NCBI GenBank assembly: GCA_965238075.1
Contig: OZ250173.1
Coordinates: forward strand, 3,200,001-3,264,000
Reading direction: 5' to 3'
Length of the DNA: 64,000 nt
DNA from: Candidatus Entotheonellaceae bacterium
Lineage (GTDB): Bacteria; Tectomicrobia; Entotheonellia; Entotheonellales; Entotheonellaceae
Under the pieces are notes generated by a model, which had not been told where the DNA came from, made no database searches, and worked only from the letters and a program-made list of their open reading frames with translations. The position numbers and the translations under genes are program-made. Shown one piece after another: positions 1-64,000 of the stretch. The stretch's first letter is position 1. Each line of letters begins with the position of its first letter.

Positions 1-519
1 GACGTTCTCGACCACGTATCGCGGCACGAACGCCTGGTCCAACAGGGGGTGGATTCGGATCAGCCGCTCACTGGAATTGTAAGCCCCGAAGCGGATCGAC
101 CGGCGCGGGCGCCTCGGCGGCCGGCGGCCCCAGGTAATGCGTGCCTGCACTCGGTTGCCAAAATAGTCGCGGTTCAACGCTTGGTAAATCGCCTCAAGGT
201 CGAAATACTGCCCTCCAGATTGAAGTATGCGGGAATGGGTGCGGCGTTGGCGCTGGGGTTTCAGCAGGTGTTGGTGGCGTCGCACGTATTGCCGGAGGAT
301 GGCGGACGCCCCGGCGTTCGTGCCACGGACATGGGCGACCAAAGCCCGCCACACGGCTTCAGGCGCCTGGCGAAACATTACCTGTATCCGCAGGTGATAG
401 CCGGCGACGGCGTTGCCCTTGACCGAGACCATAACGGAACGGTTGTCGGTCCACACCAATGACACAGGCGCGGAAAGCCGCTGGCTGAGCCATAAGCGCC
501 GTTCGTCATCCCCGCCCAT
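1..519 (-). CDS. SprT-like/M48-type zinc metalloprotease (partial, runs off window start)
   Basis: Not in ORF track. ATG at 519 gives MGGDDERRLWLSQRL...QYFDLEAIYQALNRDYFGNRVQARITWGRR...IRFGAYNSSERLIRIHPLLDQAFVPRYVVENV, the segment that precedes HExxH in SprT-like proteins. Confidence 0.75.
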   Translation of the reverse strand, partial: MGGDDERRLWLSQRLSAPVSLVWTDNRSVMVSVKGNAVAGYHLRIQVMFRQAPEAVWRALVAHVRGTNAGASAILRQYVRRHQHLLKPQRQRRTHSRILQSGGQYFDLEAIYQALNRDYFGNRVQARITWGRRPPRRPRRSIRFGAYNSSERLIRIHPLLDQAFVPRYVVENV

Positions 520-550
520 TTGCCCTTCCCCTTGTAACCGGATTGGCGTC

Positions 551-1837
551 TTATCCGTCATCACGACTGAGTAAATCCAGACCGCACCTTTGGCACAGGG
601 GCATTGCTTCCAGAAAATTTCCTGCCAGCGCAGGCTCTGTTGCCGGACGGTCGCACCACCAACACGGCTCCCCGTATTGATACAGCGCTTGGAGCAGGGC
701 CATCAACTCTGGGTGGTCGCGCCGCCGTACCCTGCCCTTTTGCTCAAAACGCTGCCGCAGCGCCAGCAGTCGTCCCCGGCGGTGCTCACTCGAGCCCTCG
801 AAGGCAAATTGCACGGCCTCGTGCTGACGCCTCGCAATGCGCCGCTGGCCGCGTTCGATGGTATAGGCCAGCAAAAACGGCACGGCGAAGACCGATACGA
901 AGAAATAGAGGATGAGCCCCGCATAGGTGGCAAGACCGGTGCCAAAACGCCGCAACCCGGCGATGAATCGCTGGCCGGGTTCGTCGGTGGCGTCGCAGGC
1001 GTGAAGCGTTTGCATGTAATGTTCGGCCGCGCCGGGATTGAGGATGCCGGCGCCGAGGCTCCGGCCTGAGCCGGTGACCGGATCCGCCGTACGGGTGAGC
1101 GCTTTCAGGCCGGTCCGGGGTGTCGCGCAAGGCACATCCAGGAGGAGTTGTCCGAGCACCCCGGCCACCAGCGGACTGGCAAACGAGGTGCCGCTGGCCA
1201 TGCCCATCTGCAGCGGGCTTCTGACGAACTGCCAACCCGGCGCGCACAGGCTGATCCAGGGGCCGTGGTTGGAATAGGCTGCCTTTTTCCGGCTGTGTCG
1301 CGTGCTTGAACAGACGCCGACCACCTCCGGCAGTGCCGCGGGGTAAAAGGGTTCGTCCCGGTCGTCGTTGCCCGCCGCGGCGATGAAAATCAGACCGGCG
1401 TCCCGCAGCCGACGCACCTGCGTGTGCATGATCTCGTCATAGGCATAGCTACCCAGGCTGACGTTGACCAGGAGCGTCGTTTCGGCGTCGTACTGGCGGC
1501 TGAGGTCCCCGATATGTAGCAGCGCCTGCACGATGTTGCGGGCGCTGAGATCGCCGTGCAGGTTGATCGGCTGTGTCGTGCAGAGGGGGCATTGCCGTTG
1601 GATGACGCTGCGCACCTGCGCTCCATGCGCGTCGAAGGCGCCCTGCGTGTCCACCACGAAGATGACTACCTGTTGGCGCGTGGACGCCGCCCTTGCTGGC
1701 GTATCTTCATGGCGCGGTGCGGGCGGCGACAGCGGCACCCCGAAGAGGCCTGTGAGGGTAAGCCAGCCGGCGGCAATCACGGCGCCGTAGATAACCGTCC
1801 GCCGGTGCCGTTTGTAAGGGGCATCCTCCTCAGTCAT
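551..1837 (-). CDS. Membrane-anchored S8 (subtilisin-like) serine peptidase
   Basis: VVDT, HGAQV, AAAGND and GTSFASPLVAG motifs; N-terminal and internal hydrophobic helices; C-terminal CWWC..CQRC. Confidence 0.8.
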   Translation of the reverse strand: MTEEDAPYKRHRRTVIYGAVIAAGWLTLTGLFGVPLSPPAPRHEDTPARAASTRQQVVIFVVDTQGAFDAHGAQVRSVIQRQCPLCTTQPINLHGDLSARNIVQALLHIGDLSRQYDAETTLLVNVSLGSYAYDEIMHTQVRRLRDAGLIFIAAAGNDDRDEPFYPAALPEVVGVCSSTRHSRKKAAYSNHGPWISLCAPGWQFVRSPLQMGMASGTSFASPLVAGVLGQLLLDVPCATPRTGLKALTRTADPVTGSGRSLGAGILNPGAAEHYMQTLHACDATDEPGQRFIAGLRRFGTGLATYAGLILYFFVSVFAVPFLLAYTIERGQRRIARRQHEAVQFAFEGSSEHRRGRLLALRQRFEQKGRVRRRDHPELMALLQALYQYGEPCWWCDRPATEPALAGNFLEAMPLCQRCGLDLLSRDDG

Positions 1838-1860
1838 GCCTGCATGTGGCGCTGGGTAGG

Positions 1861-2643
1861 CTAAACCACTGCGCCAGCTCCCCCATCGATGTTGACCGCG
1901 GTGCCGGTGATAAACGCGGCGCGGGCCGAGGCCAGGAACGCCACCAGGTCGGCGACATCTTCGGCCTCGCCGATGCGACCGACCGGCGTGCGCTTGCCAA
2001 CCTGCTCGTAATACGCTTCCAGGGAGATTTCCGGCGCCTCAAGCTGATGACGGCGCTCCCACTGGGCGCTTTTCAGAATGCCCAGGCAGATCGTATTCAC
2101 CAGGATATTCTCCGGGGCGTACTCGGTGGCCATGGATTTGGTCAGATTGATCCCGGCGGCGCGGCTGACGGAGGTGGGCAGGGTCTTCTGGCCCGGGGCT
2201 TTGCCGCCGATCGTTGTCATGTTGATGATGCGTCCGCCACCGCGCTGGCGCATGAACGGAATGGCGGCTTTGGAACAGCGGATGGTGCCGAACAGCTTGA
2301 TCTCCAGGTCCTCGCGCCACAGGTCGTCGTCCGCGTCCAGGAAGGCCTTGGCGCGCGAACCGCCGGCGTTGTTCACCAGGATGTCGATGCCGCCGTAGCG
2401 CTCGACGGTTTGGTTGATGAGATTGTTGACCTCTGCATCGCTGCACACGTCCGTCGGCACGGCCAGCACCTCAACGCCGGTTTGCGCCTTGATCATGCCG
2501 GCGGCCTCCTGCAGCACCTCCGGGCGACGCGCGCAGATGGCCACGTGGGCGCCTTCCTCACACAGCCGAACGGCCGATGCCCTGCCGATGCCTTCGCTGC
2601 CGCCAGTAATGATCGCCACCTTCCCTTCCAACCCGAGATCCAT
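1861..2643 (-). CDS. SDR family oxidoreductase
   Basis: TGGSEGIG, DILVNNAG, C-terminal INIDGG-like motif; YxxxK degenerate (TSVSR). Confidence 0.9.
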   Translation of the reverse strand: MDLGLEGKVAIITGGSEGIGRASAVRLCEEGAHVAICARRPEVLQEAAGMIKAQTGVEVLAVPTDVCSDAEVNNLINQTVERYGGIDILVNNAGGSRAKAFLDADDDLWREDLEIKLFGTIRCSKAAIPFMRQRGGGRIINMTTIGGKAPGQKTLPTSVSRAAGINLTKSMATEYAPENILVNTICLGILKSAQWERRHQLEAPEISLEAYYEQVGKRTPVGRIGEAEDVADLVAFLASARAAFITGTAVNIDGGAGAVV

Positions 2644-2664
2644 AACGTCTGTTCCTCATAACAA

Positions 2665-2740
2665 ATAGGTCGGATTAACCGCAGGCGTCATCCGACAATT
2701 CGGCTGTAAAGTCGGATTACGCTTCGCTAATCCGACCTAC
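2665..2740. repeat. Inverted REP doublet (REPIN-like), GTAG-type
   Basis: ATAG-GTCGGATT..ATCCGAC, a 14-nt spacer, then GTCGGATTACGCTTCGCTAATCCGAC-CTAC. Confidence 0.75.
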
Positions 2741-2821
2741 CCTTTTGGTTGGCAAAGTATATCATGCCGGGTTGAACCGAATCGTGGCGCCGGGGGACTC
2801 CGGGGACGGGTGGGAAGCAAC

Positions 2822-2856
2822 AAAAGCGGGGGCCGGAGGCCCGTGTGAACCCCCGG
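2822..2856 (-). terminator. Intrinsic terminator after the lactonase gene
   Basis: CGGGGG..CCCCCG stem followed by CTTTTGTT on the minus strand. Confidence 0.5.
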
Positions 2857-2882
2857 CGATTCTGCCATCTATACAGGCAGGT

Positions 2883-3965
2883 TTACGGCAATTGGTAACC
2901 TTCCTTGCCAACGCGGATGCGGTACAGGCTCTTGCCCGAGGTTACGTACAGCAGGTTGGCGTCGTCACCGCGGCCAAAGCCGACGTTGGTGGGCAATTCT
3001 TCACCCGTCGAGATGAAGGCCAATTCGTTGCCTTGCGGGTCGAGGACCTGCACACCGGCTTTCCACTCACAGCGCGACGCCACCCAGACGTTGCCGTCCA
3101 CGTCGGCCACCATGCCGTCGGGGCCGCTGCACGGCGGGTCGAGCTTGCCGTAGTCGATCAGCACGCGGCGGTTGCTCAGGTTGCCGTTGTCGTCCACGTC
3201 ATAAGCCTGCAGCAGGTGCGGGCCTACCACGGGGCTTTCGCCCTCCTTGAGGTTCTGGAATTCGAACCAGCCGTTGTCGTTGCTGACGATGTACATCGTC
3301 TTCTGGTCCGGGGAAATGAGGATGCCGTTGCACTTGGCGCAGTTGGCCGCCACGCGCGCCACGCTGCCGTCCGGGTCGAGCCGGTAGGCGGCATAGCCGT
3401 CCTGGAAGATGGGCTCGTGGCCCAAATAGCGCGGATCGGTGAAATAGATGCGCCCTTGTTCATCAATGGTGATGTCGTTGAGCGCGTTGTAGGGTCGGCC
3501 GTCATAGCGACCAGACAGAATATAGGTTTTGCCGGTCGCCATGTCGGTCTTGACCAGCATGCGGCCGCCGTAATCGGCGCCCAGGGCGGCGATCATGTTG
3601 CCGTCGCGGTCGAACTTGATGCCGTTCGACATGCCCGACGGACTGCGGAAGATCGACGTTTCGCCGGTGCCGGGATCGAGCTTCCAGATATTGCCTGCCT
3701 GCAGGTACTGCCCCGAGGGATCCTTGCAGAAGGCCGTGAAGGTGATGTCGCTGAAATAGATCATGCCGTCGTGACCGGCGGCGACGCCCTCGGTGAGCAT
3801 GCAGGCGCCATCGAAAATGCGGTCAAGACGCGCATCGGGCGAAACGAGCGCGGCGTCACCGGACGGCGCCGGGAAGCCCGGATCGTCGGCGAACGCGGCA
3901 GGGGAAATCACGAGCAGCGCGCCCAGCAGCGCGGCACCCCATTTGGCAAGCCGTAAGGTCTTCAT
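2883..3965 (-). CDS. Secreted SMP-30/gluconolactonase/LRE family beta-propeller
   Basis: Signal peptide ending AFA; LTEG, YFSDI, SNG, LND, GPDG and PTNVGFG motifs. Confidence 0.88.
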   Translation of the reverse strand: MKTLRLAKWGAALLGALLVISPAAFADDPGFPAPSGDAALVSPDARLDRIFDGACMLTEGVAAGHDGMIYFSDITFTAFCKDPSGQYLQAGNIWKLDPGTGETSIFRSPSGMSNGIKFDRDGNMIAALGADYGGRMLVKTDMATGKTYILSGRYDGRPYNALNDITIDEQGRIYFTDPRYLGHEPIFQDGYAAYRLDPDGSVARVAANCAKCNGILISPDQKTMYIVSNDNGWFEFQNLKEGESPVVGPHLLQAYDVDDNGNLSNRRVLIDYGKLDPPCSGPDGMVADVDGNVWVASRCEWKAGVQVLDPQGNELAFISTGEELPTNVGFGRGDDANLLYVTSGKSLYRIRVGKEGYQLP

Positions 3966-4084
3966 CGTTCTCTCCTTTGCAGGGGGTCGAAATTCAGGAA
4001 TGCCTCAGCATGGTGGGAGTTGGCGCCCAAACGGGCCACTCCGGGAACGGAGGCGATTATAAATTTTACCTGTGTGATTATCAA

Positions 4085-4900
4085 TCAATGCATAACCAAG
4101 CCGCCGGCGACGTTGAGCGCAATGCCTGTCACGTTGTCGGCCTGGGCCAGGTAAACGACCGCCTGGCCGATGTCGTCGGGGGTCTGCGGACGACCCAGCG
4201 GCATGAGGGTTTCGGCGTACTTCCGGAAGGCGTCGTCGCGGTCCTCCCCCACCTGCTCGACGCGCTGCGGCAACAGGATGTCGAGCCACATGGCGGTGCC
4301 GAGAATGCCGGGACAGACCGCATTGACCGTGATGTTGTGCGGTGCCGCCTCGTGCGCCAGGGACTGCGTGAAGCCGACGACGGCGAACTTGGAGGCGCAG
4401 TAGGCCGACAGGCGGGCGTTGCCGCGCTTGCCGGCAATGGAGGCGGTGTTGATGATGCGGCCCTGGCGCCGCTCGATCATGCCGGGAAGCACCGCCTTGC
4501 ATCCTAAAAAGACCCCTTTGACGTTGACGTTCATGATGGCGTCCCACTGCGCTTCGGTGGTTTCGACGACGAGCCCGGTATCGATGACCCCGGCGTTGTT
4601 GCAAAGAATGTCGATAGGGCCGAGCTGCTGCGTGACGGTGGCCACCATGGCCTCCACCTGAGCCATGTCGGTCACGTCCGCGGGCACGCCGATGGCGCGG
4701 CCGCCGTGCGCCTTCAGACCCTCCACGGCCTGCATCACGTCGCGCTCGGCGGCGAACGCGTATCCCGCCGTGCCCTGGCTTGGGGTGTACAGATCGGCCA
4801 CGGCGACGTGCACGCCCTGACGCGCCAAAGCGTGGGCCATGCCAAGGCCGATGCCGCGGGCGCCGCCGGTCACGACGGCCACTTTATCTCTTAAATCCAT
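4085..4900 (-). CDS. SDR oxidoreductase, possibly mycofactocin-coupled type
   Basis: Start MDLRDK at 4900; TGGARGIG, NNAG and YCASK motifs; insertion after ADL. Confidence 0.88.
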   Translation of the reverse strand: MDLRDKVAVVTGGARGIGLGMAHALARQGVHVAVADLYTPSQGTAGYAFAAERDVMQAVEGLKAHGGRAIGVPADVTDMAQVEAMVATVTQQLGPIDILCNNAGVIDTGLVVETTEAQWDAIMNVNVKGVFLGCKAVLPGMIERRQGRIINTASIAGKRGNARLSAYCASKFAVVGFTQSLAHEAAPHNITVNAVCPGILGTAMWLDILLPQRVEQVGEDRDDAFRKYAETLMPLGRPQTPDDIGQAVVYLAQADNVTGIALNVAGGLVMH

Positions 4901-5143
4901 AGGATCGACGCTCCTCTGATGCCCTGTTAGGTACCGGTTAGGAAAAATCCGAATCAGTTGGCCAACACAAATCCGTTGCATCATATCACTCAGGGGCCCC
5001 AACCGGCTGGGCAGTACCCGGTTCACGGTCACACACGGGCTCGAGCACGCTCCAGGCTCGGTGAATCGGACGTTTACAAGACGCATCCCGGCCCGGTAAC
5101 CCAAACACCACAGGATTACGCCTGTGACGCCAGTCGCGCCGGC

Positions 5144-5165
5144 TGCAACGTCACACGGCGTTGCA
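5144..5165. promoter_or_regulatory. Candidate enhancer (bEBP upstream activator site)
   Basis: TGCAACG-N8-CGTTGCA inverted repeat about 75-100 nt upstream of a sigma54 site. Confidence 0.5.
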
Positions 5166-5239
5166 ACCCTGCCGTCCGGCGTCCGGAGGAAACATCCGCG
5201 GCGCCTCGTGTGTTGGCGAAAAATCAATGCGTTTCGACT

Positions 5240-5256
5240 TTGGCACAAAGATTGCT
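5240..5256 (+). promoter_or_regulatory. Sigma54 -24/-12 promoter of the hsp20 pair
   Basis: TTGGCAC-AAAGA-TTGCT matches TGGCAC-N5-TTGCW. Confidence 0.8.
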
Positions 5257-5332
5257 ACCCTTTGGTGGGTGTGATTGGGGCGCCATGAGGCGCCCGACGC
5301 TAACCATCCCTTTCTGGATAAGGAATGCGACG

Positions 5333-5779
5333 ATGATAAAAGCTCCTGTGTGGAACGACATCGAAACCCTGTGGCATGAGATGGACAGAGCCTTCACCGG
5401 CCTCCGATTCACGCCGCCGGTGGCAGGCCTGGTGGATCATGCGTTCGGCAGTTATCCGTCGATCCGTTTGCACGAGGGCCCGGATGCTTTGTACGTCGAG
5501 GCCATGGTCCCCGGCGTCGATTCCGAGACCCTCGAGTTGTCCGTGGTCCGGCGTACCCTGACGCTGGCAGGCGAGAAACGGCCCCTGCATACGGACGCCG
5601 AACCGAAGGTGTTTCACCGTAAGGAGCGTTCGGAGGGTCGCTTCGAGCGCCGGTTCACCCTGCCGATGGAGGTGGACACGGACAAGGTAGGCGCCGAGTA
5701 CGCTGATGGCATGCTCAGGGTGACGCTGCCCAAATTGGGCCAGGATACGCCCAAGCAGATCAGCATCCGGACGGCGTAG
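5333..5779 (+). CDS. Hsp20/alpha-crystallin small heat shock protein
   Basis: AAGGA RBS; ERSEGRFERRFTLP..AEYADGMLRVTLPK. Confidence 0.92.
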   Translation: MIKAPVWNDIETLWHEMDRAFTGLRFTPPVAGLVDHAFGSYPSIRLHEGPDALYVEAMVPGVDSETLELSVVRRTLTLAGEKRPLHTDAEPKVFHRKERSEGRFERRFTLPMEVDTDKVGAEYADGMLRVTLPKLGQDTPKQISIRTA

Positions 5780-5834
5780 TGGCCGCGGCAGATCAACGGC
5801 TCAGCAGAGAAATCAACCAAGGAGGAAATTGAAC

Positions 5835-6233
5835 ATGAACGAGTCCAATGTCTCAGTTGCGGAAACGACCCAGGCAACGACTGCGGCACCGACGAACGGC
5901 CATGCCGAGCAGTATATGTCGCCGCCGGTGGACATTCACGAAACCGCGGACGGCTTCGTCCTCGCGGCGGACCTGCCAGGCGTGTCGCAGGACAACCTCG
6001 AGGTGAGCGTAGCCAACAACGTTCTCACCGTCAGGGGGCATGCGCCCCAGAATCTTCCTGGTAAAGCACGGTATCAGGAGTTTCAGTTGGCCTCGGTATT
6101 TCGCCAATTCAGACTCCATAACGCGCTTGATGCGGATCAGGTCGACGCCGAGCTCAAGGACGGCGTCCTGCAACTCCGTATTCCCAAAGCCAAGGCCGCG
6201 GTAGCCCGTCAGATCGAGGTCAAGGTTGCCTAG
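5835..6233 (+). CDS. Hsp20/alpha-crystallin small heat shock protein
   Basis: AGGAGG RBS; PPVDIHET..ADLPGV..AELKDGVLQLRIPK; alternative TTG start at 5829. Confidence 0.92.
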   Translation: MNESNVSVAETTQATTAAPTNGHAEQYMSPPVDIHETADGFVLAADLPGVSQDNLEVSVANNVLTVRGHAPQNLPGKARYQEFQLASVFRQFRLHNALDADQVDAELKDGVLQLRIPKAKAAVARQIEVKVA

Positions 6234-6249
6234 CTGACGGCAGGCGACT

Positions 6250-6280
6250 TCCCGTGCAGGGTCTCACACCCTGCACGGGA
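6250..6280 (+). terminator. Strong hairpin after the hsp20 pair
   Basis: TCCCGTGCAGGG-N7-CCCTGCACGGGA; no clear U-tract. Confidence 0.55.
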
Positions 6281-6463
6281 GTCACGCATCCGATCCTTCC
6301 CGTTCCCCAAGCCCGACACATCCCTCTCCTGTCTTTCCTATCCTTGCACCGGCCTGCTGGCCCCACTAAAATGGCCCCACTTTTGGGTTCTTCTCATGCT
6401 GGGTTTCGTCCTCACGCCAACTTTCTCCAGCCGAGGAGAGAGGAAGCAAAATCGGGAGCCGAT

Positions 6464-6955
6464 ATGTCATCCACTGATACCTTTCTGGCCAACAACGCCC
6501 GTTACGCCGAACAGTTTCAAAAGCAGAACACCCCCTTGCCGCCCGGTAAGCAGACCGCCATCGTCGCCTGCATGGATGCCCGGCTCGAAACGGGTCGCAT
6601 GCTCGGTCTCGAAGAAGGCGATGCCCACGTGATCCGCAACGCCGGTGGTGTTGTCACCGATGACGTGTTGCGCTCCCTCGTCATTTCGCAGCGCCTGCTT
6701 GGCACTCGGGAAATCATCCTCATTCACCACACCGACTGCGGCATGCTGACCTTCAAGGACGACGAGGTGAAAGCCGGGATCGAAGCCGACACCGGCCTGC
6801 GCCCGTCATTCGCGCTGGAGGCGTTTTCGAATCTCGAGGACGACGTGCGGCAGTCCGTGCGCCGCATCCAGACCTGCCCCTTCATTCCGGTGAAGGACCA
6901 CATTCGCGGTTTCGTCTACGACGTCGAGACCGGCCACTTGAACGAAGTAACCTGA
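6464..6955 (+). CDS. Beta-class carbonic anhydrase
   Basis: CMDAR and HHTDCG zinc ligands; IRNAGG. Confidence 0.93.
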   Translation: MSSTDTFLANNARYAEQFQKQNTPLPPGKQTAIVACMDARLETGRMLGLEEGDAHVIRNAGGVVTDDVLRSLVISQRLLGTREIILIHHTDCGMLTFKDDEVKAGIEADTGLRPSFALEAFSNLEDDVRQSVRRIQTCPFIPVKDHIRGFVYDVETGHLNEVT

Positions 6956-7044
6956 CAGGGTGCGCTCTCCGGCGCCCTGCGCCGGCCGATACGTTGCCAA
7001 TGGCACCGTTCCCGAAAACTCAGCCCATATAGGAAAGCTTGTTT

Positions 7045-7494
7045 ATGAAGCCCCTGCGTCTCGCTCTTGCCTTGTTTGCCGCTATGTTTCTGTGGAATGG
7101 TGCCGTTGTTCACGCCACCGCAACGGACCCGGATTGCGCCTCCGAAGAGGACAAGGTCCCTTGCCTGGCGATAAAAGGCGACCCAATGGCCATGTATATG
7201 ATGGGAAGACGCGCCTATGACGCCGGCCGCATATCCGGGGATTTGACGGAGGCGCTGGCGTGGGGGCGCAAGGTGGTCGAGATGAGACGGCACACCGGCG
7301 GGCAGTTGCTGAAAATGGTGTATTTGCAGCTGGGCGGGGGTGTGCACCGTGACTATGTGCAGGCCCACGTCTGGCTGCGCGAAGCCATCGACAGTGCCGA
7401 GGCGAACCTGTACCTGATTCCATGGCTGGAACGGCTGGAGGCGAAGATGGAGCCGGAGGAGATTGAAAGGGCCAAGCAACTGGCGGCCAACTGA
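7045..7494 (+). CDS. Secreted Sel1-like repeat protein
   Basis: Signal peptide; GDPMAMYMMG and GVHRDYVQAHVWLREA..MEPEEIERAKQLA. Confidence 0.6.
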   Translation: MKPLRLALALFAAMFLWNGAVVHATATDPDCASEEDKVPCLAIKGDPMAMYMMGRRAYDAGRISGDLTEALAWGRKVVEMRRHTGGQLLKMVYLQLGGGVHRDYVQAHVWLREAIDSAEANLYLIPWLERLEAKMEPEEIERAKQLAAN

Positions 7495-7521
7495 GAAATT
7501 ACCTGCCGCCGGGAGGAAGAC

Positions 7522-7884
7522 CTACGGTTTGGCTTTGAATTGCGCCTGGATGAACTTGGCCACGACTTCAATTTCGCGCTTACTCAAGATCGGCTTGAAC
7601 GTGGGCATGCCTTTGTTCCGCCGGCCGTTGGTGATGACGGCCACGATTTCTTCGTGATTGAGCTGGGTGTCCCGCAGATTCGCCGCGTACCCGCCGTAGC
7701 TGGGTCCGCCGCTGCCGTCCTGTTTGTGGCACGGTACGCATCTTGCGTACAGCCTTTTCCCTTTCCTCATGTCAGCAATTGCGTCGGCCTCTGAGGTCTG
7801 GGACATCGCCACGCCGGGCAAGATGACGCACAAAATAAGCAACAAGCCGAATACCCCAAACCCAATTCTTCCCGTCACATCCAT
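7522..7884 (-). CDS. Mono-heme cytochrome c, likely acceptor for the PQQ dehydrogenase
   Basis: Signal peptide, CVPCH and GMPTF; directly downstream of the PQQ dehydrogenase. Confidence 0.85.
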   Translation of the reverse strand: MDVTGRIGFGVFGLLLILCVILPGVAMSQTSEADAIADMRKGKRLYARCVPCHKQDGSGGPSYGGYAANLRDTQLNHEEIVAVITNGRRNKGMPTFKPILSKREIEVVAKFIQAQFKAKP

Positions 7885-7984
7885 TCCAAATTTTCCGCCT
7901 ATCAGCATGTTCGTTGCCTGAGAAAGTGGGTCGGATTCAGTGTGTGTCCGGTTGGCTGTCAGAGGTGGGTGCGTGCGAAATGAG

Positions 7985-8017
7985 ACGGGTGAACCGGGAA
8001 TACCGGTCCACCCGTCC
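7985..8017. terminator. Hairpin between the PQQ dehydrogenase and cytochrome c genes
   Basis: GACGGGTG..CCGG / CCGG..CACCCGTC. Confidence 0.45.
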
Positions 8018-8027
8018 GGTTCGAGGG

Positions 8028-9866
8028 TTACAGAGAGAAGACGTACAGGACGTTACTGGGAACGGCCTTCTTCAGCTCGGGCGTCGAGTCCGTGAACCAC
8101 TGCGGCCAGGCGCCGCCCAGGCCCACTTCGATGGCGATGTACTGCTTGCCGCCGGCCAGGAACGACATCGGTGGTGCGTTGATGCCCGCGCCGGCCTCAA
8201 ACCGCCACAGTTCCTGCAGCGTGTCGGCGTCCAGCGCCACCACGCCGCCGTCCGCGAGGCCGGTAAAGACGAGACCGCCCGCCGTGGCCATCAAGCCGCC
8301 CAGCAGCGGGAACTTGGTTTCCCACTTGCCGCGCACGGCGCCCGTGGAAACGTCGATGGCCGTTACGCTACCGGTGATACGGCCGGATGCCGGGTCATCG
8401 AAGGTGAAATACGGGGCGCCGCCGAGAAACCAATTACGGCTAGCCGGGTCCCAATTTTTCGGGGCGACCTGGGCGAACGCCTTGTTGCAGCTTTCGATGA
8501 CGGGGATGTAATACAACCCGGTGTGCGGGCTGTAAGCCGTGGGGGGCCAATTCTTGCCGCCCGTGTGGGCTGGGCAGGAAATCCCCTCGACCGCGCCGCG
8601 CTCGCCCTCTTCCGTGACCCCGCCGCGTCCGGCCGCGGTGCCGGGCACGTAGGTCTGGACGTCCGTGTTGGGATCGTAAGAGGCCGGCCGACCGTTCTCG
8701 TCCAGTCCTTTCGTCCAGTTCAGCTTCTTCACGAACTGGGTGCCCCAGACGAACTTGCCGTTGGTGCGATCCAGCGCGTAGGCGAAGCCATTGCGATTGG
8801 AGTGCAGTGTGGCGCGCACGTACTGGCCGTTGATGTTGGTATCAACGAAGGTATTCTCCGCGATGGAGTCGAAATCGTAGGGATCATTCGGCGTGTGCTG
8901 GAATCCCCACAGGAACTTGCCGGTATCCGCGTCCAGGGCGATGGTGCTGTCGGTCCATAGGTTGTCGCCCGGGCGATACGCGTTATCCCAGTCCGGCCCA
9001 GGGTTGGCCGTGCCCCAAACCACGATGTTGAGCTCGGGATCGTAAGAACCCGTCACCCAGGTGGAGCCGCCGCCGGTCTGCCAGGCGCCGTAATCGTCCT
9101 TCCAGGTTTCATGACCCGGCTCGCCCGGCCCCGGGATGGTGTGGGTGCGCCAGATTTCCTTGCCGGTGTTCACGTCCAGCGCGGCGATCCAGCCGCGGAC
9201 GCCAAACTCGGCGCCGGCCATACCGGTCAGCACCATGTCCTTCACGATGAGCGGGGCGCCGGTCATAACCTCGGCGATACCGGGGTCAGCCACCTGGGTT
9301 TCCCACAGCAGACTGCCGTCGTTCTTGTTCAAGGCGAAAACGCGGCCGTCGATCACGATGCCCAAAACCTTGTCGCCGTGCAAAGCGACGCCGCGGTTGT
9401 TGATGCCGCAGCAGGTGACGCTGGGCGCGTAGTCTTTGTCAGCCTCGGGGTTGTGCTTCCACATCAGCACGGGCTTGCCGCCGCGCACGTCCAGCTTGGT
9501 GATCACACCCCAGCCGGTGGTCAGGTACAGGAAGCCGTCTTCTGCTATTGGCGTGCCTTCCAGGCCGGAGAACGGGAAGACGACCGGCGCGGTGCCGCCG
9601 CCCTGGATGTCGCCCATGGCCCACGCGAAGGCGACCTTCAGGTCGGCGACGTTAGACTTGTTGATCTGCGTGAGGCCGGAGAATCGATGGGCCTCATAGT
9701 TGCCGTGATGATTGATCCAGTTGCCGGGCTCATTTTCGCTGTTGACCAGGCGCTCGTGCGTCACGTTTCCCGCCAGGGCCGTCATGGCGAAAACAGTCAA
9801 GCCGAGCAACACGGCCAAGGCGCCGCGATAGGACAATTTACAAACGATGTTCCTCGTTCCCTCCAC
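8028..9866 (-). CDS. PQQ-dependent alcohol dehydrogenase (methanol/ethanol family), probably lanthanide-dependent
   Basis: Signal peptide; vicinal CC in TCCGINNRG; GAEFGVRG; GTANPGP; PYDFDS; PQQ Trp-docking repeats. Confidence 0.92.
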   Translation of the reverse strand: MEGTRNIVCKLSYRGALAVLLGLTVFAMTALAGNVTHERLVNSENEPGNWINHHGNYEAHRFSGLTQINKSNVADLKVAFAWAMGDIQGGGTAPVVFPFSGLEGTPIAEDGFLYLTTGWGVITKLDVRGGKPVLMWKHNPEADKDYAPSVTCCGINNRGVALHGDKVLGIVIDGRVFALNKNDGSLLWETQVADPGIAEVMTGAPLIVKDMVLTGMAGAEFGVRGWIAALDVNTGKEIWRTHTIPGPGEPGHETWKDDYGAWQTGGGSTWVTGSYDPELNIVVWGTANPGPDWDNAYRPGDNLWTDSTIALDADTGKFLWGFQHTPNDPYDFDSIAENTFVDTNINGQYVRATLHSNRNGFAYALDRTNGKFVWGTQFVKKLNWTKGLDENGRPASYDPNTDVQTYVPGTAAGRGGVTEEGERGAVEGISCPAHTGGKNWPPTAYSPHTGLYYIPVIESCNKAFAQVAPKNWDPASRNWFLGGAPYFTFDDPASGRITGSVTAIDVSTGAVRGKWETKFPLLGGLMATAGGLVFTGLADGGVVALDADTLQELWRFEAGAGINAPPMSFLAGGKQYIAIEVGLGGAWPQWFTDSTPELKKAVPSNVLYVFSL

Positions 9867-10120
9867 TGTTTAACCATACATGTTCTGCCGGACGCCGCGT
9901 GAGGCATGGTCGTCACTGCCAGCCAGCCGTAACCCTTTGTCCGCAGAGCAAACGAGCGGGGATTCCATCCGAATTGCCGCCGAAATGCCATGAGAGCCGC
10001 CGGCCCTTGGTATCATGCCCTCTGCGGGCGTTGCTTCAAGGTGTCTTGCACTATGTATAATGAAAGACATAGGCACTGCTGCACAGCTACGAGCTGTATA
10101 AACGATAAAGGAGGCGCAAT

Positions 10121-11296
10121 ATGTGGCTGCCGGAGCGCATGAAGTTTGGCATCTTTCTCGGCCCCTTCCACCGCGTGGGGGAAAACCCGACCCTTGCCAT
10201 GGACCGCGATCTCGAGTTGATCCAGTGGCTCGACTACCTGGGTTTTGACGAAGCGTGGGTCGGCGAGCACCACAGCGCGGGCTGGGAAATCATCTCCTCT
10301 CCCGAGATATTCATCGCCGTGGCGGCAGATCGCACGCGCTACATCAAGCTCGGCACCGGGGTCATCAGCCTGCCCTACCACCACCCGTTCATGGTGGCCA
10401 ATCGCATGGTGCAGCTTGATCACATGACGCATGGCCGCGTGATGCTGGGCGTGGGGCCGGGGGCGCTGCCCGGCGATGCCTACATGATGGGCATTGACGC
10501 CACGACGCAGCGGGCGCGCATGGACGAGGCGATGGGCATTATTCTGCGGCTGTTCACCGAGACGGAACCCCTGACGTACAAGAGCGACTGGTTTGAGCTC
10601 CATGAGGCGCTTCTGCAGATCCGCCCTTACCAAAGGCCGTATATGCCGCTTGCCGTCGCCTCCGTGCAGTCGCCGGCCGGGGTGGCGCTGGCCGGCAAGT
10701 ACGGCGCCGCGGTTCTGACCATCACGACACCGCGCGACCCCTCTGCCGGCGGCGCCGACCTGAAGGGGCTCTGGACAATCGCCGAGCAGTCGGCTGCCGA
10801 GCACGGCCAGGAGGTGGACCGCGCGGACTGGCGGCTGGTCCTGCCCGTGCATCTGGCCGAAACCCGCAAGGAGGCGCTGGACCAGGCACGTCTCGGGGCC
10901 GGGCACTACCAGCGGGAGTATTTCGAGAGGACCATGGGGCGCGCGCAGATGATCGACGGCCCTTTGGATAAGGTGATCGACGGCATGGTCGAACGCGGCG
11001 CCTGGATCGTGGGAACGCCGGACGACTGCGTGGCCGGCATCAAGCGCCTGGCGGAGCAAAGCGACGGCTTTGGCGGGCTTCTGGTGCAAACGGTCGATTG
11101 GGCGCCGCGCGAGGCGATGCTGCACAGCTACGAGCTGCTGGCGCGTTACGTCATGCCGCAGTTCCAGGGAAGCGCGGCAGGCACCGCGGCCTCAAATACC
11201 TGGGCTTATGACCGGCGCGAGGTGCTCATGGCGGGGCGCACGCGGGCCCTCGACCACGCCCGCCAATTGTACGCGCAACGGCACGCTGTTTCATAG
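10121..11296 (+). CDS. LLM class flavin-dependent oxidoreductase
   Basis: AGGAGG RBS; LGFDEAWVGEHH and GTGVISLPYHHP. Confidence 0.92.
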   Translation: MWLPERMKFGIFLGPFHRVGENPTLAMDRDLELIQWLDYLGFDEAWVGEHHSAGWEIISSPEIFIAVAADRTRYIKLGTGVISLPYHHPFMVANRMVQLDHMTHGRVMLGVGPGALPGDAYMMGIDATTQRARMDEAMGIILRLFTETEPLTYKSDWFELHEALLQIRPYQRPYMPLAVASVQSPAGVALAGKYGAAVLTITTPRDPSAGGADLKGLWTIAEQSAAEHGQEVDRADWRLVLPVHLAETRKEALDQARLGAGHYQREYFERTMGRAQMIDGPLDKVIDGMVERGAWIVGTPDDCVAGIKRLAEQSDGFGGLLVQTVDWAPREAMLHSYELLARYVMPQFQGSAAGTAASNTWAYDRREVLMAGRTRALDHARQLYAQRHAVS

Positions 11297-11394
11297 CCGC
11301 GCACCATTTTGCTCCTCTTAATTGAACAAATACATAATTTGCACGGCATTGTGTTATGATACACAATTCATTGTTAAATAGGAGGAGGGCCAGT

Positions 11395-11658
11395 ATGACG
11401 AACGTTTACGTTGGTAATTTGCCGTTCAGTACGACCGAGGAAGAAATACGCAACATGTTCAGTGCTTATGGAGCCGTGGACAACGTCAGTTTGATCACGG
11501 ACCGGGAAACCGGGCGACTTCGGGGATTTGGATTCGTCGAGATGTCGGACGGTGCGGATGAGGCCATTGCTGCTCTTAATCAAACCGAAGTCGGTGGCAG
11601 ACGCTTGGTCGTGAATCTCGCCAAGCCGCGGGAGGAACGCCGTCCGCGGCGCTGGTAG
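11395..11658 (+). CDS. Single-RRM RNA-binding protein
   Basis: RNP2 VYVGNL and RNP1 RGFGFVEM; AGGAGG RBS. Confidence 0.93.
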   Translation: MTNVYVGNLPFSTTEEEIRNMFSAYGAVDNVSLITDRETGRLRGFGFVEMSDGADEAIAALNQTEVGGRRLVVNLAKPREERRPRRW

Positions 11659-11802
11659 CTTTGGGGCCTTCATCGGCCCTGGAATCGCGTCTCTCGGCAC
11701 CCCCGTTAAAGGTACCAGTTTTGACCTTGACCCTCGGCCAGGTCGTGTGTTAACAGTCTCCGAGTTAATGACATTTCACACTCTTCACCAAGTAAAGCGC
11801 TG

Positions 11803-11919
11803 ATGAACTTCGGCTCGACGGTTATCCAAGGTATTTCTCCCCACTGCACCCACTGCACCGGCGGTGCGTGCTGTAGCTACGAAGGCCACAATACCTTCAG
11901 ACGGGGGAGATTCGGATAA
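11803..11919 (+). CDS. Putative cysteine-rich leader peptide (38 aa)
   Basis: MNFGSTVIQGISPHCTHCTGGACCSYEGHNTFRRGRFG*; four Cys within ten codons; upstream of a terminator and the sulfite reductase. Confidence 0.7.
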   Translation: MNFGSTVIQGISPHCTHCTGGACCSYEGHNTFRRGRFG

Positions 11920-11958
11920 GCAACGTCTATTAGAAACCGATTTTTCAGGCGACATGCC

Positions 11959-12000
11959 AAGCCCACTCCCTGTTTGCAGGTGAGTGGGCTTTTTTTGTTT
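11959..12000 (+). terminator. Intrinsic terminator (attenuator) in the sulfite reductase leader
   Basis: AAGCCCACTC-CCTG-TTTG-CAGG-T-GAGTGGGCTT plus U-tract, 65 nt before the start codon. Confidence 0.88.
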
Positions 12001-12065
12001 CTACACGGCGCCGCAAAGCCGGCGCATAGCACCCCGCGACATCGACACGGTAAGGAAAATAGCCA

Positions 12066-14318
12066 ATGAGCGCTACCACCTGGAAGGAATGCCTGCAGGG
12101 TCGCCTGCCGGCGGCCTTGGAAGAGGAAATCGGCATTTTCGAGACGCAATTGACGTTGAAGCGTCAGGACAAGATTGACGACAAGATTTTTGCCGAGACG
12201 CGCCTGCGGCGCGGGGTCTATGGACAGCGCTATGACAATGGACAGCGCCACGACGGCGTGGAAACGCGGCCGTTGAGTTATCCCTGCGAGGGTCTCACCA
12301 AGGGACCGCAAACGGTGTGGGACGCGCCCGGCATGCAGCGCATCAAGATTCCCTTTGGCGGCCTCAACGCCGAGCAAATGGAGACGCTGGCCGACTTGGC
12401 CGAGGAGTACTCTGACGCCATCTGTCACGTCACCACCCGGCAGGATTTTCAACTCCACTTTGTGCACATCGACGATACCCCCGATCTCATGCGGCGCCTG
12501 GCCGCGGTGGGCATCACCACACAGGAAGCTTGCGGCAACGTGGTGCGCAACGTCACCGCCTGCCCCCTGGCCGGCGTTTGCAGCGACGAGAGCTTCGACG
12601 TCACGCCCTACGCCCACGCCTTGACGTATTTCCTCCTGAATCACAAGGATGCCCAGGATTTTGGCCGCAAGTTCAAGATCGCGTTTTCGGGCTGCACCGA
12701 CCACGCCTGCGGCTTGGCCAACATGCACGATCTCGGCCTCATTGCCAAAACGAGGGTGGAAAACGGCCAGTCTAGGCGCGGTTTCACCTTCTACGTTGGC
12801 GGCGGCTTGGGGGCCGTACCGCATCAGGCGCAGGTACTGGACGATTTTGTTGCAGAGGAAGAGATTCTGCCGTTGGCCCAGGCGGTCTGCCGGGTCTTCG
12901 CGCGGCTGGGCGAAAAGAAGAACCGCGCGCGGGCGCGCCTGAAATTTCTGGTGGCCAAGTTGGGCATTGAGGAATTTCGGCGGCTGGTGCTGGAAGCGCG
13001 CGCGATTCTGCCTCAGGACGAGCGCTGGACGCTCTACATGGACAACCTCGGCGTCACGGATGAAGCCCCCGCGCGGCCGGCTGGCGCCCTGCCGGAGGAA
13101 CCGCATCCCGAAGGGTTTGCCGACTGGATGGCGAGCAACGTCATGTTCCAGAGCCAACCCGGCTACGCCGTGGCGACCGTCTGTCTGCCCATGGGCGACC
13201 TCACCTCCGAGCAGATGCGCACCCTGGCCGACATCACACGGCGCTACAACGGCGGCCGCGCCCGCACCACGGTTGAGCAGAACATCGTGCTGCGTTGGAT
13301 CAGTCAGGCCGACCTCCCCGGCCTCTATACCGACCTTGCGGCGGTCGGCTTGGCGGAATCCGGGGCTTCCACCCTGCGCGACATCACTGCCTGCCCGGGC
13401 ACGGACACCTGCAAGCTCGGCATTTCGTCGTCCCGCGGTTTGGCGGCAGAACTGCGCCAGCGGGCGTCGGCGTGCAACGGCCAGCTCGACCCGTCCGTGA
13501 AGGACCTGAAGATCAAGATCAGCGGATGCTTCAACTCCTGCGGTCAGCATCACGTGGCCGACATTGGTTTCTACGGCGTCAGCCGCAAGTCGGACAACCA
13601 CGCGGTGCCGCACTTTCAGGTGGTGCTTGGCGGTCAGTGGACCGAGAACGCCGCCGCCTATGGCCTGGCCACCGTGGCGGTGCCGTCAAAGCGCGTGCCG
13701 GAGGCGGTGGATCGCATTACGGACTTCTACGTGGCGGAGCGGGAGCCAGAGGAAAGTTTTCAGGCTTTTATCAAGCGCACCGGTAAGGCCAAAATCCGCG
13801 CGCTCCTTCAGGATCTGACGAAGGTGCCGGCGTATGCCGAGGACAGTTCTCACTATTCCGATTGGGGCGACCCGCGCGAATACAGCCTTGGCGACATGGG
13901 CGTTGGCGAGTGCGCCGGTGAGGTTGTGTCGTTGACCGAATTTGGGCTGGCCAGCAGCGAGCGGCAGGTCTTCGAGGCGCAGGTGGACCTGGACAACCGG
14001 GACTTTCCCAAGGCATCGCAAACGGCTTTCCAGGCCATGCTGGAGGCGGCCAAGGCCCTCATTCAGGTCTACAACATCGACGTCATCAACGATGCGGACC
14101 AGATCGTCGAGGAATTCCGGCGGCGTTTTTACGATACCGAGTTGTTCCATGACCCTTACGCCGGTCCCAAGTTCGCCAATTACCTGTTTCACGCCGCCAA
14201 CGGCGGCCGGGCCGATACCAGCCCGGCGGCGGTTCACCGGCGTATCGAGGAGGCCCAGCTTTTCATCGAGGCGGCCTATTCCTGCTACAGCCGTCTCGGT
14301 CAGCGGCAGCCGGTGTAA
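12066..14318 (+). CDS. Siroheme/[4Fe-4S] sulfite (or nitrite) reductase with C-terminal helical extension
   Basis: TTRQDFQLH, RNVTACP, ITACPGTDTC and SGCFNSCGQH. Confidence 0.9.
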   Translation: MSATTWKECLQGRLPAALEEEIGIFETQLTLKRQDKIDDKIFAETRLRRGVYGQRYDNGQRHDGVETRPLSYPCEGLTKGPQTVWDAPGMQRIKIPFGGLNAEQMETLADLAEEYSDAICHVTTRQDFQLHFVHIDDTPDLMRRLAAVGITTQEACGNVVRNVTACPLAGVCSDESFDVTPYAHALTYFLLNHKDAQDFGRKFKIAFSGCTDHACGLANMHDLGLIAKTRVENGQSRRGFTFYVGGGLGAVPHQAQVLDDFVAEEEILPLAQAVCRVFARLGEKKNRARARLKFLVAKLGIEEFRRLVLEARAILPQDERWTLYMDNLGVTDEAPARPAGALPEEPHPEGFADWMASNVMFQSQPGYAVATVCLPMGDLTSEQMRTLADITRRYNGGRARTTVEQNIVLRWISQADLPGLYTDLAAVGLAESGASTLRDITACPGTDTCKLGISSSRGLAAELRQRASACNGQLDPSVKDLKIKISGCFNSCGQHHVADIGFYGVSRKSDNHAVPHFQVVLGGQWTENAAAYGLATVAVPSKRVPEAVDRITDFYVAEREPEESFQAFIKRTGKAKIRALLQDLTKVPAYAEDSSHYSDWGDPREYSLGDMGVGECAGEVVSLTEFGLASSERQVFEAQVDLDNRDFPKASQTAFQAMLEAAKALIQVYNIDVINDADQIVEEFRRRFYDTELFHDPYAGPKFANYLFHAANGGRADTSPAAVHRRIEEAQLFIEAAYSCYSRLGQRQPV

Positions 14319-14338
14319 TTCAGGAGGAAAGCAAGGCC

Positions 14339-14947
14339 ATGGAAAGTGTGAAGTACGACCTTAAATTGTTCCTCCAGGAACCCGCCGAGGTCGATCTGCA
14401 AGACTTCATCCCCGTCTTTCACGACTGGATTCAACACCAGTGCCTCGACGAGTTGCTCATTGACGTCGTGGATTATCGGCACGTTCACAACGGACCGGGG
14501 GTGATGCTGATCGCCCACGACGCGCATTACGCGATGGATATGGCCGATGGCCGCATGGGCCTCCTATACAGCCGTCGGCGCGAAACCCACCCTACCCGAA
14601 ACGCGATACAAAGCGTGACGGAGCGTCTGCAATCTGTCGTGCAATGTGCCCTGACGGCGTGTCAACTTCTGGAAGCGGAACCGTCTCTGCAAGGCCGTCT
14701 GAGGTTCCGTACCGATGAGCTGCTGTTACGGGTAAACGACCGCTTGGTATCCCCTGTCCCCGCGGCTTTCGACGACCTGCAGGCGCACTTGGGACCGGTC
14801 CTGGAAAGGCTTTACCCGGACCATCAAGTGGAGATGGAGCGCTGCGGCGGGCCGATGTCCCGTTTGGCGGTGAAGATTACGGCTTCCGACGATACGGATA
14901 TGGGGAGGCTACACAGCCGGCTGGGTCACGATGAATTGTCGCTGTAG
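14339..14947 (+). CDS. Hypothetical protein co-transcribed with the reductase
   Basis: AGGAGG upstream, 20-nt gap; FHDWIQ..LIDVVDYRHVHNGPGVMLIAH looks conserved. Confidence 0.7.
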   Translation: MESVKYDLKLFLQEPAEVDLQDFIPVFHDWIQHQCLDELLIDVVDYRHVHNGPGVMLIAHDAHYAMDMADGRMGLLYSRRRETHPTRNAIQSVTERLQSVVQCALTACQLLEAEPSLQGRLRFRTDELLLRVNDRLVSPVPAAFDDLQAHLGPVLERLYPDHQVEMERCGGPMSRLAVKITASDDTDMGRLHSRLGHDELSL

Positions 14948-15131
14948 TTTCGTGGTTTGGGGTAACATCGCAAGTACTCTCTGAAGCGGTCGCACGGAGC
15001 ACCTCCATTCTCGGTTGTGTTGGCTAGCACAGCCCTAGAGTTGGAGGGCCCGTGTGGCTACCTCAAGAACACCAGTGCTGTTAGAAAGTCAAAGTTTTTG
15101 GCCGAATTCTCCCTTTGTCGTTTCACCATTA

Positions 15132-15160
15132 TCGGATTACGCTGCGCCAATCCGACCTAC
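15132..15160 (-). repeat. GTAG-type REP
   Basis: TCGGATTACGCTGCGCCAATCCGACCTAC. Confidence 0.75.
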
Positions 15161-15215
15161 TCCATACGCGTTCACAGGAACCGGAGCGGACATTCCCCAC
15201 CCTAACGCAGAAGGA

Positions 15216-16806
15216 TCAATACGGATACGGCATCGGCCCGCACGGCACCTCGATGAGCGTCGGCGCCTCCACGGCCAGCGCCTCGCGGAGTTGCGCCTCG
15301 AGCTCTTCCGCGGTGGCGGCGCGAGCGCCGCGCACGCCGAATGCCTTGGCGAGCGTCATGAAATCCGGGTTGTGCAATTCGGAGCCGTAGACACGCCCCT
15401 GGAAGCGGTCGCGCTGGTCGCGCAGGACGTTGCCGAAGGCGCTGTCGTTGAAGACGATGACGACAGCGTTGATCTTCTGCTGCACCGCGGTGGCGAGTTC
15501 CTGGACGTTGTACATAAAGCCGCCGTCGCCGGAAATGGCGACCACCGCCTTATCGGGACAGGCGACTTTGGCGCCAAGGGCGGTGGGATAGGCGTAGCCC
15601 AGATTGCCGAAATACGAGGACGTCAAGAACGTGCCAGCGTGGTAAACCGGGAAATAGGCGCGGCTGTAATACCCCACCTGCGTCATGCCGCAGATGATAA
15701 TGCCATCCTCCGGCACGGCATTGCGGATGGCGCCGACGAACCCGGCGAGCGGCTGCAGCTGGGCGTGCTCGCTGGTGCGGCGGGCCTGCTTGACGGCGGC
15801 GATCTCCTGCTCGCGGCCCGACTGCGCCGGCATGAGGCCGCTGACCGCGTCGTAGAGGGCTTGCAGGGTTTTCTTCGCATCCCCGACCAGGCCGACTGTC
15901 TTCTCATAGTTGCGACCGATCTCTGACGGATCAACGTCGATCTGCACGACTGTCTGACCGCTGAGGATTTCGGGACTGGCCAGCCGCGTGCCTACCGCCA
16001 GCACCACGTCCGTCTGCTTCATGTAGTCACTGGTAATCGGGTCGTGCCGCAGCCGCAAGGCCCCGAGCGCCAAATCGTGGCGGTCCGATAGCGCCCCCTT
16101 GCCCTCGCTGGTCGTGAGGACCGGCGCCTGTAGGTACTCCGCCAGCCGTTGCAGCGCCGCGCCGGCCTGCGACGAAATAGCCCCGCCGCCCGCCAGAATC
16201 AGGGGTTTGCTGGCCCCCTTCAGCGTTTCGGCGCCCGCTTTAACGCGGTCGCTGCTGGCCGCTTCACGCTCGGGCTCGGCCGGATCGAGCAACTTGACGT
16301 CGGCAGTTTCGGCCAGCGTTTCCGGGGGAATCTCAATTTCCACCGGCCGCGGGCGGCCCGTCTTCAACTGGTAGAACGCCTCGTGCACCGCCTCCGGCAC
16401 TTCCTGCGCCTTCAGAATCCGCCGCGTCCACTTCGTTACCGGACGAATGGTGTCCAGCTGGTCATTCACCTCGTGCAGCATGCCCCGGTCCACGCCGATG
16501 AAGTCGCGCTGAATCTGCCCCGACACCACCAGGATGGGCGACGACGCCGAGTACGCCGTGCCGATGCCCGCCGAGGCGTTCTGCAGCCACCAGCGCCGTG
16601 CCAATGTCGCCGCTGGCGCGCGCGTAGCCGTCGGCCATGTAGGTGGTGGCCTGCTCGTGGCGCACCGGAATGAATCGGATATCCGCTTCGTCGTACAAGC
16701 CGTCGAGCAAGTGGTAGAGCTGCACGCCGGGCAGACCGAAAATGACCCGCACGCCTTCGCGGTGCAGCGATTTTGCCAGGGCTTGACCGCCGGTCATCTT
16801 AGACAT
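15216..16806 (-). pseudogene. ThDP-binding protein (acetolactate synthase-like), frameshifted near 16587
   Basis: N-terminal FGLPG..RHEQ in one frame and GDGGFMY..FND in another; the expected VPGPG is missing at the junction. May be an assembly error. Confidence 0.8.
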
Positions 16807-17659
16807 AGGGCTTTTTCTCCTTGCTTAGCGCGTCGATGATCGCGCTGTAACCGTCTTGAAACGTGGGGTATCGGAACGGATAGCCGGAAGCCGCCAGACG
16901 GACGTTGCGGCAGCGCTTGTTGCTACGGCGGTTCGTTGAGGCCGCCACCAGGCGCGGCGGCGGCGTGTCCAGCACACCGGAGAGCCAGCGCAGCAGCGTG
17001 CCGCGCTCGACGGGCCGGTAATCGACCCCGATGTACAGCGGCGCCGGGTGGGCCAGGGCCGTCAGATGACGCAGCGCACCGACGCAGTCGTCACGGTGAA
17101 TGAGATTAAGGTAGACCGGCGGGCTGTCCTGATACGTCGCGTTGCCCTGCCGCAGGTTTTCGATCAGGCGCGTGCGCCCCGGCCCGTAGATGCCGGCCAG
17201 ACGCAACACGGTGGCGGCAAATTCGCTTTCCAAAAAGAGGCGCTCGCCCGCCAGCAAATGCCGCCCCCCGGCATGCAGCGGCTCCGCCGGGGTGTCTTCG
17301 TCCACCCACTCGCCGCGGCACTGCGCGTAAACCCCAGTGCTGGAGGTGAACATCACTCGGCGCGGACGCTGGCCTTGTTGCTGCAGCGCCTCCAACAAAT
17401 GGCGCGGGCCGTCGACGTATGCCGTTCGGTAGGCGGCCTCCGAACTGTCCGCCGCTGCGGCGGTGTAATACACGACGCCCAGACCCGGCGGCAGGCTGCG
17501 CAGCGTCTCGGCATCCGCCAGGTCGGCGGCCAGCGGCTGCACGGTGTCCGGCAATCCGGCGGGACGCCGCCGCAAGCCCCACACGGAATGCCCGTCGGCA
17601 GCCAGACGCACGCCCAGGGCGGTGCCGACGTAGCCGCAACCTGCTATCAGGATGTTCAT
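16799..17659 (-). CDS. NAD(P)-dependent epimerase/atypical SDR (YeeZ-like)
   Basis: IAGCGYVG, SSTGVY, RLAGIYGPGR and IHRDD. Confidence 0.85.
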   Translation of the reverse strand: MNILIAGCGYVGTALGVRLAADGHSVWGLRRRPAGLPDTVQPLAADLADAETLRSLPPGLGVVYYTAAAADSSEAAYRTAYVDGPRHLLEALQQQGQRPRRVMFTSSTGVYAQCRGEWVDEDTPAEPLHAGGRHLLAGERLFLESEFAATVLRLAGIYGPGRTRLIENLRQGNATYQDSPPVYLNLIHRDDCVGALRHLTALAHPAPLYIGVDYRPVERGTLLRWLSGVLDTPPPRLVAASTNRRSNKRCRNVRLAASGYPFRYPTFQDGYSAIIDALSKEKKPYV

Positions 17660-17783
17660 GCCGAATCCAGGTGAGAGACGAGGCCAGGGTTTCTTGCTGG
17701 TATAAATGATCCTATCGTAGCACGCCGCCCTAGGCTTCTGTAGCGGGAATCGGTGACGTGCCGCTCAGCGCTCAAGGACGAGG

Positions 17784-18800
17784 TCAGGCCGCGCAGAGGA
17801 AATCCCGGCCATCGACAAAGCCCATACGCCCAAGGACATCCCGAATCTCGCCCCTCGCCTGCTCACCGGCCACCGAGGCGATCAGCGGCCGCCGCGGCAG
17901 ACTCGGCAGCGCCGGCGGCGGGATGACCGGAGCGCCGTGAATCCGCTTGCCCAGTCGCCCAGGATGCAACTCGACGATGTGCGAGGGCGTCTTGCCATGC
18001 CGCAACAGGGCGCGCCGCAGCGCCTTGCCGGTACTGCCGTATCCCCACAACACGTAGGTATCCGCATCCGCCAGAAAGTAATCAGCGAGAAAGGCGGCCT
18101 TGCAGGCCGTGAAGCGGGCCAGATCGTAGGCCGGATGGGTGCGGGAAAGACGTTGCGGGGCGTCGCGCCAACTCAACAGCCGCTGCGGTACTACGCCTAC
18201 CCGCCAGCCGCGCGTCAGGGCGCGCAGCAGCAGATCGTAATCCTCCGGCCAGCCGCAGTCACGGTAGCCGAGGTCCATTAACAGGGCGCGGCGCATCATC
18301 AGCGTCGGGTGCGCCACCGGGCACTCGACGAAGGCGTCCTGCCGCACCCGGTCCGCCGAGTCCAGGCTGTTCAACCAACGCTCGTAAGAACGCCGGCCAG
18401 GGCGCATATGGCGACGCGGAAATAGGCGAACGTGGCACCCGACGGCAGCGAGTCGGGGATCGGCTCGCAGCGCCTGGATCTGCGCCGCCAAGCGGTGGCG
18501 GTGCATCAGGTCGTCGGCGTCCATGCGGGCGATCAGGGGCGCCCGGCACCGCTGCAGCCCGGTGTTCAGGGCGGCAACGATGCCGCGATGGGGCTTGCTG
18601 ACGATCTCGAAGCGCGGGTCCCCAGCGGCAACGTGGCGGGCGCACGTCAGGGTGTCGTCGTCCGAACCATCATCGACGACTACACAGTGCCAACGTTCCT
18701 CGCTCTGACGTTGCAGGCTACGCAGGCAGGCTGGCAGGGTTGGCGCGGCGTTCCAGGCTGGCAGCAGGATGGACACACGAGGATGGGATGCGGCCGTCAC
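17784..18800 (-). CDS. Glycosyltransferase family 2 with C-terminal Rossmann-like domain
   Basis: GTGA overlap with the upstream gene; VVDDGSDD, RMDADD, PEDYDL and WGYGSTGK. Confidence 0.88.
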   Translation of the reverse strand: MTAASHPRVSILLPAWNAAPTLPACLRSLQRQSEERWHCVVVDDGSDDDTLTCARHVAAGDPRFEIVSKPHRGIVAALNTGLQRCRAPLIARMDADDLMHRHRLAAQIQALRADPRLAAVGCHVRLFPRRHMRPGRRSYERWLNSLDSADRVRQDAFVECPVAHPTLMMRRALLMDLGYRDCGWPEDYDLLLRALTRGWRVGVVPQRLLSWRDAPQRLSRTHPAYDLARFTACKAAFLADYFLADADTYVLWGYGSTGKALRRALLRHGKTPSHIVELHPGRLGKRIHGAPVIPPPALPSLPRRPLIASVAGEQARGEIRDVLGRMGFVDGRDFLCAA

Positions 18801-19861
18801 GTCTTTCGCGCCGCCAGGCGCTCCTGCACGCTCTTGACGAGCAGCGGCCAAGCGATGGTGGCGTCGCACGGCACTTCGGCGAACCGTCCGCCCTCGTTGG
18901 GCGGCACGAATTTGCCCCACGAGACGCCCTCGGCATAGGTGCAGCCGGACAAGCCGCCCCAGTGCACCGGCTCGGGGCAGATGCGCACGCCGTACGTAAA
19001 GCGCCGGAAGGCGCCGCCGTGACCGATGCGTTTCTGGATGATTTCCAGATACGGGCCGACCTGCTGCCCCCAATTGCGGGGGACGCCGCCGCCGATGGTG
19101 AAAATGCCCAGCACCTCGCGGGGACGCAGGCATTCGGCGTAATGCTCCAGGTCCAGAAACGGGTCGAACGCAAAAGTCGGCTTGCCGGCAACACGCCGCT
19201 GACGGTTGTACAACGCGAAATCCAGCCCCAGCTCGGAATCGGTAAAGGCTGGCACGTAGACCGGCACCTGGCGCTTGCAGGCGCTTTGCAAAATGCCGCG
19301 CCCTGCCCCCTGCTCCAGCAGATAGGTGCCGATCAGACGGCTGATTTCGTGGCTGCTCAGGGTCTGGGCCGGGTCAACATTTTCCAGCACACGCACCAGG
19401 ATGTCGGAAATGTCGTCGAGGTTCTTTTCCAGCTCAAGGGTATCGTAGACGCGGTTATAGCCGCGGTAATACAACTCGCGGTCGTCCATGGTGGGATCGT
19501 ACTTGAAATGCGTGCGCCCGGCGGCTTCGACAAAGCCATGTGCCATGAGGGCGCCGGTGGACACCACGGCATCGAGCATGCGGTGTTCGATCATGTCGGA
19601 GAGCACCAGGCCCATTTTGGCGATGGTCATGGCGCCGGAGAATGTGCCCACCACGAAGCAGTCCGGATCGGCGACCATGTCGTACAGCACGTCGGCGGCC
19701 TCGCCGAGATTGCGCCCGCCAAAGGCCGTCTGGCTCATGGCCGCCACGAGGTCCGAGAAGCTCTCAACACTCGCCAAGTCGAGGGCTACGGTCGGGCGCA
19801 GTTGGTCCGAAAAACCGTCCCGCAGATCGGTACGGGGACCGGATGAGGAATCGGGCTGCAT
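18797..19861 (-). CDS. Deoxyhypusine synthase / homospermidine synthase-like protein
   Basis: TAFGGRNLG, PAFTDSELG, IGGGVPRN and GGLSGCTYAEGVSWGK. Confidence 0.9.
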   Translation of the reverse strand: MQPDSSSGPRTDLRDGFSDQLRPTVALDLASVESFSDLVAAMSQTAFGGRNLGEAADVLYDMVADPDCFVVGTFSGAMTIAKMGLVLSDMIEHRMLDAVVSTGALMAHGFVEAAGRTHFKYDPTMDDRELYYRGYNRVYDTLELEKNLDDISDILVRVLENVDPAQTLSSHEISRLIGTYLLEQGAGRGILQSACKRQVPVYVPAFTDSELGLDFALYNRQRRVAGKPTFAFDPFLDLEHYAECLRPREVLGIFTIGGGVPRNWGQQVGPYLEIIQKRIGHGGAFRRFTYGVRICPEPVHWGGLSGCTYAEGVSWGKFVPPNEGGRFAEVPCDATIAWPLLVKSVQERLAARKT

Positions 19862-19872
19862 GGGGGTCTCCT

Positions 19873-20814
19873 TCATGCCTGACCGGAGGCCGCTTCCCAG
19901 ATCAGATCGACAACGCGCTGCACGCCAGCGGTGGGCACTACGCCGCAGCCGCGGGCGGGACGGATGGTCCAATGATCGCCGCGGCAGGCAATCTCGATCC
20001 AGAAATCCTGTGTCAGGTCGGCCTCGGCGACGAGCACCGCGACCATGGCCCTGCGGCGCTCCGGGTCGTATAGAAAGTCTCGGCAGCGGACGGTAATCGG
20101 CGGGTGGCCGGCACAAAGCTTGCCGGCCCAAGGTAGTTCCAAGCTTTGAGGATCGAATCGGCCCACGCGGCGAGCCTGCACGTCAATCTCCTTCCTCAGC
20201 GGCACGGCGTGATGCGCGATTTTTTGCAGTCGCAGTTCATAAAACTCCCGCTGCCCGCCAGCCACCCACTTGCGTTCGTACTTGGTGCGAAAATGCGGCG
20301 CGATGACCCGCCAATCCCCCTCGAAGCCGCTGCCGGGAATTTGTTCCAACACCCAACGCAGGTAGGGCTCCTGGTCGGTAACGACGAGCACCTCCCCGTC
20401 CGGCTGCAGGCGGCTGTTGAGGAGCGTGAGGAAGGCGTGCGAAAACAGGCGATGCTTGGCGTGGCGCTCCTTCGGCCACGGGCACGGGAACAGGCTGTAG
20501 ACGCGCCGCAACGTGAGGGGCTCAAAGAGACGCTGTAGCGCCGGATGGGCGTCAACAAGTAACAAGCGAACGTTGGCGAGCCGCGATTTTGCAATGCGCC
20601 GCAGGGCGCGCTGCACCGGCGCCCACTCGATCTCGATACCGACGAAGTTCCGACCCGGTTGCTGCTGCGCCCGGCGCACCAGAAATTCACCGTTGCCAAA
20701 GCCGATTTCCACTTCCAGAGGGGCCTGCGAGCCGAACTGCCCTGGCCAGTCGATGGGACGCCCGACGTTCCGCCACAGCAGGAACGGTTTGAACGACAGG
20801 TACCGCGCTTTCAC
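19873..20814 (-). CDS. trmB: tRNA (guanine-N7)-methyltransferase with C-terminal extension
   Basis: EIGFGNG, FPCPWPKERHAKHRL, VTD and TKYERK. Confidence 0.88.
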   Translation of the reverse strand: MKARYLSFKPFLLWRNVGRPIDWPGQFGSQAPLEVEIGFGNGEFLVRRAQQQPGRNFVGIEIEWAPVQRALRRIAKSRLANVRLLLVDAHPALQRLFEPLTLRRVYSLFPCPWPKERHAKHRLFSHAFLTLLNSRLQPDGEVLVVTDQEPYLRWVLEQIPGSGFEGDWRVIAPHFRTKYERKWVAGGQREFYELRLQKIAHHAVPLRKEIDVQARRVGRFDPQSLELPWAGKLCAGHPPITVRCRDFLYDPERRRAMVAVLVAEADLTQDFWIEIACRGDHWTIRPARGCGVVPTAGVQRVVDLIWEAASGQA

Positions 20815-20835
20815 GTCCTCCCTTCCCGGTACCGC

Positions 20836-21924
20836 TTAGCCATGCCGTTTCTGAAACGCCGCCATGAAATCCGCCAGGGCGCGCACGGCCTCGACGGTCA
20901 CGGCGTTGTACAGGGAAACGCGGATGCCGCCGAGGGCTTGATGCCCTTTCAGACCCTGCAGTCCTTCTCCGGCGGCCTCGCTGACGAACAGGGCTGTCAA
21001 TTCCTCGTTCGGCAGGTGGAACGTGACGTTCATGTGCGAGCGGCTGCCCGGCTGCGCGTGGCCGCGGTAAAAGCCGCCGGAATCGTCGATGGCGCCGTAC
21101 AGCAACCCAGCCTTCTCGTCGTTGCGGGCCGCCACCGCCGCCATGCCGCCCTGCTCCAGTATGCGCCGGGCGACCAAGCCGACAATGTAGATGGCGAACA
21201 CCGGCGGCGTGTTCTGCAGCGAGTTGGTGGCGGCCATGCCGGCGTAGCTCAGCATCGTCGGCAGGTCGGAGCGGCAACGCTCCAACAGGTTCCGCCGGAT
21301 GACCACCAGGGTGACGCCGGCCGCCCCCATGTTCTTCTGGGCGCCGCCGTAGATGAGCCCGAAGCGCTTCAGATCGATGGGATAGCTCAGGATATCCGAC
21401 GACATGTCGCAGACTAGCGGCACCTCGCCCGCTTCGGGAACGGCGGCATATTGGGTGCCCATGATCGAGTTGTTGCTGGTGTAGTGCAGATAGGCGGCGT
21501 CCGGGAGCACTTGGTAATCGTCAGGTCCGGGCACGCGGTCGTGGCCGCTGGCGGCGCTGGACCATAGGGTGCGGGCGTCGCCTATCTTGCCGGCTTCCTC
21601 GCGGGCCGCCTCACCCCAGACGCCGGTCTCCAGGTAGGCGGCGTGCCTTCCCTGGGGCAGCAGATTCATCGGCACCAGCGCGAACTGCGTCTGCGCACCG
21701 CCGCCCATGAACAGAATGGCATGGTCGTCGCTGCCGCCAAACAACTCTCGCAGATCGGCGATGGCCTGTTGGTGAATCTCGTCGTACACCGGACCCCGGT
21801 GGCTGGTTTCCAGGATGGACATGCCGGTGCCGCCGAAATCGAGCAGGTCCGCCTGCACCTGCTGCAGGACGGGCAACGGCAGCGTCGCAGGCCCGGCATT
21901 GAAATTATAGACACGCGTCGTCAT
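20836..21924 (-). CDS. serC: Phosphoserine aminotransferase
   Basis: YNFNAGPATLP, DMSSD, GAQKNMG, NTPPVF and GIRVSLYNA. Confidence 0.95.
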   Translation of the reverse strand: MTTRVYNFNAGPATLPLPVLQQVQADLLDFGGTGMSILETSHRGPVYDEIHQQAIADLRELFGGSDDHAILFMGGGAQTQFALVPMNLLPQGRHAAYLETGVWGEAAREEAGKIGDARTLWSSAASGHDRVPGPDDYQVLPDAAYLHYTSNNSIMGTQYAAVPEAGEVPLVCDMSSDILSYPIDLKRFGLIYGGAQKNMGAAGVTLVVIRRNLLERCRSDLPTMLSYAGMAATNSLQNTPPVFAIYIVGLVARRILEQGGMAAVAARNDEKAGLLYGAIDDSGGFYRGHAQPGSRSHMNVTFHLPNEELTALFVSEAAGEGLQGLKGHQALGGIRVSLYNAVTVEAVRALADFMAAFQKRHG

Positions 21925-21935
21925 GACGCCCTCGC

Positions 21936-23129
21936 CTAGTGCAACAATTCCTGGATATTGGGCATCAGCGGCCGCACCGCCAGAGTCTTCAGGGCGAAAT
22001 TGCTGCCCTCGCCGACGCGGCACACGAACAGGTCGCGCTGATGGCGGGTGAGCCCGAATTCGTCGAGGCAGGCGACGCCGCCGCAGATTTCCATGGCCAG
22101 CGGCAGCAGCTCCGAGGCGCGCCGCGAGCACTCGATCTTGACCTTAGCCGCCGACTCGCGGCTCATATCGCCGGCCTCGTACTGGGCCACGCAGTGCATG
22201 AGCCAGGTGAGGCCCTGCTCCAGGGCGATGTCCATGTCGAGCAGCACGTCCTGCACGCGCTGAAAACGTCCGATAGGCAGATCGGCAAACTGCCGGCGCT
22301 CCTGTGCGTAGGCGCGGCAGGCGTCCAGTGCGAAGGCCAACGAGGCCAGTGCCAATGAAGCAATGAACAAGCGACCGCCGTTCAGCGTCGTCACCATCAC
22401 GCGGAAGCCCTCGTCCTCCTCGCCCAGCATGGCCGATTCCGGCACCTGAACGCCGTCCAGGGCGATAACGCCGGTGGAGGATTGCAGCCACACTTCCTTG
22501 CCGCCCATTTCGTGGTACGAGACGCTGGGATCATCCATCGGCACGATGAAGCAGGTGGAGCGGTGTCCGGGCGGGTTCTGCGGCCGGGTCATGGCATGCA
22601 CGACGACGTGGCTGGCCCATTTGGCGTTGGTGGACCAGCATTTTTCACCCTGCAAGCGCCAGCCGCCGGGAACGCGCGCGGCGGTGACTTGCGGATTGGC
22701 GGCGTCCGAGCCGCGGCCCGGCTCCGACAGGCCGAAGACGAACATGCGGCGGCCCGCCGCCAGGTCCGGGAGATGGGCTTGCTTCTGATCTTCGCGTCCG
22801 CACAACTGCAGCGGCTTGATGCCCAGACTGGCGGCGGCGCCCGGGGTGATGGCGACACTGTGGCTGTGGTAGCCCAGCGCCAGGCCCATCAGCACCAACT
22901 CCGTCTGCAAGCCACCCTGGCCGCCGTATTCTTCCGCAACCGTGAGGCCGAACAGTCCCAGATCCGCCATCGCCTGCACGGCCTTTTCGGGCACCAGGCA
23001 GCGTTGTCGTTCCCAGCTCAGCAAATGCGGCGCAATCTCCTGGTGCGCGAAGTCGCACACCGCCTGGTAGAACATGAGCCGCTCCGCCGCGACCAGGGGT
23101 TCCAGGTAAACGTCCATACGCCGCGACAT
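21936..23129 (-). CDS. Acyl-CoA dehydrogenase family protein
   Basis: FGLSEPGRGSDA, GEKCWSTN, RRQF..PIGRFQ and GEGS. Confidence 0.9.
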   Translation of the reverse strand: MSRRMDVYLEPLVAAERLMFYQAVCDFAHQEIAPHLLSWERQRCLVPEKAVQAMADLGLFGLTVAEEYGGQGGLQTELVLMGLALGYHSHSVAITPGAAASLGIKPLQLCGREDQKQAHLPDLAAGRRMFVFGLSEPGRGSDAANPQVTAARVPGGWRLQGEKCWSTNAKWASHVVVHAMTRPQNPPGHRSTCFIVPMDDPSVSYHEMGGKEVWLQSSTGVIALDGVQVPESAMLGEEDEGFRVMVTTLNGGRLFIASLALASLAFALDACRAYAQERRQFADLPIGRFQRVQDVLLDMDIALEQGLTWLMHCVAQYEAGDMSRESAAKVKIECSRRASELLPLAMEICGGVACLDEFGLTRHQRDLFVCRVGEGSNFALKTLAVRPLMPNIQELLH

Positions 23130-23321
23130 GGCCATTCTCCTCAGTGGGTCCACCATATTTCCGTGCGCGCAACCGGGTACGTCAGCATGACCAAAACGGC
23201 CTTGCGAGTCAATACCGCCCGCTGTCGCCCCGTAGATTCCGCCAGGCAATCAGCGTATAGTGGCGCCCCAGCCAACCACAACCCGTTACCGGCCTCTGGC
23301 CACGCCTCGGAAAGGAAGCCG

Positions 23322-23738
23322 ATGGAACTTGAACGCCCCCTGCCAGCCCCGATAACCCCGGAAACCAAGCCGTTTTGGGACGGCCTGAAGGAAGGCAAGC
23401 TGCTGCTGCCCAGATGCGACGACACCGGCCAGGTCTTCTTCTACCCACGCGCCGTGTCGCCGTTCACCCACTCACGCAACATCTCCTGGATCGAAGCCAG
23501 CGGCAAGGGCACCCTGTATTCCTTTGAGATTCTCCACCGCCCGTTCGTGCGCGAGGTCAAGACCCCCCTGCCATACGTCCTTGCCATGGTGCAGCTCGAG
23601 GAGGGACCGCGCATGCTGTCCAACCTCATCAACGTCGAGCCCGACCCGCAGGCTATCCGTTGCGACATGCCGGTGGAAGTGGTGTTTCACAAGCTGAACG
23701 ACGACGTCACCCTTCCCCTGTTCCAGCCAGCCAGCTAA
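23322..23738 (+). CDS. DUF35 (Zn-ribbon/OB-fold) protein
   Basis: PFWDGLKEGKL..YPRA..ASGKGTLYSF..PYVLAMVQLEEGPRM. Confidence 0.88.
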   Translation: MELERPLPAPITPETKPFWDGLKEGKLLLPRCDDTGQVFFYPRAVSPFTHSRNISWIEASGKGTLYSFEILHRPFVREVKTPLPYVLAMVQLEEGPRMLSNLINVEPDPQAIRCDMPVEVVFHKLNDDVTLPLFQPAS

Positions 23739-23774
23739 CACCCCGGTCGAAATCCGGCAGCAAGAGAGGTCGGT

Positions 23775-24920
23775 ATGAAAGGTTTAAGCAATTCCGTATG
23801 TATTGTCGGCGTGGACGAGAGCGACGCCATCGGCGTGCTGCCCAATACCAGCCAGTTGGCCCTGCACTTGGAAGCGATCAGCAACGCGGTGCGCGACGCC
23901 GGCCTGCAGGTGAGCGACGTGGACGGCATCTTCACCGCCGGCCAGCACTCCCCGGCGCTGCTTGGCGAGGCGTTGGGCATCACGCCGCGTTACGTCGACG
24001 GCACCAGCGTCGGCGGCTGCTCCTTCATGATCATGGTGGAGCACGCCATGTTGGCGCTGCACCACGGCCTGTGCGACGTGGCGGTGATCTCGCACGGCGA
24101 GAGCGGCAGGTCCGGCGTCGGCGTGACGCGCGGGCGCGATTCCAGCCTCAGCGGCCAGTTCGAGACCCCCTTCGGCTTCGGCGGCGCGCCGACGTATTTC
24201 GGCCTCATCACCACGCGCCACATGCACGAGTACGGCACCACCCTGGAGCAGTGGGCACAGGTGGCCGTGTCGACGCGGGCCTGGGCCGGGCTCAACCCCA
24301 AGGCCATGTACCGCGATCCGCTGACCGTCGAAGAGGTGCTGAACTCGCGGCCCATCTGCTACCCGCTCAACGTGCTGAACATCTGCCTGGTCACCGACGC
24401 CGGCGGCGCCGTGGTGCTCACCCGCGCCGACCGCGCCAAGGATTGCACCAAGAAGCCCGTGTACGTGCGCGGCACCGGCGAGGGCACGGAGCACGTCATG
24501 GTGACGCAGATGAAGGGTCTGCCGCTGAGCGAGGCGACGCGCATCTCCGGCAAGCGCGCCTTTGAAATGGCGGGCGTCAAGCCGGGCGACTTCGACCACG
24601 TGATGCTCTACGACGCCTTCACTTCCGGCCCGCCGATCATGCTCGAATCCCTCGGCATGTGCGAGCCCGGCGAGGGCGTCACCTTCTTCGAGGAAGGGCG
24701 TTCGACGCCCGGCGGCTCGCTGCCGATCAACACCAACGGCGGCGGCCTGTCGTACACCCACTCGGGAATGTACGGCATCTTCCCGATTCTGGAGGCCACC
24801 CGCCAGCTGCGCGGCGAGTGCGGCGCCCGCCAGGTGCCTAACGCCAGCCTATCGCTGGTCAACGGCATGGGCGGCATGCTCTCGGCCGCCGGCACCCTGG
24901 TGCTGTCGAACGTAGCGTAG
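23775..24920 (+). CDS. Thiolase-like protein (SCP-x/Ltp2-like)
   Basis: GGCS, CLVTDAGGAVV, LYDAFT and NTNGGGLSYTH; follows DUF35. Confidence 0.88.
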   Translation: MKGLSNSVCIVGVDESDAIGVLPNTSQLALHLEAISNAVRDAGLQVSDVDGIFTAGQHSPALLGEALGITPRYVDGTSVGGCSFMIMVEHAMLALHHGLCDVAVISHGESGRSGVGVTRGRDSSLSGQFETPFGFGGAPTYFGLITTRHMHEYGTTLEQWAQVAVSTRAWAGLNPKAMYRDPLTVEEVLNSRPICYPLNVLNICLVTDAGGAVVLTRADRAKDCTKKPVYVRGTGEGTEHVMVTQMKGLPLSEATRISGKRAFEMAGVKPGDFDHVMLYDAFTSGPPIMLESLGMCEPGEGVTFFEEGRSTPGGSLPINTNGGGLSYTHSGMYGIFPILEATRQLRGECGARQVPNASLSLVNGMGGMLSAAGTLVLSNVA

Positions 24921-24951
24921 CGTAGCGCAGCGTAATCCGACATTCCCCAAC
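24911..24951 (+). repeat. Degenerate REP with (CGTAG)3 slippage over the thiolase stop codon
   Basis: CGTAGCGTAGCGTAGCGCAGCGTAATCCGAC. Confidence 0.65.
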
Positions 24952-24977
24952 CTGCAGCAAGTTCCGGAGGACCCGGG

Positions 24978-26153
24978 ATGGAGCCCATCGCTCTGGACCA
25001 ACTCACCGACATCGACTCGATGTTGACCGACGACGAACGCCTGACGCGCGACACGGTGCGGCAGTTCGTGGCGGAAAAATACCTGCCGATAGTCGGCGAG
25101 CACTTCGAGCAGCACACCTTCCCGGACCATCTGGTGCCGGAGATCGCCGCCCTCGGCCTGCTCGGCGCCAGTATCAAGGGCTACGGCTGCGCCGGGGTCA
25201 ACGCGGTCACCTATGGCCTCATCCTGCAGGAGTTGGAATACGGCGACAGCGGCCTGCGCAGCTTCGTATCGGTGCAAGGCTCGCTGGCCATGTACGCCAT
25301 CTACCGCTTCGGGTCCGAAGCGCAGCGGCAACACTGGCTGCCGCGCATGGCCAAGGGCGAGGCCATCGGCTGCTTCGGGCTGACGGAACCCGACTCCGGC
25401 TCCGACCCCGGCGCCATGCGCACCACGGCGCGCCCGGACGGCGACGCCTACGTGCTCAACGGCAGCAAGATGTGGATCACCAACTCCCCGGTGTGCGACG
25501 TGGCAGTGGTGTGGGCCAAGCTGGCGGCGGACGACCACCAAACGGTGCGCGGCTTTCTGGTCGAACGCGGCCCCCCCGGTTTCGACACCCCGTCCATCCT
25601 GCGCAAAATGTCCATGCGCGCCTCGCACACCGGCGAGATCGTGCTGTCGGACTGCCGCATTCCCAAGGAAAATATCCTGCCCGAATCGCGCGGTCTGGGC
25701 TCGCCCCTGGCCTGCCTCAACCAAGCGCGCTTCGGAGTCTCTTGGGGCGTCATGGGGGCGGCGCGGGCGTGCTTCGATTCGGCCTTGGCGTACAGCCGCA
25801 GCCGGGTACAGTTCGGCGTGCCGATCGGCGGCAAGCAGCTAATCCAGGAGCACCTGGTCGACATGGCAGTGGAGATCGCCAAAGGCCAGTTGATGAACGT
25901 CCACTTCGCCCGCCTCAAGGACAAGGACCGGCTGACGCCGTACCAGGTCAGCATGGCCAAGAAGAACAACGTGCGGCAGGCACTCGCCATCGCCCGCAAG
26001 GCGCGCTCGATCCACGGCGCCAGCGGTATCTCGCTGGAGCACGCGCCCATCCGGCACCTGCTCAACCTCGAATCGGTTTACACCTACGAGGGCACCGACG
26101 AGATTCACACCCTGGTCCTGGGCCGCGCGCTGACCGGGCTGGATGCTTTTTAG
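24978..26153 (+). CDS. Glutaryl-CoA dehydrogenase-like acyl-CoA dehydrogenase
   Basis: DSGLRSFVSVQ, GCFGLTEPDSGSDP and YTYEGTDEIHTLVLGRALTG. Confidence 0.88.
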   Translation: MEPIALDQLTDIDSMLTDDERLTRDTVRQFVAEKYLPIVGEHFEQHTFPDHLVPEIAALGLLGASIKGYGCAGVNAVTYGLILQELEYGDSGLRSFVSVQGSLAMYAIYRFGSEAQRQHWLPRMAKGEAIGCFGLTEPDSGSDPGAMRTTARPDGDAYVLNGSKMWITNSPVCDVAVVWAKLAADDHQTVRGFLVERGPPGFDTPSILRKMSMRASHTGEIVLSDCRIPKENILPESRGLGSPLACLNQARFGVSWGVMGAARACFDSALAYSRSRVQFGVPIGGKQLIQEHLVDMAVEIAKGQLMNVHFARLKDKDRLTPYQVSMAKKNNVRQALAIARKARSIHGASGISLEHAPIRHLLNLESVYTYEGTDEIHTLVLGRALTGLDAF

Positions 26154-26176
26154 ATGAGAAGACGAATCTTTGGGTA

Positions 26177-26278
26177 CGCCACTCTGGCGAAAGCCAGAGT
26201 CCAGAGGCTTCCGGGGGCTAAGAACCCGCCCTGGACTGGCCCGGGAGCGGTGGATTCCGGATCAAGCCGGGAATGACG
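26177..26278. repeat. CGTC-type palindromic repeat pair
   Basis: CGCCACTCTGGCGAAAGCCAGAGTCCAG..TGGATTCCGGATCAAGCCGGGAATGACG. Confidence 0.65.
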
Positions 26279-26310
26279 ATTTGGGGGCTGGGCGGGCCGT
26301 TTCCATAATG

Positions 26311-26340
26311 AGGTCGGATTACGTCGTGCTAATCCGACCT
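26311..26340. repeat. GTAG-type REP
   Basis: AGGTCGGATTACGTCGTGCTAATCCGACCT. Confidence 0.75.
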
Positions 26341-26367
26341 CAAGCTTGACGCCTTGTGAGGACCTTA

Positions 26368-27288
26368 ATGTTCGTCACCTACCATCCGGGCTACGTCGTG
26401 GACATCGGCGCCGGACATCGCTTTCCGATGCAGAAATACGGCTTGGTATGTGAACGCCTGCTTGCCGAGGGCACCCTGTCGGCAGAATGGGTGGCGGCGC
26501 CCCAACCGGTGGCGACGGAAGACCTGCTGCTGGTGCACACACGCGACTACGTCACGCGATTTCTCGCCGGCGACATGACGGCCAAGGAGATGCAAACGCT
26601 GGGCTTTCCGTGGTCGGCGGCCTTGGCGCGGCGCGCGCGGCTGGCGGTGCACGGGACGATCACGGCTAGCCGGCTGGCGTGGCGCGACGGCCTGGCGGCG
26701 AATCTGGCGGGCGGTTCGCATCACGCGTTTGCGGATCACGGCGAGGGGTTCTCGGTGTTCAACGACATCGCCGTGGCCATCCGCGTCCTGCAGCGCGATC
26801 ATGGCTTGCAACGCGCCGCAGTGGTCGATTGCGACGTACATCAGGGCAACGGCACCGCGACCATCTTTGCGGATGATTCCAGCGTTTACACGTGTTCCCT
26901 GCACGGCGAGAAGAATTACCCGTTCGACAAACCGCCGAGCGACCTGGACGTGGCGCTGCCCGACGGCACCGGCGACGCCGCGTATCTGGAGGCTTTGGAC
27001 GCGGCCTTGCAAACCGTGCAGCGCGAGTTTCGCCCGCAGATGGTCTGGTACCTGGCAGGTGCCGATCCCTACGAAGGCGACCGGCTCGGGCGGCTGTCGC
27101 TGTCGCTGGACGGCCTGCGGCGGCGCGATGTCCGCGTGTTGTCCGCCTTTCGCAACGCTGATGTGCCGCTGGTTATCACCCTGGGCGGCGGTTACGCGCC
27201 TGAGATCGAGGCAATCGCTGAGGCGCACTGCCAGACGGTGCGCGCCGCTTGCCGGCTGGCCACGGGCCTGTCACTGGCCGGCGATTGA
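26368..27288 (+). CDS. Histone deacetylase family protein
   Basis: HRFPMQKY, GGSHHA, DCDVHQGNGT, GADP..D and GGGY. Confidence 0.92.
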   Translation: MFVTYHPGYVVDIGAGHRFPMQKYGLVCERLLAEGTLSAEWVAAPQPVATEDLLLVHTRDYVTRFLAGDMTAKEMQTLGFPWSAALARRARLAVHGTITASRLAWRDGLAANLAGGSHHAFADHGEGFSVFNDIAVAIRVLQRDHGLQRAAVVDCDVHQGNGTATIFADDSSVYTCSLHGEKNYPFDKPPSDLDVALPDGTGDAAYLEALDAALQTVQREFRPQMVWYLAGADPYEGDRLGRLSLSLDGLRRRDVRVLSAFRNADVPLVITLGGGYAPEIEAIAEAHCQTVRAACRLATGLSLAGD

Positions 27289-27318
27289 ATCAACCCGTAG
27301 GATCATGAGGAGAAGACG

Positions 27319-27972
27319 ATGATGATCGTTTCCGCCCCTACCAATCTGTTGATGATGACGGCCGGGCTGGCGCTCATGGTGCTGCTGTCGCGCAACGGCT
27401 CCGCCGAGCCGGTCAGCGAGGCCATCGCCATGCTGGAGACGGGCAAGACCGCCGAGCGGCGGCAGGCCGTCCTGAACCTCGCCCGCATCGGCGACCAGCG
27501 CGCCGCACAGCCCCTGGCCAAGGCGATGCACGACGCCGACCGCATGGTGCGCGAAACGTCGGCGCAGGCGCTGTGGCAGGTGTGGCACCGCTCCGGCGAC
27601 GACGAGGTGGACAGGCGCTTGCAGGCGGGCATCGGCGCCATGAACCGGCGCGCCTTGGACGAGGCCGTGAACATCTTCTCGGAAGTCATCGCCATGGCGC
27701 CCGACTTCGCCGAGGGCTACAACAAGCGCGCCACCGCCTACTACATGCAAGAGAGATACGAAGAGTCCCTGGAGGACTGCGACAAGACGCTGCAACTCAA
27801 CCCCATCCACTTCGGGGCGCTCAGCGGCTCGGGCCTGGTCTACCTGGGGCTGCGCAATCCGGTCAAGGCCCTGGAGTTGTTCAAGCGCGCCATCGTCGTC
27901 AATCCCAACATGCCGTCGGTCAAACAAAATATCGAGGACCTGACTCGCTACCTGCGGGATCAAACCACCTGA
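27319..27972 (+). CDS. HEAT plus TPR repeat protein, likely exported
   Basis: Hydrophobic N-terminus; PDFAEGYNKRA..LNPIHFGALSG. Confidence 0.85.
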   Translation: MMIVSAPTNLLMMTAGLALMVLLSRNGSAEPVSEAIAMLETGKTAERRQAVLNLARIGDQRAAQPLAKAMHDADRMVRETSAQALWQVWHRSGDDEVDRRLQAGIGAMNRRALDEAVNIFSEVIAMAPDFAEGYNKRATAYYMQERYEESLEDCDKTLQLNPIHFGALSGSGLVYLGLRNPVKALELFKRAIVVNPNMPSVKQNIEDLTRYLRDQTT

Positions 27973-27995
27973 CAATGCCCGGACAGGAGACCCAC

Positions 27996-28784
27996 ATGGC
28001 TGCCGATTGGCGAATGATTCGCCTGCACAAGGAAGGCCTGCTCGCAATCGTTTCGCTCACCAACCCGCCGCTGAACGTGCTGCACCCGCAGATGGTGGAA
28101 GAACTGGCGGTGTGTTTCGCCGGGTTGGCCGATGACCCGGAGGTGCTGGTGGCGATTATCACCGGCGCGGGTGAGCGGGCCTTTTGCGCCGGCTTCGACA
28201 TCAAGGAATTTCCGGGCCTTCTGGTGCCGGGCCGGGCCGAAAAGCTGGCCCAGCGGCTGCACGCCAGCCTGGGCGCCATCGAGAACCTGGGCAAGCCGAC
28301 GCTGGCGGCCGTCAATGGCTTGGCTCTGGGGGGTGGCCTGGAGGTCAGCATGGCCTGCGACATGCGCATCGTGGCGGCGAATGCGCAGATGGGACAGCCG
28401 GAGATCAAGCTGGGCCTGCTACCAGGAGCCGGCGGCACGCAGCGGCTGCCGCGCCTGGTCGGCGCCGGCATCGCCAAGGAGATCATGTTCACGGGCGATC
28501 CGATCAACGCCGCGGAGGCGCACCGGATCGGCCTGGCGAATCACGCGGTGCCGGCCGGCGAGGCCCTGTCGGCCGCCAAGGAGATTGGCAAACGCTTGAC
28601 GGAACGGCCAGGGGTGGCCCTGCGTTACATTCAGCAGGCGGTGCATCGCGGCTTGGGTACCACTCTGGCCGCGGGCCTACAGATCGAGGCGGACCTGTTC
28701 GCCAAGGTGTTCCAGACTGAGGACGCGCGCGAGGGCGTGGAGGCGTTCATCGGCAAGCGGGAGCCGCGTTTTCGACATCGGTAA
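27996..28784 (+). CDS. Enoyl-CoA hydratase/isomerase
   Basis: AFCAGFDI, GGGLE and PEIKLGLLPGAGGTQRL. Confidence 0.93.
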   Translation: MAADWRMIRLHKEGLLAIVSLTNPPLNVLHPQMVEELAVCFAGLADDPEVLVAIITGAGERAFCAGFDIKEFPGLLVPGRAEKLAQRLHASLGAIENLGKPTLAAVNGLALGGGLEVSMACDMRIVAANAQMGQPEIKLGLLPGAGGTQRLPRLVGAGIAKEIMFTGDPINAAEAHRIGLANHAVPAGEALSAAKEIGKRLTERPGVALRYIQQAVHRGLGTTLAAGLQIEADLFAKVFQTEDAREGVEAFIGKREPRFRHR

Positions 28785-28814
28785 GGTTCACTGAAGGACT
28801 GGGGAGGCGACCTG

Positions 28815-30065
28815 ATGCCGCTGTTTCGCTGGGGGATTGGACTGGCGGTGACCCTGCTTGCGCTGGCCGCGGCGCTGCTGTGGTGGCCGCAGCGAGCCGG
28901 CGAAGCCCAGTTGAGCGGCGACGTGGACGCCTTTCTGGAACGCCACTGGCGTCTGCCCGTGCTGCCGCAAGGCGACCCGCCGTCCGCTTACTCCCCCATT
29001 GAAGCGTCGCTGCATCCCAAGGAATGCGCGCTCTGTCACCGCCAGCAGTTCGAGGACTGGAAAACCAGCCTGCACAGCCGCAGCATGGGGCCAGGAATAT
29101 ACGGGCAACTCCTCAACATGGAGCGCAACAATCCCGCCACCTACACGGTCTGCGCCACCTGCCACACGCCGCTCAGCGAGCAGATTCCGCATTTGAAAGA
29201 AGGCTCCGAATACCGTCCGAACGAGGCATTCGACCCGGCGTTGCAAGAAGCGGGGCTGATCTGCGCCGGCTGTCACGTGCGGCAGCACGAGCGCTTCGGG
29301 CCGCCGCGCCGGCCAGAGCTTCCGACGCCGCCCGCCGAGGTGGTGCAGCCGCACGGCGGTTTCACGGCCACGACGGCGTTCCAGCGCTCCGAGTTCTGCA
29401 AGCCGTGCCACCAATTTGCCGAGGGTGCCTTCGCCCTCAACGGCAAGCTGCTCGAGAACACCTTTGCCGAGTGGCAGGCCAGCCCGTACGCCGAGGAAGG
29501 GGTGCAGTGCCAAGGCTGCCACATGCCGGACCGCCGCCACCTGTGGCGCGGTATCCAGGACCCGGACATGGTGCGGCAGGCGATAACGGTCAGCGTCTCG
29601 CCCCTGGCATCCGCCTACCGCCCGGGCGATGCTCTGCAAGCCACCATCACCGTGACGAACAGCGGCGCCGGGCACTACCTGCCGACCTACGTGACGCCGA
29701 AGATTTTCGTGCAGGGGGACTTGCTGGACACCGCCGGCGAGGTCATCGCCGACAGCTTTCAGGAAGCCGTTATCGGGCGCGAAATCGCCCTCAACCTGTC
29801 TCGGGAAATGTACGACACGCGCATCGCGCCCAAAGCGTCGCTGGATTTCGGCTACACGATGGCGCTGCCGGAAACCGCGGCCACGCTGCGGGTGCGAATC
29901 GTGGTGCACCCCGACCATTTCTACCAGCGGTTTTTCGAGGCGGTGCTGAAGAGAGATCGCGGCAGCCTGGGGAAGGCGCATCTGGAAGCGGCGCTGGAGA
30001 AGACGGCAACGTCGTCGTTTACCGTCTTCGAGCACCACGTCCCGGTGCCGATGGCTGGGAATTGA
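28815..30065 (+). CDS. Pentaheme c-type cytochrome (c554-like N-terminus) with beta-rich C-terminal domain
   Basis: CALCH, CATCH, CAGCH, CKPCH and CQGCH; N-terminal anchor; GAGHYLPT. Confidence 0.88.
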   Translation: MPLFRWGIGLAVTLLALAAALLWWPQRAGEAQLSGDVDAFLERHWRLPVLPQGDPPSAYSPIEASLHPKECALCHRQQFEDWKTSLHSRSMGPGIYGQLLNMERNNPATYTVCATCHTPLSEQIPHLKEGSEYRPNEAFDPALQEAGLICAGCHVRQHERFGPPRRPELPTPPAEVVQPHGGFTATTAFQRSEFCKPCHQFAEGAFALNGKLLENTFAEWQASPYAEEGVQCQGCHMPDRRHLWRGIQDPDMVRQAITVSVSPLASAYRPGDALQATITVTNSGAGHYLPTYVTPKIFVQGDLLDTAGEVIADSFQEAVIGREIALNLSREMYDTRIAPKASLDFGYTMALPETAATLRVRIVVHPDHFYQRFFEAVLKRDRGSLGKAHLEAALEKTATSSFTVFEHHVPVPMAGN

Positions 30066-30084
30066 GAGACAAGGAATGGGCTTG

Positions 30085-30123
30085 CCCCCTCTCCCCTGGC
30101 GGGAGAGGGCTGGGGCGAGGGGG
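30085..30123. repeat. CCCTCTCCC..GGGAGAGGG palindromic element between convergent genes
   Basis: CCCCCTCTCCCCTGGCGGGAGAGGGCTGGGGCGAGGGGG. Confidence 0.6.
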
Positions 30124-30137
30124 AAAGCCGAAATGAT

Positions 30138-30980
30138 TTAAAGCGATTCGGCGCACCGAAAACCCATCAAAATGTGCTTCAACTCCGACGGTCGGCCGTG
30201 CCGTGCCGCCGACCGCGTGACGCCGGGGAAATCGTCCCACGACCCGCCCTTCACCACGTACCTCGGCGGCTTCGCCTTGAACAGCGTCGCCGTCCACTCG
30301 AACACCTGCCCGGCCATGTCGAGCACGCCGTAAGGGCCCTGCCCGTTCGGGTAGCTGCCCACCGGTACCGTGTCGAACGGCCCGCCATCCTCGCTATTCA
30401 GCCGCGCGGCCTCGAATGTGTCGCCCCACGGAAAGTAGCGTCCGTCGATGCCGCGCGCCGCCTTTTCCCATTCCGCCTCGCTCGGCAACCGCGTCCCGCG
30501 CCAAGCGCAATAGGCGGCGGCATCGGCGTGGCTGACCAGCACCACGGGGTGCTGCTCGCGGCCCGCTGGCGGGAGCTCGTCGCGCCACAGGAATTTGACG
30601 ACCGTAGGGTAGCCGTGGACGAGCCGGTAACCGCGCCATATCGATTCGCTGACGAACGGCACACGGTACCCGGTTGCGGCAATGAACCGTGCGTAGTCGG
30701 CATTGGTCACCAGATTGCGGTCGATGCGATAAGCAGGCAGGTCCAGGCGACGGCGGGTTTCGACCTCGAACCAGCGCTGCCGACGCGCCACGGTGCTGCC
30801 GTGCAGCGTCTCATCCAGCCGATACCCGTATTCCCGCTCCTCGGGCGTGCTGCCCATCAGAAATTCCCCCGCCGGGATGATGGCCATCGGCGGCTGGCTG
30901 GACTGCCCGGCGTGACAGGCTGCGGTTAAATGACCCGCCAGTATGAGTGCAACCCACGACAGCGCGGTTCGTAGGCGCAT
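30138..30980 (-). CDS. SUMF1/FGE-sulfatase family protein, exported
   Basis: IPAGEFLMGS, HPVVLVS, RLPSEAEWEKAARG, DMAGQVFEW and GFRC. Confidence 0.9.
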   Translation of the reverse strand: MRLRTALSWVALILAGHLTAACHAGQSSQPPMAIIPAGEFLMGSTPEEREYGYRLDETLHGSTVARRQRWFEVETRRRLDLPAYRIDRNLVTNADYARFIAATGYRVPFVSESIWRGYRLVHGYPTVVKFLWRDELPPAGREQHPVVLVSHADAAAYCAWRGTRLPSEAEWEKAARGIDGRYFPWGDTFEAARLNSEDGGPFDTVPVGSYPNGQGPYGVLDMAGQVFEWTATLFKAKPPRYVVKGGSWDDFPGVTRSAARHGRPSELKHILMGFRCAESL

Positions 30981-31023
30981 GACGTGTCCCTCTCTTTCTT
31001 TCTTCTGACCGAAGTCGTTTCCT

Positions 31024-31297
31024 TCAAACAACTCCCAACGTAAACAAAACGCAATTTTCGATCGCCTCCAGAAGTTCCCTTACTGACGTGCCCTATTCTT
31101 CTCTGAAGACGTCTCTTATCCAGCACACGTATTTGATTGACAAAGCGCGACGGCAAAGAACCTCGTCGGAGGTCTGTCGTAAACGGGAGCGTTATGACCG
31201 TCGTGGTAAAGCGACTGATCAGGTCACGTTGGAAGGTCAGAACCGGCCGCGTTCCGCCCTGTTCCGAACCGCGAATTGGATCCAGTGCCGCTAACCA
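31024..31297 (-). pseudogene. PemK/MazF toxin remnant
   Basis: LDPIRGSEQGGTRPVL..PFTT..NQIRVLDKRRL; lacks its own start, has an internal deletion and a frameshifted C-terminus (EAIENCVLFTLGVV*). Confidence 0.75.
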
Positions 31298-32138
31298 GCC
31301 CTCCACCGCCGCCACCTTGCCACGCTGTTCGCATTCCGGCATTCCTTCCACTCGACCTTTCGCTTCGCCTTCGGTCCTACCCTTCGCCTCGCCTCTGGCC
31401 AGCAGTTCCTGTGCGTACGTCACGATCTCGCCTCGTTGCTCAAGCCCATGGCGCCGCAGCGCCCCTTCGTCGCCATCAGGTACAGGATGAAGCGGCGGAG
31501 TTCATCGACCCCACCGTCCGCATGCAACGATAAAGCTCAGCGTGCCGTCAAGTCCAGTGCCGCTTCCACGTGACGGTCAAACGCTACCATCATCAGTAAC
31601 TGAGTGATACGGCCCTTGACGCCGCCCGCAACCGCTTCCGGCTCCAGAGTCGTCTGGTCCAGCAGTTCGTGCGCGAACTTTGGAACCCATGGCCAGGACC
31701 GCGCGGCTTCGGGAAACAGATCGGCAAATTCAGTCGAATGGCTCCAGCCCCTTGGCCCGTAGTAAAACACCACCAGCACGATGGGCCGCAATTCGGAGGG
31801 TTCCGGGTCGTTGCGGAGGTCGGCCTCCCAGATGCGGCAGCAATACTTCAGCAGCCGAAAACGCATCCAGGGGTCCGGCGACGATTGGTGCTCGAAGAGC
31901 AGATACAGCGACACCGGCTGCCCGGTATCGGCAAGCTCGACGCGATAGAGCAGACAGGATTGGCTCTCGCGCAGGTCGTCAACAAGGAAAGTGCCATCGA
32001 CGAAGGTCAGCGTTGGCCAGTCGAAATGGTTTCGAAGGGTGTCGGGCAGGCTGGCCTGCAGCAGGTCGGCGGCTTCACGGGGCCGGAGAAAACGGCCCGG
32101 AAGAGCTTGTCATGGGGTTGGTAGATTTCGTCGGCCAT
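31298..32138 (-). pseudogene. Rpn/YhgA-like PD-(D/E)XK nuclease, degenerate
   Basis: QPHDKLFRAVF, LLFEHQSSPDPWMRFRLLKY and TYAQELLARGEAKG; frameshift near 32080, stop at 31537. Confidence 0.82.
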
Positions 32139-32217
32139 TGCCGGGGCCTTTTGTTCTACGGTCGCGGATGGCTCCGTAAGGTTGCATATGAAAATAGAGC
32201 CCTCCGGTGCCCCAAAT

Positions 32218-32330
32218 CGTCATTTCGGGCTTGACCCGGAATCCAGCGACCTTACCTCCGGGAAACCTGGGCTCTGGCTTCCGAAGAAACGGGCTCTGAT
32301 TGACAGGTCCGCCCCTGTGCGGAGAATGAC
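32218..32330. repeat. CGTC-type palindromic repeat (degenerate pair)
   Basis: CGTCATTTCGGGCTTGACCCGGAATCCAG..GGAGAATGAC. Confidence 0.6.
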
Positions 32331-32371
32331 TTGGCGGTAATACGTTATGACCTCAAATCCAACCCCGGAAA

Positions 32372-33643
32372 CTACTCTCCCGACAGTGAGGAACTACTCC
32401 CGTCCCTTGTCATCATGGCTGCTTCGTGTTCGGCAATCCATTGCTCGGCCTCCTCTTCTGTATAGGAACCGATAATGGCACGATGGTTTTCCGGTAGTCT
32501 ACGGCGCTTCTGGTCTGGATTATCAGTATACGGCCCGAGCTTTACTCTCAGATCATTTTTCTTTTCCTGAGACAACAACTCATCAATGAGCTGTTCCATA
32601 CATGCGTCTTCTATCCCACCGTCAACCACTTTCTTCAATAGGGTAGTTTCCTTGCCTATCGACCCTCGGATTCGGTCAACAAAGGGGGTCGAATGCGTCC
32701 AGTCATGGCCCACCGCTCCTTGCAGGTTTGCTTTGTCGAGGTCAGCGCCTTGTAGGAATGTCCACCCGAACTTTGCTCCTTGTATTTTTGTTTCGAAGAG
32801 TTCCGCTCCATACATTTTGGTCCAACAAAAAACGGCACCTTGTGAACATGCTCGGCGAAGGCGCGCGACTGTCAGTTCTCCGCCCTGAATGTTGGCGCCC
32901 TGTAGCTGTGCGTACGAGAGATTGGCCCCTTGCATGTGTACTCTTTCAAGGTTGGCTTCTTGTAGGCAAGCTCTTTCAAGCCAGGCTTCTTTCAGATACG
33001 CATCTGCAAGATTTGCTCGTTGCAGGTTTGCGTCGTTGAGATTTGCCCCCTTCAGCCAACTCCCATACAAGTTGATATGAAGACCTGTGAAAATGCCATG
33101 TTTCTGTACGAACAATAGGCTTAGTAGGTTTTGTATCTCTTCGGAGGGTCGTGACAGGTGTTTCTCTTGGTATGCGCCTGCTCTTGTCGTGCGGCGGATG
33201 TCGGCACAGAGAATGTCCAGGACCGTCTGTCGCAGCGACTTGGTGTCCTGCGCCAGATGGAAGAGTTCGTAGACGCCGCCCAAGCGTATGGATTCCGAGT
33301 CATTTCCCAGGTGTTCAATGGCAATTTTCAGACGCTCCTGCCTCAGCCCCCGTTCGGTAAGCTGGTTGGTTTTTGCCTGTTCCTCCGTAGCCCTGGCCTG
33401 CGCTTTCGCGGCCTTCTCCAGCGCCTTGGCACGCCTGTTGGCGATCACGGCTTGTAGTATGAGTACGAGGCCACCTATACCGATTCCCAGGTATTTTAGG
33501 ACATCACTTTTGTTGGAAAAACCTGAAAGCTGCGAAATAATCTCAAATTCAAAGAACCAGAAGGGCTTAAAAATCGCCCCCACCAGCGCGAACGACAACA
33601 GAGCAATCAAACCGATAAGAAGCCACATCGTGAATTGGATCAT
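32372..33643 (-). CDS. Membrane-anchored pentapeptide repeat protein
   Basis: Two N-terminal TM segments; AIEHLG..IRLGGVYEL; ANLND/ANLQR/ANLAD repeats; more AT-rich than neighbours. Confidence 0.88.
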   Translation of the reverse strand: MIQFTMWLLIGLIALLSFALVGAIFKPFWFFEFEIISQLSGFSNKSDVLKYLGIGIGGLVLILQAVIANRRAKALEKAAKAQARATEEQAKTNQLTERGLRQERLKIAIEHLGNDSESIRLGGVYELFHLAQDTKSLRQTVLDILCADIRRTTRAGAYQEKHLSRPSEEIQNLLSLLFVQKHGIFTGLHINLYGSWLKGANLNDANLQRANLADAYLKEAWLERACLQEANLERVHMQGANLSYAQLQGANIQGGELTVARLRRACSQGAVFCWTKMYGAELFETKIQGAKFGWTFLQGADLDKANLQGAVGHDWTHSTPFVDRIRGSIGKETTLLKKVVDGGIEDACMEQLIDELLSQEKKNDLRVKLGPYTDNPDQKRRRLPENHRAIIGSYTEEEAEQWIAEHEAAMMTRDGSSSSLSGE

Positions 33644-33672
33644 CTTGTTGCGGCTCCGTTCAGAAGTGGAAT

Positions 33673-33702
33673 GTCGGATTACGCTGCGCTAATCCGACCT
33701 AC
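33673..33702 (-). repeat. GTAG-type REP (consensus-like copy)
   Basis: GTCGGATTACGCTGCGCTAATCCGACCTAC. Confidence 0.8.
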
Positions 33703-34874
33703 TAAGGTGCACCCGTTTCCCAGCGAACCGACTGCTGCCGCATCAAGGCGCGCTGGCCGAATTGGGTATTGGGATAGCGGTCGGCGATCTCCCCGTATTG
33801 CTGAATGATCTCCGACAGATCGCCGACCCGCTGTGCTTCATCTGCGCGCAGCGTCTTGTCGAAGGCGTCGTACGCTGCAACTTCCCGCTGCAGTGCGTCG
33901 TCTTCGGAGAACGCCCGCAGGGCGGTATCGACGGCTTGAAAACGTTCGCGGGTGGCCTCGTCAAGCTCCAGATGCCAGCGCTCCGGGAGCGTCTTCAGCA
34001 GGCGGCGCAGCACGTAGCGTTCGACGTCGCTCGTCGCCCTCTCAAAGCGCGCCAGCTTGTTCATGAAATACCATCCGTACACGTCGGCGCGGCCGGCGTC
34101 GTACTCGGCTTCCAACAGGGTCTTATCCTCGGCCCAATCGAGCGCCCGCTCAAACGCCGGCGCCGGTGCCCATTCGTGCCCGCCGTCCCAGATTTCCACC
34201 AGGTTTCGGGTGTGCAACGGCAGGCCGCGACGAATGCGGCGCGCCTCGCGGCGATTCGGGTCGCGGGCGCCAAAGAGGCCGTACACCGTGACGTGGGCGT
34301 TGCTGCGCGTTAGCACCCAGGCGCGTCCGGAATAGCCGGCCGCTTGCAGGATCAGACCCTGAAAACCGGGGCGAATGCTCGGGTAGTGGCTGCACACCCG
34401 GGCGCCGCCGGAAAAGCCGGTGCAAAACAGCATCTCCGGGTGCACGCGCACGCGCTTCAGCACGTCGTTGTACGTCGCCATGAAATTGGGATACCACAGC
34501 ACGGAGCGGTTGCGCGACTCGGCCAGCATCGCCACCACCCAGCGGTCCCGTGTGAGGCGTTCGGCCATGTGGCCCATGCGCGCCTCGCCGCCGGGTGAGG
34601 CAATGAACATGAGCGGGTACTGGCGGGCGGGCTGATCGTGGTAGTCGCTCGGGAGGTAGAGCCGGTAGTGGAAGATGCCGTCCGGCGGCCAGTCCGGCAC
34701 GTTTTGGCGCGCGCCGTACGGCGACAAGCAGGCAATCGTGGTAACCTCGCCGGCGGGCAGAACTGCTGTCAGGGGCGTCGGTTCCTCGGCCGCGAGCGGG
34801 CCGGCCAGCAGCAGGACAACAACCCATGGAAGCCACAAGAAACGTTTAGCCCAATCCACAACTCTCCCCTTCAT
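33702..34874 (-). CDS. Secreted alpha/beta hydrolase (esterase-like) with helical C-terminus
   Basis: Signal peptide; YLPSDY, GFSGG nucleophile elbow, GARD and GGHEW. Confidence 0.7.
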   Translation of the reverse strand: MKGRVVDWAKRFLWLPWVVVLLLAGPLAAEEPTPLTAVLPAGEVTTIACLSPYGARQNVPDWPPDGIFHYRLYLPSDYHDQPARQYPLMFIASPGGEARMGHMAERLTRDRWVVAMLAESRNRSVLWYPNFMATYNDVLKRVRVHPEMLFCTGFSGGARVCSHYPSIRPGFQGLILQAAGYSGRAWVLTRSNAHVTVYGLFGARDPNRREARRIRRGLPLHTRNLVEIWDGGHEWAPAPAFERALDWAEDKTLLEAEYDAGRADVYGWYFMNKLARFERATSDVERYVLRRLLKTLPERWHLELDEATRERFQAVDTALRAFSEDDALQREVAAYDAFDKTLRADEAQRVGDLSEIIQQYGEIADRYPNTQFGQRALMRQQSVRWETGAP

Positions 34875-35473
34875 CAACTCCCGGTCCGGTGCGCCAGGAG
34901 TTTTTCAACGTATTTCCCCAGCACGTCGACCTCGAGATTCACACGGCGCCCGGGCGCGTAGTGACGCACGTTGGTCACCGCCCGGGTGTGCGAGATAAAC
35001 GATATGCTGAACCAGTCCGGGCCGGTATCGACGACCGTCAGGCTCATGCCGTCGATGGCCACGTAGCCCTTGGAGACGATGTAGGGCAGCAGGTTTTCCG
35101 GCGCCCGAAACGTCGCCAGCACGCCCTCGCCGTCCGGTTGCATGGCGACGATCTCCGCGGTGCCGTCGATGTGCCCCTGCACCACGTGGCCGCCGATGCG
35201 GCCGTTGGCCGCCAGGGAGCGCTCGAGGTTCACATCGTCGCTGTTGCGCACCTCCCCGAGCGCCGTTTTGCGCAAGGTTTCGGGGGCCAATTCGACCGTA
35301 AAGCTCGTGGTGTCGTGCCGCACCACCGTCAGGCAGGCGCCGTTGATGGCGATCGAATCGCCGATCTTGACGTCGTCCAACACGACCTGAGCCCGCACCG
35401 TGCAGGTGGCGCCGCCGGGGCGCACTTCGAGGTGCGTAACCGTGCCGGTTTCTTCCACGATACCGCTGAACAT
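34874..35473 (-). CDS. ribE: Riboflavin synthase (alpha chain; ribC in E. coli nomenclature)
   Basis: MFSGIVEE, GDSIAINGACLTV, GGHVVQGHID and VNLEVD. Confidence 0.96.
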   Translation of the reverse strand: MFSGIVEETGTVTHLEVRPGGATCTVRAQVVLDDVKIGDSIAINGACLTVVRHDTTSFTVELAPETLRKTALGEVRNSDDVNLERSLAANGRIGGHVVQGHIDGTAEIVAMQPDGEGVLATFRAPENLLPYIVSKGYVAIDGMSLTVVDTGPDWFSISFISHTRAVTNVRHYAPGRRVNLEVDVLGKYVEKLLAHRTGS

Positions 35474-35509
35474 CCGTTCCTCCTCTTAACGCCCGCCCGG
35501 TGGGCATAC

Positions 35510-35551
35510 AAAAAAACTGCCACGACCCCCGGCGAACGGGCATCGTGGCAG
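35510..35551 (-). terminator. Intrinsic terminator between the lactonase gene and ribE
   Basis: CTGCCACGA..TCGTGGCAG followed by T7 on the minus strand. Confidence 0.82.
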
Positions 35552-35582
35552 CAGGGTGCCGTAACGGCTTGACGGTCGTCGC

Positions 35583-36653
35583 TTACGGCAGGTGATAGCC
35601 GCTCTTGCCGACGGTAATGCGGTAGAGGTTGTTGGCAGCGGTGATATAGAGCACGTTGCTGTTTTCGCCGCGGCCAAAGCCGACGTTGGTCGGGACCGGC
35701 GTCGGGATATAAGCCATCTCGACCCCGTCGGGGCTGTACGCATAAATGCCCGGCCGGCTGGTGTCGCGGCACGCCACCCACAGGTTGCCCTCGGTGTCCA
35801 TCACCAGGCCGTCGGGGCCGTCCTGGGGCGCGTAGTCGACCAACATCTCGCGGAATTTGGCGCTGCCGTCTTCCGCCAGATCGTAGGCCATCAACGCCAT
35901 GCGGCCCTTCACGCTGCCCTCGCCCTGATCGAGTCGGAAGAGGTCCAGCGCGCCGTTGTCGTTGCTTACCACGTACAGCGATTTCTGGTCCGGCGATACC
36001 GCCACGCCGTTGGGCTTGCCGGCGTCGGTGACCACGCGGTGCACCGAGCCGTCGGTGTCGATGCGGTACACAGCCATGGTGGCCTGCATGACCGGCTCAT
36101 GGCCGAGGTAGCGCGGGTCACTGAAATAGATGCGGCCCTTCTCGTCGACGGTAACGTCGTTCGGGGCGTTGAACGGCTGGCCGCGGAACAACCCGGCGAT
36201 GACTTCAGCCACACCCGTTTTCATGTTGGTGCGGATAATGCGGCGACCGCCGTAGTCGGCGCCTTCCGCATTTACCATGTCGCAATTGGCGTCGAATTTG
36301 ATGCCGTTGGACATGCCGCTGGGAGAACGGAACACGCTCACGTCCCCGGTGGTCGGGTTGTACATCCAGATCACCCCGGCCAGCAGCCCGCCGCGCTCCG
36401 TCTTGGAACCCGCGGTGAAGGTGATGTCGCTGAAATACACCATGCCGTCACAACTCACGGCGGCGCCTTCGGTGAACACGATGCCGTGGTCTTTGCCGTT
36501 CACCAGCATTTCCAGTCCGGCCCCGTCAACCAGGAAGCCGGGCTCACCCATCGGCATGGCGTCCTGAGCCATGGCCGTGCCACCGAATACCAGGCCGACT
36601 GCAATGAGAAGGCCCCATGTCAGTCCAATGCGTCGAATAGTCGTATGCCTCAT
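35583..36653 (-). CDS. Secreted SMP-30/gluconolactonase family protein (paralog of 2883-3965)
   Basis: FTEG, YFSDITF, APND, PNG, GPDG and PTNVGFG. Confidence 0.9.
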   Translation of the reverse strand: MRHTTIRRIGLTWGLLIAVGLVFGGTAMAQDAMPMGEPGFLVDGAGLEMLVNGKDHGIVFTEGAAVSCDGMVYFSDITFTAGSKTERGGLLAGVIWMYNPTTGDVSVFRSPSGMSNGIKFDANCDMVNAEGADYGGRRIIRTNMKTGVAEVIAGLFRGQPFNAPNDVTVDEKGRIYFSDPRYLGHEPVMQATMAVYRIDTDGSVHRVVTDAGKPNGVAVSPDQKSLYVVSNDNGALDLFRLDQGEGSVKGRMALMAYDLAEDGSAKFREMLVDYAPQDGPDGLVMDTEGNLWVACRDTSRPGIYAYSPDGVEMAYIPTPVPTNVGFGRGENSNVLYITAANNLYRITVGKSGYHLP

Positions 36654-36901
36654 GCAAAGCTCCTTTTTGCTGAGTAAAATGCCACAACTTGCCAGCCTGA
36701 CCCCTCACCGCGACAGGGCGGCGGCATTGTTGTCACCATATATCAAATCACTCACGAGGGAAAGAAAAAGCAACCTCGCGGCCGAGGGATGGGCCGCCCG
36801 GGTGGTATGAACCTGCACGACGGTGTGATAGAATAGCCAGACGTTTTTTTTGACAATTCGTGAATAGGCAATTGGGGACGCAAGTCCTAATAAGGCGGAA
36901 C

Positions 36902-38449
36902 ATGCGGCGGCTTCAATTCATCCTGTTGTTCCTGACAGCCTTGGTCACGCTTGCCAGTGCATTGGGCAGCGATCCTCTCACGTACCTCATCCCTTCCGTA
37001 GCCCCCTTCACCCTGTCGGCCTTGCTGCTCGTAGCACTGATGGGTGTGCTGCTCTACCGCACCCAATACCTGGAAAAACTGCTGCTGAGCGAGGGTCAAG
37101 CGACCCAAGAGCGATGGAGCGGCACGGATGACCGGCTGGTGCGGGTCATCGAGAAAACCTTGCAAAACAGTCAGACGGTGTCTGAATTGCAGGAGACGCT
37201 GGCGCACTACGAATGGCTGCTGCCCGGCAAAATCCTCCTGTGGCAACGCCGCCCCGAGGATGCCGTCAAGGCGCTGCAAAGCGCCGTGGCGCAGTACCCC
37301 GAGCACCGCGCCGGACGCTGGACGCTAGGTGAGGCGCTGCACGGCGCTAAGCGTTACCCCGAAGCCTTACCCCACCTGTTGGCCGGTCTCACGGAGGATA
37401 ACGTCACACAGTTGTCCCTGGTGGCTCAGTGCGAACAGGCATTGGGACGCCATGCCGACGCCGAGGCGCATCTGCTGCAGATGATCAAGGCGCGGGGTGA
37501 GCGGCGGCAGGAAGACCTCATGGCACTGGGTGCCGTGCAGAGCGAGCTGGAGCCGCAGACCGCCAAGCAGACGTTGGGTGAGGCGCTGGAACTGAATCCC
37601 TACAACAGCGCCGCGCGTTACCAGCTCCTTGATCTCGAAACACGCACCGGCAACTACGAGAATGCGATCGAGCTCGCCACCGAGGGGCTGAACCGCAACC
37701 CGGCGGACGTCGGATGTTTCGTCAGCCGTGCCGAGGCGTATTTCCGCCGCGGCCTGCCCGAGGACGAGGACCTCGTGATCCGCGACCTGGCCACCGTGCA
37801 GAGCAAGAACCGCAAGGATTACAATATTTACCGGCTGCGCGGCGCGCTCTACCAACGGCGGGCCAGCCAAACTACCTCAAAGGAGGAGACGAACAAGGCA
37901 CTGCACCAAGCCCTTGACGCCTACGAGGATGGGCTGGCAAACATCCCCGTCAAGTTCCACGCCCATCTCCTGGCCGCCGAAAGCCGCGTTCTGGTGCAGT
38001 TGCGGCGCTTCGACGATGCCGTCAAGAAGGCTCAGGGGGCCATTGAGCGCTACTCCGGCCACGTCAGCAACCACCTCGCGCTGGCCTTTGCCCGCCTCGC
38101 CGCCCGGCAGTGGCAGGCTGCCGCGCAGGCCGCCAGCCGCGGCATCCAATGGGCCGGTTGGGGCGGCAAGATATGGCTGACCGCCATCGTCATTTTCGCC
38201 CAAGCCTGTGACGGCAAGAACCCCGCCGGCTTGCGGCGCCAATGCACCACGCTCGTCGAGGCCCTGGAGGCCGACGTCAGGTCCTTCAAGCTGACCGAGA
38301 ACTGGAATATCGTCCGCAACATTCTCCACGAAGCCAGTCACCAGTTGAGCGAGCCCCAACGCTCCCTCGTCATCGACACCATCGCCCTCCTCGAAAAAGC
38401 CATCACCCCGCAGGACTACCGCATGGCCTGGATCAAGCCTCAGTCGTAG
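36902..38449 (+). CDS. Membrane-anchored TPR repeat protein
   Basis: Two N-terminal TM helices; TPR-like units (ALELNPYNSAARYQL, GLNRNPADVGCFVSRAEAY). Confidence 0.78.
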   Translation: MRRLQFILLFLTALVTLASALGSDPLTYLIPSVAPFTLSALLLVALMGVLLYRTQYLEKLLLSEGQATQERWSGTDDRLVRVIEKTLQNSQTVSELQETLAHYEWLLPGKILLWQRRPEDAVKALQSAVAQYPEHRAGRWTLGEALHGAKRYPEALPHLLAGLTEDNVTQLSLVAQCEQALGRHADAEAHLLQMIKARGERRQEDLMALGAVQSELEPQTAKQTLGEALELNPYNSAARYQLLDLETRTGNYENAIELATEGLNRNPADVGCFVSRAEAYFRRGLPEDEDLVIRDLATVQSKNRKDYNIYRLRGALYQRRASQTTSKEETNKALHQALDAYEDGLANIPVKFHAHLLAAESRVLVQLRRFDDAVKKAQGAIERYSGHVSNHLALAFARLAARQWQAAAQAASRGIQWAGWGGKIWLTAIVIFAQACDGKNPAGLRRQCTTLVEALEADVRSFKLTENWNIVRNILHEASHQLSEPQRSLVIDTIALLEKAITPQDYRMAWIKPQS

Positions 38450-38507
38450 ACGCGGTAGGCATTCCCCGTGGGCCTTGCAGGCTGCGTGAGTGTTTGAAAA
38501 TAGACGC

Positions 38508-38538
38508 CGTTACTCCGGCGGAAGCCGGATTGTGGATT
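38508..38538. repeat. Degenerate CGTC-type palindrome
   Basis: CGTTACTCCGGCGGAAGCCGGATTGTGGATT. Confidence 0.45.
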
Positions 38539-38967
38539 CACATTACAAAGGCAATACGTGATTCCAGAAGATCTCGGCTGACCTCCGGTAACTGAGGCAT
38601 TTACGAGGCGTGTTGCTGCACGCCTACATCAACTCCGTAAAGCGGTTCTCTGGCAAGAGCGCCAGGTCCGTCTTACGGGACAAGCTGCGGCGCATGCGAC
38701 CCATGGCATTTTCCGCTTGACGTCACTGTAGCGGCAAGCCGGCCAGAAGCCCTTTGATGGCCTCAGCGACGCGACGAAGTACAGCACCGATATTACTGCT
38801 TTCCACTCCGCTGAATTAACCAACATGGCCTGCCCCGTCAGTATTACAATTCTCACCAGTGGCCGATCTTGGCCTCGTGGTTCATGGTCGTTCTGATGCC
38901 TGAATCTCCCCGACGCAATTGCCAGCAGGTCGGTTCAGTGCCATCGTAACCCAACGTGCCACCGCAT

Positions 38968-39480
38968 TTAATCTTCCCACATCAGTTCACGGCAGAGCAG
39001 CAGTGCCACCGGTCGCAGCGCCGCGTTGGCCAGGGTCTGCGCCTCACGGACGCGCTGGGCGACGTGACCGGGCGCCTGCAGCCGTTCAAACGGCACGCGC
39101 AGGGTTTCCAGCAGCGCCTCGGTCACCATGCCGCCTTCCGTTTGCCAGGGGTGCTCCTCGCCAAACCCGCCCCGCAGGCTGATGAGCATGAGGAGCGGGA
39201 TACGGTAGAGTTGCGTCAGCGACACGATGCCGTTGAGGCTGGCCAGCAGGCCGTGGTTCTGCATCAGCATAGCCGACGAGATGCCTGCAAGGTGTGCACC
39301 GGCGGAAATGCCGATACCCTCCTCTTCCTTGGCTAAGCGCACTAGGGTGGCGTCAGCGTCCGCCTCGGCCAGCGTCACCAAGTGCACCAGCCATGTTTCC
39401 GGCAGGACGGAAATCAACCGCACGCCGCAATCCTTCAGGGCCGTGTAGATGATCTGCGAATTCGTTTCCGATACCGGCAT
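38968..39480 (-). CDS. Sulfopyruvate decarboxylase alpha subunit-like (ComD-like ThDP N-terminal domain)
   Basis: KEEEGIGISAGAHLAG..LMQNHGL..YRIPLLMLISLRG..WQ. Confidence 0.8.
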   Translation of the reverse strand: MPVSETNSQIIYTALKDCGVRLISVLPETWLVHLVTLAEADADATLVRLAKEEEGIGISAGAHLAGISSAMLMQNHGLLASLNGIVSLTQLYRIPLLMLISLRGGFGEEHPWQTEGGMVTEALLETLRVPFERLQAPGHVAQRVREAQTLANAALRPVALLLCRELMWED

Positions 39481-39518
39481 CGGGTCCTCCCTCTGAATCT
39501 GGCTGCCACTGTGGCGTA

Positions 39519-39547
39519 TCGGATTGCGCTGCGCTAGTCCGACTTAC
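39519..39547 (-). repeat. GTAG-type REP, degenerate
   Basis: TCGGATTGCGCTGCGCTAGTCCGACTTAC. Confidence 0.65.
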
Positions 39548-39631
39548 GGTACCGCGGCGTCGGCGTGTTAGTATGGCCTTCAGGCTGTCCCATCCCGCCC
39601 CAGCAACCCTGTTCCCGGCAGGTGCTTCGCC

Positions 39632-40361
39632 GTGCTCGACTTCTCCCTGTGGCTCGTGGCTCTGGGCGGCGCCTTGCTGGCGTCGACGGTAACCACCATC
39701 ACCAGCATCGGCGCGGGCATGATCATGTACGGTGTGCTCAGCCCGTTCCTCGATCAGCAAAGTGGTGATTCCGCTCGTCGCCCCGGCGCAACTGTTGGCG
39801 GTCGGACTGCGCTGCTGGCTGTTCCGACGGCATCTGCACTGGCGCCTGGCGGCACTCTTCTTCCTCGGCGTGGTGCTCGGCATTTCTGCCGGCACGCTGC
39901 TTTTTGACGTTCTCACCGAAACTGTCCTGCGCCGCATGATCGGCGTCTTCCTGCTGACGTTTACCGCCTACGAATGCTGGCGCGGCAACGCGGGTCGAGC
40001 CGCGCCGCACGTCGGGTTCCTGCCGCTGGGGGGTGTAGTCGCCGGCGCCCTGCTGGGTAGCATTGGCATCGCCGGGCCGCTGCTCGCGGTGATCTTCCTG
40101 CGTTACGGTTTGCTGAAGGAAGATCTGATCGCCATGGTCGCGTTGTTTTTCCTGCTCGGTAACGCGCAGCGCACCGTGTTGTACTGGCAGCAGGGCTTCT
40201 TCGTCGATGACCGACTGACGCTGGCCGTCGCCATGGGCTTGGCGATGCTGGTTGGCGTGTACGTCGGCCGCCTGGTCCTGCCGCACGTCAGCCGGGCGTT
40301 CTTCCGACGCCTGGTGCTGGGGATGCTGGTGCTGTTCGGCGTCCAGTTCCTGGTGTGGTAA
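39632..40361 (+). pseudogene. Sulfite exporter TauE/SafE family protein, frameshifted near 39755
   Basis: Hydrophobic halves in two frames (..LSPFLD / KVVIPLVAP..GSIGIAGP); one extra base; may be an assembly error. Confidence 0.72.
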
Positions 40362-40368
40362 TTCATCG

Positions 40369-40430
40369 TGGATTGAGAATTTTGGATTGTGGATTTGAAC
40401 CCGTAATCCAAAATCCGCAATTCCAAATTC
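40369..40430. repeat. Inverted arrays of heptamer repeats
   Basis: TGGATTG/AGAATTT/TGGATTG/TGGATTT facing AATCCAA/AATCCGC/AATTCCA. Confidence 0.65.
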
Positions 40431-40433
40431 CCG

Positions 40434-43121
40434 TCACATCGAAATGCCCAACAAGCCCCTCGACACCTGAAAATCGATGTTCCCCTGCTCGTACAGCTTC
40501 GGCACGTAGGTCCGGGAGGCGACAGACAGAACCAAGGGCAAGATGGCTTCGGTCCACGAGGCGTCATCGCCGAGCATCAAGTCCATATCTGCCGACCAAT
40601 CCGTTTCCGCGCCGCTGGCCACCTGCAGGAGCGGAATCATGGGATGCGCCTGCATCGGCGGGCCGGACACGTGCGCCAGCATGATTTCCACGCCTGTGGC
40701 GCCCAGACCAGTCAGCGTTTCTACCCAGTGATGCGTGGGGGTCTCCATGACGTGCAGGCCCGGCGTGGCGGTCTGACCATAAGCCAGCGACGTCTTGATC
40801 GGCGAGTTCGTCCGCAGGTTGTCGAGGTACGCCACCGAGGACAGCAGGGAGGCGTTGCTCGTCAGCACCACCGTGCCGCCGGCGCTGACGACGGCGGCGG
40901 TCAGGTGGGCCAGTTGCTCGGCGGCGGCGGCGGGCACCGCACCGCTGTCCAGCAATCCCAGGCGCAGCGCGCCAACACCGGCATCAGCGCACTCGGGGCC
41001 GGATAGCCCGCTCAGCGCCGCGTCGAACCACGCTTCGACCTTCTCGGTCACCTGTTCGATGCCGCCGTCCATCTGCACACTGGCCCAGCCGAATCGTTGC
41101 CGGTCCACGCCGTGGCGAGCGAGCTGATTGGCCATGTAGTCGTTGTGCGTCTTCTCGCAACCGTGCTCCAGCAACAGGCCAAAACGCACCAGCGGGTGCG
41201 TCAGATAGCCCAGCGTGGTGCGCGCGTACATGGCCTCTGAGGAGCCGCTGGACACGCCACAGCCCTCGGTGTGGGGCAGCGCCACAAAGCGCGACACCCC
41301 GCGGTTGCCGGTGAAGGTGGCGTTGAGCTTGTTGGCGATCAGCCGGGCAATCTGGCTGGAACACAGGCTGGTGGGTAGCAACAGGCCGATCTGGTCCGTG
41401 ACGACGCCGTCGTCAGTCCGCATGGCCTGGAAGGTCTGCGTCGGCGCTGCTGCCGGTCCCGCGACCGACAACGCCGTACCGCTGGGCAATGGGGCCTGTT
41501 GCAGACCTTCGAGCTTGCTGTCATCTGTCTGGCGCCAGTCGCGCCACAGCGACACCTGCGCGTGCCCTGCCCTTTCGCCCTTGGTGTGGGTGCCGGACGC
41601 CGCCGCCACGGTGAGATCGAACATGCTCTTGCCCAACTCGTCCATCGGCGTGCCGTCCTGATACGCCCCGGCGTTCACGTCCATATCCCGCTGCAGCATC
41701 TCAAAGCGCTGGCTCGTCGTCACTACCTTGAGGGTTGGCACGAAGGGGAAATTGGTGATGGAGCCGTTGCCCGTAATGAAGAAGATCATGTTGGCGCCAG
41801 CTGCTACCTGCCCGGCGATGCTCTCCAGATCGTTGCCGGGGCTGTTCATAAAGTAATAGCCCGGCTGCAGCATGCGCTCGCCGTAGTCGATGACGTAATC
41901 CAGACGCACCTCGGGGTGGCGCTTCATGGCGGCGCCGAGGGATTTGAGGACGATGTTGTAGAGGCCGCGGAACATGTTGCCGCCGGTCGGGTTGCCCTCG
42001 GCGGTATGGCCGTGCCAGGCCACACGCTCTTTGAATTCGGCGACAGTGGCCAGGAATTTCCGCGCCGTCGGGAGGTTGCGCACGTTTTGGAGCACATACG
42101 CCTCGGCACCGATCAATTCATCGGTTTCCGCCAGGCTGGCGGCGCCGCCGTGGCGGATAATCTCCCGCGCCACCCAGGCGGACAGCGGATTGCCCGAGAT
42201 GCCCGAAAAGGCGTCGGAGCCGCCGCATTGCAGCGCCACGTTGATGTGCGCCAGGGATTGCTCATTGCGCGTGACGGCGTTCACCTGCGGCAACCAGCCG
42301 CGGACCGACTCCTCGCCGCGTTTCAGGTCGTCCTGAAACCGCCCCGCAAGGCTGAGAAAGTGGTGCGGCACGTCCGTCAAAGGGTAATCGTGCGCCGCCA
42401 TGTAGTCGCGGAGCCGGGCGTTGGTGACCGTTTCGGTGCCATAGTCCACCGCCAACACGGCGCCGACGTTGGGGTGCACCATGAAGCCGCTCAGGGTACG
42501 CAGCACGAAGTCGAGGTTGTTGGGCCGCTCGCTGCCGCCGCCCTCGGTGTGCGCCACGGCGACGATGCCATCGACGTTCGCATACTCGCCCGCCAGGCCA
42601 CGTAGGCGATCCTCTAAAGCACGGGCGTAGCCGGCGGTGCGCGACGAGGTGCCGAGGATGACGACGTAGTTTCGGGTGCCGACGCCTCGTGCCCCGCCGC
42701 GCGCATAGCCCAGGAAGGTGCCGGGCACGTCGTAGCGCGCTACCTGCTCGCTGGGTTGGAAGCGGGCCTCGTCCAGCAGGTATGGGGTGATCTTGTCGGT
42801 GAAATTGGCCTCGGTCGGCAGGTTGAAATCGACGTTGCGGCCGCGCAGGGCCTCGAGAATTCTCGCGTTGCAGACGTAGGTTCCGGGCGCGATGTCGCGG
42901 CTGGCGTAACCGAACGGCAGGCCCCACGACAGCAGCGCGGCGTCGGTGTTGATGGGTTGCCGGGCGAAGCGATGGCCGACCAGCAGGGTGTGATCCAGCC
43001 GGAACCGCTCACTGCCGCTAACCACCTCGGTGCCCGCCTCCAGCCGCCGCGAGGCAATGGCGACGTTGTCGCCAGGGGCCGGCAATCGCGCCACGTCGTG
43101 AAAGTCGTACACGTGTGCCAT
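40434..43121 (-). CDS. UxaA/GarD family dehydratase (SAF domain plus duplicated catalytic-like region)
   Basis: GDNVAIA, GVGTRN, HTEGGG, QCGGSDAFSG, GNGS, and a second HTEGCG..LEHGCE. Confidence 0.88.
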   Translation of the reverse strand: MAHVYDFHDVARLPAPGDNVAIASRRLEAGTEVVSGSERFRLDHTLLVGHRFARQPINTDAALLSWGLPFGYASRDIAPGTYVCNARILEALRGRNVDFNLPTEANFTDKITPYLLDEARFQPSEQVARYDVPGTFLGYARGGARGVGTRNYVVILGTSSRTAGYARALEDRLRGLAGEYANVDGIVAVAHTEGGGSERPNNLDFVLRTLSGFMVHPNVGAVLAVDYGTETVTNARLRDYMAAHDYPLTDVPHHFLSLAGRFQDDLKRGEESVRGWLPQVNAVTRNEQSLAHINVALQCGGSDAFSGISGNPLSAWVAREIIRHGGAASLAETDELIGAEAYVLQNVRNLPTARKFLATVAEFKERVAWHGHTAEGNPTGGNMFRGLYNIVLKSLGAAMKRHPEVRLDYVIDYGERMLQPGYYFMNSPGNDLESIAGQVAAGANMIFFITGNGSITNFPFVPTLKVVTTSQRFEMLQRDMDVNAGAYQDGTPMDELGKSMFDLTVAAASGTHTKGERAGHAQVSLWRDWRQTDDSKLEGLQQAPLPSGTALSVAGPAAAPTQTFQAMRTDDGVVTDQIGLLLPTSLCSSQIARLIANKLNATFTGNRGVSRFVALPHTEGCGVSSGSSEAMYARTTLGYLTHPLVRFGLLLEHGCEKTHNDYMANQLARHGVDRQRFGWASVQMDGGIEQVTEKVEAWFDAALSGLSGPECADAGVGALRLGLLDSGAVPAAAAEQLAHLTAAVVSAGGTVVLTSNASLLSSVAYLDNLRTNSPIKTSLAYGQTATPGLHVMETPTHHWVETLTGLGATGVEIMLAHVSGPPMQAHPMIPLLQVASGAETDWSADMDLMLGDDASWTEAILPLVLSVASRTYVPKLYEQGNIDFQVSRGLLGISM

Positions 43122-43132
43122 GGGGTGCATCC

Positions 43133-44215
43133 TCAGTTGAGATCGGAGAGTTGAGTCATGACGTCGCGGGCCAGCAAGGTCATCGACCGCTGCCAACGCT
43201 CCTTGGGCTGCCACTCGTGGGCCATGGCCAGCAGCACGCCGAAGCCGCCCACGTCGTGATGCAGCCGCCGCAGCTTGTCGGCCACCTCGTCGGGGCTGCC
43301 GACGACCCAGATGTTGTCGACGAGATATTCCGGCGTCACCTCGCTGTCGGCCATGTCGGGATCGGTCTTCATCAGGCCCAGCATGTTCATGCTGGACAGC
43401 AGCGGTTTGAAGTACTGCTGAAAATCACGACTTAGCACGCCGTTGAGAGCCTCGCGGCGTGCCTCGGCGCTGCTCTCCGCCACGTACACCTCGCGGGCGA
43501 TGCGCCAGGCGTGCGGGTCCGGCGTCCGGCCGCTCTTGGCTGCCCCCTCCTGCACCGCTTCCCAGTGGGTGCGCAGGGTGTTGGTGGGCACGAGGTTGAT
43601 GCTGAGGGGAATCCAGCCGCGCTCGCCGGCCAGGATCAAGGTGTCCGACTTGGGCGACACGCCGGCAACGCCGATGGGCGGGTGCGGTTTCTGGTACGGC
43701 TTGAGGTGCAGGCGGAGGCCGATTTCGTCCACGGGTTCGGGGATGGTGAAGCGCCAATAGGGATGTTCATAGAGGCCCGGTTTTGGGTCGTCCCAGAGTT
43801 GCAGCACCAAGTCGATGGCGTCGCGCGTCATGCTGCGGTGGGCGCCGGTTGCGGGGTCAAAGCCGAACACCTCGAAGTCGCCGGGGAAGCCGCCGGAGCC
43901 GACCCCCCAGTGAAAGCGGCCGCGCGCCTGGTGGTCGAGTTGGGCGATGCGCTGCGCCAGCATGAAGGGGTTGTGGTTGGGCATGCACGTCACGCCGGTG
44001 CCGAGGACGATGTGCTGGGTCTTTGCCAGGGCCATGGCGATGAACAGGTCGGGCGCCGGAATGTTCTCCCACACGGTGGTGAAATGCTCGCCAATCCAGG
44101 CCTCCTTGTAGCCAAGTTCATCGAGCATGACGATCTGAGCCAGGTCGTCTTGGAGGGTGTGGGTCGGGTCGGCGCCGGGGGGGTGCAGGGGCATTGCGAA
44201 GTATCCGACTTCCAT
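43133..44215 (-). CDS. LLM class flavin-dependent oxidoreductase
   Basis: GYFAMPLHPP, EAWIGEH and KPYQKPHPPI. Confidence 0.92.
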   Translation of the reverse strand: MEVGYFAMPLHPPGADPTHTLQDDLAQIVMLDELGYKEAWIGEHFTTVWENIPAPDLFIAMALAKTQHIVLGTGVTCMPNHNPFMLAQRIAQLDHQARGRFHWGVGSGGFPGDFEVFGFDPATGAHRSMTRDAIDLVLQLWDDPKPGLYEHPYWRFTIPEPVDEIGLRLHLKPYQKPHPPIGVAGVSPKSDTLILAGERGWIPLSINLVPTNTLRTHWEAVQEGAAKSGRTPDPHAWRIAREVYVAESSAEARREALNGVLSRDFQQYFKPLLSSMNMLGLMKTDPDMADSEVTPEYLVDNIWVVGSPDEVADKLRRLHHDVGGFGVLLAMAHEWQPKERWQRSMTLLARDVMTQLSDLN

Positions 44216-44251
44216 GGCGGCCTCCTTGCTTGAGTGGGTGGAATTGCTATC

Positions 44252-44280
44252 AACCTAGTGACATTGTGCCGCCATGTCAA
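44252..44280 (-). promoter_or_regulatory. Sigma70 promoter of the LLM-uxaA-like operon with overlapping palindrome
   Basis: TTGACA-17 nt-TAGGTT on minus; TGACAT-N9-ATGTCA at 44259-44279; TATAAT at 44286 on plus. Confidence 0.6.
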
Positions 44281-44377
44281 TGCAGTATAATGGCCGCCGC
44301 TAAGCGGGCTGGAGCCGCGCCGAGGCGCGCCGCGCAAGGCCCATGACGATTTCTAAACATGCGGGTAGGGGTGGAGA

Positions 44378-45787
44378 ATGGCACAGCCGGGTACGGCCGC
44401 GGCGCCGTTGCGTGTGGCGATTGTCGGGGCGGGGCCGAGCGGCTTCTACGTCGCCGAGCACCTGTTGAATCAGGAGGACCTGGTCGTCGAGGTCGACATG
44501 CTGGAACGGTTGCCGACGCCGTACGGCTTGGTGCGCGGCGGCGTGGCACCGGACCACCAGAAGATCAAGGCTGTGTCGGCCACCTATGACAAGATCGCCG
44601 CCAACCCGCGGTTTCGCTATTACGGCCATGTTGAATACGGCACCCACCTGAGCCTCGACGACCTGCGCGGGCTCTACCACCAGATCGTTTTCACGACCGG
44701 CGCTCCCACCGACAACCGCATGGAGATTCCCGGCGAGGACTTGATCGGCAGCCATCCTGCCACCACCTTCGTCGCTTGGTACAACGGCCACCCGGATTAC
44801 CGCGACCTGCAGTTCGACTTCTCTTGCGAGCGCGTCGCCATCGTCGGTGTCGGCAACGTTGCCGTTGACGTGGCTCGTATCCTGTGCCGAACCCCCGAAG
44901 AACTCGCCAAGACCGATATCGCCGATTACGCTCTGGCAGTGCTGCGCGAGAGTCGGATTAAGGAGGTCACCATGCTCGGGCGGCGCGGCCCGGCGCAGGC
45001 GGCGTTTACCAACCCCGAGTTGCGCGAACTGGGTCAATTGCCTGGCGCCGACCTGATCGTGCGTCCCGAAGAAGCGGCGCTGGACGACCTGAGCCAAGCG
45101 GCTCTGGACAGCGGCTCGGATCGTGCTACGGGCCGCAAGGTTACGATGCTGCAGGAATTTGCGGGGCGCCAACCGGAGGGCAAGGCGCGCCGTCTGACGA
45201 TCCGCTTCCTGGTATCGCCGACAGCCCTGCTGGGGAACGGCGACAATCGACTGACCGCCATGCAGCTGGTGAAGAACGAGCTCTATGCCACCGACTCCGG
45301 CACCCTGCGGCCGCGCGCCACCGAGCAGGTTGAGGAACTGCCGGTCGATCGGGTCTTTCGCTCGGTCGGCTATCGCGGCGTGCCGCTGCCGGACGTGCCA
45401 TTCGACGGCCGCCGGGGCGTCATCGCCAACGCGGAAGGCCGCGTGCTCGACCCCGACGGTGAGGGACCGCTGATCGGCATTTACGCGGCCGGTTGGATCA
45501 AGCGCGGCCCCACCGGTGTCATCGGCACGAACAAGCCCGACGCCCTGCAAACGGTCAAGGGCATGGTGGCCGATCTGGCTGACGGCAGGGTGCTGCAGCC
45601 GTCCGGCGCGGCGGCCGAGGCCGCCGCCAAGCTGGTGCGGGAGCGGCAGCCGGAGGTCTTCTCCTACGCCGATTGGTTGCAGCTCAACAAGGTGGAAGTG
45701 TCCAAGGGGAAGGATATCGGGGCGCCGCGCGTCAAGTTCACCCGTGTTGACGAGATGCTGGAGGCACGGCGGGAAGCCGCTACCTGA
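44378..45787 (+). CDS. Ferredoxin/adrenodoxin-NADP+ reductase (FprA-like)
   Basis: GAGPSG, PYGLVRGGVAPDH, GVGNVAVDVAR and GWIKRGPTGVIGTN. Confidence 0.92.
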   Translation: MAQPGTAAAPLRVAIVGAGPSGFYVAEHLLNQEDLVVEVDMLERLPTPYGLVRGGVAPDHQKIKAVSATYDKIAANPRFRYYGHVEYGTHLSLDDLRGLYHQIVFTTGAPTDNRMEIPGEDLIGSHPATTFVAWYNGHPDYRDLQFDFSCERVAIVGVGNVAVDVARILCRTPEELAKTDIADYALAVLRESRIKEVTMLGRRGPAQAAFTNPELRELGQLPGADLIVRPEEAALDDLSQAALDSGSDRATGRKVTMLQEFAGRQPEGKARRLTIRFLVSPTALLGNGDNRLTAMQLVKNELYATDSGTLRPRATEQVEELPVDRVFRSVGYRGVPLPDVPFDGRRGVIANAEGRVLDPDGEGPLIGIYAAGWIKRGPTGVIGTNKPDALQTVKGMVADLADGRVLQPSGAAAEAAAKLVRERQPEVFSYADWLQLNKVEVSKGKDIGAPRVKFTRVDEMLEARREAAT

Positions 45788-45819
45788 TTCCGGGAAATAT
45801 TCCTGCGACAGGTTTTGCG

Positions 45820-46054
45820 ATGCCACGGTCCACGCTTGTGACGCCTGACACCGAATACCCGGATTCGGACGGCCTGCCCATGACGGAAACCGAGTTCCAG
45901 TTTCATCTTGACGCACCTGGAAGAAAACAGGGCGCGACGGGAAGCTGAAGACCGCCTCCAGGAAGCAGAAGCTCGACTGGTCGAGTTGGAAACCCGCCTT
46001 CAAGCCTTGCAGCCGTCATCCTTCTCGGCACGGCCGGACCAACCGCAGAGGTAA
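45820..46054 (+). pseudogene. Uma2 family endonuclease remnant (centre deleted)
   Basis: N-terminal EYPDSDGLPMTETEFQ joined out of frame to a coiled-coil tail EENRARREAEDRLQEAEARLVELE. Confidence 0.6.
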
Positions 46055-46095
46055 GTCCGAAGGGAAGCCCTACCGGAAGCGTTAACGGAACGGGC

Positions 46096-47886
46096 TCACC
46101 GAACGCTCCCCGCCGTCACGGGTCCGAAGTTGTCGCCTGCTCCCCGGCGGCCTGCCTCTGACGTTAGGAAGCCGTCGCGCCGTGCAGCGGGCTGAAATTG
46201 GACGCTCAGCTTGACACCGGCGGTGAATACGTCGTTACCGCGTGCGGGACTGAAGGCCTCGGCTCCGGCAGTGAACACCGTGTGCGGACTCGGTTGGTGT
46301 ACGAGATGGACGGACAGGGTCCTATTCCAGCCGCTCTCATCCATTTGCACGGTGCCGAATATCGTCCTGGCCTCACCGCCGGCGAATTTATCAAGGTTCA
46401 GGGCTGCATCAAACCGCGTGCCTTCCGAAACGGCGAATGACCGGCGGGCCGTGAACCCGATCGCCGTGCCTTCTGCCGACTCGATGAGCCCGCTTTCCCT
46501 TCCTTGGGCTATCTGGCGGGAGACGCGGAAGAACAGGTCACGGTGCCCGACGTTGGCCTCGTACCCAAGTGTCCGATCGTAGTTGTGCCTCTCGTCGAGT
46601 CCGAAGAAGTCATTGCGGATGCCCAAGCCGATGGATGCAAATAATTTACTCGCTTCGTGTTCGTACGCGCCGCCTGCGTACAGGTCGCCGTTGGGTTGAG
46701 AAAGGCGGAACGAAAGTCCCTCCCCCACCCCAGTCACGACAGGGGTTCCATGTTCGTGAAACCTGGCCAACACGCCGGGCGTGGTTCTTCCGAACGCTCC
46801 CGTCAACTCCGTTCCCAACGTAACGGCCTCGCCGTTCGGGGAAATGGCGAAATTGGATGTAATCTCGGCATCTCCGGGAAGGATTACGCGGTTCAGTTGC
46901 AGCGGCGCAACGGCATCATTGAATTCCCCCCTGTTGTCTACCAATCGCCATTCGCCGCTGGCGTCCAGAGTCGTTAAGCGTGTGAAATCCACCACGCCCA
47001 GTCCGTTGGGAAGGGTGGAAACCTGACGCACCGACGTTTTCAACATCCTGGCGAGATTCTGGTGGGTTGTATTTGGAAATACGGCCAGCACCGACGCCAG
47101 AGACGCGGCAACCCGTGGGGAGCCGAAGCTGGTGCCGGAGCCAACGCCCGGCGTCATAAACGGCACCCAGACACAGGCGCTGGAGACCGTATCGCAGCCG
47201 GACGAATGGGGATGACGAACGATGTCTCCGCTGGCGTTCACGTCATATCCGGCGACGTAGACGACCTTGTCGGTGTCTATGGCTCGTTTGATGCCGGTAT
47301 AGAGCGGATCATCGGGACGGACGGGAAACGCCTCCGTGTTTTCGTTTCCTGCGCTGTGGACGACCAGGAAATCGAGCGCATTGCCGTATTGCCCCACCAA
47401 GCCGTTACCGTCGGGAAGAATGGACAGAGACACAAGCCGGATCCCTGCATTGTCGAGCTCTCGTTTGAACCAGGCATTGGCGTGCCGAGAACCGGCTGGC
47501 AACCCCGCATCCGCGTAGTCGATCTCCTTGTAGTCACCGGCTCTGTTGTAGTTCTGGAAGTACGTAAACGGACGCGATCCCGTCTCTTCCGGGTCATCGC
47601 ATTCCACGATATACGACCAACACGAAGTCCGGCGGATCAGCCGCCCGTGCTCTCTGGAACCGTTGACCGAACTGTAGTGATCGGTCGCAGCCCACAGGGC
47701 GCGCATCTGTTCGTTTGTTTGCGAGATACGGGCAAGTGGAATCCTCTCAATGCCCGGGAGGGTTAACCGTCCGCGGCGCAGCGTCGGCGACGGAATTTGG
47801 GAACTCCCATCAGCAACGCCCCCGTCGCAGCCGTTCAGTAGGAAAAGGGATGAAATGAGGAGCGTTATAACCAAGAGTGTGCGCAT
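46096..47886 (-). CDS. Lipoprotein with S8 peptidase-like domain and beta-rich C-terminal domain
   Basis: Lipobox LNGC; HSAGNE; GTSFGSPRVA; alternating beta-strand C-terminus. Confidence 0.72.
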   Translation of the reverse strand: MRTLLVITLLISSLFLLNGCDGGVADGSSQIPSPTLRRGRLTLPGIERIPLARISQTNEQMRALWAATDHYSSVNGSREHGRLIRRTSCWSYIVECDDPEETGSRPFTYFQNYNRAGDYKEIDYADAGLPAGSRHANAWFKRELDNAGIRLVSLSILPDGNGLVGQYGNALDFLVVHSAGNENTEAFPVRPDDPLYTGIKRAIDTDKVVYVAGYDVNASGDIVRHPHSSGCDTVSSACVWVPFMTPGVGSGTSFGSPRVAASLASVLAVFPNTTHQNLARMLKTSVRQVSTLPNGLGVVDFTRLTTLDASGEWRLVDNRGEFNDAVAPLQLNRVILPGDAEITSNFAISPNGEAVTLGTELTGAFGRTTPGVLARFHEHGTPVVTGVGEGLSFRLSQPNGDLYAGGAYEHEASKLFASIGLGIRNDFFGLDERHNYDRTLGYEANVGHRDLFFRVSRQIAQGRESGLIESAEGTAIGFTARRSFAVSEGTRFDAALNLDKFAGGEARTIFGTVQMDESGWNRTLSVHLVHQPSPHTVFTAGAEAFSPARGNDVFTAGVKLSVQFQPAARRDGFLTSEAGRRGAGDNFGPVTAGSVR

Positions 47887-48134
47887 CTCGTTGTCCCCTT
47901 GGACCCCACAGGCGGTTGAATCCGTGCCTTATGGGGTCCACAACAGGGGGAACTCGTGGGTGTACCCATGCAATCTATTGCACGATTCGATCAAGGAAAA
48001 AGGTCTGGCGGGTTGGCCTGTCCAGGGCTTAACATGACTTTGCATGCCGGTGCTATGCAAGGGACCTCCGAGACCTTGCGGCCGGCCTTGAAGACACGGT
48101 CCCATAGTCCCTTTTCTACGGAGGTACAAAATCT

Positions 48135-48485
48135 ATGGTCTCGACAGCATTAACTCTTTTGACTGTCGTTATGTTTGTGTTGAACGTCGGACCAGTCTGG
48201 GCGGACTCGCCTGCTGAGGCTCCAAGTCAGATAGACTTACCAAGTGAGACTCAGTGTAAACCCACTGAATTGACGGACGAAGGAATGAACGGAGAAGGAC
48301 CCATCACTGTGGCAACCGTTAAGGTTTATTGCCAGTTTCGTATCTTCTGTCCGGCAGAGCACAAATGCTGCAATGCTGGTCCCACATTTTGGTGTTGTCC
48401 GCTACCTGCTACGTGTGATCCCAATATGGATGCCGCTGATTGGACGGGATGCCATGGAGCGCAAGGCGTCAATCCGCTTAGGTAG
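48135..48485 (+). CDS. Secreted cysteine-rich peptide with granulin-like motif
   Basis: GGAGG RBS; signal peptide ending VWA; C-x5-C-x5-CC-x7-CCPLP-x2-C-x11-C. Confidence 0.75.
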   Translation: MVSTALTLLTVVMFVLNVGPVWADSPAEAPSQIDLPSETQCKPTELTDEGMNGEGPITVATVKVYCQFRIFCPAEHKCCNAGPTFWCCPLPATCDPNMDAADWTGCHGAQGVNPLR

Positions 48486-48568
48486 CTGATGCAGTTGATT
48501 GTGGCGTAAGGCCGAAGCCAAGCTGACAGCTTCCCCTGGGTCAAGGCCGGATCAACCATCTGCATCTT

Positions 48569-50182
48569 CTAAGCAGGCGAGCGCCAGGCGGTCCGGAAGC
48601 CGCCCGCGTTGTAGGTGATATTGCCGGCGATGTTGGGGCGGTAGGCCCTGACGTGCTTGTGCCAGGCGGACAGGTTGTGGGCGCTGATCGTTCTGACTTT
48701 TGGCGCCTCGGCGTGAATCAATTTTTCGGCCTCGGCATACAACTGAACGCGCTCCGCTTTGTGCTCCGTGCGCCGCGCCGCAGCGATGAGTTTGTCGTAA
48801 TCGGCGTTCACCCAGCCTCCGTAGGTTTGCTTCGAAGCCGGACTCTCGGAGCTCAATTCCTTGAAGTAATACTCGTGGGGGTCCATCCGATAGGCGCTGC
48901 CCAGTCCGAGAATGTCCCACTCGCGGCTTTTGCGGGCCGCGGTCAATTGTCCCCAATCAAGAATCTTCAGGTTCACCATGAAGCCGATCTGCCGCAGATT
49001 CTGCTGGAGGATCTGCGCGCCCTCCTTGATGTAGTTGTAGCGGTTGAACGTGATCATGGTCAGCCGCGTGCCCGGCCTGACACCCGCCTCCTTGAGCAAC
49101 CGCCTGGCTTCGTCCGGGTTGTGCTCCCACGACGACACGCCGGGCAGCCGCCACGGCGACGCCTCGGTGTAGAACTGATCCATGATCTCGCCGTGCCCGA
49201 ACAGCGTCTTGCGCATGATCTCCTGCTTGTCCACCGCCATGGCCACCGCGCGCCGCACCCGCACGTCGTCGAACGGCGGGCGTTGGGCGTTGAAGTAATA
49301 CCAGATGGTGCCGAGCGCCTTGATCTGGTAGGTGTCGAAGGTGTCCGTCCACTCGCTGAAACGCGCTTGGTCGCGGTAGCTGGCGGCGTCGATCATGTCC
49401 ACCTCGCCGGTGCGCAGGGCGGTCAGCCGCACGGTGTCGTCGGCCAGGGGCTTGCCGATGATTTCGTCCAGATACGGCAGCGCGTTGCCGTCGGCGTCCT
49501 TTTCCCAGTAGGTGTCGTGGCGGGCCATCACGGTGGTGTGCAGGCGCTTCCAGGAGACGAACTTGAACGGGCCGGTGGCGATGGGGTGCTGCTTGATCGA
49601 GTCGAGGCTCTGCGGGTCGATGATCGGCACCCAGCGGTTGGTCAGCATGGCCGGCAGCGGGTAGTACTTGTCCTTCAGCGTGGTGCGCAGGGTGAAGTCG
49701 TCGAGCAACTCGATTTTGTCGATGATGCTTAATTCCCCGCGAATCACCGCGCCGGTTCTGGGGTTCAGGACGCGTTCCAGGTTGGCCTTGACGTCGGCGC
49801 CGGTCATTTGCCGGCCGTTGTGAAAGGTGACGTCCTTGCGGATATGCCACGTCCAGATCAGGCCGTCCTTCGACGTTTCCCAAGCGTGCGCCAGGGCGGG
49901 CACGACGTTGGTGTCGTAGTCCGCCTCCGTGAGGCCATTGTAGATCAGCGACAGCGCGTTGGAGGTCGGATACGGCGGGAAGAAATGATGCGGGTCGAGC
50001 CGGCTGACGTCGCCCCGCAGGCCGATCTTGACCGAACCGCCATAGTTGGGCTGCGTGGCTGCCTGCGCAGTCGTTAGCGGCAAGCCCAACGCCGCCAAGC
50101 CGATAACGCCGCTGCCCGCCGCGGCCACGAACTCGCGGCGGCTCAGGCGCAATACCGCGTCCGTCTTTTCGAATGGTGTCAT
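48569..50182 (-). CDS. ABC transporter substrate-binding protein, family 5, Tat signal
   Basis: SRREFV; PALAHAWETS..DVTFHNG; PFDDVRVRRAV. Confidence 0.92.
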   Translation of the reverse strand: MTPFEKTDAVLRLSRREFVAAAGSGVIGLAALGLPLTTAQAATQPNYGGSVKIGLRGDVSRLDPHHFFPPYPTSNALSLIYNGLTEADYDTNVVPALAHAWETSKDGLIWTWHIRKDVTFHNGRQMTGADVKANLERVLNPRTGAVIRGELSIIDKIELLDDFTLRTTLKDKYYPLPAMLTNRWVPIIDPQSLDSIKQHPIATGPFKFVSWKRLHTTVMARHDTYWEKDADGNALPYLDEIIGKPLADDTVRLTALRTGEVDMIDAASYRDQARFSEWTDTFDTYQIKALGTIWYYFNAQRPPFDDVRVRRAVAMAVDKQEIMRKTLFGHGEIMDQFYTEASPWRLPGVSSWEHNPDEARRLLKEAGVRPGTRLTMITFNRYNYIKEGAQILQQNLRQIGFMVNLKILDWGQLTAARKSREWDILGLGSAYRMDPHEYYFKELSSESPASKQTYGGWVNADYDKLIAAARRTEHKAERVQLYAEAEKLIHAEAPKVRTISAHNLSAWHKHVRAYRPNIAGNITYNAGGFRTAWRSPA

Positions 50183-50194
50183 GCCTTGCAACTC

Positions 50195-51172
50195 CTATTG
50201 CTCGACTTGGCGGGGATCGAGAATGTCCCGCAGGCCGTCGCCAAACAGGTTGAATCCCAGAACGGTGAGCGACAGCGCCAGACCCGGAAAAATGGTCAGC
50301 AGCGGGTAGGTTTCCATGAAATTCTTCGCCTCGTTGAGGTCGGCGCCCCACGCCGGAGTAGGTGGCTGCGCGCCGAGGCCCAGGAATGCCAGGGCGGCCT
50401 CGACGATGATCAGGAAGCCAACGGATACGCTGGCCTGCACGATGATGGGCGACAGGCAATTGGGGAGAATCTGCCGAAAGGTGATGTTGAGGTTGGAATC
50501 GCCGATGATGTGCGACGCCTCGACGTATTCTTTGGCCTTTTCGGACAGCACGCTGCCGCGCACCAGCCGTGCCAGCAGCGGCACCTGGGCGACCCCCAGC
50601 GCCATGATGAGCACCAGATCGCTGCCGCCAAAGATGGCCACGACCAGCAGGAAGAACAGAATGCCAGGTATCGCCAGCCAGGCATCGACGAGGCGCATGA
50701 TGATGTTGTCGAGGGGCACTCGGACCTGGCGGCCGGCGAGGCGCACGGTGATGGTGCCGTAATAACCGGACACGGCGCCAAGCGGCACGCCGAGCAGGAT
50801 GCCCAGCACCACGGCGGAGACGCTGATGACCATGGCCCGCCGGGCGCCGTGCACCACCCGCGACCAGATGTCGCGCCCAAAGGGGTCGGTACCGAACCAG
50901 TGCTCCCAACTGACGGGGGCCAGGGCGGTTTCGGTCATGCTGAAGGGATCGTGGCGGGCCAGGACGTCGGCGAAAATGGCGACCAGGACCATCACCAGAA
51001 CAATGAACGCGCCGCAGGAAGCCAGCTTGCTCTTCCACAATTCGCCGGCCATGTCTTTCAGGTAGGCCCCGGCGCGGCGTAGCCGGGTGATCAGGGTCGG
51101 CGCCTCAACCCTTATGTCCTCCTGATTCAGCAGGCGACTGCTGACGTCGCGTGCGACGCTGTCCGTAGCCAT
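50195..51172 (-). CDS. Peptide/nickel ABC permease (DppC-like)
   Basis: HWFGTDPFGRDIWSR, EYVEAS and FNLFGDGLRDILDP. Confidence 0.93.
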   Translation of the reverse strand: MATDSVARDVSSRLLNQEDIRVEAPTLITRLRRAGAYLKDMAGELWKSKLASCGAFIVLVMVLVAIFADVLARHDPFSMTETALAPVSWEHWFGTDPFGRDIWSRVVHGARRAMVISVSAVVLGILLGVPLGAVSGYYGTITVRLAGRQVRVPLDNIIMRLVDAWLAIPGILFFLLVVAIFGGSDLVLIMALGVAQVPLLARLVRGSVLSEKAKEYVEASHIIGDSNLNITFRQILPNCLSPIIVQASVSVGFLIIVEAALAFLGLGAQPPTPAWGADLNEAKNFMETYPLLTIFPGLALSLTVLGFNLFGDGLRDILDPRQVEQ

Positions 51173-51200
51173 CAGCGTGTCTCCCCTCCCCCTGCCCGGT

Positions 51201-52151
51201 TCAACTCAGCTCGACGCGCGGGTTGACCAGGCGATACATCAGATCGACCACAAGGTTGATGCCGACGAAAAAGATGGCCAGAAGCATCACGGCACCCTGC
51301 AGTACCGGAAAGTCCCGCGCGTTGATGTGCTCGAAGATCAACAGCCCGATGCCCGGCCAGCCGAAGATGGTTTCGATGATGATGGTGCCGCCCAACTGGC
51401 GGGCGAACAGCAGGCCGACGATGGTGATGGTGGGAATCAGGGCGTTTTTGAGCGTGTACTTGAAGATAATCTTCCATTCCGGCAGGCCCTGCGCGCGGGC
51501 GGTGTAGACGTAGTCCTTGTTGAGCTCGTCCAGCATGCTGGAGCGGGTCATGCGGGTGGCCACGGCGCACGGGTACGCCGCCAGCACGATGGCCGGCATG
51601 ATGAAATGCTTCAGGCTGCCGAAAAAGTCCTGCATCGGGTCGACGTAGCCCATGCTCGGCAGCCAGCGCAGGCCGAGCGAGAACAGCAGGATCATCATCA
51701 GGGCGAGCCAGAAATTCGGCACCGTGAGGCCGAACACCGAGGTGCCCATGGCCACGTAATCGATCATGGTGTTCTTGCGCAGTGCCGCGATGGTGCCCAT
51801 GGGGATGGCCACCGCAATGGCGAGCACGACGGCGGCAAGGGCCAAGTATAAGGTGGCGGGAAAGCGCTCCATGATGAGGCCGCCGACCGGTAGCTGACTG
51901 TAGATCGATTCCCCGAAATCACCCTGAAGGGCGCGCCACAGCCAATCGAAATACTGCACCAGGACGGGGCGGTCGAGGCCCAATTCCTTTTCCAGGATGA
52001 GGCGGACTTCTTCGTCGAGGACTTCGTCGGGCGGCACCATCATTTCGATGGGTCCACCGGGCAGGAAGCGGAATATGAAAAAGACGAAAGCGGTGAGCAG
52101 AAACAGGATGGGAATGAGGTTCAGCAGGCGCCGCACGGTGTAGGCCAGCAT
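51201..52151 (-). CDS. Peptide/nickel ABC permease (DppB-like)
   Basis: LQGDFGES, DYVYTARAQG, ETIFGWPGIG and RDFPVLQG. Confidence 0.93.
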   Translation of the reverse strand: MLAYTVRRLLNLIPILFLLTAFVFFIFRFLPGGPIEMMVPPDEVLDEEVRLILEKELGLDRPVLVQYFDWLWRALQGDFGESIYSQLPVGGLIMERFPATLYLALAAVVLAIAVAIPMGTIAALRKNTMIDYVAMGTSVFGLTVPNFWLALMMILLFSLGLRWLPSMGYVDPMQDFFGSLKHFIMPAIVLAAYPCAVATRMTRSSMLDELNKDYVYTARAQGLPEWKIIFKYTLKNALIPTITIVGLLFARQLGGTIIIETIFGWPGIGLLIFEHINARDFPVLQGAVMLLAIFFVGINLVVDLMYRLVNPRVELS

Positions 52152-52335
52152 GATATCTCCCTTTTGAAGGCCCGACACTAAAAGCGGCGCCATTCTACAC
52201 ACAATTCCGGGCCGGACAAACGAGAAAAAGGCGGGCAAAACCGCGCTTCCGGCGGCTGGCGGGTATTCGGCAGGCGCTGGTGTCATAATAGGAAAAAACG
52301 GTTCACCGGTTCATCAAAATTGTTCGGAGGACACA

Positions 52336-53892
52336 ATGGCGGAACAGGCGGCACCCTATTCCCCGGCCAGGAAATGGCTGATTTCGGCCACAGTGATGCT
52401 GGCAACGTATGTCTCGGTGATTGATCTGACCATTGTCAACGTGGCGATGCCGCAGATGATGGGCACCTTCGGGGTGACGCTGGATGCCATCACCTGGGTG
52501 GCGGTGTCGTACAGCATCGCCGAAATCGTCATGGTGACCATGGCCTCCTGGTTCACCAGGCTGCTGGGGCGCAAGCGCTTTTACCTGTATTGTCTGGGCC
52601 TGTTCACGGTCGCCTCGGTGCTCAGCGGCCTGGCGCGTTCGCTGGAGATGATGATCATCACCCGCCTGCTGCAGGGCCTCGGCGGCGGCGCGCTGATTCC
52701 CATGGCGCAGGCCATCATGCTGGAGATCTTCCCGGCGGAAAAGCGCGGCACGGCGATGGCGGTGTTCATGATGGGTGTGGTGCTGGCGCCTGCCATGGGG
52801 CCGGTGCTGGGCGGCTGGTTGACCGATGCCTACGGTTGGCCGTGGATCTTCTACATCAACATTCCCATCGGTGTGCTCAGCGTTCTTCTGGTACTGGCCT
52901 TCCTGCCCGAGGCGTCGTATTACGAGCGCGGCCTGGCGCGCATTGACGTGGTCGGCATCGTCCTGCTGGTGGTCGGACTGACGACCCTGCAGTTGTTCCT
53001 CGAACGCGGCGAGCGCGAGGATTGGTTCCAATCGACCTTCATCATCTGCGCCGCGGCGATTACGCTGGTGTCGCTGACGGCGCTGGTGCTGTGGGAGTTG
53101 TGGGTCGAGGAGCCGGTGGTCAACCTGCGGGTGCTTAAGAACCTGCCCTTCGTCGGTGGCGTGTCGATGGGGCTGTTCTTCGGCCTCACCACTTTCGGCA
53201 GCATCTTTATTCTCCCCTTGTTCCTACAGCAGATTCGCGGTTACACGGTACTGGATTCCGGCCTCATTCAGATGCCGCGCATGCTGGTCGTGCTGTTCGT
53301 GGCGCCCATTGCCGGAAAGGTCTACGGACGCCTGGATAACCGCCTGTTGGCCTTCTTCGGCACCGCCATCATGATGGCCGGGTATCTCGACATGTCGCGC
53401 TTCACGCTGGAGGTCGGCTGGGAGCGCATGCTGCCAGGACTGCTGCTGACCGGCGCCGGCATGGCGTTCCTGTTCAGCGTGCTGTCGGCCGCGACCATGA
53501 GCACCATTCCGCCGTCGCAGTTGATCGCCGCCGCCGGGATGTTCACGCTGTCGCGCCGCATTGGCGGTAATATCGGTTATGCCTTCGTGGCCAATCAGAT
53601 CACGCGCCGCGCCACGTTCCACCGCGCCCGGCTGGTGGATCACGTGACGCCCTACGACGCCGAGACCGCGCGGACGTTGGACGGTCTGACGGGCAGTCTG
53701 ACGGCCCGCGGTTTGCCGCCCGGCACGGCGGAGTCGAGCGCCTTGCAGCTCCTGGAAAACGTCGTGGACCGCCAGGCCACCATGATGGCGTACAACGACG
53801 TGTTCTGGATGATGGGCATGATGTTCGTGTTCGGCCTGCCGTTCCTGCTGCTGCTTGGCAGCGGCACCACGCCGGCGGCGCGCAAAGGCTGA
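52336..53892 (+). CDS. DHA2 (EmrB/QacA) MFS efflux permease
   Basis: DLTIVNVAMP, RLLQGLGGG and GPVLGGWLTDAYGWPWIFYINIP. Confidence 0.93.
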   Translation: MAEQAAPYSPARKWLISATVMLATYVSVIDLTIVNVAMPQMMGTFGVTLDAITWVAVSYSIAEIVMVTMASWFTRLLGRKRFYLYCLGLFTVASVLSGLARSLEMMIITRLLQGLGGGALIPMAQAIMLEIFPAEKRGTAMAVFMMGVVLAPAMGPVLGGWLTDAYGWPWIFYINIPIGVLSVLLVLAFLPEASYYERGLARIDVVGIVLLVVGLTTLQLFLERGEREDWFQSTFIICAAAITLVSLTALVLWELWVEEPVVNLRVLKNLPFVGGVSMGLFFGLTTFGSIFILPLFLQQIRGYTVLDSGLIQMPRMLVVLFVAPIAGKVYGRLDNRLLAFFGTAIMMAGYLDMSRFTLEVGWERMLPGLLLTGAGMAFLFSVLSAATMSTIPPSQLIAAAGMFTLSRRIGGNIGYAFVANQITRRATFHRARLVDHVTPYDAETARTLDGLTGSLTARGLPPGTAESSALQLLENVVDRQATMMAYNDVFWMMGMMFVFGLPFLLLLGSGTTPAARKG

Positions 53893-53916
53893 ACGGATTC
53901 AAACATTGGACGGGTT

Positions 53917-54372
53917 ATGGCGGACAGCGACGTGTTGGGCTACGGCGGGTTGTTTCTGGGGTCATTCCTGGCGCCAACGATCCTGCCTCTGAACTCGGAG
54001 GCCGTGCTGGCTGCCATGGTGCTCGGCGGATTCGATCCTGTCGCGTGCGTGCTGGTGGCCTCCGTCGGCAATTCCCTGGGCGGCATGACGTCTTACTTCA
54101 TGGGTTACGTCGGCAAGTGGGCATGGGTGGAGCGGCTGTTTGCCCGCAATCAAGACAAGGTTGCCAAGGTGAAGGCGTGGGCAGACCGCTATGGCAGCCG
54201 TGCTGCCCTGTTTTGCTGGCTGCCGGTCGTGGGCGATCCGCTCGCCGTCGCCTTGGGATTCGCGCGCAGCCCCGTTTGGCAGGTCGGTTTCTACATGCTG
54301 GCCGGCAAATTCCTCAGATACGCCGTCTGGGTCTGGCTCATCCGCCAGGGGGCGCGCCTTTTCGGTCCGTAA
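53917..54372 (+). CDS. YqaA/DedA (VTT) membrane protein
   Basis: FLAPTILPLNSE, GNSLGG, WLPVVGD and GKFLRY. Confidence 0.9.
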   Translation: MADSDVLGYGGLFLGSFLAPTILPLNSEAVLAAMVLGGFDPVACVLVASVGNSLGGMTSYFMGYVGKWAWVERLFARNQDKVAKVKAWADRYGSRAALFCWLPVVGDPLAVALGFARSPVWQVGFYMLAGKFLRYAVWVWLIRQGARLFGP

Positions 54373-54377
54373 CGGCC

Positions 54378-56093
54378 TCACTTCCCCTGTAAACGCCTCA
54401 GTTGCTCCATTTCCAGCGCAAACCACAAGGCCATGGAACCGCCGCGGTTATCGTGACCGAAGACCGCCGGGCGGTCCAGGTACGCTTGCAGGCTGTCCTG
54501 AGCGCCGGTGTCGGTGCAGCAATCGACCAGGCCGCCGGCGTCGTCGATGCGCTCGGTGACACCTCGCCAGGCGCGGTCCACCGAATCCCTGTATGACTCG
54601 TCCAGCCAGCCGCGGCGCAGGGCGCGGGTCATGGCGTAACCCGTCATGCAGGTGGCGGTGAACTCGAGATACGAACCGGGCGTATCCAGAACCTGCGGGT
54701 ACATGCCGGAGGCGTGCTGACGGCTGCGCAAGGCTTCCAGGTGACGTACGTGTTGGTCGATCAACGCCCCGCGGTCGGGATGATCCTCGGGCAGATACGT
54801 CAGCGTTTCGGCGTAGCCCAGTGCGGCGAAGCCGTTGCCGCGTCCCCAGAACCAGGGCGTCGAGCGAGCGTGCCAGAACAAGCCGTCGTCCTGCTGGGTG
54901 CGGGCGCTGAGCAGGAACCGGGTGAGCAGGTCGAGGTAGCGAGTCTCACCGCTGAGCCGGAAGGCGCGGCCCAGCATGGCGCCGTTCATGAACATGTCTT
55001 CGGTGCGGAAATCGGCGTCAGACGGCGGCGGTGCGCCCCCGTCGGTGCCGGGCTGGTAGCGGTCGGCCATCTGCACGACCAGATCGGCATAGCGGCGTTC
55101 GCGGGTCGAATCGGCGAGTTGCATGGCCCATATCAATCCCGCCAATGCGGGGGTGCCGGGCTCGCCTTCAAACCACGGCTTGTCGCCGTCCACGTAGGGC
55201 GCCACGACCTCCGCGATGGCCGCCGACGGGTTGGAATAGGTAGGGTCAAGGCGCGCCAGCCGCAGCCGCGCGCTGAGGCTCATGCCTTGCGTATACACCA
55301 CGGGTTCGAGGCTGTGGCCGTAAATGGTGGCCAGCAGGCGGGCGATGCCCAGGGGCGTCCGAGTGCTGCGATTGTACAGTTCCCGTCGCGCCGGTGAGGT
55401 GCGCAGACCAGGGGTTTGCTGCAGCACCGACCACAGACGGCCTAGTTCCTCCCGCAACGCGGCGGCGGGTGTGGTGAGCCGCAGGCCGGGCACGGCGCCA
55501 AGGCCGTTTGCCATGTGGCTGCCGAGCGCCGCCAGGAGGCTGCCGGCGGTCTCTTCCATTCGGGTGGCCTCGATGGTGGGCAATAACAGGGTCGCTGAGG
55601 CCGAAGATACCCACGACACTTCCTCCCCGGCTTGGACCTCCAGGATGAGATCGGGTGCTTGCAGGCCGATCCAACGCCACAGATACCTCTGCTCGGGGTT
55701 GCGGCGATCGTTGAAGAAACCCACGATGGGTGGATAATTCTCGGCGGGACGCCCGCCGGCGCCGTTCTCAGGCGCGACGCCCAGAGCCATGCCGTCCGGA
55801 TTGGCGCACGGCACGGCGCTCAGGGCCACGGTGTCGCTCAGTGTCTCGCCGCCGTCGAGGTATATCTTCATGGCATCCAGAGCCAGTGCGGTGTCGGCCT
55901 TTTCGCCGGACAAGCCACTGAGCAGCAATACGCGGGTGCGGGGCGTTTCCGTCACGTACGCCTCGCCGTGCAGCAGTGCCGGGATGGCCGTCTGGGAGCG
56001 CGTCAAGCCCGCCGCATCCAGGCTCCACAGGCCGTTGGCGGCGGCGATCAGTTGTTGCAGGTCTTTCATGATGGGTAAGGACTTCGACTCCAT
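54378..56093 (-). CDS. Fusion of a degenerate M14 carboxypeptidase-like domain and a GH88/GH105 domain
   Basis: N-terminal VPCANPDG..NPE..PDLILE; C-terminal EDMFM, GLFWH, WGRGNG, QHASGMY..LD and YLE. Confidence 0.75.
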   Translation of the reverse strand: MESKSLPIMKDLQQLIAAANGLWSLDAAGLTRSQTAIPALLHGEAYVTETPRTRVLLLSGLSGEKADTALALDAMKIYLDGGETLSDTVALSAVPCANPDGMALGVAPENGAGGRPAENYPPIVGFFNDRRNPEQRYLWRWIGLQAPDLILEVQAGEEVSWVSSASATLLLPTIEATRMEETAGSLLAALGSHMANGLGAVPGLRLTTPAAALREELGRLWSVLQQTPGLRTSPARRELYNRSTRTPLGIARLLATIYGHSLEPVVYTQGMSLSARLRLARLDPTYSNPSAAIAEVVAPYVDGDKPWFEGEPGTPALAGLIWAMQLADSTRERRYADLVVQMADRYQPGTDGGAPPPSDADFRTEDMFMNGAMLGRAFRLSGETRYLDLLTRFLLSARTQQDDGLFWHARSTPWFWGRGNGFAALGYAETLTYLPEDHPDRGALIDQHVRHLEALRSRQHASGMYPQVLDTPGSYLEFTATCMTGYAMTRALRRGWLDESYRDSVDRAWRGVTERIDDAGGLVDCCTDTGAQDSLQAYLDRPAVFGHDNRGGSMALWFALEMEQLRRLQGK

Positions 56094-56290
56094 GCGGCTC
56101 CATTCTCTAGGCAAGTTGGTAATCACGTTTGCGTGTCCGCTCTGGCGGCATTGCTTCTTGTCAGCGGCGCGCCACTTGGTAGCACGGGGTTCGACGCGAT
56201 GTCAAACGCGGGCTTGACACGCCGCACGGGGGTGCCGGAAGCTGGCAGGTTGAAATCGAACGAATCGGGGCATCTGACTTGGAGACGAGG

Positions 56291-57817
56291 ATGAGCCAGA
56301 CCGTCGCGGGATACTCCGCCACTTCGGCGCGCTGCCGGGGCTGGCTGCGTTATTTGTACCGCAAGGCCACCACGCCGGACGATTGGAGCAAGGAGGGGCG
56401 GCCGCACCCGCATTGGGATGCGGTCAGCAACGAGCCGACGCTGTCGTGGCACCGTTTCGACCTGATCGAGTCGAGCTATGCGGTCGCTCTGATGGCCGAC
56501 GCCACGCCCGCCTGGCGCGAGGTTTACAGCCGTGTGCTGGATGAGTTGATCCATCGCCACACCGGTTACTGGGCGGCCAAGGACTGGCTGGAACAGATCG
56601 GCCCCGACCCGCGGCGGGCGTCGTACCCCGAGGCGTGGTACGCGTATTACATGGCTCCGGAACTGCGCGGCAACTACGACGTGCCGGGCTGGACGGCCAA
56701 CGGCGTCGAGCCGTGGGGACTGCAGATGGATCCCATCGGCGCCGACGGCAATCTGTTTTTCAAAGGCTTCTTTCTGTTGATGCTCGGGCTGCACCGGTAC
56801 GTTTCGGGAGACGGCAAGTGGGAGCAGCCGTTCGAGATGATCCGCGACGGGGCCCATACGTTCACGTGGTCGCACCGCGCGATCGCCGAATTACTGGCCG
56901 ATCAGTGGGGCCCGCGGCACGAGGGGTGTCACTGCGAGAACACCAAAATCTGGCCCGTTTGACTGAGCGCCGCCGGCCTCGGTCTGGGGCTTTTCGACAC
57001 GCTTTTCGGCACCGGTTTGCATGGGGTGTTCGAGCATTGGTGGTCGCACGCCGAAACGCATTACGTGGGGCTGCGGGACGGCAAGCTGGGCGGCACCCTG
57101 ACCCTGTATTACGACCCCATCCTGCGTTACGACCACCGCCGCGGTCCCGAAAGCGCCCTGATGATGGCGGTCTACCTCGCGCCGCAGAAGCCTGAAGTGG
57201 CGGAGCTGATTTTCGCCGCCGCCGCCGCACGCCTCGGCTGGACGACCGACGCCCCGCTGCGCGAGCCGCGCGGCAATCCCCGTTTTACCTTGTGGGGCCT
57301 CATTCTGGCCCGCGAGTTTGGTGAAGGCGCTATCTACGACAAGCTCGCAGCCCATTGCGAAACGCACCACGAGCCCACCTGGAATGGCGCTGCCGGCGAG
57401 TTCACCTGGGGGTTCGGACTCAACGAGTCCCATCCGCGCGGTCAATTCAACGCCACCCGGATGATGGCCGAAGCTCTGTCGGAGGGCGCCTGGCGGCGGC
57501 TGTTCAACGCGTCCAACTTCCGCAAATTCGAAGAGCCTACGGTGTATGGCGTCGATTTCCCGACCGTCTGCCTCTCGCAGGCCCGCTATGAAGCTGGCCG
57601 CGGCCGCCTCGTTATCGCCACCGACGCCGGCCGGCCCCACGCTGCCGGCCAGCCGACGGCATTCCGCGTCGCCAACATCGACCCCGCTTCGTGCCAAGTC
57701 GAAATCGACGGCCGTCTATCCGACGCCTGCCGCATCGTTGAGGGCGACCTGGAGATTACCACCACCGTCGCGGAGCACGTCATCCTGGTCACGCATGAGG
57801 CCGGTGGCCTTACGTAA
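56291..57817 (+). CDS. Linalool dehydratase/isomerase-like protein, putative selenoprotein (UGA at codon 224)
   Basis: Two track ORFs in the same frame separated only by TGA 56960-56962; LDI-like DPIG..GNLFFKG..LMLGL..VSG and CENTKIWPV-U. Confidence 0.78.
56975..56991 (+). promoter_or_regulatory. Putative bacterial SECIS element
   Basis: GGCCUC-GGUCU-GGGGCU hairpin starting 12 nt after the UGA. Confidence 0.62.
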
Positions 57818-57881
57818 GTCGGGTGTAATACGGCATTCCAATTCAGATGCAAGCCATGTTCTGGTCACGCGTTCGGGGAGT

Positions 57882-58258
57882 ATGTAATTAAGGCAATCTC
57901 TGTGATTGCCGTGTCTGTCTGTGTGGGTTTTCTGCTGAACGGATTCGCCGTGGCCGAGGAGAAATCGACCGATGCCATCGTTTCGGATCACATGGTCGCG
58001 GAGGCGATGCTGACGGCCCATTTCATCGTCGCCGCACTCAAGGCCGGGATGAGTACTGACGACATCAATGCCGTGCTGGCCAAGGTGGCGGCGCAAACGG
58101 TGATTTCGGAGTTCTGGATCAGTGACGAAACGGGCCGCATCGTCTTCAGCGATATCCAGGGGGCGCCGTCTGCAGAGTTCCTGAGCGGCGACAAGACGGT
58201 TGTCGTCCAAGGTGTAGAGCCGCGCGAACTAGATGCCGCTCCCCGAAGAACGCATTGA
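57882..58258 (+). pseudogene. Degenerate secreted protein (Cache-like fragment)
   Basis: GGGGAG RBS then ATG-TAA; signal-like stretch; EFWISDETGRIVF; appears truncated. Confidence 0.4.
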
Positions 58259-58409
58259 GACACTGGTCGTGGCCATATGAGAGGATTTGTGCAGCCTGGG
58301 CTGCGGTTCTTTTCGTGCCAAGCGTGTGGTAGGATGCCGCCCATTAAGTTCGGGTTAGGGTATAATCCGGCTTCAGAAGGTCGAGGCACAAGCAAGGGGG
58401 GAGGAAATC

Positions 58410-59765
58410 ATGGCTGGTCAGCGTCCATCGCCATTGCTCAGCGCGGCCATGCCGCGCCGTCGTTTTCTGCACACGCTCGGCGCCGCGGGCGGGGTGGCAC
58501 TGCTGGGGTCCGCCGGCATGCCGCAGCGGGTGTACGCCCGCAAGGGCACGATTCGCATTTTCAACAACGAGACGGACCCCGACACCATTGCCTTCCTGAA
58601 AGCAATGGCCAAGACCTACCGGGCCGAAACCGGCGTGCGGGTGAAGATCGAAACCGTGCCGGTGATGCAGACGGTTACCAAGGTGACCACCGCCATCAAG
58701 GCTGGTAAACCGTACGACTTCCTCATCTACTTTACCAACCTGGCCATCCTGCTGGCCGAGGAGGGCCAGCTCGTCCCCCTTACCGACATCATTCGCGAAG
58801 TTGGCGAGGCGGATTTCGGGCCGCGCGCCCTGCGCTTGTTCCAGGACAACTACTGGCTCTACCCCTACGATTACAACTTCAACTACCTGCTCTACCGAAA
58901 AGACTTGTTCGCCGAGAAGGGCTTGGCGGTGCCCAACGACTGGGACGAGTTTCTGGAAGTGCTCCGCGCCCTCAACGACCCGGCCAGCAAGCGTTACGCC
59001 ATCACCCTGCCTTTCGGCGGGTTACACACCAATTGGGGCAACACGGCATTCCTGTGGGCTGCCGGGGTGCAGTTTTACGACAACGAGTGGAACGTCACGC
59101 TGGATTCCGACGACATCAAGCCGCGGGCTATCCGAACGCTTGAATTCCTCGTCGAGGTGGCGAAATACACGCCGCCGGGACCGATGGAAACGAGCCTGAA
59201 GGACATGCTGATCAACTTCTCGTCCGGCCTGTCGGCGATCACCTCTTACACCGGCCGCGCCATCCACACCATTGAAGACCGCAATCCGGAACTGGCCGAC
59301 AAATACGGCATCATGTCCTATCCGGGGCCCGACGGCGGGCGCCGGGCGGTGACGTACGGGGACGACGGCTTCTCCATCGGCAAGACGGAAAATTCCGAAT
59401 TGACGGTGGATTTTTTCCGCTGGTTCCTCGCCACCGATCGCCTGATTGATTATCAGCTCACGGTACCGCTGCATTACCAGCCGACGCAGTTCTCCACCTA
59501 CGAGAACGAGAAATGGCGCAGCCACCCGCTGATCGAGAAGCACTGGGAAGCCATTGAAACGATGCGCGGATTCATGAACACGGATACGACGCTGGCAGGC
59601 TCCATCGATTTTCAGGGCCCCAAACCGTCGCCGAACCATGCACGCCTCGCGATAGCCGGCGTCATTCCCAAGATGTACCAGCGGGTGCTGATGAAACGCA
59701 TGACCCCGAGCGAGGCCGTGGACGCCGCGGCCGAGGAAATCCGAGGCTTTACCACGAGGAGCTGA
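58410..59765 (+). CDS. Carbohydrate-type ABC substrate-binding protein, Tat signal
   Basis: PRRRFL; LLYRKDLFAEKGLAVPNDWDEF. Confidence 0.9.
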   Translation: MAGQRPSPLLSAAMPRRRFLHTLGAAGGVALLGSAGMPQRVYARKGTIRIFNNETDPDTIAFLKAMAKTYRAETGVRVKIETVPVMQTVTKVTTAIKAGKPYDFLIYFTNLAILLAEEGQLVPLTDIIREVGEADFGPRALRLFQDNYWLYPYDYNFNYLLYRKDLFAEKGLAVPNDWDEFLEVLRALNDPASKRYAITLPFGGLHTNWGNTAFLWAAGVQFYDNEWNVTLDSDDIKPRAIRTLEFLVEVAKYTPPGPMETSLKDMLINFSSGLSAITSYTGRAIHTIEDRNPELADKYGIMSYPGPDGGRRAVTYGDDGFSIGKTENSELTVDFFRWFLATDRLIDYQLTVPLHYQPTQFSTYENEKWRSHPLIEKHWEAIETMRGFMNTDTTLAGSIDFQGPKPSPNHARLAIAGVIPKMYQRVLMKRMTPSEAVDAAAEEIRGFTTRS

Positions 59766-59769
59766 GGCC

Positions 59770-60705
59770 ATGGTTACCCTGCGCCGCACGGCTTCGGTGG
59801 CGCTGCCAGCGCCGCGAGAGGTCTCCCGCGCCGGCCCCTTGGAGCGGCGCGACCGCAAGATCTTTCTCGCCTTCCTGGCGCCCGGCATGCTGCTCGGCAT
59901 CGGGGCGCTGTTCATCCCCGTCATCTACGCCATCCAACTGAGTTTTTTCCACGCCGAAAGCTTTATCGACGAGCCGACGTTCGTCGGGCTGGCCAACTAC
60001 ATCCGGGTGTTTTCCGAGCCGCGTTATTGGCAGGCCTTCTGGCACGGGGTGTTCTACGCCGTAACCACGGTCGCCCTGCAGGTGGTTATCGGCATCGCTA
60101 TCGCGTTGCTTCTGCACCAGGAATTTCGCGGCCGCAACTGGCTGCGCAGCGCCGCGCTGGCACCGTACATCCTGCCGACCGTCGTGGTGGTGTACATCTG
60201 GAAGTGGCTCCTCAACATCAACTACGGCATCTTCAACGTTTTCCTGGAGAACGTCGGCGTCGGCCCCATTGCCTGGTTCAGCTCGCCGGTGGCGGCCTGG
60301 TTTTCCATCATTTTCGTCAGCGTGTGGTACTGGACGCCGTTCGTCACCATCACCTTCCTGGCGGCGCTGCAGACCATCTCTGACGATCTGTACGACGCCG
60401 CGGCGGTGGACGGCGCCAATGCCTGGAAGCGCCTCATTCACATCACCCTGCCGGTACTCAAGCCGGTGCTGATCGTCATCGTCATGCTGCGCACCATTTT
60501 CATGTTCAACAAATTCGACATCGTGTGGCTGATGACCAACGGCGGCCCGCTCACCACCACCGAGCACCTGCCCATTCTGGCTTACGTCAAGACCTTCGAC
60601 ATGTTCGACATCGGCGGCGGCACCGCCATCGCCACGTCGATCTTCGTGTTCCTGGCCCTACTGATCTGGATTTACTTCTGGATGTTTCCGCTGGAGGAGC
60701 ACTAA
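59770..60705 (+). CDS. Carbohydrate ABC permease
   Basis: FVGLANY and LYDAAAVDGANAWKRLIHITLP. Confidence 0.93.
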   Translation: MVTLRRTASVALPAPREVSRAGPLERRDRKIFLAFLAPGMLLGIGALFIPVIYAIQLSFFHAESFIDEPTFVGLANYIRVFSEPRYWQAFWHGVFYAVTTVALQVVIGIAIALLLHQEFRGRNWLRSAALAPYILPTVVVVYIWKWLLNINYGIFNVFLENVGVGPIAWFSSPVAAWFSIIFVSVWYWTPFVTITFLAALQTISDDLYDAAAVDGANAWKRLIHITLPVLKPVLIVIVMLRTIFMFNKFDIVWLMTNGGPLTTTEHLPILAYVKTFDMFDIGGGTAIATSIFVFLALLIWIYFWMFPLEEH

Positions 60706-61539
60706 ATGCGCAAAACGAAATGGGGTTTGATCCGCCGCGTTTTCCTGTTGCTCCTCTTCATTGCGGTGACCCTCTACTCGCTGTTTCCGATGTACTGGAT
60801 GGTGGTTTCCGGCCTGCGCGCCGGGCGCTCGCTGTTCGAGCCGCTGCTGCTGCCGGGGCCGTATTCGTGGCAGGGCTACAAGACCATCCTCAGCCTGACG
60901 GACTTCCCGACGTATTACGTCAACAGCATTCTCATCGCCATCGGCACCACCGTGCTGACCGTGGCGGTGGTGACGCCGATGGCCTACGCCCTGGTGCGCA
61001 GCCGCCTGCCGGGCATGATGCTCATGGTGCGGGCCATGCTTTTCGCGTACATGTTCCCTGCCCTGCTGCTGGCTATTCCGATTTACATCTTCCTGGTGAA
61101 GATCGGCCTCGACGACACGCGCCTGAGCCTCATTCTGACGCACAGCACCTTTACGCTGCCGCTCGGTGTGTGGCTGATGTGGGGATTCTTCAAGAACTTC
61201 CCGTTCGAGGTGGAGGAGTCGGCTTTCATCGACGGCTGTTCGCGCCTGCAGGCCATCTACCGCATCATCATGCCCCTCACCTTGCCCGGCGTGCTGACGG
61301 TCGTGCTGTTCGCCTTCGTGCTGTCGTGGTCGGATTTCGTCTTCTCGCTCATCCTCATCACCTCGGATGAACTGAAGACCCTACCCTACGGCCTCGCCTC
61401 GATCGACGACGCTTATGACGCGAACTGGGGGGAATTGATGGCGGGTTCGACCATGATCTGCCTGCCCCTGCTGGCGCTGTTCGCTTTCCTCAGCCGCTAC
61501 TTCATCCGCGGCCTCAGCATGGGGGCGGTGAAGAGCTGA
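60706..61539 (+). CDS. Carbohydrate ABC permease
   Basis: EESAFIDGCS..IIMPL and FIRGLSMGAVK. Confidence 0.93.
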   Translation: MRKTKWGLIRRVFLLLLFIAVTLYSLFPMYWMVVSGLRAGRSLFEPLLLPGPYSWQGYKTILSLTDFPTYYVNSILIAIGTTVLTVAVVTPMAYALVRSRLPGMMLMVRAMLFAYMFPALLLAIPIYIFLVKIGLDDTRLSLILTHSTFTLPLGVWLMWGFFKNFPFEVEESAFIDGCSRLQAIYRIIMPLTLPGVLTVVLFAFVLSWSDFVFSLILITSDELKTLPYGLASIDDAYDANWGELMAGSTMICLPLLALFAFLSRYFIRGLSMGAVKS

Positions 61540-61793
61540 CAGTAGACCAAATGCCGTCGTCAGAGCGGTTACCCCGCGGCCAGCTTGCCAAGGCATGGGA
61601 GGAGGTCGGTCTGGATATCAGAGCGATTTTCGTCCCATTTGATCCGCAGATCACCTGCAGCACGTCTCTGCCCGAAGTAGTGCGCCGGCAAGGGAGATTT
61701 GAAACTGAGCAATTACCTGCCGTACACCAGATTTGACAGTAGCTCTGGTTTGCGGTACGGCAAAGTTGGAATTCCCGAAGGAGAACCAGGACA

Positions 61794-62625
61794 ATGCTTC
61801 GTCAATTGTGGAAGTTTGTTTTCGGCCCTGTCTGTTTACTGGTGTTGACAGTTTCCGCGGCGAGTGCGGAGATCGGGTTGACTTATGGTGTGGTCAGTAT
61901 TGGGAAACTGCCACAACCGCAAGTCTCGCCTTCAGTGGTCTATCTTGATGTGCCGCACATATACCAGGGCCGCCGCCCTTGGTGTGTGCCAACGTCAGTC
62001 TCCATGGTACTTCGATATTTTGGCAAGAATGTCAAACCCGCCGACCTCAAGCATCGCGCTGAGTCTTACAAGCCGAAAAATAAACGCAATCGGGATTTCA
62101 CATATTGGATCGATATGAAAATCGCCTTGCAGTCAATTGGGCGGCCTTGGACAATTCGAGACTATCTAAAAACGGAATCTGGTTTCAGGCGAGGTTTGAA
62201 CGATATTCGCCGATCACTCCGTCGTGGCTGGCCAGTTTTGATAGAAGTTCATCTTGGTGAGCAGGGCGACATGGGTCGGGCCTGGCCTTATTGATAATCC
62301 CAGGCCGTCAATTGGGCGGCCTTGGACAGATTCGAGACTAGTTCTAAAAACGGAATCTGGTTTCAGTGGGGCGATGGCGCCGGTTTGAACGATATTCGCC
62401 GGATCACTCCGTCGTGGCTGGCCAGTTTTGATAGAAGTTCATCTTGGTGAGGGGCACACATTTGTTGTTGCGGGATTTAATGATGAAGATGAGGTGATTT
62501 ATATCCGGGACCCGCTACTGACATCAAGACGACGGGCGCGAATATTGACATATGCGGATTTGCGCAGAAATTGGCACAACCATCGCTTTGGGAATTCCCG
62601 CAGTGCATTCTTCTCGTCGCCGTAG
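61794..62625 (+). pseudogene. Secreted C39-like (papain-fold) peptidase interrupted by an imperfect duplication
   Basis: Q..WCVPTSVSMVL, GHTFVVAGF and IRDP; 62132-62261 recurs at 62307-62451. Confidence 0.75.
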
Positions 62626-62830
62626 AACCTGCTGGGCGATTCAAGCTGTCAGTTGGTTCTTCGCCAGAGGGTCCTGCCTGGCGTCCAGAGCGGCGTCGCG
62701 ATTCTCGACATCGAAAAAGCCCAGCGGACCCATGTTCAACTCCTCTGGCCTTGTTTAATAATGCGGTTCAACGATGCTAAGTGTGGAAGACGAGGTAACA
62801 ATGAGCACCGACCCATGATAAGGGGGACCG

Positions 62831-63397
62831 ATGATGAAATGGAAGATATGTCATACGGTTTCGGCAGGGGTGGCGCTCGCAGTGGTGCTGCTGGCCGGGC
62901 AGGCCCAGGCTGCCTGCAGCGGCGGCCAGAGGACCAGTCACCACGATGCCGACTGCCTGGACGCTGATTGGAGCAACCGTAGTGTTCCGATCAGGGGTAA
63001 AGCCACAGTCCAGAACAAGTGCTCGGACATCGGAACGGTCGTCGCAAAGATCGACAGAATAGCTGGCTCGGACTGGACATGGCATTTGACCATCGGCGAG
63101 GAGAGGAGTAAAAGCAGCGGTTACAAGATCAGGGGGATTTACTGCTGCAAGGATCTCAGCGAAATCTGCGACACATCGGAATTAAGCGACGTCGAGTGCG
63201 CCAAAAGGTACCGGTCCAGCCCCGCGGATGATACATGCCAGTGGCCAACGGCCGGCTATGAAAGCCCCAAGTATTGCAAGATCGAGGCGACGTGTGAGAC
63301 AGGGAATGGGCTCGTGAGGACGAGCATCACCGTGGACTACGCCGACACCGATGATCTCCGCAACTGTGATGGCACTCTGCAAGTCGACGAGTGTTGA
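62831..63397 (+). CDS. Secreted cysteine-rich protein
   Basis: AGGGGG RBS; signal peptide ending AQA; 12 Cys in the mature part. Confidence 0.8.
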   Translation: MMKWKICHTVSAGVALAVVLLAGQAQAACSGGQRTSHHDADCLDADWSNRSVPIRGKATVQNKCSDIGTVVAKIDRIAGSDWTWHLTIGEERSKSSGYKIRGIYCCKDLSEICDTSELSDVECAKRYRSSPADDTCQWPTAGYESPKYCKIEATCETGNGLVRTSITVDYADTDDLRNCDGTLQVDEC

Positions 63398-63891
63398 CGG
63401 ACCCGGAATTCCGCGGCGTCCTCGTTTTGACGCCGGCGGCCCCATGATGCAGACCCGAATCCGCCTCCGATATGGGATCGAGAGCGTAGCGCCCTTGGCG
63501 AGGCCAAGACGCCCTCGATCCTGCAAGGCAGGGGTCGCGTCGCCAGGAACGCTTCCATCGGGCCCCTGCGTAACATCCCTGAGTAAGTCGAATGGCGGGA
63601 CATACAGCCGGCGAACAGCGGCGTGACGAAGGACGGCCGCTGATAGGGCCGCCAGTTTCCGGCGAGAATCCGGCCGACGCCTAATTCGGGATTGCCTTCG
63701 TTCCACGGATCCAGAGGTGGGTTGACGGGCCGGTTGTTCGCTTCGTTCGAGCCGTCCGTCAGGCGGCGGTCGATCTACTGTGCGTTCACTTTGACACCAA
63801 GAATCTTTGTAGGGGTTTGGTCAGTTCTGACCGAAACGGTTTCACGGGCATGTCAATTCCGAACAATACCGGATCTCGGACGAAACGCACA

Positions 63892-64000
63892 TTAAAACGC
63901 TAGAACCTTCTTCGGATTGTCGATCAGAATTTTGCTGACCACCCGCTTTGTAATCCCCGCCTCGTTCAGCTTTGGCACCACCTCAGAGAGAATCAGCGTC
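63892..64000 (-). CDS. C-terminus of a phosphotriesterase-family amidohydrolase (partial)
   Basis: Not in ORF track; ..LSEVVPKLNEAGITKRVVSKILIDNPKKVLAF*. Confidence 0.65.
   Translation of the reverse strand, partial: TLILSEVVPKLNEAGITKRVVSKILIDNPKKVLAF

Follow-up and report, generated by a model that had tools for sequence, protein, structure and literature searches.

Leaders rich in cysteine codons have been described before several kinds of bacterial genes. The uORFC-8-2 motif, found before cysS in Rhodobacterales (Brewer et al. 2021; PMC8632094), is presented in the available text as a predicted upstream ORF with tandem Cys codons at positions 14-15, accompanied by a terminator stem and a U-run. 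In mycobacteria, leaderless short ORFs with polycysteine tracts sense Cys-tRNA, and what the accessible part of that work demonstrates is occlusion of the Shine–Dalgarno sequence and not termination (Canestrari et al.; 10.1101/834739). Actinobacterial cys operons are preceded by leaders in which runs of Cys codons lie near the stop codon, and the portion of the study available to us describes no conserved terminator hairpins (Seliverstov et al. 2005; PMC1262725). The main text of a terminator survey (PMC2965389) names no Cys leader, and a further paper, as far as its available text goes, contains only a passing mention (PMC13236596). A literature search of main texts, from which subscription journals fell largely outside, returned no report of the element described below and no tested terminator-type Cys attenuator. 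Comparative surveys of attenuation have reportedly been carried out by the Lyubetsky group. Cysteine is a gap among the amino acids for which a terminator-based leader attenuator has been demonstrated, the tested case being translational, in mycobacteria.

The window analyzed here is a 64,000-nucleotide stretch of DNA from a Candidatus Entotheonellaceae bacterium, and coordinates given without a label refer to it. On its forward strand, an unannotated ORF of 38 codons (11803-11919) precedes an intrinsic terminator with a U-tract (segments 3:4, 11959-12000), followed by the gene of a 750-aa, NirA-like siroheme/[4Fe-4S] reductase (12066-14318) and by a 202-aa partner gene (14339-14947) that is probably co-transcribed with it. 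We put at roughly 0.83 the probability that this arrangement is a transcription attenuator, mediated by the ribosome and sensing Cys-tRNA, that controls an assimilatory sulfite reductase; leader and terminator would then most likely turn sulfur assimilation on only when cysteine is short. In the mechanism that we propose, a ribosome following RNA polymerase along the leader would translate the 38-codon ORF. When cysteine is plentiful, this ribosome would reach the stop codon (11917-11919) and cover segment 2, and the terminator at 11959-12000 would form. With Cys-tRNA scarce, a pause at Cys23-Cys24 (in the window possibly also at Cys15 and Cys18) would break the domain formed by segments 1 and 2, and the freed segment 2 could pair with 11966-11976 before the 3' arm of the terminator emerges, the resulting antitermination giving read-through into the genes for the sulfite reductase and its partner. 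Without translation, helix 1:2 would form and termination would be the default. Translation in vivo, the kinetics and the response to cysteine are parts of this scheme that we infer.

The leader ORF, on the forward strand at 11803-11919, is present as the initial annotation had reported it and encodes the 38-aa peptide MNFGSTVIQGISPHCTHCTGGACCSYEGHNTFRRGRFG, with Cys at codons 15, 18, 23 and 24 (11845-11874), all of them inside an inner hairpin (11843-11874). The peptide has no match in Pfam or NCBIfam, an Rfam search of the window gave no match, and a strong Shine–Dalgarno sequence is absent before 11803. An 11-codon ORF (11768-11803) that overlaps the leader start was considered for translational coupling and rejected, its ATG being missing in all five congeners; a role of the leader as precursor of a modified peptide was set aside as well, as a ligase-type neighbor occurs at one locus only. 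Short Cys-rich ORFs are not rare in this genome: of the 19,469 ORFs with 30-45 aa in all six frames, 607 (3%) have at least four Cys including a CC pair, and a short ORF with at least four Cys precedes 64 of 1,795 loosely defined terminator-like sites. The window locus is therefore not compelling alone, and the case rests on comparison.

Comparison of the orthologs identifies Cys23-Cys24 (11869-11874) as the conserved sensor candidate. Across 19 aligned family peptides C24 is invariant and C23 is found in 18, whereas codon 15 is either Cys or Arg and codon 18 is Cys, Gly, Gln, His, Glu or Arg; the expectation that the Cys codons would be conserved thus holds for the tandem pair, which is kept together with a coding signature, and fails for the first two. 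T6, T16, H17, T19 and G21 are invariant too, and each of these residues, C24 excepted, is encoded by two to four synonymous codons. When eight representatives are compared over codons 2-24, the synonymous and nonsynonymous codon differences number 191/191 in frame, against 38/336 and 29/339 in the shifted frames, in a small sample of pairs that share ancestry. The pN/pS ratio is 0.34 for codons 2-24, 0.79 for codons 26-38 and 0.13-0.22 for the enzyme. Codons 26-38 show 18% identity, and at two loci (L006 and L131) frameshifts in the tail alter the peptide and leave the G-rich strand in place. From the low pN/pS of the front and the frameshifted tail with its G-rich strand kept, the front appears peptide-like and the tail RNA-like, and by this indirect evidence, with the synonymous bias seen in frame only, the leader ORF is probably translated. 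The motif TH.T[GN]G.CC occurs exactly twice in the six frames of the genome, in the window leader and in a second leader discussed below. A profile of the peptide matches in 11 of 14 family genomes and in none of 387 others, and a global search found five further short proteins with the motif; when a 40-aa family member was taken as query, a word-index protein search returned nothing but that member.

The strong terminator that the initial annotation had placed at 11959-12000 is borne out by folding and by comparison of homologs. Its stem (11959-11991, with the U-tract running to 12000) has a folding energy of -24.4 kcal/mol (z -5.02), which none of 200 shuffles equals, and in 20 homologs 97.5% of cells are paired and six cells carry double changes, a level reached in 0 of 500 shuffles; a simple terminator scanner did not list the hairpin at 11959-11991. 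A Cys-rich leader is present in all 14 family genomes examined, 11 of them with the terminator, and each of the 23 leaders extracted has 3-12 Cys. Six genomes of one genus carry the window's version of the leader with the terminator. Locus L007 has the same version with two terminators in tandem, an arrangement also seen behind single leaders at L022 and L068. Poly-Cys leaders make up another version: those at L008 and L009 have 12 Cys and the same terminator stem without a motif of the TH.T[GN]G.CC type, and the one at L022 has seven Cys and stands before a different reductase (31% identical), whose gene opens an operon that also has cysH and siroheme genes. At three loci of one genus that includes Ca. 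Entotheonella sp. TSY1 (L010, L012 and L013), the leader is kept before the reductase without the terminator; no intrinsic terminator is found in the 196-347 nt before the gene, and two of these copies end in CCC-R-stop. No leader was seen before the reductase match of three other Tectomicrobia genomes.

The three terminator-less genomes are what one might expect if the leader sensed cysteine but acted mainly on translation or through Rho, as in mycobacteria, the terminator being secondary. The consensus fold of a set of acidobacterial leaders, in which segment 1 can pair with the Shine–Dalgarno region of the reductase gene, would also agree with such an output. We nevertheless find this quite improbable, given that leader and gene are separated by a strong, covarying terminator in the window and in 10 other family genomes, and that the 80 nt past the stop codon are only mildly C-rich in two of the three terminator-less copies. 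Attenuation of transcription at the terminator remains our preferred reading.

The pattern of conservation in the leader peptide suggests another possibility, that the nascent peptide is itself part of the sensor. Residues 2-22, lying in the exit tunnel, could create or amplify a pause at Cys23/24 in the manner of an arrest peptide, and the signal could then be free cysteine, sulfide or another thiol, with Cys-tRNA or instead of it, which would be compatible with an attenuator. The contrast in pN/pS between codons 2-24 and 26-38 and the invariant residues with their synonymous codon variation both favor this idea, as does the fact that conservation stops at the CC pair and persists in the three genomes that lack the terminator. 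On the other hand, the motif coincides in large part with RNA helices: the inner hairpin shows 72% pairing, and its wobble positions are bulged or tolerate G-U. Moreover, the poly-Cys variants at L008, L009 and L022 lack the motif and have the same terminator, an extra leader copy (L345) has H17 changed to D, and the sequences are few and related. In the mycobacterial leaders, the conserved non-Cys residues are open to the same three possible causes, according to the available text (10.1101/834739). Overall, we regard a sensing role of the peptide as unlikely, but worth keeping in view. A hybrid sensor is also conceivable, in which a peptide with T6, I8-Q9-G10 and T16-H17-x-T19-G-G-x-C-C pauses the ribosome at two or three Cys codons, perhaps with free cysteine or sulfide as the signal, and drives the intrinsic-terminator switch in most genera and a terminator-free output in the Ca. 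Entotheonella TSY1 genus. We offer this proposal tentatively and consider it doubtful; if true, it would amount to a sulfur-responsive arrest peptide, of which the literature search, with subscription journals largely outside it, found no report.

The attenuator that we favor requires mutually exclusive pairings, and these can be traced in the leader RNA. Segment 1 (11822-11842, codons 7-14) would be the 5' strand of the anti-antiterminator, segment 2 (11898-11919) is a G-rich switch strand that ends with the stop codon and can pair with segment 1 or with the 5' arm of the terminator, and segment 3 (11959-11976) comprises that arm and the loop, with the predicted 3' strand of the antiterminator at 11966-11976. 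The pairing strands named in the initial annotation (11836-11842, 11904-11910, 11898-11909 and 11966-11976) read as given there, and the 1:2 helix that it drew from them is indeed in the minimum free energy structure, but is longer than proposed, joining 11822-11842 to 11903-11919 and taking in the stop codon. The minimum free energy fold of 11830-11915 (z -2.5) contains this helix, and in naked RNA of the window its probability is 0.92-0.95. Helix 2:3 is found in the MFE of 11876-11985 with a z of only -1.2; the window's version is of the weaker sort, at -14.4 kcal/mol with 25% of shuffles as good (13% in a later test).

With RNA exposed to 11982, helix 1:2 stands at 0.92 when no ribosome is present, and folding with the ribosome masked gives helix 2:3 a probability of 0.84 for a stall at Cys15/18, of 0.72-0.75 for a stall at Cys23/24 and of 0.00 for a ribosome at the stop codon, where segment 2 is paired with neither partner. 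The value at Cys23/24 depends on the assumed footprint, since 1:2 re-forms in several settings; with pairing allowed around the ribosome, it re-forms in several homologs too. In this model, the helices switch as had been proposed, with a stall freeing the antiterminator and a ribosome at the stop covering segment 2. One step of the original scheme has to be revised, namely that a ribosome stalled at Cys would cover segment 1: with Cys23/24 in the A site, the ribosome melts the inner hairpin (11843-11874), leaves 11836-11842 uncovered and occupies the stretch between segments 1 and 2. At equilibrium, the terminator beats helix 2:3 as soon as 11992 is exposed, and therefore the switch must be kinetic. 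Attenuators are generally held to be kinetic switches. When only the RNA 3' of the ribosome is folded, 40 of 41 elements have the terminator arm more occupied with a ribosome stalled at CC than with one at the stop, a difference that is partly built in because less RNA is exposed at the stop. In 19 of 23 elements, occupancy at the CC stall exceeds the median of the shuffles, and the window, at 0.64 against a median of 0.50, is not significant alone.

Comparative support for the two switch helices depends on how they are tested. In eight lineages, cognate duplexes are stronger than swapped ones (p=0.0006 for 1:2 and p=0.03 for 2:3), and a cross-phylum cognate test of 2:3 over 11 elements gives p=1e-5, all of these p-values being overstated, as related sequences are not independent; locus L345, for which the wrong hairpin had been picked, was left out of the final permutation. 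Neither 1:2 nor 2:3 rises above shuffles when pairs are counted in a fixed register on MAFFT alignments, because the G-runs slide in register between lineages, and RNAalifold on 20 family leaders recovers the terminator and neither switch helix. The inner hairpin, too, stays within the range of shuffles in fixed-register counts. Helix 1:2 has one clean compensatory change, from U-A to G-C at columns 36/119 between L165 and L211. Covariation, which had been suggested as a check on the initial annotation, is thus evident in the terminator, whereas for the switch helices it appears in the energy-based cognate tests and not in the fixed-register counts.

Loci of reductase homologs show how far such leaders extend beyond the family. 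A Cys leader is found at 23 of 80 such loci and none at the other 57; eight of the 23 repeat family genomes, 14 belong to Terriglobia-type or uncultured Acidobacteriota and one to Anaerolineales. All 31 of the Thermoanaerobaculia/Multivorans-type acidobacterial loci among the 80 show no Cys leader just before the reductase. Additional sets gave a Cys leader at 3 of 18 further Acidobacteriota loci (one of them a repeat, with none at 15), at 2 of 29 Planctomycetota cysH loci (none at 27) and at 1 of 30 Chloroflexota reductase loci (a repeat, with none at 29). The leader peptides of these other phyla are unrelated to that of Entotheonellaceae, and the same layout recurs with such unrelated peptides in three other phyla, each segment 2 matching its own terminator arm. 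In 12 acidobacterial leaders, segment 2 and the terminator arm are 92% paired, with a fixed-register count not above shuffles. The acidobacterial leaders at L093, L096-L098 and L102-L109 start about 11-13 nt after a candidate -10 box and would be nearly leaderless.

Leaders of the window's type stand before four different genes, which are the window reductase, CysI, cysH and an ATP-grasp/siroheme operon. The second copy in the genome (G000:C1:3040652-3040840, in a region running to 3041681; L129) has 40 codons with seven Cys and stands before the APS reductase gene cysH, which scores above the TIGR02055 cut-off; this cysH copy is present in all five congeners. Since the second copy would control cysH, both reduction steps of sulfate assimilation would share the switch. 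In a metagenome (L165), the same leader lies before CysI, above the NF010029 cut-off. At L114 (L266:8139-9206, minus strand), in one of the 14 family genomes, it precedes an ATP-grasp gene that is followed by one resembling a siroheme methyltransferase gene, both named by motif recognition, and its position there suggests a cysteine- or thiol-related role for this family of ATP-grasp ligases. A metagenome scan with the stem pattern alone returned 106 matches, mostly unrelated; among the matches listed, at least six have a U-tract and a Cys leader, three of these being the same leader. The extra copy at L345 (G011:C209:1794-1889, minus strand) is followed by a terminator after about 110 nt, and an intact gene is not evident directly downstream; the genome that holds this copy is 8% contaminated. 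In the genome of the window, a Cys leader was not found ahead of sat-cysC or of the cysK-like gene.

A candidate sigma70-type promoter, picked by eye, consists of TTGACC at 11727-11732 and a weak -10 near 11750-11757 on the forward strand, and would give the leader a 5' UTR of about 40 nt. The pattern TTGACN...TANNNT recurs at a similar distance in relatives, and the simple scanner that left the terminator unlisted did not report the candidate (11727-11757). Among assembled RNA contigs, one run has a contig at 11376-11919 with a depth of 31 and the reductase gene at a depth of 7, a second run has a single contig at 11405-13000, and two more are continuous across the leader; contigs of this kind give no start, end or level. 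The gene upstream (11395-11658, forward strand) encodes a single-RRM RNA-binding protein (rbp, above the NF058537 cut-off), which adjoins the leader in this genus.

Between the end of rbp at 11658 and the leader, no U-tract terminator was seen, and this would accord with a constitutive terminator or one that ends the rbp transcript, the Cys-rich ORF then encoding an independent small protein (for example, one that binds metals or thiols) and the reductase having its own promoter. The dominance of the terminator at equilibrium and the conservation of the peptide at the protein level could be read in the same way. We consider it improbable, however, because the ORF and the terminator move together to four sulfur-related genes with different upstream neighbors, and the layout returns with unrelated peptides in three other phyla. 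In addition, the tail of the ORF is kept as a G-rich RNA complementary to the terminator arm and not as a peptide, and the reductase start codon comes only about 65 nt after the U-tract.

The regulated enzyme has the domains NIR_SIR (PF01077) and NIR_SIR_ferr (PF03460), and its closest named relatives, 91-96% identical, come from Ca. Entotheonella and Tectimicrobiota assemblies. It reaches no NCBIfam cut-off, the best scores being to NirA-family and ferredoxin-nitrite reductase models, and a NirA-like protein of Pseudomonas is described, in the accessible text, as reducing nitrite and not sulfite (PMC8092218). If the window enzyme were likewise a nitrite reductase, the leader would answer something other than cysteine demand, which we think highly improbable for several reasons. 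The best solved structure for the reductase is 1zj8 (E 1e-50), a sulfite reductase going by the title of Schnell et al. (2005). The window enzyme has RKFK where 1zj8 has RKYK and plant nitrite reductases have RKWN, and RKFK is found in 79 of 80 reductase homologs. Lys at this position, where plant nitrite reductases have Asn, is presumably the variant that favors sulfite; a literature search found no paper on the meaning of the Lys/Asn position. The genome also has sat-cysC, cysH and a cysK-like gene, and the one other PF01077 gene in it is NirB-like, as judged from the sequence; as noted above, the leader itself also precedes CysI and cysH. Taken together, the structural match, the RKFK motif, the cysH and CysI leaders and the genome context back the suggestion of the initial annotation, and strongly indicate that the window enzyme is most likely an assimilatory sulfite reductase. 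Since NirA-like proteins can be nitrite reductases, sulfite is a substrate that we infer.

The NirB-like gene (G000:C1:1300074-1302840, minus strand) has its N-terminal part in another frame, through a frameshift or an assembly error. Residues ~600-750 of the window reductase form a C-terminal extension of about 150 aa past the NIR_SIR domains, without a Pfam match and common to the close homologs. The 202-aa protein encoded next to it (14339-14947, forward strand) belongs to no Pfam or NCBIfam family, and its Atlas look-alikes are all hypothetical proteins. A homolog of it is found in 78 of the 80 reductase loci, in several phyla, and it is possibly a dedicated partner of the reductase.

The leader could serve as an annotation tag, pointing to sulfite as the substrate of a widespread and unclassified family of 750-aa reductases, and flagging the 202-aa partner protein and the ATP-grasp gene as genes of cysteine demand. 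If our reading is right, the locus offers a complete example of a Cys attenuator in about 240 nt, and with the cysH copy would form a two-gene, RNA-built Cys regulon in an uncultured, sponge-associated lineage. What appears to be new here, on sequence grounds, is a cysteine signal coupled to sulfate-assimilation targets, a mobile module found before four types of genes, and non-Cys residues that seem to be under selection.

Arrest peptides such as TnaC have conserved residues just upstream of the stall site. The same is seen here just upstream of the putative stall site, but unlike in TnaC, the sensing codons correspond to the pathway's final product, and tRNA limitation would suffice without a ligand. 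The element probably works like the trp and his attenuators, whose testable sequence features it shares save for formal covariation of the antiterminator. As in E. coli trpL, Salmonella hisL, thrL, leuL and pheL, there is a short ORF with tandem codons for the end product, a set of helices 1:2, 2:3 and 3:4, and an intrinsic terminator before the first pathway gene (see 10.1101/834739, in its available text). It differs from the trpL/hisL class in that cysteine would be sensed, the leader is long at 38 codons, nonregulatory residues look conserved as peptide, and the conserved codons for sensing are placed within the 1:2 domain, 27-32 nt 3' of segment 1 and not on it. With the mycobacterial short ORFs, as far as they are described in the available text (10.1101/834739), it shares the Cys codons, the copies before several cysteine-supply operons and some conserved non-Cys residues; unlike those leaderless ORFs, it has an apparent 5' UTR, given the candidate promoter, and a strong intrinsic terminator. 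The three terminator-less members of the family resemble the actinobacterial cys leaders in layout, going by the accessible portion of that study (PMC1262725). The terminator-based Cys attenuator put forward in the initial annotation is supported by our analysis, and the idea as such had already been predicted once, for the Rhodobacterales cysS leader uORFC-8-2 (PMC8632094). Both have two tandem, conserved Cys codons inside a stem, a terminator with a U-run and the same proposed logic, but uORFC-8-2 lies before cysS in Alphaproteobacteria and is a prediction, with no antiterminator described in the available text, whereas the element reported here has its tandem Cys at codons 23-24 and precedes sulfate-assimilation genes in Tectomicrobia.
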